Assembly (NCBI RefSeq): GCF_000284455.1 | Contig: NC_017039.1 | Span: 390,001 to 422,000 of the forward strand | Source: Synechocystis sp. PCC 6803 substr. PCC-P | Lineage (GTDB): Bacteria; Cyanobacteriota; Cyanobacteriia; Cyanobacteriales; Microcystaceae | DNA: 32,000 bases | Direction: 5' to 3' | Shown here: positions 1 to 32,000 of the stretch, one piece after another | Layout of the letters: every line of letters starts with the position of its first letter | Numbering within the stretch: the stretch's first letter is position 1 | Translations under genes and position numbers: made by a program | The notes under the pieces: model-generated | Database searches by the model: none | The model's input: the letters and a program-made list of their open reading frames with translations, nothing else | What the model was told of the DNA's origin: nothing

Positions 1-455
1 TAGGCGTTAACGGTTTTGCCGCCGTGGCAGTGGCCCTGGGGCACCACAAATCCGCCGCCAATGCCGTCCGGGCTAAGTTGGGGTTCAATGGCGATCGCCG
101 TTAAACGGTCCACCCATTGAGGCCGAATTAAACAATGGTCAAACTGCTTAGCTAGGGCCTGGGCATCATCCTCAGGACGGAGATAGAGTAATAGCTCTAA
201 CTCTCGATATTCCGTTTCTCCCCCCAACTCCTGGCTCAAATGGGTCCAACGATAGCGACTTTCATGGCCCAATTGCCGCTGTAGAGGAGTGGCCCCAGCC
301 CAATAGATAATGCCACCATAGCTCAGGGCCGTGGCGTTGATAGGCTGACGATGTTTTTCGAGTAATAGTACTCGTTGCCCTTGGTTTTGCAATTCATAGG
401 CGATCGCCGCTCCGGTAATGCCGGCCCCGACCACAATGGCATCGAAATTTTCCAT
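1..455 (-). CDS. FAD-dependent oxidoreductase (DAO/ThiO-like), N-terminal part; the 3' end lies beyond the window
   Basis: Reverse translation from the ATG at 455-453 gives [34 protein letters not shown]. This is a classic Rossmann GxGxxG dinucleotide-binding N-terminus followed by an acidic residue. The frame stays open to position 1. Confidence 0.75.
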   Translation of the reverse strand, partial: MENFDAIVVGAGITGAAIAYELQNQGQRVLLLEKHRQPINATALSYGGIIYWAGATPLQRQLGHESRYRWTHLSQELGGETEYRELELLLYLRPEDDAQALAKQFDHCLIRPQWVDRLTAIAIEPQLSPDGIGGGFVVPQGHCHGGKTVNA

Positions 456-736
456 TAACCTTGATTAACAATTTGGCCCAAGGCGGCAAAACCCGGCACT
501 TTCCCCGCTGAGGCGGCACCATCTTTCTCCGAAACAATGACCGCACTAATCTGATCGCTCATAATGGCCACCTTTTTCTCCGTCTGCTTTTCACAGGTGA
601 GTTCCAACACTTGGGGGCGATCGCCCTGCATGGCAGTGACAATGGTCTGATAGAGTGCTTCCGCCCCATCCTTTTCCTTGCGCTGTACGGACACGGGCAT
701 GGGGGAATATTTAAGGGTCAAATCAATGCTGATCAT
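455..736 (-). CDS. Small conserved hypothetical protein (93 aa), probably translationally coupled to the downstream oxidoreductase
   Basis: This is the ORF-track frame 455..877, with the start moved to the internal ATG at 736 ([15 protein letters not shown]...). The upstream 47 codons look non-coding. The TAA stop overlaps the ATG of the next gene (TAATG at 453-457). Confidence 0.5.
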
Positions 737-1006
737 AGGGGAACCGTAAACGGGAAGTGGTGAAACAGTCTTGCGACTCTCCCTATCTAGGTTATAGTTT
801 TTTTGCCAAGAAGGGGGGAAAGCACCAGTTCCCAGGGCACTAAACCGCCAAGCTGCAATCCTCGTTTGTTTAAACAACAGCGCGACAAAGTTGAAATACC
901 TTTTCCATGGAAGACGTAAAATTCTTGATCGGCTCGATTTTATTTTAGTTAGCCATAAAATCCTAAGGTAATGTCGGGCAGTTCTACATGGATAAATGAA
1001 TAAACA

Positions 1007-1942
1007 CTAGTCCCCATGGGAGATCTGGTGCCAGGGGGGTAACTGGATTAAATCTTCCAGGTTGGCCTGCATAGTCTGGCAAATTTGGTCTAAGGGCAGA
1101 TCGTTGGCATCGTGGCCGAAGGGGTTTTCAATCTCCACTCCAATTTCTTCAATGCCGAAGACAGTGAAAGCGATAATTCCCACCACAAAAGCCGTGGCCC
1201 AATGGAGGGTATTCACAATCTGGAAAGGGGTAATGAAGCAATAGAGAAAGATTAGCTGGCGCAAATGGATGGCGTAGGCCAGGGGAATGGGGGTTTTTAA
1301 AATTCGTTCGCAACTGCCCAACACATCCACCATGGTGTCTACCAAGCGCAACATGGCGGTGAGCTGATAGGCATTAATATTGTTTTGGTCGTATTCCCGT
1401 TGCAGATAATTACTGATCCAAAAGGCGATTTCTAAGGGTGGATTATTTAGGTCCTCAAGCTTCCGGTAACCGGATTCCGGCAACAGAGCCCAAATTTCTT
1501 CATTTAGGGGTTGAGAGCGCAGGTGTAACTTTGTGGCCACGGCAAAGGCCACCAGAAGATGCAGAATTTTAATTTTGTCTTGGTGGGCTTGGGGACTGGG
1601 TTCTGCCACCGAAACCCAAATGATCCGAGAGAGGTTACGAATGGTGTTGACCATGGTGCCCCAAGCTTTGCGTCCTTCCCAAAAACGTTCATAGGCGGTG
1701 TTGGTGCGAAACACTAACAGCAATCCCAACACAATGCTGGGCACAATGCTCTCCTGGATGGGAATGGAAAATTTATATCCCCAACCATCCACCAGGGTCA
1801 CCCCCAGGGAAAAGGCCATACACACTAGCACCCGGGAGGCGATCGCCGGAATAACGGAACCTTGCCAACGCAGCAGTATGTCCGTCCATATGCGGGGCGA
1901 TCGGGATGGATGGTGGCTGAAAAAGCTCAAGAATTTGCTCAA
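1007..1942 (-). CDS. Bestrophin/UPF0187 (YneE-type) family anion channel
   Basis: 311-aa ORF with four hydrophobic segments and the family-like stretch FRTNTAYERFWEGRKAWG. The start codon in the track is TTG (caa at 1940-1942), so the exact start is uncertain. Confidence 0.8.
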   Translation of the reverse strand: MSKFLSFFSHHPSRSPRIWTDILLRWQGSVIPAIASRVLVCMAFSLGVTLVDGWGYKFSIPIQESIVPSIVLGLLLVFRTNTAYERFWEGRKAWGTMVNTIRNLSRIIWVSVAEPSPQAHQDKIKILHLLVAFAVATKLHLRSQPLNEEIWALLPESGYRKLEDLNNPPLEIAFWISNYLQREYDQNNINAYQLTAMLRLVDTMVDVLGSCERILKTPIPLAYAIHLRQLIFLYCFITPFQIVNTLHWATAFVVGIIAFTVFGIEEIGVEIENPFGHDANDLPLDQICQTMQANLEDLIQLPPWHQISHGD

Positions 1943-2000
1943 AATTTGCTCTCCCCCAACTTAGATAAACATTGCCAATCTAGGGGAATAATGGCCACAG

Positions 2001-3206
2001 TTATCCCTGGGCCAATGCCGTCTCTTGGGGCATCAAACTCAGCATCTTGGCGATCGCCGTTTCCAAATCATTGTGCCAATGGACAAGGCTGTTGTCGTAC
2101 ATCTGCTGGAGATGATCTAAATTTCCCTGGCTAAATCGGATAACCACCGGTAGCACTTCCCCTGTATAGGTTTGCCGTTGGGGAACCCGTTGGCGCTGGG
2201 GCAAACTGGGGCCCGTCCCCCGTAAACTGCGGTCTTCACTGGAGAGGTTGGGGGGCAGGGGTAAAAAAGACCGTAAATCTTCCGCCAAGGCCGAGGTGTC
2301 CGTTGCTCTGGTGGCCAGGTTAACAAAAATTCCTTTTAAATTGGGGGCCTGGCTGAGGTGGTTAAAGGCCAATTCCAGTTGTTCCCCCAGGGTTATGTCA
2401 CTGCGACCTTCATCCAATAAATAGGCGCCGGTGATGCCGAAGGAATTGAGCAGGTCCCACGTACTCAGGGCTAGCCCTTCACTGTTACAAATTAGGCCAA
2501 TTTGTCCCTGGGCCAAGTTCCCCGGCAGCCAACTATGCCCCGTCCATTGCTCCGATCGCCAATTGATCAAATCCGGATGCCGGTTGATCGCCGTATCGTT
2601 GACTGTAATTTTGCCGTCCAGGGCCATCACCTCCCCGTCAGCACTAATACCCAGGGGATTAATTTCAATCACGTCCAAGTCATAGGTGACAAACAATTCA
2701 TACATTTTGCCGATGATGCCGCTCACCGCAGTCACCAGGGGCCCGGTCAAACCCATTTTCACCGCTAGCCGTCGGGCTAGATAGGGAGAAAAGTTAGTCC
2801 GCAGGGAAACGCTCTGCATTTGCTCCAACAGGGTTTCCACATCAATGCCCCCCTCGCTGGAACCCATTAACACAGGGCACTGCCGTTGGTAGTCCAGCAC
2901 GATCGCCAAAAATAATTCCGACTGGGCATCGTAGCGGGCCTCAGCCAAAATCACCTCTGGGTACTCATCCGCAATGGGCAAATGGAAAATGGCCGAAGCG
3001 GCGGCAATGGCATCAATGGTATTTTCCACAAACCTAACCCCGCCGGCCTTACCCCGGCCCCCCGCCCGCACCTGGGATTTGAGCACCATGGGGTAGGGAA
3101 TTTGCAACCGTTTGAGGGCAGTGGTGTTTTGGATAGTCTGGGAAGGCAAAATGGGAATGCCCACTTGCTGAAATAGTTCCTTGGCCTGGTACTCTAACAA
3201 GTCCAT
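2001..3206 (-). CDS. sucC: Succinyl-CoA ligase (ADP-forming) beta subunit, ATP-grasp type
   Basis: The N-terminus MDLLEYQAKELFQQVGIP...VLKSQVRAGGRGKAGGV matches the canonical SucC opening (MNLHEYQAK...QVHAGGRGKAGGV). The start is ATG at 3206. No sucD gene is adjacent. Confidence 0.8.
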   Translation of the reverse strand: MDLLEYQAKELFQQVGIPILPSQTIQNTTALKRLQIPYPMVLKSQVRAGGRGKAGGVRFVENTIDAIAAASAIFHLPIADEYPEVILAEARYDAQSELFLAIVLDYQRQCPVLMGSSEGGIDVETLLEQMQSVSLRTNFSPYLARRLAVKMGLTGPLVTAVSGIIGKMYELFVTYDLDVIEINPLGISADGEVMALDGKITVNDTAINRHPDLINWRSEQWTGHSWLPGNLAQGQIGLICNSEGLALSTWDLLNSFGITGAYLLDEGRSDITLGEQLELAFNHLSQAPNLKGIFVNLATRATDTSALAEDLRSFLPLPPNLSSEDRSLRGTGPSLPQRQRVPQRQTYTGEVLPVVIRFSQGNLDHLQQMYDNSLVHWHNDLETAIAKMLSLMPQETALAQG

Positions 3207-3222
3207 AAGTGATCTCTAAAAT

Positions 3223-3945
3223 TTACTTCTGTTCGCCGCTATGGACAATTTCTTCCACTAGCTCCGATGGACGTCGCTCCGAAAAGCCCCAAGCAAACAG
3301 TAGCCCAATTATGACGATCATCAACAATTGTGGCGGCACTAACTCAGGGTTAATGACTCTGAGCAGTAGGCGCAGACCCACTAACCCCACTGTGATAAAA
3401 CCAGCATCTTTGAGGCGGGTAAAAATCTCTAACCAACGAATAAATAAACCCGCTAAAAACCTGAGGGCAATCACCCCAATGGTGCCCCCCACAATAATCA
3501 GCCATAACTGATCCGCCACGGCGATCGCCGTAGTGACACTATCGAGGGAAAAGGCTAAATCGGTGAAGGCAATCAGGGGGATCGCTTGCCAAAAGGAACT
3601 AAACTCAAAAGCCTTATGATGATTTTCCCCTTCATCGGGAGACAAAAAATAACTCCCCACCAGCCAGAGCAGGTACAATGCCCCCGCCAACTCAAACTGC
3701 CAATATTGCAACACAAAGGAAGCACTGATAATCAACAGAACCCTAAGCACATAGGCAATGACTAACCCTGCGTTCAAAGCTCGTCGTTGCTGGTCCGGAT
3801 TGGGTAAACCCTGGGCGATGGCGGCTAGGGCAATGGCATTATCCGCCGATAGCACTGCCTCAAGGGCAATTAACACTAGCAACGTCAATGGGATTTTGAG
3901 GACAACAGCAAAGGACGAGTTGAATAGTAGATCGAAGTCAAACAT
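3223..3945 (-). CDS. TerC family integral membrane protein
   Basis: Polytopic membrane ORF with TerC-like motifs (EAVLSADNAIALA and FSLDSVTTAIAV). The track starts at GTG 3951. ATG at 3945 (MFDFDLL) is chosen here, and either start is possible. Confidence 0.85.
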   Translation of the reverse strand: MFDFDLLFNSSFAVVLKIPLTLLVLIALEAVLSADNAIALAAIAQGLPNPDQQRRALNAGLVIAYVLRVLLIISASFVLQYWQFELAGALYLLWLVGSYFLSPDEGENHHKAFEFSSFWQAIPLIAFTDLAFSLDSVTTAIAVADQLWLIIVGGTIGVIALRFLAGLFIRWLEIFTRLKDAGFITVGLVGLRLLLRVINPELVPPQLLMIVIIGLLFAWGFSERRPSELVEEIVHSGEQK

Positions 3946-4097
3946 GGACACAGGGGAAGGTGGAGGCCTGCAGAGATAGACCGGAAAAACCAGGACTCAG
4001 CAAGGTTTAGTTCCAGTCATACCATCTTCCCTCATTATTGGGGGCTTTGGTGATGGGGGTCTACCCCCCTATCAGTAGCGATCGCCGTTGATCCCCG

Positions 4098-6119
4098 CTA
4101 AATTTCCTCCGGGGAAAAATTTGTCTCAGTGGGGGGAGCGAGGTCAGGCCAATCGTCTTCACTGACAGCAGCAGAAGGGGGGGAAACCGACGGGGGATCC
4201 TGGAGTAGGGATTTAACCTGGTCAACTACGGTGCTGAGTTTGCCTTCATTCAACAAACCATTGAGCAGGGTGAGGCCACTGGTGGAAAGCAGTAATTTAT
4301 TGATGTCTCCGCTGTTACTACCATTGCCATTGCTCCCACTTAACCCAGGGAAAGAGTAAATGCGGGATTCCCCCAAAACCCCGGGCTGGGGCGCCAACGC
4401 TTTGATTAGATCCGGCAGTTGGGTAACCAGTTCCGGCCAGATGGTTTTTAATAACTCCGCTGTGCGATTAGCATTACTTAAACTGTTATGGGCTTCGATA
4501 ATGGCTTTTTGTCCCTCCGCTTCAGCCATAGCTTTGTGGCGGTTGGCATCGGCCAGGGTGCGGATGGATTCCGCTTCCAATTCCGCCGCTTGCCTGGCAC
4601 TTTCCGCTTGCCGCCGCCGCCGGAATACGTCAATTTCCACCACGTTTTGTTCAGCGATGCGATGTTGTTGGGCATCCTGTTGGGCCACAATCACTGCTAA
4701 TTTTTGAGCCCTTTCCGCCGCTTCCACTTCCTGGGCGGTAATTACCCCGGATTCTGCCTCGGCCCGCAGGGCTTCCGCCTCTAACCGTTCCTTCTGTTTA
4801 TTGGCAATGGCGATCGCCGCTGTTTGTTCGGTGATTTGGGTTTTTTGTTCGGCCAGGGCAATTTCCGCCTTAGCTTGCAGTTGGGAAGCCTCGATGGTTT
4901 TCTTCCGTTGAATTTCCGCCACCTCCGCTTCCTGTTTTTGCAACGCCTGGGCCACTTTTAGCTCCTTATTCCGTTCCTCCAAGGCGATCGCCGACGCAAT
5001 TTGACTATTTTGAATAGCTAATTCTTTCTGAATCCGTTCCTCCTCCACCGCCTGTTCCTGGAGAATTTTATTCCGTTCCTTTTTCGCCTCCTCCTTATCC
5101 TTTGCCTCTTGAATTTCCCGTTGCTGTTGGGCTTCCTGGGATTCCAATTCCTTCCGTTGGGCTAGTTTGAGTAATTCAATTTCTTTTTGTTGGGTAATAT
5201 TGGCGTCTTCCTGCTCCCGTTTAATGGCTAAACTCTTTTTCTCAGCTTCCAATTCTCCCTGTTCAATGGCCACCCTGGTGGTTAACTCCACCTCCCGTTT
5301 TTGTTGGATGGATCGTTGGATCGTTTCCGTTCTTAACCGCACTCCCTGGGCATCAAAAAAGTTATTTTCGTCGTAGGTATCACTTTCTTCAATTTCGGAA
5401 ATGGCAATGTTATTGAGGGTTAAACCAACTTTACGTAAATCACCTTGGATCAGGTTCAACACTTCATCAGCAAAACCCAATTTATCGGAATCCAATTCCG
5501 CCAATTTTTTCTTTTTCGCCGCCGCTCGAATGGCATCATCGGCCCGTTTTTCCAGAGCATCTTTAATATCCGCTTCCGAAATTTGCCCTTTTTTAGAAAG
5601 CCTGGCCGCCGCTGTTAAAATTTCATTGCGGTTGGGGGTAATGCAAACGTAGAAAGTCACTCGCATATTGGCCCGCATATAATCCTGGGTCCGCACAGCC
5701 AAATTCCCTGCCCGCACCACATCGATAGAAATTTCCCTTAGGGAGACCCTGGTAATTTCATGGAAACCGGGAATGACAATGCAGCCTCCGTGGAGAATCA
5801 CCATTTGCTCTTTTTTAAAAACGCCGCCAGTTCTGACTAAAGCTTCGTTATTGGGGGCAATGACGTAAAAGCGGGTATAAAGAAAAATGGTCACTAAAAT
5901 CAGAAAAATGACCGCAATAATTACCACCGGAAAAAATAACAGTGGCGACAAACCTCCCAAGGCAGAATTATTATTATCCAAAGTCTGATTGGGGGCTTGG
6001 GCAATGATTAACTCTCCTGAAGTTTCACCTGGACTAGCCTGTATGGCCATTACGGGAACAGTGTCCCCTGGCAGGGTGGGCAAGGTCTGGAGAAATTCAA
6101 ACCAAAATTTACTTTGCAT
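4098..6119 (-). CDS. Flotillin-like SPFH/band-7 domain protein with a long Glu/Ala/Gln-rich coiled coil
   Basis: 673 aa. There is one TM segment (LLFFPVVIIAVIFLILVTIFLY) and an SPFH core (YVIAPNNEALVRTGG...). About 300 aa of EA/Q-rich heptad-like sequence follows, typical of flotillin domains. Confidence 0.85.
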   Translation of the reverse strand: MQSKFWFEFLQTLPTLPGDTVPVMAIQASPGETSGELIIAQAPNQTLDNNNSALGGLSPLLFFPVVIIAVIFLILVTIFLYTRFYVIAPNNEALVRTGGVFKKEQMVILHGGCIVIPGFHEITRVSLREISIDVVRAGNLAVRTQDYMRANMRVTFYVCITPNRNEILTAAARLSKKGQISEADIKDALEKRADDAIRAAAKKKKLAELDSDKLGFADEVLNLIQGDLRKVGLTLNNIAISEIEESDTYDENNFFDAQGVRLRTETIQRSIQQKREVELTTRVAIEQGELEAEKKSLAIKREQEDANITQQKEIELLKLAQRKELESQEAQQQREIQEAKDKEEAKKERNKILQEQAVEEERIQKELAIQNSQIASAIALEERNKELKVAQALQKQEAEVAEIQRKKTIEASQLQAKAEIALAEQKTQITEQTAAIAIANKQKERLEAEALRAEAESGVITAQEVEAAERAQKLAVIVAQQDAQQHRIAEQNVVEIDVFRRRRQAESARQAAELEAESIRTLADANRHKAMAEAEGQKAIIEAHNSLSNANRTAELLKTIWPELVTQLPDLIKALAPQPGVLGESRIYSFPGLSGSNGNGSNSGDINKLLLSTSGLTLLNGLLNEGKLSTVVDQVKSLLQDPPSVSPPSAAVSEDDWPDLAPPTETNFSPEEI

Positions 6120-6158
6120 GGTGTGCCTCCGGAGGATAAAAGTTGTAGTTGCGAAACC

Positions 6159-6980
6159 TTAAGCGTTGGTTAACCAAAATTTGGCAATGTAGCCCAAAGC
6201 TTTAACCCCATCTCGCCAATTGATTTTCTTTCCTTCCGCAAAGGTACGGCCATAATAGGCCACCCCCACTTCATAAATTCGCCATCGCTTCGGCGATCGG
6301 GTTACCTTCATTGTAAATTCAACTTCGAAACCGAAATCATTACAGGTTAAACGTAAATCCTCCAACACTTCCCGTCGAAACATTTTGTAACAAACTTCAA
6401 TGTCAGTGAGGTTAATATTACAGACCAAATCAATCAAACTGGTGATCAATTTATTGCCTAAATAATGATGGAAATAGAGCACCCGATGGGGATTGCCGTA
6501 GAAGCGGGAACCGTACACCACATCGGCCCAACCCCCATCAATTAACTTCCACATGGGACCCCAATCCTCGGGGTCGTATTCCAAATCCGCATCTTGAATA
6601 ATCAACACATCCCCGGTGGCGGCGGCAAAAGCAGTGTGGAGAGCCCCCCCTTTGCCCTGATTCTGACGATGGAAAATTACTTTCACTTCCCATTCCTTGG
6701 GCATAACAAAACTGTTCCCCTGGCGATCGCCGTTGGTTTCCGCCGATTGATCAAGGGGAAAGCACTGGAATTTACCCGCTAAGTTGACGTTGGCTAAAAC
6801 GGGATGCTGTTCCGGATCGCCAAAGGTATCCACCAACCATTCCCTCGTACCATCCTTAGAGCCATCGTCCACCATGACAATTTCCTTGGGGATTTCAGGC
6901 ATTACCGTGGTAATTTTTTTGAGAATTTTTTCGATGGTTTGGATTTCGTTATAAATCGGAATGATAACCGAAAGCTTCAT
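6159..6980 (-). CDS. Family 2 glycosyltransferase (dolichyl/polyprenyl-phosphate sugar transferase-like)
   Basis: MKLSVIIPIYNE...VDDGSKDGT...IIQDADLEYDP is the GT-A fold signature with a DxD motif. The start is moved to ATG 6980, because the 21 upstream codons of the track ORF are not family-like. Confidence 0.85.
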   Translation of the reverse strand: MKLSVIIPIYNEIQTIEKILKKITTVMPEIPKEIVMVDDGSKDGTREWLVDTFGDPEQHPVLANVNLAGKFQCFPLDQSAETNGDRQGNSFVMPKEWEVKVIFHRQNQGKGGALHTAFAAATGDVLIIQDADLEYDPEDWGPMWKLIDGGWADVVYGSRFYGNPHRVLYFHHYLGNKLITSLIDLVCNINLTDIEVCYKMFRREVLEDLRLTCNDFGFEVEFTMKVTRSPKRWRIYEVGVAYYGRTFAEGKKINWRDGVKALGYIAKFWLTNA

Positions 6981-7135
6981 GGAAATTGGCTTAGTTAAGA
7001 AAAACAGAAGAAAATCCTTGGCAATGGCGAAGTCACAGCCCACCTCAGCACCCTAAGAGTTATATCATTTGGAGAGAGGCTATTCGGAAAATTGAAGTCT
7101 ATTTTTAGTCAGAATTAACAGGAAGTAAGTTTTAG

Positions 7136-8245
<1,110 letters not shown>

Positions 8246-8263
8246 AAGGTAAAGAATTGTAAA
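8246..8263 (-). promoter_or_regulatory. HLR1-like direct repeat (candidate RpaB binding site) upstream of the hli gene
   Basis: The minus-strand reading is TTTACAAT-tc-TTTACCTT. These are two (G/T)TTACA(T/A)(T/A) octamers separated by 2 nt, with one mismatch in the second. The site lies 27-44 nt upstream of the hli ATG and directly abuts the obg stop codon. An AT-rich -10-like TAATTAT follows at about 8270-8277. Confidence 0.5.
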
Positions 8264-8289
8264 CTAAGTTAATTATCCCAGGAAATCCC

Positions 8290-8463
8290 ATGAGTGAAGA
8301 ACTACAACCGAACCAAACCCCCGTGCAGGAAGATCCCAAATTTGGCTTCAACAACTACGCGGAAAAGCTCAATGGCCGGGCTGCCATGGTGGGATTTCTC
8401 CTCATCCTGGTGATCGAATATTTCACTAACCAAGGGGTGTTGGCCTGGTTGGGACTGCGCTAG
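8290..8463 (+). CDS. hliD: High-light-inducible protein (HLIP/Scp, one-helix CAB-like), 57 aa
   Basis: This gene is absent from the ORF track (under 60 aa). My own translation is MSEELQPNQTPVQEDPKFGFNNYAEKLNGRAAMVGFLLILVIEYFTNQGVLAWLGLR. It contains the chlorophyll-binding CAB helix motif FGF..AE..NGR.AM.GF. The assignment to the HliD/ScpE paralog is from memory. Confidence 0.9.
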   Translation: MSEELQPNQTPVQEDPKFGFNNYAEKLNGRAAMVGFLLILVIEYFTNQGVLAWLGLR

Positions 8464-8499
8464 GGAGTTGGCTTATTGCTGCTTGCGTACAATCGAGAT

Positions 8500-8530
8500 A
8501 GCTGATAGCTCTGCCTAAATCAGCTTATTT
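8500..8530 (+). terminator. Candidate intrinsic terminator after the hli gene
   Basis: A 7-bp stem (AGCTGAT with ATCAGCT) encloses a 12-nt loop and is followed by TATTT. The stem is AT-rich and the loop is large. Confidence 0.4.
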
Positions 8531-8542
8531 CCCGGCAAAAAG

Positions 8543-9316
8543 CTAGAAGTTGTCCTTCATGCCCCGGAGCTTGCCAAATACCCGAGCTGGCTCCGTCATT
8601 CCTACCCTAGCTTGAATAGCTGGATTGTCCCACCGCAGAAAGGGATTGGTGCGTTTTTCTGTGCCCAACCAAGATGGAATGGTGGCCTGGCCCCGTTGGC
8701 GATCGCCTTGCACTGTCTGGAACCGTTCCTGAAGATCCTTGTTGCTGGGGTCAACGGTGAGGGCAAATTTGAGGTTACCTAGGGTGTATTCGTGGGCGCA
8801 CCACAGACGGGTTTGATCTGGTAGTTGGCGTAATTTGCCGATGGATTGCACCATCTGGGCGGGAGTGCCTTCAAACAATCGGCCACAGCCCCCAGCAAAA
8901 ATGGTGTCACCGCAAAATAAATCCCCGATGGTTTCTCCTGACCCTGGAGCAAAATAGTAGGCAATGTGGCCCCTAGTGTGGCCTGGTACAAAATAAACTG
9001 TGGCTTCCCTATCAGCAAAACTGAGGCGATCGCCGTCTCGCAGAAACACCGTTTGGCCGGGAATACGTCCCTGATCTTCGACTCCCCCGTAAACTTCCAG
9101 ATTGGGATATTTTGCTAACAGCTCTCGATTCGCTCCCACATGGTCCCCATGGTGATGGGTGTTATAAATGGTAACTAAATCGGCTCCTAAGGTTTCTAGA
9201 CAATCCAATACAGGTTTAGCTTCCGCCGGATCCACCACTGCGGCCTGATTCCTCTGGCGATCATGGAGGAGGAAAATATAGTTATCGGCCAGGGCTGGTA
9301 AGCGGTGAATATCCAT
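8543..9316 (-). CDS. gloB: Hydroxyacylglutathione hydrolase (glyoxalase II), metallo-beta-lactamase fold
   Basis: [17 protein letters not shown] opens the protein, with the THHHGDH metal motif and C-terminal GloB-type sequence (CAHEYT, NPFLR). Confidence 0.9.
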
Positions 9317-9376
9317 AATTTTTTTGTCTGATTAATCTCAGTGTTTGCCTGCAAGTATTTTAAAAAGCTGACCAAA

Positions 9377-10702
9377 TTAACTTTCCCACGCCACCACTCG
9401 ACCTTTTAAGCTGTGATTCCACCAAGGACTGTTGTAGGCGGAAGTTTGCAAAGTGCCCCTTTTTAGGGTCCAAGCCTGATCGGGATCAAACAAAATACGG
9501 GAATTACTAACTTCTGGTAAACCTAAGCATCGCCGGGGATTGGTGCTCAAAGCTCGCCACAATGCCATTGGAGTTATCAGATTTTTTTCCACTAACCCTT
9601 GCCATAAACAGGGCAAAACCAATTCATAACCGATCGCCCCGGGGGGAGTTTCCGCAAAGGTTTGGGTCTTTTCTTCGTAAGTGAAGGCTTGGTGGTCCAC
9701 CGCAATGGCATCAATGACGCCGGATTTAACCCCTTCGATTAGCGCTAGCCGATCGCCTTCGTTACCCAGGGGAGGGTCAAAACGCAAATTGGGATCGTAG
9801 TGGGGAGTGTGGGGCGGTAAACCATGGGCGATCGCCTCATTACTGAGCAGGAGATGGTGCCAATTGACGCTGGCGGTGCAATTTAAACCCTGACTTTTAG
9901 CTTGGACAATTAATTCTACGCCCCGGGCGGTGGAAATTCGCATGAAATGCACGGGAGTCCCATAATGGGGCAACAATTCCAGCAAACTGGCGATCACCGC
10001 CGCTTCGGACATCACCGGATCCGGTGGCAGGCCCAACTGAATCGCCAAGGGCCCTTCCCGCATTACCCCATTTCCCCGCAGGGAAAGATTAAGGGGCACC
10101 AAAGCTAAAGGTTTGCCGGCTATGGCTCCATATTCCAAAGCCCGCTGTAGTAACCGCCAATCTTGAATTGCGCCCCCATCGCTGAAGCCAATTACCCCTG
10201 CTTGGTCTAGCTCTCCCCATTCCGTTAACTGCTTGCCCTGGTTCCCTTGGGTGACACTCCCCCACCAATGGCATTGGACTGGGGCCGAATCTGGCCGATT
10301 TTCCGCTTGAGGGTCTCCAGGGGGCTGATGGTGAGCATTGACCCCTTCTATCTGGTTTAACCGTTGCTTTAACCATTGCAAAGTTTGGGGTTGATCCAGG
10401 GGAGGATCGGTGTTGGGTAAAATAGCCACGTCCCCAAACCCACCGGCGATCGCCGTTTTCACCAATTGACTGAGGGTTTCCCTGTCTTCGTACCCAGGCT
10501 CACCACTGTAGCTGTACAGATCTGCCAAGCTAGGGGCCAAAAGCAAATTTTCTCCGGGTATAACCGCCGCATCCGCCGGTATCGGGTAAGAATCATCTTC
10601 AACGGCCACAATGGCCCTACCCCGTACTATTACCGTCACCCGTGTTTCCTTGCCCTGTATGGGATCTAAGCAACGAACCTGGGGTCGACATTGCGTTTCC
10701 AT
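9377..10702 (-). CDS. pyrC: Dihydroorotase-like amidohydrolase (class I DHOase homolog with a degenerate metal site)
   Basis: 441 aa and colinear with class I DHOases (...GEPGYEDRETL...AGGF..V..LPNT.P..D...). The canonical D-x-H-x-H-x-R-E-P-G motif reads DLYSYSGEPG here. Confidence 0.75.
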   Translation of the reverse strand: METQCRPQVRCLDPIQGKETRVTVIVRGRAIVAVEDDSYPIPADAAVIPGENLLLAPSLADLYSYSGEPGYEDRETLSQLVKTAIAGGFGDVAILPNTDPPLDQPQTLQWLKQRLNQIEGVNAHHQPPGDPQAENRPDSAPVQCHWWGSVTQGNQGKQLTEWGELDQAGVIGFSDGGAIQDWRLLQRALEYGAIAGKPLALVPLNLSLRGNGVMREGPLAIQLGLPPDPVMSEAAVIASLLELLPHYGTPVHFMRISTARGVELIVQAKSQGLNCTASVNWHHLLLSNEAIAHGLPPHTPHYDPNLRFDPPLGNEGDRLALIEGVKSGVIDAIAVDHQAFTYEEKTQTFAETPPGAIGYELVLPCLWQGLVEKNLITPMALWRALSTNPRRCLGLPEVSNSRILFDPDQAWTLKRGTLQTSAYNSPWWNHSLKGRVVAWES

Positions 10703-10821
10703 TTAACCTTTTAACCTCGGGGGAACGACGGCACAAAAATCCCCCTAAAATCCTAGCAAAGTTGGGCAACCTTTCCGGATTCTGGGGGTTAACTGTACTT
10801 TTGGGTTGAGCCAATCAGCGC

Positions 10822-12150
10822 CTAGTCTTCAAACGCAATCTCCACCCCTTTCTCGGTTTGACCATGTTCAACAATATCGAGCCCCACTTTTTCCTGGGAC
10901 GGTTTTACCCGTAATATGCCCCAAAGATCCATGACGTAGAAGAGGAAAAACATGGTGATGAAGGCCCAAAAGGGAATCACCAAGGAGCCGACGATTTGAG
11001 CGCTAAGTTTATGTTCAACGTTGGTGCTAAAAATACCCACGGCGATACCGCCCCAAATGCCGCATAAACCGTGGACAGGCCAAGCGCCCACCCCATCGTC
11101 AATGCGTAGACGGTCCAACAGCTTAGTGCCCAGCACCGACAAAATGCCTGCCACTACACCAATGGCGATCGCCGACCAATTACTAACGGTGTCACAACCG
11201 GCGGTAATGCCCACCAAGCCGCCCAAAATACCATTCAGGGTTACCAGCAAATTAGGTTTGCGCTTATTCTCAGTAATCCAGTCAAAGGCCAAGGCCGCCA
11301 ATCCCCCCGCTGCTGCGGACAGAGTGGTGTTCACCGCAATTAACATAGTTGTATTGGTATTTAAAGCCCCCACAAAGGCTAATTGACTACCGGGATTAAA
11401 GCCATACCAGCCCACCCAGAGAATAAACACCCCCAGGGAACTGGATGTAATCCCCTGATAACCCAGACTATTAATTTTGTTGCCCTCAAAACGACCAATA
11501 CGAGGTCCCATTACCACCACCGCCGCCAGGGCTGCAAAGCCTCCCACGGAATGCACCAGAAGAGAACCAGCAAAGTCGTGGAAACCCAATTTATCAAGCC
11601 AACCCCCTCCCCACTTCCAATGGCCACTGATGGGATAGACCAACCCGGTAATCACGGCGGAGTAAATTAGATAGGCTTTGAAATACATCCTCCCCATCAC
11701 CGCCCCGGACACAATGGTGGCCGCCGTAGCTGCAAAGGCTGCCTGGAACAACCAATCCACCTGGGGACTAAGCCCTTCGACATTATCCAGATTATTGGTG
11801 ATGCCAAAGCCACCCCAGCCAAAAAAGCCGCCCAACACCGGGTTTTCGCCGTACATGAGGCTGTAGCCAAAAAGGAAATAAAGTAACACTCCCACACAAA
11901 CATCAAAAGTGTTTTTAAACAGCACATTAACTGTGTTTTTGTGGGAAGACAGCCCGGCTTCCAACATGGCAAAGCCAGCCTGCATGAACAGTACTAAAAC
12001 TGCTGCAGCTAGTAAGAATAGATTATTGATTGCATAGGTAACTTCTGCAATGGAAGTGGTTTCCGTTTGGGCTTGGGCCACCCCGACAAATAAAAATGCC
12101 AGCATGGCGCCCAGGACATAACGAGCAAGGGGAAAATTTTTCGGTTTCAT
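10822..12150 (-). CDS. amt2: Ammonium transporter (Amt family) with an N-terminal signal peptide
   Basis: 442 aa with 11-12 TM segments and Amt signatures (AGFAMLEAG, DFAGS.VVH..GG, GVHG.CG.WG). The signal-like N-terminus reads MKPKNFPLARYVLGAMLAFLFVGVAQA. The paralog name is from memory. Confidence 0.9.
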   Translation of the reverse strand: MKPKNFPLARYVLGAMLAFLFVGVAQAQTETTSIAEVTYAINNLFLLAAAVLVLFMQAGFAMLEAGLSSHKNTVNVLFKNTFDVCVGVLLYFLFGYSLMYGENPVLGGFFGWGGFGITNNLDNVEGLSPQVDWLFQAAFAATAATIVSGAVMGRMYFKAYLIYSAVITGLVYPISGHWKWGGGWLDKLGFHDFAGSLLVHSVGGFAALAAVVVMGPRIGRFEGNKINSLGYQGITSSSLGVFILWVGWYGFNPGSQLAFVGALNTNTTMLIAVNTTLSAAAGGLAALAFDWITENKRKPNLLVTLNGILGGLVGITAGCDTVSNWSAIAIGVVAGILSVLGTKLLDRLRIDDGVGAWPVHGLCGIWGGIAVGIFSTNVEHKLSAQIVGSLVIPFWAFITMFFLFYVMDLWGILRVKPSQEKVGLDIVEHGQTEKGVEIAFED

Positions 12151-12391
12151 CGCCTATACTAAATCAACTCCCTGGAAAAGTGAAATTTTTCTCAAGATGG
12201 CATCTTAGGAGGGAATGAATTGTTCACTGCCAACTTTTGTTACTGTTTGTCCACAATTTGCCGGCCCGGGAAAAGCAGTACTCTGATGATATTTGGGCTC
12301 CAATCTAGTGGAACGAGGAAGTGCACGGTACACTGAAAAAGAGGGGAATGAATCCTCTTCTGCAAAGCATTAGCATCGGCAGTAACGCTCT

Positions 12392-13534
12392 ATGGGAACA
12401 GCTTCCCTTCTGGTGGCAGATGACGATCCCGATAATTTCGACGTTATCGATGCCCTCTTAGCGGACCAGGGTTATGAACTCAACTACGCCGATAGTGGCC
12501 AACGAGCTATTGACAATCTAGATACCTTTCAGCCGGACCTCCTGTTGCTTGATGTCATGATGCCGGGGCTAAGTGGCGTTGAAGTTTGTCGGATGATTCG
12601 TGCTTCGGCTCGGTGGCATGCCCTGCCAATTATTATGGTGACGGCCCTGGATAGTAAACTTAGCTTGGCTAATTGTTTGGCGGCGGGGGCAGATGATTTT
12701 ATCTCCAAGCCCTTGAACGGATTGGAGTTACAGGCCCGTATCCAGGCCATGTTGCGACTGAAGCACCAGTATGATGCTTTGGGCAATTTGCTGCAACAAC
12801 GGGAATCAATGGTGCACATGATTGTCCACGATTTACGCAATCCCCTCACTAATCTGATTTTGGGGATACAGGTTTTGCAGAGGAGTCATTCTGATGCTCC
12901 CTTGCCCCCGGAAAGACTTGATCGCCTGCTCCAGGCCGGGCAACAAATCCAGCATTTAGTGGATGATATGTTGGTGGTGTCTAAACAGGAACATGGCAAG
13001 ATTCGTCTGGACTATCAAGAAGTCGACCTGTTGGCATTAATGGGGACTGTGCTGGATGATTACGAGGCGATCGCCAGCCAAAAACAATTAACCCTGGTAC
13101 GGACATGGGAAAATAAGCCCTTAGTTGCAAAAATAGATCCCCCCATTTTTCAGCGTATTATTAGTAACTTGCTCAGCAATGCGATTAAGTTTTCCCCCAC
13201 GGGCGCAAAGGTGGAGGTGGCGATCATAACGGAAGATAAGGATAAAGTCACCATCTGCTTCATTGACCAAGGGCCAGGTATTAAGGACGAACTTAAGCTC
13301 AAAATTTTTGAGCCCTATGAAGTGGGCACCATCATGCCCAACATTGCCCAAATTGGCTTGGGTCTGGCATTCTGTAAGATGATGAGCGAAGCCCATGGCG
13401 GTGCCATCACAGTCCAAGATAATCAGCCCAGGGGAGCGATGTTTTCCCTGACATTGCCCCAGCATCCTCCGGTGCCATTCGGTTGGATGCCCCATGACCA
13501 ATGGAGAGGAGCAGCGGTGGATATCGGGAAATAA
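12392..13534 (+). CDS. Hybrid response-regulator receiver / histidine kinase (REC-HisKA-HATPase), with no TM or sensor domain
   Basis: The REC domain reads LLVADDDPDNF...DLLLLDVMMPGLSG...K. The H-box is HDLRNPL, the N-box is LLSNAIKFSP, and the G-boxes are DQGPGI and GLGLAFC. Confidence 0.85.
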   Translation: MGTASLLVADDDPDNFDVIDALLADQGYELNYADSGQRAIDNLDTFQPDLLLLDVMMPGLSGVEVCRMIRASARWHALPIIMVTALDSKLSLANCLAAGADDFISKPLNGLELQARIQAMLRLKHQYDALGNLLQQRESMVHMIVHDLRNPLTNLILGIQVLQRSHSDAPLPPERLDRLLQAGQQIQHLVDDMLVVSKQEHGKIRLDYQEVDLLALMGTVLDDYEAIASQKQLTLVRTWENKPLVAKIDPPIFQRIISNLLSNAIKFSPTGAKVEVAIITEDKDKVTICFIDQGPGIKDELKLKIFEPYEVGTIMPNIAQIGLGLAFCKMMSEAHGGAITVQDNQPRGAMFSLTLPQHPPVPFGWMPHDQWRGAAVDIGK

Positions 13535-13653
13535 ATGGGCCACAGGATCACCAAGGTCAATCTTGACCAAGGGCCAATGGGTTTAGATTAGATTGATTCA
13601 CAATTTGACAAAAGTACTAGCAACAACCATGCCAGCGGAGGGCAGATTTTATT

Positions 13654-14529
13654 ATGTTTAAGCATTGCCTCATTTGTACCGACTTTTCTGATGGACTACA
13701 ACGACTAGCGGGCTTTGTAGAAGAACTTTCCCTCTCTGGCATCACTAAACTAATTTTTCTCCACACCGTCTCCGTTTGGGAGGATGAACACATAGCCGAT
13801 GTGGACGAAAGCAAACTGAAGGAAGCCAAAACCTATCTGGAGTCCTTGGTGGGTCAGGTGCCTCCAGGGATAGAGGTCAAAGTAGAAGTATCCTCCGTGC
13901 GGTATGTGGACTTGGTAAACCAGTTGGTGGAGCAGGAAGCCATTGATCTGATTATTAATGGCATGCCGGTGCGGAGTAACTTAGAGTCAAAACTGTTCGG
14001 CAGCCATACCCTTTCCTTGGCGAAATCTACCAAAGTGCCGGTGATGATTTTACGCCCCCAATTGGTCAGCACTTACACCGTTGAAGAAATGGCTTTGCGG
14101 TGCCAACATCTCTGGCGCAATTTACTAGTGCCCTACGATGCTAGTTCTGCGGGTAATTATTTAATAGAAAGATTAAAAAGTGCCTTGGAAAAGGCTCCCC
14201 CCGGTAAGGTTGAGTCCTGTTACTTCCTCTCCATTTTGGAAGATGGTATGCGCCGTCCAGAACTGTTAGAAATCCGCCGTCAGGAGGCGGAAGCCAAGCT
14301 AGCGGAAATCAAACAACAATTTAGCCCCCTGGTGCCGAATATTATTACCGAAGTGCGCCATGGTAGCCCTGTGCAGGAAATTCTCGACACTGCCTTTGTC
14401 AATGACATTACGGCGATCGCCGTGGCCAGCCGCCGAGCTACGCTATTAGATTGGACAGTACCTAGTTTGACGGATAGTATTTTGAACCGCAGTTGGTTTC
14501 CCCTCCTGTTTTTCTCTCCCAAAGGTTAA
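13654..14529 (+). CDS. Tandem universal stress protein (UspA-family) domains
   Basis: Two Usp-like halves are visible: CLICTDFSDG...LIFLHTV...GSHTLSLAKSTKVPVMILR and LLVPYDASSAG...ITAIAVASRR. Confidence 0.7.
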   Translation: MFKHCLICTDFSDGLQRLAGFVEELSLSGITKLIFLHTVSVWEDEHIADVDESKLKEAKTYLESLVGQVPPGIEVKVEVSSVRYVDLVNQLVEQEAIDLIINGMPVRSNLESKLFGSHTLSLAKSTKVPVMILRPQLVSTYTVEEMALRCQHLWRNLLVPYDASSAGNYLIERLKSALEKAPPGKVESCYFLSILEDGMRRPELLEIRRQEAEAKLAEIKQQFSPLVPNIITEVRHGSPVQEILDTAFVNDITAIAVASRRATLLDWTVPSLTDSILNRSWFPLLFFSPKG

Positions 14530-14584
14530 CCACAGTTAGAACGAACAGAGTCTAGCCTGCTGGATTTCCCGACATCACATATAC

Positions 14585-14622
14585 GAAAAAATCCCCACCT
14601 CTGCAAAATTAGGAGTGGGGAT
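14585..14622 (-). terminator. Rho-independent terminator downstream of nucH
   Basis: The minus strand reads ATCCCCAC-(16 nt loop)-GTGGGGAT followed by TTTTTTCG. The stem is 8 bp and GC-rich, followed by a T-run. It lies between the convergent usp and nucH genes. Confidence 0.6.
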
Positions 14623-14646
14623 ATTACTTGTGGGAAAACTAGGAGC

Positions 14647-17600
14647 TTAAATTACAGCATTCAGATCAACACCAAAAATGCCAGCCTGGGCGATCGCCTG
14701 GGGAGAACCAGCTTCAAACACACTGGAGGAAATCCAGTTCCAGTCAGCACTAGAGTTCCAAACACCAATTTGATTAGTGTTGAGGTTTTGCCACAGCACT
14801 TGGTTAACCCCTTGTACAGTTTCCGCCGCTAGGGCTTGCCAGTTACCGAGGTTGTTGTCAAAGGCTTCCCCAAGGTATTTGATTGGTGTGGTTAAATCAT
14901 CCCCAGATTGGACGTAGTAATTACCCAAGATGCCTTCCAGGAGAGTTGTAGAACCTTGGTTTTCCACGGTCGTCAGGCGATCGCCAAGGAGGTCATCGTT
15001 GTTGATGTCAATCTGGAAGGTAACTTCTGCTTCCAGAGTATTGAAGGAATTGGTAGGCCAAGTTTGCGAAGAAATCCAGTTCCAGTTGGAGTCGGCATTC
15101 CAAACACCAATCTGACCAAGGTTGGGATTTTGCCAAAGCACTTGATTGATGCCATTGACCGTTTCTGCTTCCAAAATTTGCCAATTGCCAAAGGTGCCAC
15201 TGGCAAAGGGTTGATTGTTAAATTTAAGCTGTACTTCATCACCCCCAGGAAGTAGGACAAAGAAGAAGCCATTTTCGGCCATTACGCCAATTTCGTTGGC
15301 GATCGGCTCAACGGGGGAAGCAAGGTTAAGGCCGACAATTATGGGGTCATGGTCTGAGGAGCGATAGGGAACCGTACCATCAAAAATATTGACATCCCGC
15401 CCAAAGTCGAGGTTGTAGTCCAGGGCATCTGCTTCATCGGCGTTGATCCCCCATTCTGTTGCGCCAGTTACCTGTGCTGCCAAGCTAGCACTGGCAAAGG
15501 CATAGTCCAGGGTACCGGTTTGACCATCAAAGACATAGGACGTATTGGTCCCGCCACTGAACTGGGCCCCGAGATTGACATAACCAGCGCTTTCCAGAGC
15601 TTTAATGGGATCTTCCTGGGCGTAGGCATTATAGTCACCTAAAAGCAGATAATCCGAATCATTTACCCCGGTGGGATTGGTATTGAGCCATGTCACTAAC
15701 TCCTGGGCAGCTTTGGTGCGGGTATCGTTCCAGAAGCCCTGACCATCATTTTGATCAGAATCGGGATTACCGGCATCGCCAGCAGTTAAACCGGAAGCAC
15801 CTTTGGATTTAAAGTGATTGACCACTGCGGTGAAGGTTTCACCCGTAACTAAATCCCGGAAGGTTTGGGCCACCGTTGGACGGTTGCGGTTTTCGCCAGT
15901 GTTATTGGGGTCAAGGAAAGCCTGGGTATTTAAAATGGCAGCATCCCCGACCAGACTGACCGCACTAACTTTGTAAATCAGACCAACGGCGATCGCATCG
16001 GTGCCAAGAAACTGAGTACCGGGATTGACCCAATTGTAAGTTCCTGCGCCGGCCACCGCATTAAGCTCATTAACCAAGTTTTCAATAGCATTGCCACTGG
16101 AGCCGGGGAGAAAATCATTTTCTAGTTCCGCTAGGCCTAACACATCGGCATCGATCGCCAGTAAGGCGGTAACCAGTTTGTCCGTTTGGCGATCAAATTC
16201 CGCAGTGGTGTCTGCCCCACGGGGATCTTGACCAATGGCCGTGCTTACACCGGACAGGTCGATGGTCTTGAAGTAGTTGAGGACATTGAAGCCCGTTACC
16301 TTCAGGGAACCGCCAACATTTTCTGGTGTGACAGGGCGATCGTTCACCTTAGTAAACTGATTTGTCCCATCTACAGCAGAGCGCACCCGCCAAGTAGCTC
16401 CACTGGAAGCGTTACCTGCCCACTGGTAGCTGAGAACGCCAGTGAGGTTATTGATTGTGTCGCCCATGCGAATATCACTAGCGGTGCTGAAGCTGGAACC
16501 AAAACCATCCAGATTGCTAATTTCTGCGTTCTGCACACTCAGGCCATCATCGTAGGTAATGGTGCGAGCACCGATTTCCTCTCGGTATGCCCCATAGCCT
16601 GCCACATTAGCATCATTAAACTGGGTGAATTGTTGGGGACGACCGCCTTGGCTGAGTTTGATTTCATTAAAGCGATCGAGATTAAACATTTCCGTAATCG
16701 TCAGGGTATCAGTGAATTTCACCAACATCCCTTCAAAAGCTTCCAGATCGGGCTGGGGCGTTCCCCCCTGACTCTCGGTGGTACCGGCAGTGGGCAGGGT
16801 AATATTCGCAGCGGTCGGTAAGGTGTTGCCGGAACTAATTACCGTGATGTTGGTGATCGTATCAATCTGAGTTTCACCAAAGAATTCATCAACGGTTCCT
16901 GTAATTTGAACCTTGTCGCCAACGTTAACATCGGTAATGAAGTTGCCGTTCTCAAAGATGAAAATCCCTTCTGAAGTAGCAACATTCCCATCAACATCTG
17001 CATCTTCTTCCTGAACGTAGAAGCCCCGCAGATTGCGACTGATATCCCCATCTCCGTCTTGGAAGTCTCCCACCACGATCGCCTCAATCGTCACAACATT
17101 GTTGACTAAGGGACTCGCAGTACCAGTGCCTTGAATCTCATGGATTTTAACTATAGTGGGATCGACACCTGTGATGTAGATACTGGGGTTACCGATATCA
17201 CCCCCCGTTGAGGCGTAGGAGTTTTGGGCATCATCTACTGAAGACAGCACCCAATCGGCATCAATTTCCTGATCTGCTAATTGGTCAGCCGATATCCAGC
17301 CACTGGAATTTTGAGTACGGATGGTGCCAGAAAAATCTTGATCTCCGTAGGTGAGACGATCTACTAAGTTACCGGTAGCATCGTACAGGTTAATTTCATC
17401 ACTACGACCTAAATTTTGGCTAAGTCCTCCAATAATTTTAGCTGTTGCCGGCAAGTTCCAAGCTGTTCGGAATGTCTCGGCGTCTGCCTCCGTTAAAATC
17501 ACCGACTCACCCGGTTGCACTACCCCAAAAGCACTCAGGTCAACTGAACCTGCAACTCGCCCACTGTCGGAAAAACTCCAACCTGTCATATCCACAGACG

Positions 17601-20304
17601 ACGTATCAATGTTGGTAAACTCGATAAATTCGCCGTCAGCGCCAGAGTACATAAACTCAGTAATTTGGAGCCTGGAGACGGTAATGGGAGTGTCATTGTC
17701 CTCGATGTTTACCGTAGCGCTGGAGGCACTGGTAGCCACATCATAATTGGCTGTGTCCGTTAGGGTGATTACGATGGACTCTGTGGATTCGATAATCACG
17801 TCATCAATGGGATTAATCGAGATCTTGACTTGGGACTGACCCGCCGGAATCGTTACTGTTGTGGGATCAATGGCAGCGTAGTCCGTACCGTTAGCCGCAT
17901 CGCCGCTAATGCTATAGGTCACATCCAAGGCGGTTGAGGTATCACCTGTGCGGAGAATGGTGAACTCCCCCGGAGTGGGGCCATTTTCGGAACCTGTAGC
18001 TCCTGTGGCTGCAATTCCCACCGTTGTATTTGAGCTGACAGAGCCGGCGATCGCCCCCGGGGAACCGTTTAAAATAACGCCTTCACCGGCATCAATCACA
18101 CTGAAGGCTCCATTGCTACCCACGGTACTTAGGTTAGCGACGCTGGGGTTGCCGAGGGCATTATCGAATGTGCTAAAGGGAGAGGTGGATGGAGATGAGC
18201 CAAAGGTTACCCCTGTGATTAGTGAACCCGTGGCATCAAATAAATTAATCGCATCTCCACCAGTGCCCAAACCGGGCCCACCGTAGGTACCGATCGCCAA
18301 GCCAGCGGGGGCTGTCCCACCAAACCAAAGATCAATAAAGGCGGTGATCGTGTTGGCATCACCATCCACAAAGACCACCGATTGACCCGGGGCAATGTTG
18401 GTTACACCAGCAAGGGCGGAAGCATTGGCAAAGCTGGCGGAATCGTCATCAACCTTCCAGCCTGTGATGTCAATTGCATTGGCACCAGTATTGGTGACTT
18501 CAAACCAGTCTGCCCCCACAGAGCTATTACCACTGGACCAGGGTGCAACCTCAGAGATAATTAGGTCGGAAATTCCGGCAGTATTAGTAATATCAAGGGT
18601 GAAGGTGGTGATGGCATCGGGAGTATTGCCCAGGGTCGCATCATCCACGGCGATCGTCACTTCATAACTGGATTGGGTGGAAAAATCTAGAACAGTACCA
18701 GCCTTAAGGAACAACCCATTCCCGACAATTTCAAAGTTGCTAGCATCGGCTCCCGATAAACTCAACGTATTGGTTCCCAGGGAATCATCACCAATAATAA
18801 TATTGCCGAGTTTAATCGCCGAGGTGGTATTAGCATTTTCCAATAAATTATTTACTCCATTGGCCACACTGACCGTCACCGGAGCCGCATTGTTGAAGAC
18901 ATAGTCCGCAGGGGCATAAACCCACACTTGGGGATGATTCCCATCGCCGCCGCCGCTTTCACTGGTGATGTAGAGCAGGCCATCATTGTCTAGGGTTACT
19001 CCCTCAAAACCTTGGTTTGTGACCGATAGGGGGTTATCGGCATCGGCATTAATCACCAATTCACTCAGGATATTACCGGAGCGATCAACTTCCACCAACC
19101 TGCCATCTTCCTGACCCAGCACCAGCAAATTGTTGGCGATCGCCCCACTGACAAAGCTGGAATTAGCCAGGGCAAAGACATCGGCAATATCGGTCATCCC
19201 GAGGAGAGCCGGATCAAATAAATTGCTGGAGTCCTGTGTGGTAGGAGAACCATTGCTGGCTGTACCGGCACCGAAATCAATGGTGGTTTGGAAAATGCCT
19301 TGGGGATTAACTTCCTTGACGAAAATAAAACCACCGGTTACGGGATCTTTGGAAACTCCTTCTAAACCAATGTTGCCCACCGTGGTGCCCAAGGTGACCG
19401 CCTGGACATCGGCCCGGCTTAGGGTTCCTCCCGCCGCATAGGTAAATAGATTGGCTTGGCGTAGCCGCTCTTCCACCAGCACAAACTGACCATTGCCCAC
19501 GTAGGTTAATCCTTCGGGGTCAGCAAAGTCCCCCGCCGTCAAGGTCATGGAGCTTATCAGTTGACCTCGCTTATCAATCTCAACGATCGCCGTTCCTTCA
19601 TCCCCCAACACAAAAAGGGTGTTGGTATCGGGATTGTAGGTAATGGCGGAAACCTCCAGGGCTAGCTCACTGCCAGCAGGGGGGGCCACTGTCCGGGTGG
19701 GAACAGGGAGGTCATAGCGACCAATGCGGACATAGGTAGACAAGTCTAGTCCATTAGTTCCACCAGCACTAAAACTGGCGATCGGCCAAGATGGTGTAGC
19801 AGTTGCATTCACATTTGCCGCGTCATCATCCAGGGCATCTACTCCACTAAAAGTCCACTCAGACGCATTGAAAGTGCTGCTCGGAAGGGCGCCATTGTTG
19901 CGATAGGCCCAACCGTCAAGGTGTTCCCAGGGCCTGCCAGTACCGTCTATACCAATTTCGCCAAATACATCAACAATTGAACCATTTTCAAAAAGAATTA
20001 TTGTATCGTCCCCATTTATATTCGCTACACCATCGGTAAAGTTGGGATTAAACCCAAAAAAGCTATTAAATCCTGATGTCTCACTGGCAACGTAAATGTA
20101 ATCCCCTGCCGTTGCAGAGCCGGAGAGGGTAAATTCTGGGCCGGTGCTCGCATTGCCATTGGTGGCGGCTTCAATGCCATACATACTGAGATCGGCAATG
20201 TCAGCTAGGACGTATAACTCGATCGCCTTCGGGAGTCCACCGGGCAGTGGTCCGTCAATAATACCGGTAATAATTAAGTTAGACACGTCAAAAATCTCCT
20301 CCAA
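14647..20304 (-). CDS. nucH: Giant extracellular nuclease, ExeM/NucH family (LTD, beta-propeller, cadherin-like, Calx-beta and EEP nuclease domains, plus a Trp-rich C-terminal module)
   Basis: 1885 aa. An endonuclease/exonuclease/phosphatase domain lies at about 15340-16308 (LKVTGFNVLNYF...SSDHDPIIV). It follows an IHEIQGTG OB-like region typical of ExeM/NucH. Lamin-tail-like segments are present (ISEVAPWSSGNS..WFEVTN and ITEFMYSG..EFIEFTN), as is a Calx-beta-like block. The start codon is TTG, with an in-frame TGA two codons upstream. Confidence 0.85.
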   Translation of the reverse strand: MEEIFDVSNLIITGIIDGPLPGGLPKAIELYVLADIADLSMYGIEAATNGNASTGPEFTLSGSATAGDYIYVASETSGFNSFFGFNPNFTDGVANINGDDTIILFENGSIVDVFGEIGIDGTGRPWEHLDGWAYRNNGALPSSTFNASEWTFSGVDALDDDAANVNATATPSWPIASFSAGGTNGLDLSTYVRIGRYDLPVPTRTVAPPAGSELALEVSAITYNPDTNTLFVLGDEGTAIVEIDKRGQLISSMTLTAGDFADPEGLTYVGNGQFVLVEERLRQANLFTYAAGGTLSRADVQAVTLGTTVGNIGLEGVSKDPVTGGFIFVKEVNPQGIFQTTIDFGAGTASNGSPTTQDSSNLFDPALLGMTDIADVFALANSSFVSGAIANNLLVLGQEDGRLVEVDRSGNILSELVINADADNPLSVTNQGFEGVTLDNDGLLYITSESGGGDGNHPQVWVYAPADYVFNNAAPVTVSVANGVNNLLENANTTSAIKLGNIIIGDDSLGTNTLSLSGADASNFEIVGNGLFLKAGTVLDFSTQSSYEVTIAVDDATLGNTPDAITTFTLDITNTAGISDLIISEVAPWSSGNSSVGADWFEVTNTGANAIDITGWKVDDDSASFANASALAGVTNIAPGQSVVFVDGDANTITAFIDLWFGGTAPAGLAIGTYGGPGLGTGGDAINLFDATGSLITGVTFGSSPSTSPFSTFDNALGNPSVANLSTVGSNGAFSVIDAGEGVILNGSPGAIAGSVSSNTTVGIAATGATGSENGPTPGEFTILRTGDTSTALDVTYSISGDAANGTDYAAIDPTTVTIPAGQSQVKISINPIDDVIIESTESIVITLTDTANYDVATSASSATVNIEDNDTPITVSRLQITEFMYSGADGEFIEFTNIDTSSVDMTGWSFSDSGRVAGSVDLSAFGVVQPGESVILTEADAETFRTAWNLPATAKIIGGLSQNLGRSDEINLYDATGNLVDRLTYGDQDFSGTIRTQNSSGWISADQLADQEIDADWVLSSVDDAQNSYASTGGDIGNPSIYITGVDPTIVKIHEIQGTGTASPLVNNVVTIEAIVVGDFQDGDGDISRNLRGFYVQEEDADVDGNVATSEGIFIFENGNFITDVNVGDKVQITGTVDEFFGETQIDTITNITVISSGNTLPTAANITLPTAGTTESQGGTPQPDLEAFEGMLVKFTDTLTITEMFNLDRFNEIKLSQGGRPQQFTQFNDANVAGYGAYREEIGARTITYDDGLSVQNAEISNLDGFGSSFSTASDIRMGDTINNLTGVLSYQWAGNASSGATWRVRSAVDGTNQFTKVNDRPVTPENVGGSLKVTGFNVLNYFKTIDLSGVSTAIGQDPRGADTTAEFDRQTDKLVTALLAIDADVLGLAELENDFLPGSSGNAIENLVNELNAVAGAGTYNWVNPGTQFLGTDAIAVGLIYKVSAVSLVGDAAILNTQAFLDPNNTGENRNRPTVAQTFRDLVTGETFTAVVNHFKSKGASGLTAGDAGNPDSDQNDGQGFWNDTRTKAAQELVTWLNTNPTGVNDSDYLLLGDYNAYAQEDPIKALESAGYVNLGAQFSGGTNTSYVFDGQTGTLDYAFASASLAAQVTGATEWGINADEADALDYNLDFGRDVNIFDGTVPYRSSDHDPIIVGLNLASPVEPIANEIGVMAENGFFFVLLPGGDEVQLKFNNQPFASGTFGNWQILEAETVNGINQVLWQNPNLGQIGVWNADSNWNWISSQTWPTNSFNTLEAEVTFQIDINNDDLLGDRLTTVENQGSTTLLEGILGNYYVQSGDDLTTPIKYLGEAFDNNLGNWQALAAETVQGVNQVLWQNLNTNQIGVWNSSADWNWISSSVFEAGSPQAIAQAGIFGVDLNAVI
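14671..15315 (-). repeat. Copy 1 of the 645-bp inter-gene repeat (3' end of nucH), partner at 20462-21106
   Basis: The alignment has a constant offset of 5791 bp and no indels. My 60-nt block comparisons give 54-60 of 60 identical, except one variable patch at 14941-14956. Only 2 mismatches occur in 15001-15240. Confidence 0.95.
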
Positions 20305-20350
20305 TAGTAGTCAAGTTCTAAGTGAAAATGTCAGTTAATGTGGGCAAAAC

Positions 20351-20394
20351 GGAAAACTCCCTGGTTATTAAGCTAAAAATGCTTGCCAGGGAGT
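20351..20394 (-). terminator. Terminator or attenuator-like hairpin between phoA and nucH
   Basis: The minus strand reads ACTCCCTGG-(21 nt loop)-CCAGGGAGT followed by TTTCCGTTTTG. The stem is 9 bp. It sits in the 112-bp gap between the phoA stop and the nucH start. Confidence 0.5.
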
Positions 20395-20416
20395 ATGGCT
20401 CTAATCGTTTTGATGA

Positions 20417-23400
20417 TTAGACTAAAACGGAGTCAGCCGTGGTTAGGACGGTAGTTGGGATACCAAAAATTTCAGCTTGGGCGATCGCCTGGGGAGAACC
20501 AGCTTCAAATACATTGGAGGAAATCCAGTTCCAATCAGCACTAGAGTTCCAAACACCGATTTGGTTGGTGTCGAGATTTTGCCACAGCACTTGATTAACC
20601 CCTTGTACAGTTTCCGCCGCTAGGGCTTGCCAGTTACCGAGGTTGTTGTCAAAAGCCTCCCCTAGGTATTTGATTGGTGTGGTTAAATCATCCCCAGATT
20701 GGACGTAGTAATTACCCAAGATGCCTTCCAGCAGACTGACGTTGCCCTGGTTTTCCACGGTCGTCAGGCGATCGCCAAGGAGGTCATCGTTGTTGATGTC
20801 AATCTGGAAGGTAACCTCTGCTTCCAGAGTATTGAAGGAATTGGTAGGCCAAGTTTGCGAAGAAATCCAGTTCCAGTTGGAGTCGGCATTCCAAACACCA
20901 ATCTGACCAAGGTTGGGATTTTGCCAAAGCACTTGATTGATGCCGTTGACCGTTTCTGCTTCCAAAATTTGCCAATTGCCAAAGGTGCCACTGGCAAAGG
21001 GTTGATTGTTAAATTTAAGCTGTACTTCATCGCCCCCAGGAAGTAGGACAAAGAAGAAGCCGTTTTCGGCCACTACTCCAATCTCATTGGCGATTGGGTC
21101 AACGGGCCCAGTGGAATCAATAACAGTATCCACACGGAAGGCTAGATTTTGGATTCGGACATCAAATTCCGGGGAAGTGTCTGCCTGATTAAATGCAGTC
21201 TCCAGGCTATTGAAGTTGGCTGCTAAATACTCCGCTAGGACATCTTGCTCGGAACCATCGGGGGCAAAGGTGGCCAGGCCGGTGCGGGGAGCATCCGCTG
21301 GCAGAACCAAATCCACCAAATCAACAGATTCACCACTGGGGAAAGGATAGCCATCACCACCATTGGCCAAAAATCCCAGGGTGACCATGCGGAAGGTGCG
21401 GCTAGGATCTCCGACCAATTCACCATTACGCACAACAACATCCAGGTCATTGCCGGCCTCATCTTCGATCGCCAGGGAAAGAACACGATCGCCAGGGGCA
21501 CGGTTGAGGTCAAAACTGAAGGCAAAGCCACTGACTTGGGGAAAACGACCCTGTTGGTTGGTGCCATCACTGGCCGCTACCCCGTGTTCCACCAGGGCTA
21601 ATAATTCAGCCGCAGTAACGGTGATCAAGCTCAAGCCATTGTTAAAGCTAAGGGCATTGGCAATGTCGGTTTCAGAAATACCGCCTGCGGGTTTAACAAT
21701 ATTGCCCTCTGCATCGGTAACAGCTTCGTTGGGAAGTCGCTCTGGTTCTCCGGTACCGCCGGTGGGGACTAGAATCCGACCGATATCATCCCGAATACCG
21801 CCCCCATTTTTCAGGGAGATAACCACAGAGGAATCGATGGTTTTGGCGATCGCCAGGTTGGCATCGGCGGTGAGGTTGCCTAAGTTGGTTTCCTGTTGGC
21901 GAATGGCCGGGCGTGAACCTTCAAGATAGACATTACTAACGCCAAAGACATTACTTTCCTTGGCAACAATGACTTCCCGCAGTTGGTCGACAATGGCTTG
22001 AATTTCTGGGTCGATCAATCCAGCGGCATTGAGATCCGCTACCCCTTGGTCGTCGGTGGCGTAGGCTCCACTGATATTGGGATCATAGCTCTCAGGAATA
22101 ATGATCCCGTTTTCATTGAAGTCAATGACTAAGCGACCAAGATATTTGTAGTTACCATCGGTGTTGACCACTGCTACAGGGTTACCGTCGGCATCGGTTT
22201 TGATAATAGGGTAAATACCTTGGGCACTGTCCCCAGCCCGGAGGCGATCGTTTTCATCCAACAGACGGGTGTTGGAACCACCGGCTACAATGATGTCAAC
22301 ATGCTTCAACCGAACAGCTAATTCCTGCTCAATGGCAATTTGTTGCATGTGGGCCAGAAGCACCACTTTATTCAGACCGGGATTAGCAGCGAGTAACCCA
22401 TCAACGTCCGCTTGAATTTCCGCCGCCAAAGCATCTAGCTGTTCAGGGGTTGGAACACCGTTAAAGGGTTGAGGATTAACCGTTACGCCACCGGGGCTAG
22501 AAATAGTAGTAATGGTGGGGGTAGTGGCCCCGACAATGCCAATTTTTTCGCCATTGACATCAATTACCGTAGTGGCGGCGATGCTGTTGGGCTGAGGGGC
22601 TTGATGGTCAGGCACCACTAAACCAGAAAGATTGCCATCGGTGGTGAAATCAAGGTTACTGCTCAGGTAAGGGAAGTTAGTACCGGGGAAGTTATCTTCA
22701 CCATTACCACCGATCAAATCCTGGATTAATGCCGTCCCCAAATCGAATTCATGGTTACCAAAGGCGATCGCCTGGAATCCTAATTCGTTTTGAATCAAAA
22801 TATCGGCCCGACCCACACCGCCAAACACATCTTCCGAAGCGGATAGGAACAAACCAGGAATGTAGGCATCGCCGGAGGAGAGAATCAAGGTGTTGGCAAA
22901 GCCCGCAGTACCGTCATTATCAATGTCTTGCTGGACAAGAGCATTGAGTACAGCGGAAAAACGGGGAATATCATCCAATGCGGGAACTCCGGCTTCTTGG
23001 TCAGCAGCATGGAATAACTGCAACCGGAAGGGCTGGGGAGTAGGTACGTTAACTTCAAAAACAGCAGTCGTGTTGCTAACCTCATTAGTCACCACCAGCA
23101 ATGGTTTGCCATTGGGACTATCGGCGGCATTAATGAAAATCAATCCTTCTGGGCCGGAATCGGTCAGATTGGACTCAGGATCAACAGTAAAGTCCCGGGG
23201 GTTAATATATTGAACAAACTCAGGGGATTGGGGGGTGGTCACGTCATAAACCATCACACCGCCAATGCGCTCTAGCCCCACAAAGGCGTAGGTACGGCCA
23301 TCAATGGTGCCCACTGTTACCCCTTCCGGTTCGGGGCCTTTATTATCACTACGATTGTCTAGGTCATTATTGTCGTTACTGGCATTGAAAAAGTCGGGGA

Positions 23401-24646
23401 TGGCTTCGGCAATAATGCGCTCAAAATCTTCGCCACTGTCGTAAACCAAATTGCCGCTGCTGTTCCAAATGGAAAAGGAACGAGAACCATAGACATAAAG
23501 TTCATCAAAATCCCCGTCCCCATCGGTGTCCCCTAACTTGGTGGTTACCGTCAGACGGCCAATGGCGGGATCGGCCTGCAACTCAGCGGCATTGGGAAAG
23601 GCGATGGGATCTAGAACTAAATCTTTAATCCGGGCCTCTTCAATAAAAATATCTCCTTCGCCATCAAAGGGAGGGGGTAAAAGGTCATCATCAGAGGGAC
23701 GATTGCGGGCATCCCCTTCGTTGGCAGTGATGTAATAGGTCTGGTCACCAACGGCGAAAGAAGCAATGCTATCGGGCATGTACATCCCGAATATGGGCCA
23801 GTTTTGAATATTGATCCCACCATCACGATCACTGGCATCCAATCCATTACCGGGCAAGCTATGGTCTTTAAAACCGAGGGGCAAAATCGCTTCCACGGTG
23901 GTGGTGGCAATATCAATTAGAGCGACAGAGTTATTCTCCTGTAAAGTTACCCAGGCTTTGGTTCCATCACCGCTGAAGGCAATATATTCGGGCTCTAAAT
24001 CCTCCGCTACGGTACTTTCTCGGACAACGTTACCGTCAGCATCAAAAATTTGCCCCAAAAATCTGACGCCGGCGGATTGTAATTCGGCTTTTTGAGCATT
24101 AAAACCGTCAAAAGTGGCATTCTGGGCAACTAAATTAGTAAATCCCCCGGTAATATCAACAATACTTACTGAACCAACGGGGTCAACTGTGTAGCTTTCG
24201 TTAGGTTCCCCTTCGTTGGCAGTCAAAATTTTGGTTCCATCAGGGCTGAAGGTAACCATGTCCGGCAGAAAGCCCACTGAGACTTTGCCCAAAAAAGCCC
24301 CTGTGGTTGCATCAAAAAACTGCACTTGACCAGCTTCTTGGTTATTCAAATCATCTCGAATTGCCAGAGATACAGCCACAATTCCCGCACTGGGAGTGCC
24401 GGCCTTACCCACTGCCACACTGTTGGGCACAGGACTGAAACCAGGGGGAATGCCATCGAAATTTAGGGCTAAATCTTCAATCTTGACGGGGTTAGTGGGG
24501 TCGGCTAAATCTAGAATTTCAATCACGTCACCGGCGACCACAAATAGGCGCTTAGTACCGGGGTCGAAGGCGGGAATTTCTGCCCCGTTGCTACTGGCAA
24601 AGCCGCCAATTTTGCTAATCAAACTAACGCCGCTGTTAATGGTCAT
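20417..24646 (-). CDS. phoA: Atypical large alkaline phosphatase: N-terminal beta-propeller, UshA-type metallophosphatase/5'-nucleotidase, and a Trp-rich C-terminal module
   Basis: 1409 aa. Calcineurin-like metallophosphatase motifs are present (LQLFHAADQEAG, SGDAYIPG, FGNHEFD) with a 5'-nucleotidase C-terminal domain at about 21107-23035. The N-terminal third is a propeller-like repeat region. A Pho-box array lies upstream. The match to the 145-150 kDa cyanobacterial atypical PhoA is from memory. Confidence 0.85.
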   Translation of the reverse strand: MTINSGVSLISKIGGFASSNGAEIPAFDPGTKRLFVVAGDVIEILDLADPTNPVKIEDLALNFDGIPPGFSPVPNSVAVGKAGTPSAGIVAVSLAIRDDLNNQEAGQVQFFDATTGAFLGKVSVGFLPDMVTFSPDGTKILTANEGEPNESYTVDPVGSVSIVDITGGFTNLVAQNATFDGFNAQKAELQSAGVRFLGQIFDADGNVVRESTVAEDLEPEYIAFSGDGTKAWVTLQENNSVALIDIATTTVEAILPLGFKDHSLPGNGLDASDRDGGINIQNWPIFGMYMPDSIASFAVGDQTYYITANEGDARNRPSDDDLLPPPFDGEGDIFIEEARIKDLVLDPIAFPNAAELQADPAIGRLTVTTKLGDTDGDGDFDELYVYGSRSFSIWNSSGNLVYDSGEDFERIIAEAIPDFFNASNDNNDLDNRSDNKGPEPEGVTVGTIDGRTYAFVGLERIGGVMVYDVTTPQSPEFVQYINPRDFTVDPESNLTDSGPEGLIFINAADSPNGKPLLVVTNEVSNTTAVFEVNVPTPQPFRLQLFHAADQEAGVPALDDIPRFSAVLNALVQQDIDNDGTAGFANTLILSSGDAYIPGLFLSASEDVFGGVGRADILIQNELGFQAIAFGNHEFDLGTALIQDLIGGNGEDNFPGTNFPYLSSNLDFTTDGNLSGLVVPDHQAPQPNSIAATTVIDVNGEKIGIVGATTPTITTISSPGGVTVNPQPFNGVPTPEQLDALAAEIQADVDGLLAANPGLNKVVLLAHMQQIAIEQELAVRLKHVDIIVAGGSNTRLLDENDRLRAGDSAQGIYPIIKTDADGNPVAVVNTDGNYKYLGRLVIDFNENGIIIPESYDPNISGAYATDDQGVADLNAAGLIDPEIQAIVDQLREVIVAKESNVFGVSNVYLEGSRPAIRQQETNLGNLTADANLAIAKTIDSSVVISLKNGGGIRDDIGRILVPTGGTGEPERLPNEAVTDAEGNIVKPAGGISETDIANALSFNNGLSLITVTAAELLALVEHGVAASDGTNQQGRFPQVSGFAFSFDLNRAPGDRVLSLAIEDEAGNDLDVVVRNGELVGDPSRTFRMVTLGFLANGGDGYPFPSGESVDLVDLVLPADAPRTGLATFAPDGSEQDVLAEYLAANFNSLETAFNQADTSPEFDVRIQNLAFRVDTVIDSTGPVDPIANEIGVVAENGFFFVLLPGGDEVQLKFNNQPFASGTFGNWQILEAETVNGINQVLWQNPNLGQIGVWNADSNWNWISSQTWPTNSFNTLEAEVTFQIDINNDDLLGDRLTTVENQGNVSLLEGILGNYYVQSGDDLTTPIKYLGEAFDNNLGNWQALAAETVQGVNQVLWQNLDTNQIGVWNSSADWNWISSNVFEAGSPQAIAQAEIFGIPTTVLTTADSVLV
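20462..21106 (-). repeat. Copy 2 of the 645-bp inter-gene repeat (3' end of phoA), partner at 14671-15315
   Basis: Same alignment as copy 1. The shadow ORFs 14908..15255 and 20699..21046 in the track are near-identical for the same reason. Confidence 0.95.
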
Positions 24647-24771
24647 AATTGCTTTAGAAATTTCTCAATCAGGAAAAAGTGGGGCAAAACCTTCAATCGG
24701 TGCTGGCGATCGCCAACGGACAGCAAAATTCCCCATCGGTGAAGGACGATCACTTGGCCCCGCTCCAGTTT

Positions 24772-24821
24772 TTCATAGAGAAATTAAGAAAAACTTATGG
24801 TTAGACTATGAAAAGGTTAAG
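24772..24821 (-). promoter_or_regulatory. Pho-box array (candidate SphR/PhoB binding site) plus -10 element of the phoA promoter
   Basis: The minus strand reads CTTAACCT-ttt-CATAGTCT-aac-CATAAGTT-ttt-CTTAATTT. These are four octamers at a strict 11-bp period. The outer two match PyTTAAPyPy(T/A) 8/8 and the inner two 6/8. CTC and then TATGAA (-10-like, 24772-24777) follow. The array ends 135 nt upstream of the phoA ATG. Confidence 0.65.
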
Positions 24822-24972
24822 CAAATTTGCTAACTCTAGGGAAAGTTGAAGTAAAACCGCCATTGTCAACGGGGAACGAAAAAGCTAAGCTCAAGGGCGG
24901 CACTTTACTGTGCAAATTCTGCGAAAAATCCTCGGCGGGATCGACAATTTTTGAAAAATTCCTAGATTATCT

Positions 24973-25506
24973 ATGCAACAACGTGGCGTAACAATTTGGT
25001 TAACGGGACTGAGTGGAGCGGGGAAAACCACTATTACCCACGCATTGGAAAAGAAATTACGGGACAGCGGTTACCGTCTGGAAGTGCTAGACGGTGATGT
25101 AGTGCGTACCAACTTGACCAAAGGACTCGGTTTTAGCAAGGAAGACCGGGACACCAATATTCGCCGTATTGGTTTTGTGTCCCATTTGCTCACCCGCAAC
25201 GGTGTGATCGTCTTGGTTTCCGCCATTTCTCCCTACGCAGCCATCCGTCAGGAAGTGAAACACACCATTGGGGATTTTCTCGAAGTGTTTGTCAATGCGC
25301 CCTTGGCTGTTTGCGAGGAGCGGGATGTGAAGGGTTTATATGCCAAAGCCCGCAGTGGAGAAATTAAAGGTTTCACTGGCATTGATGACCCCTATGAGCC
25401 CCCCACCAATCCCGATGTGGAATGCCGCACCGACCTAGAGGAACTGGATGAAAGCGTGGGCAAAATCTGGCAGAAGCTAGTAGATCTAAAATATATCGAG
25501 GGCTAA
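24973..25506 (+). CDS. cysC: Adenylylsulfate (APS) kinase
   Basis: 177 aa. The P-loop is GLSGAGKTT, followed by LDGDVVR and ISPY motifs typical of CysC. Confidence 0.95.
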   Translation: MQQRGVTIWLTGLSGAGKTTITHALEKKLRDSGYRLEVLDGDVVRTNLTKGLGFSKEDRDTNIRRIGFVSHLLTRNGVIVLVSAISPYAAIRQEVKHTIGDFLEVFVNAPLAVCEERDVKGLYAKARSGEIKGFTGIDDPYEPPTNPDVECRTDLEELDESVGKIWQKLVDLKYIEG

Positions 25507-25663
25507 GGCGAACTTAACACCGGTCAATCTCTCTAGGTGGGAGAATGCTTGCGTTAGGATTGTCTGTGGTTAAGCCCGATCGCCAAGGGATTAGTCCCTT
25601 ATTTCCCCGTAAAGTTGAATACTTTTCTAGTCGCACATATTGCAATGGAGGCAATGAATAGCA

Positions 25664-26347
25664 GTGAATCCCATTGAGTTGATGCAAAAGGGCGGCGTGG
25701 CCATGTGGCCCCTGCTTCTCCTATCGATTTTGTCCGTCAGCACCATCATCGAGAGGTTGTGGTTTTGGGGCCAAGTCATTCTCAAAAGCTCCCAAACGGC
25801 TTCCCGTATTTTAGACACGGCGGCCCGGGATTGGGATACGGCCATTCGAGTCGCCCAGGACAGTCGTCGTTTTCCCATTGCTAAATATCTGTTGGCTCCA
25901 TTGCGTTTGCCCCACCCAGACCCAGAGGTTTTTCACCTGGCGTTGGAGTCGGCGGCGGACGATCAATTGGCTCTCATGCGGCGGGGAGACAAAATTCTGG
26001 AAGCCATTATTGCCCTGTCCCCCCTATTGGGACTGTTGGGTACCGTGTTGGGTTTGATCCAATCCCTTAGTTCCATCCAAATTAGCGATTTGGGTACAGC
26101 TTCCACCGCTGGAGTCACCCTTGGTATTGGGGAAGCACTGATTTCCACAGCGGCCGGTTTGATCATAGCCATTGTTAGTTTGGCCTTTTACCGTGTGTTT
26201 CAGGGGCTATGGTTCAACCAAATGCGAGTCTTCCGTAAAGTAGGCAGTGAACTAGAGGTGCTCTATCGCCAACGCTGGTTTGAAGAGGAAATGGCCTACG
26301 ATGACGGCCTAACCCCCAGCCCGGAAGCGGAAAGTTTGCCCCAATAG
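25664..26347 (+). CDS. exbB: MotA/TolQ/ExbB family proton-channel protein
   Basis: 227 aa with three TM segments and the family core [12 protein letters not shown]...[15 protein letters not shown]. The track start is GTG 25664, with an alternative ATG six codons downstream. Confidence 0.85.
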
Positions 26348-26457
26348 TTTTGCTGGAATCAACTTTTCCAGGCTTGTTAGGATTGGGGAGGTTGATTGAG
26401 CCTATTTTTAGGCATCTTCCCCAGGATTGAGTCCGGTTTTTTCTCCTTCCCATCACC

Positions 26458-27267
26458 ATGGCATCTTCCCCTAAAGCCCCCAAGTCCCACCGTAAATTCC
26501 AGTCCATTTACCATCCCACCCGTCCCCTGTCCCTCTGGCAGGATAACCAACATGACCAGGGGGAAGTGCGCATTGAGATTATTCCCCTGATTGACGTTGT
26601 TTTCTGTATTCTGACCTTTTTTATCCTGGGGGCGGTGGGGCTATCCCGACAACAAGCCATTAGTTTAGATTTACCCCGAGCTAGCACTGGGGCTCCCCAA
26701 ATGCGGGAAATGTTTATGGTGAGCCTGGACGATCTGGGGCAACTTTATGTGGAAAAACAGCCGGTAAGCCAGGAGCAGATGGTTAGTGCCCTGCAAAATT
26801 ATCACCAATACAATCCCAGCGGTTTGATTGTGCTCCATGCTTCCCGCAATGCCAGTTATAACGATGTGGTGCAATTACTGGATACTCTGCGAACCGTGGG
26901 CGGCGATCGGGTGGCTTTAGCGACTTTACCCGGCGATGGCCAAACTCCCTCGGGCATGAACCCCAATAGCTTTAATAATCCTAATTTGGGATTACCGGGC
27001 ATGACTCCGGGCAACGCATTCCCCAATGGTGCCAATCCGGGAATGTCCAATTTTAATAACTCGAATCCTGGGGGTTCCGGTGCGGGCGTCCCTAATTTTA
27101 GTAACACTCCCTTACCAGGTATGCCCGATGCCAATGGCAATGTGTCTCCCAATCCTGGTATGAATCCTGGTTTTCCCGGTGGAGGCGCCATGAGCCCTGA
27201 CCCCAACTCCCAATCGCCCAATTTACCTGGGATGGGTAACACCGTGCCCAGTGCCCCCCAACAGTAA
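26458..27267 (+). CDS. exbD: ExbD/TolR family protein with a long Asn/Pro/Gly-rich C-terminal extension
   Basis: The ExbD core reads IEIIPLIDVVFCILTFFIL...LYVEKQPVS...ASRNASYNDVVQLLDTLR. About 100 aa of low-complexity N/P/G-rich sequence follows. Confidence 0.8.
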   Translation: MASSPKAPKSHRKFQSIYHPTRPLSLWQDNQHDQGEVRIEIIPLIDVVFCILTFFILGAVGLSRQQAISLDLPRASTGAPQMREMFMVSLDDLGQLYVEKQPVSQEQMVSALQNYHQYNPSGLIVLHASRNASYNDVVQLLDTLRTVGGDRVALATLPGDGQTPSGMNPNSFNNPNLGLPGMTPGNAFPNGANPGMSNFNNSNPGGSGAGVPNFSNTPLPGMPDANGNVSPNPGMNPGFPGGGAMSPDPNSQSPNLPGMGNTVPSAPQQ

Positions 27268-27302
27268 TTGATTGATAGTAATTGGCTGAAACTGCATTGC
27301 CT

Positions 27303-28643
27303 ATGATTTCGGCTCGACAATTGGCCTTTTTGATTCTGCGAGACATCAATCGCCGGGATAGTTACACTGATGTGGCCATTGACCGGGCTTTGCAAAAACA
27401 TCCATTGTCTCCCCCCGATCGCCGTTTTTGTACGGAATTGGTGTACGGAGTGGTACGCAGACAAAGAACCCTAGACTGTTTAATTGAACAACTTGGCGAT
27501 CGCCCCATTGGTAAGCAACCTCCGGATTTAAGACGGATTGTGCAACTGGGACTATATCAACTGCGTTACCTAGACCAGGTACCGGCTTCAGCGGCGGTCA
27601 ATACCGGTGTGGATTTGGCCAAGGCCAATGGCTTAAAGGGATTAAGTAAAGTTGTCAACGGTATGTTGCGTCGCTACCAACGGGCGGAGGAACAGGGAAA
27701 GAACATTTTAGACCAGGAAAAAATCAGTTTGGGGGAGCAATATAGTTTTCCCGATTGGTTAATGGAGTTATTCGAGCAAACCTGGGGCAAGGCAGAAACG
27801 GAATCTCTCTGTGCCTATTTCAATCAAAATCCTTCCCTAGATCTACGCATTAACCCGTTAAAAACTAGCAGAGTAGAAGTGGCCCAAAGCCTAGCGGAAC
27901 TTAATCTAACCACCACGGCAATGGCAGGTTTGCCCCAGGGTTTAAGATTGGGCGGAAAAACCGGGGCCATCACCCAACTGCCAGGGTTTGCGGAGGGTTG
28001 GTGGACAGTGCAGGATGCCAGTGCCCAATGGGTGGCCCAAATCCTTAATCCCCAACCGGAGGAAACTATTTTTGATGTTTGTGCGGCCCCCGGCGGCAAA
28101 ACCACCCACATAGCCGAGTTGATGGGAGATCAAGGACAAATTTATGCTGGCGATCGCCATGGTTGGCGGTTACAAAAATTGGCCGTTACCCAACAAAGAT
28201 TGGGACTAACCAGCATTAAAATTTGGGAAGGAGATTTAACTCAACCGGGAGTCAAACCTCCTGTGGAATTGGTGGATCGAGCTTTGCTGGATGTGCCCTG
28301 TTCTGGCCTAGGAACTCTCCATCGCAATCCGGACCTGCGGTGGCGACAAACTCCCGCTACCATTGCCACCCTTCTGCCCCTCCAGCAGGCTCTATTAAAG
28401 GCGATCGCCCCTCTAGTGAAATCCGGTGGCACCCTGGTTTACTCCACCTGCACCTTGAATCCGGCGGAAAATGAAGCTCAGATTGAACGGTTTTTGCAAG
28501 ATCATGAAGATTGGCGATCGGAGCCTTTTGAGTGGACTAGTCCCCAAGGTCAAACTAACTCGGTAACATCAGGGATGCTGACTATCTTGCCCCATCACCA
28601 CCACCAAGATGGTTTTTTCATTGCAAATTTGAAGAAAGCTTAA
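27303..28643 (+). CDS. rsmB: 16S rRNA (cytosine-C5) methyltransferase RsmB/Sun
   Basis: An N-terminal NusB-like domain is followed by the SAM motif DVCAAPGGKT and the catalytic DVPCSGLGT and YSTCT motifs. The track start is TTG 27282, so ATG 27303 (MISARQLAFL) is preferred. Confidence 0.9.
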   Translation: MISARQLAFLILRDINRRDSYTDVAIDRALQKHPLSPPDRRFCTELVYGVVRRQRTLDCLIEQLGDRPIGKQPPDLRRIVQLGLYQLRYLDQVPASAAVNTGVDLAKANGLKGLSKVVNGMLRRYQRAEEQGKNILDQEKISLGEQYSFPDWLMELFEQTWGKAETESLCAYFNQNPSLDLRINPLKTSRVEVAQSLAELNLTTTAMAGLPQGLRLGGKTGAITQLPGFAEGWWTVQDASAQWVAQILNPQPEETIFDVCAAPGGKTTHIAELMGDQGQIYAGDRHGWRLQKLAVTQQRLGLTSIKIWEGDLTQPGVKPPVELVDRALLDVPCSGLGTLHRNPDLRWRQTPATIATLLPLQQALLKAIAPLVKSGGTLVYSTCTLNPAENEAQIERFLQDHEDWRSEPFEWTSPQGQTNSVTSGMLTILPHHHHQDGFFIANLKKA

Positions 28644-28805
28644 CAATCCTAACGGCGATCGACTCTTCCCCCCCACAATAGAAACAGTGAATCAAAATTC
28701 TGGCCAGGGGATCAACGCCTCAAAAGTAATATATGGGACTTATTTCTTGGTCGGGAACTTTAGCTGAGTTAACTGTACCATTCCATCCCTGGGGGGTAAT
28801 GCGCC

Positions 28806-29228
28806 ATGACAAAAACTGCTAAAACTAAACAACTACTCAAAATTCTGATTGGGGCCGCCTGGCTAGATGGGGTAATCGAAGTCGAAGAAAGGCAATATCT
28901 ACGCCGCTTAGCGGCAGGATATGAACTAGAAAATGATCTGGAATTACAGACCCTTTTGTCAGAACTAAAATCCGTAGAAGCACCCCAATGTTATGCCTGG
29001 GTAAATGAGTATTTAGGAGATTATCCCAGTGAGCAGGAATATTCCGAATTGCTAGAAGCATTAAGTGGTCTGCTCTATAGTGACGGCGATATTCAAACCC
29101 AAGAAGCCCAGTTGCTTGCCTCCCTGCAGGAATCAGATCCTGGCCATGGCCACCCCAAATCGTCCCTTGATAAATTTCTCGGTAAGGTCCAGCGGCTTTA
29201 CCTTCGGGCCGTACAAAAGGCAGGTTAG
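28806..29228 (+). CDS. TerB-like / DjlA N-terminal-like small protein (hypothetical)
   Basis: 140 aa and all-helical. The pattern LIGAAWLDGVIEVEERQYL and LLYSDGDIQTQEAQLL resembles the repeated aDG.i...E motif of TerB-family domains. This is a weak, motif-level call. Confidence 0.45.
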   Translation: MTKTAKTKQLLKILIGAAWLDGVIEVEERQYLRRLAAGYELENDLELQTLLSELKSVEAPQCYAWVNEYLGDYPSEQEYSELLEALSGLLYSDGDIQTQEAQLLASLQESDPGHGHPKSSLDKFLGKVQRLYLRAVQKAG

Positions 29229-29259
29229 GTTTTTTCACTTGGGCTTATTGAGAGCAAAC

Positions 29260-30366
29260 ATGATGACTTGGTTGACCATTCCGTTTTTAATTCTGGGGTT
29301 AGGCATTTTAGTGGCGGGGGCAGAAATTTTAGTCAAAGGGGCTTCCCGCATTGCCTTGATGGCGGGGCTTTCTCCCTTAATTATTGGTTTAACCATTGTG
29401 GCCTACGGTACGAGTATGCCGGAAATGGTGGTTAGTCTCCAAGCGGCGATCGCCGGCCAGGCCGATATTTCCATTGGCAATGTGGTGGGCAGTAATATTT
29501 TCAATGTGTTGTTGATACTGGGGGTCTGTTCCATCATTACACCCCTTATTGTGGCCCAACAGTTAATTCGCTTAGATATTCCCATTTTGATTGGGGTCTC
29601 TGGACTGTTGCTAATGTTTGGTTGGGATGGGCAAATTAGTCGAGTTGATGGCGTAATTTTAGCCAGTGGAGCCATTCTCTACACAACTTTTCTGATCCGG
29701 CAAAGTAAAAAAGAAAATAACCCCGATGTCACCGAAGAATACCTCAAAGAATTTGGGGAACCTGTGCCTAAAACCGGCAAACAGATATTCATTCAAATTG
29801 CTTATGTTGTAGGGGGCGTTGCCCTGCTTGTGTTGGGGTCTAGCTTATTAGTGAAAAGCTCCGTGGCCATTGCCAAAAGCCTAGGCATCAGTGAATTAGT
29901 AATTGGTTTAACCCTAATTGCGGCGGGGACTTCTTTGCCAGAATTGGCCACTTCTGTAGTGGCTAGTTACCGGGGGGAGCGGGATATTGCGGTGGGTAAT
30001 GTGGTGGGCAGTAATATTTTTAATATTTTGGCCGTATTGGGTTTTGCCGCCATTTTTTCCCCCAACGGTATCCAGGTTTCTAACTCTGCTTTTAACTTTG
30101 ATATTCCTGTGATGTTTGCCGTTGCCCTAGTTTGTTTGCCTGTCTTTATTACCGGCAGATTAATTGACCGCTGGGAGGGCTTTTTATTCCTGTTCTATTA
30201 CATTGCCTACACTGCCTATTTGGTGCTTGATGCTACCCACAATCAGAATTTACATATATTTAATAATGTGATTCTTTTTGTGGTTATTCCCGCAACGGCG
30301 ATCGCCCTAGGACTATCCCTTATCCCCGATTTAGTGAGGGGGAAAAAAAACGATACCGGAATCTAA
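29260..30366 (+). CDS. Ca2+/cation antiporter, CaCA family (YrbG-type Na+/Ca2+ exchanger)
   Basis: There are two alpha-repeats, GTSMPEMVVS...GNVVGSNIFNVL and GTSLPELATS...GNVVGSNIFNIL, with about 10 TM segments. The start is set at ATG 29260 (MMTWLTIPF). The track ORF's 65 upstream codons overlap the previous gene. Confidence 0.9.
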   Translation: MMTWLTIPFLILGLGILVAGAEILVKGASRIALMAGLSPLIIGLTIVAYGTSMPEMVVSLQAAIAGQADISIGNVVGSNIFNVLLILGVCSIITPLIVAQQLIRLDIPILIGVSGLLLMFGWDGQISRVDGVILASGAILYTTFLIRQSKKENNPDVTEEYLKEFGEPVPKTGKQIFIQIAYVVGGVALLVLGSSLLVKSSVAIAKSLGISELVIGLTLIAAGTSLPELATSVVASYRGERDIAVGNVVGSNIFNILAVLGFAAIFSPNGIQVSNSAFNFDIPVMFAVALVCLPVFITGRLIDRWEGFLFLFYYIAYTAYLVLDATHNQNLHIFNNVILFVVIPATAIALGLSLIPDLVRGKKNDTGI

Positions 30367-30603
30367 TTTCCACCAAAGCCCATTGGGCACCGGATAATTT
30401 GCCTTGACTGATATGCTCCCACCCGTTTAAACGATTGACAATCCAACGATTAAACCTTTGACCCTAGTAAGGGTTCTGTTTTGACCTTTCAGATAGACCA
30501 GGGGGAATGGGCAACACAGGGAACTTCAGGGGTAAAAACGTTAAGCTAAAACAGAACTGGGCACTCTGCCTGGGGTTGACTGTTTGGGAGCAAATTGGTT
30601 GCC

Positions 30604-31833
30604 ATGTTACGTCTCATCACCCAGTCCGGTGACATTGTTCAGGAGTTGCGACGTTTACATCATCGTCCCGTTCCTTCCCCCTGGCCGGTCATGGCCCAGG
30701 TGGTGGCGGCGATGGAGCATTGGGCTGCCATGGACCAGGATGCTCCCCCCAGAGTTAGTGGAGCGGAGTTGGATGCGGCTTATCAACGCATTAGCCAGGA
30801 AAAATTGTCGGTGATTCGCCAGGCTTGCGCTGCCCTGGAGCAGGTTTACCGCCCGCAACTGCCCAAGACCCAAGTAAGCTTTCCGGAAGATGGCACAGTG
30901 CGGGGACAAAGGTTTTATCCGGTCAGAAGAGCTGGTTTTTATCTAGAAGCAAAAAGGGGCGATGCCCTGGGCAATTTACTCCGCCAGGGGATGTTGGCCA
31001 AGACTGTGGGGGTGGCGGAACGGGTTTTGGTGACGGAAACCATTAGTTCGACTATTTTGGTGGCGGCCCAGGAAATGGGCATTGAAGAAATTTATCTGGC
31101 CGCTGGGGTGCCGGCGATCGCCATGCTGACCTGGGGAGCAAAAAATATTGCCCCGGTGGAGTCCATTACAGGGGCAGGCTGCCCAAGGGTGATGGCGGCT
31201 AAACAATTGGTGAGTGGTGTGGTAACCATTGACCAAACCCTGGCTAGGACAAATTTAATGGTGCTAGCGGACGGTGAAGCTAACGGACAATGGCTAGCCC
31301 TGGATTTGTTAGCCCATGCCGAACAATATCCCAATGCCAGCGCAGTGCTACTGACCGATCGCCTGGAGTTGGGGGAAGAGGTGATTCAATCAGTCAATCG
31401 CTATTGTCGGGAGCAGGAACATTCTGTACATACGGAAAAGGCTTTGGCCCATTACGGCCTAGTGGCGATCGTCGAAGACCTAGAGGCCTGTGGAAGTTGG
31501 ATCAATGAGTTTTGCCCCCATATTTTACTGTTAGCCATGGAAGACCCCTGGACCATGGTGGAGAAAGTTCAGCGAGCCAGGGAAATTTACATCGGCCACC
31601 GCAGTCCGAGCATTTTGGGTCATTACCTCAGTGGGGCCAACCGTCTGCAAACCCAGGATGGGGCCATGGCCACCGCTAGTGAATTGGCATTCCATTGTTT
31701 TCTGCGCTCCAGTCAATTACTCGACTACGGCAATAATCCACCGCCCCCTTGGTTAAAGGATTTGGTCAATTGGCAAGGCCTGACGGCGATCGAGGAACGC
31801 TTGGGGCAATTGGGTCGACTCAAGGAAAGTTAG
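30604..31833 (+). CDS. hisD: Histidinol dehydrogenase-like protein (divergent HisD paralog)
   Basis: 409 aa from ATG 30604 (the track start is TTG 30595). The protein is colinear with HisD (GAGCPRVMAAKQLV against GPGNAFVTEAKRQV, and SPSILGHYLSGANR against SPESAGDYASGTNH). The catalytic and Zn positions are substituted. Confidence 0.7.
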   Translation: MLRLITQSGDIVQELRRLHHRPVPSPWPVMAQVVAAMEHWAAMDQDAPPRVSGAELDAAYQRISQEKLSVIRQACAALEQVYRPQLPKTQVSFPEDGTVRGQRFYPVRRAGFYLEAKRGDALGNLLRQGMLAKTVGVAERVLVTETISSTILVAAQEMGIEEIYLAAGVPAIAMLTWGAKNIAPVESITGAGCPRVMAAKQLVSGVVTIDQTLARTNLMVLADGEANGQWLALDLLAHAEQYPNASAVLLTDRLELGEEVIQSVNRYCREQEHSVHTEKALAHYGLVAIVEDLEACGSWINEFCPHILLLAMEDPWTMVEKVQRAREIYIGHRSPSILGHYLSGANRLQTQDGAMATASELAFHCFLRSSQLLDYGNNPPPPWLKDLVNWQGLTAIEERLGQLGRLKES

Positions 31834-31866
31834 AAAAGTATAGTAGTTTCAAATAAGGCTGAGACG

Positions 31867-32000
31867 CTAAACGCCACAGTAAGAACGGATAATTTCATCA
31901 AGAGACGTGTCAATAGGAGCGTACATTCTAGCTCGTTTCAAGGCACTAAAGTCATGCTCAATATCATTTAAATCAGGAGAATATTTCGGCAAAAAAAGAA
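31867..32000 (-). mobile_element. 3' end of an IS630/Tc1-mariner-family transposase gene (ISY100-like); the element continues beyond the window
   Basis: My own minus-strand translation is LFLPKYSPDLNDIEHDFSALKRARMYAPIDTSLDEIIRSYCGV*, with the stop at 31867-31869. YSPDLN.IE is the DDE-region hallmark of IS630-family transposases. The element end must lie between 31834 and 31866 and is not resolved. Confidence 0.7.

Follow-up and report, generated by a model that had tools for sequence, protein, structure and literature searches.

The window analyzed here, a stretch of 32,000 nucleotides from Synechocystis sp. PCC 6803, carries the phoA (sll0654)–nucH (sll0656) operon of the Pho regulon. The locus was identified because of an exact match to the published SphR Pho-box, a 30-mer sited upstream of phoA (PMC1906773), and 100% identity to the PCC 6803 "alkaline phosphatase." With this Pho-box upstream of phoA, the two enzymes are co-regulated. 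Both open reading frames (ORFs) lie on the minus strand, and their products are nearly identical at the C termini. The features are as follows.

14647..20304, minus strand: nucH (sll0656-like) ORF, 1885 aa from a TTG start (1879 aa in the GenBank annotation)
20417..24646, minus strand: phoA (sll0654) ORF, 1409 aa
24792..24821, minus strand: SphR Pho-box 30-mer upstream of phoA, exact match to the published sequence
14671..15315, minus strand: shared cassette, copy A (nucH), 645 bp, 215 codons
20462..21106, minus strand: shared cassette, copy B (phoA), 94.6% identical to copy A
14980..15306, minus strand: NucH W_rich_C unit 1, residues 1667-1775, with an intact C-terminal E..F..D.N.DD..G loop
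14980..15009, minus strand: DINNDDLLGD, a calcium-loop-like DxNxD(G) motif that closes NucH unit 1 and joins it to unit 2
14650..14979, minus strand: NucH W_rich_C unit 2, residues 1776-1885, with a truncated loop, ending ...IFGVDLNAVI before the stop
20771..21097, minus strand: PhoA W_rich_C unit 1, residues 1184-1292
20438..20770, minus strand: PhoA W_rich_C unit 2, residues 1293-1403, with ...IFGIPTTVLTT in place of the loop
20420..20437, minus strand: PhoA extreme C terminus ADSVLV, an acidic residue and then hydrophobic residues

According to Pfam and NCBIfam, NucH consists of three LTD domains, an SdiA-regulated/phytase-like domain, a Calx-beta domain, and an ExeM/NucH nuclease, whereas PhoA consists of a choice_anch_I domain and a 5'-nucleotidase/metallophosphatase; each protein then ends in two W_rich_C units. 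Thus, the domain sets differ and the shared tail is a discrete cassette on otherwise unrelated catalytic proteins, as the earlier note on this DNA had proposed. By NCBIfam, the NucH core is a relative of ExeM-GG and the PhoA core is the "choice-of-anchor I" domain; both names allude to variable C-terminal sorting modules.

Ungapped alignment of 14671-15315 with 20462-21106 gave 610 identical positions over 645 bp (94.6%), and identity dropped to 22-27% directly outside this block, giving it sharp edges. The two copies differ by 22 synonymous and 8 nonsynonymous codon changes, and the NucH and PhoA modules are 92% identical in protein within PCC 6803, while at the S. salina phoA locus the equivalent stretch shares just 76% identity with the PCC 6803 NucH module. 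Judging from these sequences, the 645-bp cassette is taken to have been recently copied or homogenized between phoA and nucH of PCC 6803. The unshared 3' ends, comprising the final 24 nt of nucH and the final 45 nt of phoA, encode the extreme C termini. These termini lie outside the conserved cassette and are unlike each other, an observation that speaks against the reading of export plus retention favored below.

The 16-mer GAAATCCAGTTCCAGT, reported previously at 14729 and 15071 with a period of 342 bp, was recovered at both positions and at this spacing, with a further copy at 20862 and a one-mismatch copy at 20520; it was matched in 0 of 100 shuffles of the sequence. Two tandem units were likewise present as described, but an HMM built from the units, which set their boundaries, gave a length of about 110 aa instead of the claimed 114 aa. 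Units 1 and 2 share 37% protein identity, and because of this low identity, Tandem Repeats Finder detected no DNA tandem repeat in the shared block. A tandem repeat at the DNA level was therefore rejected.

A search of Pfam placed the tail in family PF07483 (W_rich_C), with scores of 240.6 bits for NucH (E = 1.7e-72), 242.8 bits for PhoA (E = 3.5e-73), and 247.8 bits for the module alone, against a gathering cutoff of 26.2 bits. Each protein was matched in two stretches, and all four units were near full length on the profile (positions 3-105 of 105). It is essentially certain, then, that the shared tail comprises two tandem copies of this catalogued cyanobacterial repeat. The statement that the unit belonged to no named domain family was wrong, given scores of 240-248 bits against that cutoff, and the novelty of the domain, which the earlier note itself had made dependent on the lack of a confident family match, is gone with this HMM result. 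In fact, the proteins of the window are Synechocystis members of the type that gave the family its name and do not differ from it; the name W_rich_C alludes to these Synechocystis C termini. The family as a whole, however, is not confined to Synechocystis and is not always C-terminal. An NCBIfam scan of the module gave no match, and divergent units matched no second Pfam family at E ≤ 10. The description of the family as functionally uncharacterized held: in the literature searched, a single paper mentioned the domain, in a domain-architecture table, with no study of the domain found beyond it and none on the C termini of sll0654 or sll0656, and no solved structure was matched. As the domain is already catalogued, the present finding adds context and is not a discovery.

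The AlphaFold2 model of NucH unit 2 alone had a pLDDT of 88.1 and a pTM of 0.81, and the two-unit model had a pLDDT of 86.5 and a pTM of 0.61. The unit of about 110 aa is predicted to be compact and all-beta, with eight strands (four short and four long, the long ones bearing Trp), a single helix, and the E..F..D.N.DG.IG loop last. The lower two-unit pTM suggests that the units would form separate beads rather than one closed domain. HMM and Foldseek searches, which had been recommended as a check, yielded the named Pfam family and no solved structure by either sequence or fold. A PDB sequence search with the module returned nothing at E ≤ 10, and Foldseek gave no match at E ≤ 1e-3 for the two-unit and single-unit models against PDB or for the unit against BFVD. 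For the two-unit model against PDB, the best E value was 3.5e-3 with TM scores of 0.19-0.27, and the weak matches were all beta-propellers, including 6r5y, an 8-bladed propeller built from two 4-blade fragments. For the single unit, the best E value was 0.08, which is not significant, and about 90 residues, the extent of two blades, aligned with TM scores of 0.43-0.45. Some of this weak likeness was to surface ligand-binding propellers, for example, BtuG/BtuK1 and GH43. A closed four-blade propeller is unlikely, in view of the pTM of 0.61 for two units against 0.81 for one and the lack of any 4-bladed (hemopexin-type) fold in the top 50 matches. No CBM, SLH, LysM, ricin-B, or lectin relative of the module was found by Pfam, PDB sequence search, or Foldseek against PDB and BFVD.

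Among 498 units, the conserved residues of the loop (E100, 99%; D106, 97%; F103, 92%; D110, 88%; N108, 85%) equal or exceed the tryptophans in conservation. The D106-x-N108-x-D110-G111 motif, conserved at 80-97% in these units, is present in unit 1 of both NucH and PhoA, and the terminal unit of both proteins is without the loop. By motif resemblance, the loop is a putative Ca2+ site. Its "FG.D.NGDG.IG.P" form resembles the calcium hairpin of FG-GAP, and the weak fold matches are propeller blades, as in FG-GAP/VCBS proteins; however, one blade is only half as long as the W_rich_C unit, which also includes a helix. In Pfam, neither the module nor divergent units matched FG-GAP or VCBS at E ≤ 10. 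Homology to FG-GAP was rejected after hhalign against the FG-GAP-like repeats of one protein aligned just 10 loop residues, with a probability of 2.7%.

At E ≤ 1e-3, a profile search with the unit retrieved 1,723 representative clusters, of which 303 remained at E ≤ 1e-30. The architecture census was drawn from the representative library; a homologue search with short queries gave mostly short fragments. All 46 scanned representatives matched PF07483. Arrays in the family contain 2 to 12 units, odd numbers included. Partner domains in the 46 representatives were RTX (20), Calx-beta (12), and the serralysin C-terminal region (7), as well as subtilase, matrixin, and cellulase. Elsewhere, W_rich_C accompanies proteases, cyclophilins, cellulases, and adhesin-like proteins and occurs with cadherin, Calx-beta, FG-GAP, and "choice-of-anchor" domains. 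Among 38 long-tailed members, the serralysin C-terminal region was found in 16, RTX in 12, and the "bluetail putative surface protein" domain in 9. About half of the family carries its own RTX block and C-terminal end after the array, and in some members a Zn-protease domain follows it. On the question of whether other carriers are secreted, a heuristic hydrophobicity check found a signal-peptide-like stretch in just 1 of 79 complete-looking N termini across the family, and Cys is absent from 98 of 144 representatives; these Cys-poor proteins and their RTX, serralysin, and Calx-beta partners are in line with secretion.

NucH and PhoA share these properties, with no Cys, a pI of 4.05, and no hydrophobic N-terminal signal (the N termini read MTINSGVSLISK.. 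and (L/M)EEIFDVSNL..). As reported previously, SignalP detects no signal in sll0654 (PMC11424642, Supplementary Table 2), which was found in the Synechocystis exoproteome and tabled as a putative type I secretion system (T1SS) substrate; sll0656 was detected too (PMC11424642). Type I substrates carry an uncleaved C-terminal signal of ~60 residues and are acidic, Cys-free, and folded outside the cell in a Ca2+-triggered manner (PMC3034196). As evidence against this route for the tail, no type I secretion genes were found in the window or beside one inspected related locus. The absence of RTX GGxGxD, LPXTG, PEP-CTERM, and SLH motifs from the module, noted earlier, was upheld by motif search and Pfam: NucH has no GGxGxD and PhoA a single chance GGNGED in its core, outside the module; neither protein matched RTX PF00353; and Pfam reported no SLH, LPXTG, or PEP-CTERM domain.

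The orthologues of PhoA have a common core up to ...RIQNLAFRxDTVID, and their tails differ beyond it. In Synechocystis species, the junction is followed by two W_rich_C units; in many other cyanobacteria, by a Gly linker, RTX repeats, and an end of ~70 aa (..AFVMV, ..AFTIV, or ..FVEV); and in a Bacteroidota orthologue, by a T9SS tail. Ends similar to the ADSVLV of PhoA were seen in RTX-bearing orthologues and in W_rich_C family members, and ADSVLV may form the last residues of an uncleaved type I secretion signal. The tail can be compared with the RTX block and uncleaved type I signal of HlyA, the serralysins, and the cyanobacterial RTX proteins. In PhoA and NucH, W_rich_C is likewise C-terminal, its hosts are likewise acidic, Cys-free, and without a signal peptide, with hydrophobic residues at the end, and it occupies the equivalent junction in PhoA orthologues, with an Asp/Asn/Gly loop suggestive of Ca2+ binding. 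However, W_rich_C has no GGxGxD nonapeptides or HemolysinCabind match, is predicted by AlphaFold2 to pack its Trp residues into a beta domain of 110 aa that includes a helix and is not a beta-roll, and is often accompanied by true RTX repeats.

The reading that we favor, tentatively, is that W_rich_C may well be the C-terminal cassette by which exoenzymes secreted through the type I route are exported and retained at the surface. We infer this function because of the lack of signal peptides, the few Cys residues, the RTX, serralysin, and Calx-beta partners, the calcium-loop-like motif, and the swap at the PhoA junction. W_rich_C would act outside the cell as an accessory module, probably stabilized by Ca2+, on exoproteins that lack a signal peptide and are poor in or free of Cys, and these host proteins would exit via a type I (ABC/MFP/TolC) system. 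As it forms the whole noncatalytic C terminus of PhoA and NucH, at a junction occupied in orthologues by RTX repeats and a secretion signal, the module would have to serve two purposes. Display of the C-terminal secretion signal would fall to the terminal loop-less unit with its short hydrophobic tail. Once outside the cell, the folded units would, most plausibly, hold PhoA and NucH noncovalently at the cell surface or the exopolysaccharide layer, letting the producer capture the released phosphate. The export role is moderately supported, while retention or binding is the weakest step; since PhoA is present in the medium, retention can be at most partial. The guess of a targeting, anchoring, or secretion module thus fits the circumstantial evidence of the junction swap, a family without signal peptides, and PhoA in the exoproteome, but its alternative of a pure C-terminal export signal fails for the family. 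Because the array lies upstream of RTX and a separate end in many members, W_rich_C is not in general the secretion signal.

The module might instead serve retention or ligand binding alone, as a lectin-like, aromatic-rich beta domain for exopolysaccharide (EPS), the lipopolysaccharide (LPS) O-antigen, or an S-layer glycan, with export handled elsewhere; this is possible but on the unlikely side. It would account for arrays of 2 to 12 units placed, like passenger binding repeats, upstream of separate RTX or "bluetail" ends, for the occurrence on many unrelated exoenzymes and with adhesin-type domains, and for the weak resemblance to ligand-binding propellers. It also suits the abundance of PhoA in whole-cell proteomes, which follows the alkaline phosphatase activity of the sample (PMC3600050). 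Yet no known carbohydrate-binding family was matched by sequence or fold, and the residues conserved family-wide (Gly, the Glu/Phe/Asp loop, and buried Trp) look structural and form no obvious binding site. In addition, merely 6-14 residues lie C-terminal to the Synechocystis module, so that any C-terminal signal would necessarily extend into the module itself. The converse idea, improbable in our judgment, is a pure export and folding cassette, an alternative to RTX that stays unfolded in the low-Ca2+ cytoplasm and ratchets the protein out by Ca2+-dependent folding outside, with no later function. The position at the RTX-block junction, the DxNxDG loop as the best-conserved motif of the family, and the Cys-free, acidic hosts without signal peptides all agree with it. 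However, RTX stands alongside W_rich_C in 20 of the 46 representatives, so neither simply substitutes for the other. W_rich_C has a single putative Ca2+ site in each 110 aa, whereas RTX has one every 9 aa. The loop has been lost from the terminal units of NucH and PhoA, and AlphaFold2 gives a hydrophobic Trp-packed domain and not an intrinsically disordered repeat.

Two further explanations have still less to recommend them. Two-blade units could build a larger propeller-like body, by stacking or by pairing across chains, and so space the enzymes apart or multimerize them, as would suit the exclusively propeller-type Foldseek matches, 6r5y among them, and the alignment of one unit to two neighboring blades (TM, 0.43-0.45). 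We consider this very improbable: the fold matches fall short of significance (E ≥ 3e-3 with two units and ≥ 0.08 with one), the unit number varies freely from 2 to 12, odd numbers too, and the two-unit pTM speaks against a single closed body. Recruitment of substrate, in which W_rich_C binds phosphorylated polymers (extracellular DNA or organic phosphorus), would explain why two Pho-regulon enzymes of one operon have it in common, but it is highly improbable. Other carriers of the domain include proteases, cyclophilins, cellulases, and adhesin-like proteins, and the module has a pI of about 4, with 24-27 D+E against 3 K+R, an acidity unfavorable for binding nucleic acids or phosphate esters. 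A substrate-binding role was therefore rejected on partner diversity and acidic charge.

The favored reading of export plus retention has a bolder form, which we regard as unlikely. Type I secretion repeats would then include a second, RTX-independent class, W_rich_C, whose two-sheet domain would be Trp-packed, gated by Ca2+, and able to stand in for an RTX block; the last loop-less unit would be the uncleaved signal, and the folded units would dock the enzyme to the surface or EPS. If true, this would explain how large exoenzymes with neither signal peptides nor RTX leave cyanobacteria. The export and positioning of large exoenzymes in cyanobacteria are not well understood, and bloom ecology is shaped by the phosphate scavenging that PhoA and NucH carry out. 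With about 1,700 clusters, no structural relative, an almost exclusive occurrence in Cys-poor or Cys-free proteins lacking a signal peptide, and a place on the PhoA core that RTX, T9SS, or other tails can take instead, W_rich_C is a reasonable handle on exoenzyme export that is directly testable through PCC 6803 genetics, and it could become a secretion or surface-display tag in cyanobacterial biotechnology.

Other C-terminal modules offer partial parallels. The WxL domain and choline-binding repeats, noncovalent surface anchors of Gram-positive bacteria, are likewise C-terminal, Trp-rich, and repeated on unrelated secreted enzymes, but envelope type and secretion route differ, and Pfam detected no sequence relationship to the module. 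Like PEP-CTERM, GlyGly-CTERM, the T9SS Por_Secre_tail, and bluetail (NF041519), W_rich_C is a C-terminal module that varies by lineage on a given catalytic core; those, however, are signals or small domains of 20-90 aa, compared with arrays of up to 12 units. NCBIfam gave no match to bluetail, a 55-aa C-terminal domain (cutoff, ≥21 bits), in the proteins of the window, while W_rich_C proteins elsewhere do end in it, among them proteins of Microcystis and Nostocales.

The sequence identifies the locus as phoA-nucH, a Pho-regulon operon of Synechocystis sp. PCC 6803, because it contains an exact copy of the SphR Pho-box 30-mer that was assigned to "sll0654 sll0656 phoA nucH" (PMC1906773), and its 1409-aa ORF matches a PCC 6803 entry named "alkaline phosphatase" with 100% identity.

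Features of the phoA-nucH locus (window coordinates)
14647..20304, minus strand: nucH ORF, 1885 aa
20417..24646, minus strand: phoA ORF, 1409 aa
24792-24821, minus strand: SphR Pho-box 30-mer, exact match to the published sequence (PMC1906773)
14671-15315, minus strand: shared block, copy in nucH, from ungapped local alignment
20462-21106, minus strand: shared block, copy in phoA, from ungapped local alignment

PhoA consists of choice_anch_I and 5'-nucleotidase domains upstream of a pair of W_rich_C units, and NucH carries three lamin-tail domains, an SdiA-regulated/phytase-like domain, a Calx-beta domain, and the ExeM/NucH nuclease. Both proteins have a pI of ~4, no Cys, no N-terminal hydrophobic segment, and, as the earlier note had observed, no RTX motif in the module. 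From its first TTG (window 20287-20304, minus strand), nucH encodes 1885 aa, versus 1879 aa in GenBank AGF50644.1. Translation probably begins at the seventh codon (Val), which would make the phoA-nucH spacer ~130 nt instead of 112.

The C-termini of the two ORFs are near-identical, as the earlier note had claimed. The 16-mer that it placed at 14729 and 15071, 342 bp apart, was found there, again at 20862, and, with one mismatch, at 20520; no match occurred in 100 shuffles. The shared block spans 645 bp with 610 identical positions (94.6%) and was found independently by a second comparison; directly beyond its edges, identity falls to 22-27%. Past the block lie the final 8 codons of nucH and the final 15 of phoA, which differ from each other. 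Within the block, 22 codon differences are synonymous and only 8 are non-synonymous, so both copies are under purifying selection. The units, each ~110 aa, occupy residues 1667-1775 and 1776-1885 of NucH and 1184-1292 and 1293-1403 of PhoA. Since units 1 and 2 share just 37% identity, Tandem Repeats Finder reported no tandem repeat at the module.

The 645-bp block is a mobile cassette encoding a pair of PF07483 units, and it underwent recent copying or homogenisation in the lineage of PCC 6803. The PCC 6803 modules of PhoA and NucH are 92% identical, and the NucH module shares 76% identity with the counterpart stretch at the phoA locus of S. salina. In that locus (L001 6125-10336, Synechocystis salina LEGE 00031), phoA likewise ends in two W_rich_C units, and the 10 kb downstream contain no nucH catalytic region; therefore, the phoA-nucH layout is not conserved across the genus. 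Another S. salina protein, P0001, bears a module with 78% identity to the NucH one. ORFs of 95-115 aa in other frames of the cassette (14908-15255 and 20699-21046, plus strand; 14973-15272 and 20764-21051, minus strand) occur twice only because the cassette does, and nothing suggests that they are genes.

The earlier note could place the unit in no family, a view overturned by matches to PF07483 (W_rich_C) at E values of 1.7e-72 for NucH and 3.5e-73 for PhoA (gathering score, 26.2 bits). The family is already catalogued, and its name refers to Synechocystis C-termini of this kind. Functionally, it is blank: the only mention found in the papers searched was in a domain-architecture table of subtilases, no PDB chain matched the module by sequence even at an E value of ≤10, and NCBIfam has no model for it. 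What is new here is the family size, the Ca-loop hallmark, the near-universal lack of signal peptides with scarce Cys, the junction swap with RTX and T9SS modules, and the lack of a structural relative. As a sequence feature the module was known; the assembled context is a testable hypothesis, not a discovery.

Among PhoA orthologues, the catalytic core is common up to ...RIQNLAFRxDTVID, and the part downstream depends on the lineage. Synechocystis species have two W_rich_C units after this junction. Many other cyanobacteria have a Gly-rich linker, RTX nonapeptides, and a ~70-aa end (..AFVMV, ..AFTIV, ..FVEV, or ..DFVFI) at the same overall protein length. A Bacteroidota orthologue carries a T9SS Por_Secre_tail, the S. 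elongatus orthologue DUF4214, and others DUF4114 or no Pfam annotation. All cyanobacterial orthologues examined have 0 or 1 Cys, and no signal peptide is obvious in any of them. The core of PhoA is classed as a "choice-of-anchor I" domain and that of NucH as a relative of "ExeM-GG," both names denoting catalytic cores found with alternative C-terminal sorting modules. Together with the lineage-swapped tails, these cores mark the W_rich_C pair as the apparent Synechocystis occupant of a sorting or export slot. Other cyanobacteria also have proteins of 1,900-2,450 aa, often RTX-ended, in which the choice_anch_I and 5'-nucleotidase core of PhoA is fused to a NucH-type nuclease (PF03372/PF19580; P0212, P0213, P0265, P0273, P0285, P0296, and others), a "Rosetta stone" arrangement that supports functional coupling of phoA and nucH.

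A unit profile search among 1.84 billion proteins returned 1,723 representative clusters at an E value of ≤1e-3. In the best 144 representatives, arrays of 2-12 units lie mainly in the C-terminal half. The stretch after the last unit is shorter than 60 residues in 68 of them (≤12 residues in 48 of these) and longer in the other 76, commonly ~130-200 aa. Pfam partners in 46 representatives were RTX (20), Calx-beta (12), the serralysin C-terminal region (7), cyclophilin (4), subtilase, PPC, and cadherin (3 each), and also matrixin, LVIVD, DUF4347, FG-GAP, and GH5 cellulase. NCBIfam annotation of 38 long-tailed members gave the serralysin C-terminal region (16), RTX (12), "bluetail domain-containing putative surface protein" (9), and choice-of-anchor Q, B, and Z; the order in Microcystis is W_rich_C, RTX, bluetail. 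W_rich_C is therefore not always terminal and not itself a universal C-terminal signal. The suggestion that the module serves targeting, anchoring, or secretion is compatible with this context, and a pure C-terminal export signal does not account for the family. A signal-peptide-like hydrophobic stretch was seen in 1 of 79 complete-looking N-termini, and 98 of 144 representatives are Cys-free.

Conservation across 498 near-full units was highest at E100 (99%), G9 (98%), D106 (97%), W75 (96%), and F103 (92%), followed by L13 (90%), W48 (89%), D78 and D110 (88% each), and N108 (85%). By this ranking, the unit-terminal E..F..D.N.DG.IG, more than the tryptophans, is the family hallmark. The Synechocystis, Microcystis, and Nostocales members examined typically contain "WNW," which the family-wide consensus lacks. 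The hallmark is a pattern of the DxDxDG type known from calcium-binding loops and suggests one Ca2+ site per unit, placed at the unit-unit junction. Unit 1 of PhoA and NucH retains the loop (DINNDDLLGD); the terminal units lack it and have hydrophobic ends (NucH, ...IFGVDLNAVI; PhoA, ...IFGIPTTVLTTADSVLV). Outside the 10-residue loop, hhalign detected no relationship to FG-GAP-like repeats (probability, 2.7%), and a Pfam search at an E value of ≤10 gave no such match.

The AlphaFold2 model of a single unit, built from an alignment of 30 units (pLDDT, 88.1; pTM, 0.81), predicts four short strands, four long Trp-bearing strands, and then a helix. The two-unit model had equally good local pLDDT (86.5) despite a pTM of 0.61, which suggests separate beads instead of one closed body. 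The structure search proposed in the earlier note found nothing significant in Foldseek for the two-unit model (best E value, 3.5e-3; TM, 0.19-0.27) or the single unit (best E value, 0.08; TM, 0.43-0.45 across ~90 residues), and nothing in BFVD for the unit model. The weak PDB fold matches were almost all beta-propellers (NHL, BtuG/BtuK1, BamB, GH43, and AADH), with one unit aligning onto two neighboring blades. We read the modeled unit as "propeller-blade-like," without a solved relative.

In the EXCRETE exoproteome study, sll0654 and sll0656 were detected outside cells, and the 11 "putative T1SS substrates" that it lists include sll0654 (no signal peptide, pI 3.93, 0% Cys) (PMC11424642). Type I substrates are acidic, Cys-free proteins with an uncleaved C-terminal signal of ~60 residues, and their repeats, unfolded at the Ca2+ level of the cytoplasm, fold once they are outside (PMC3034196). 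PhoA and NucH are likewise acidic (pI ~4) and Cys-free. The best supported step is that both would exit via a type I system. Next in support, the terminal loop-less unit and tail would carry the uncleaved secretion signal, as no other segment follows the catalytic cores. More tentatively, D.N.DG loops may bind Ca2+ and stabilize the units outside the cell; least surely, the folded units might retain the enzymes at the cell surface or within EPS. We put this combination forward tentatively, with confidence somewhat below an even balance.

That the module is purely a binding or retention passenger is rather unlikely, though the most probable of the rivals. PhoA is abundant in whole-cell proteomes, where its abundance follows APase activity (PMC3600050), as would fit partial retention on the cell. 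An export ratchet of the RTX kind and nothing more is improbable. A spacer or oligomerisation element is less probable still, and a substrate-recruiting domain, disfavored by partner diversity and acidic charge, would be very surprising. The most far-reaching reading compatible with the data, in which W_rich_C is a Ca2+-gated repeat for type I secretion and docking that works independently of RTX, seems doubtful.

When one genome per species was scanned for the pattern, 35 of the 36 loci were from Cyanobacteriota and 1 was from a Pirellulales MAG (Planctomycetota; L027 6825-11326), in which two neighboring ORFs have three units each; W_rich_C is therefore not confined to cyanobacteria. Several metagenomic members (P0107, P0159, P0179, P0181, and P0189) have Arg-rich N-termini that look planctomycete-like. 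In P0079, P0082, P0092, P0106, P0140, and P0172, the array precedes a Zn-metalloprotease-like domain with a HEIGHVLG motif, an order opposite to that implied by "C-terminal domain" in the name of the family. At L037 6627-10699, a Nostocales-type DUF4347-LVIVD-W_rich_C-RTX gene appears to be split into five or more gene calls, either by frameshifts or by assembly errors in repeats. Many related loci also stop at contig edges within repeats; thus, W_rich_C arrays often break assemblies.

Elsewhere in the window, a 441-aa ORF (9377-10702, minus strand) without a Pfam match at an E value of ≤1e-5 is flanked by glyoxalase II and ammonium transporter genes. An ExbB/ExbD pair (PF01618 and PF02472; 25664-27267, plus strand) lies upstream of the phoA promoter in divergent orientation, with an APS kinase gene (24973-25506) between the two.
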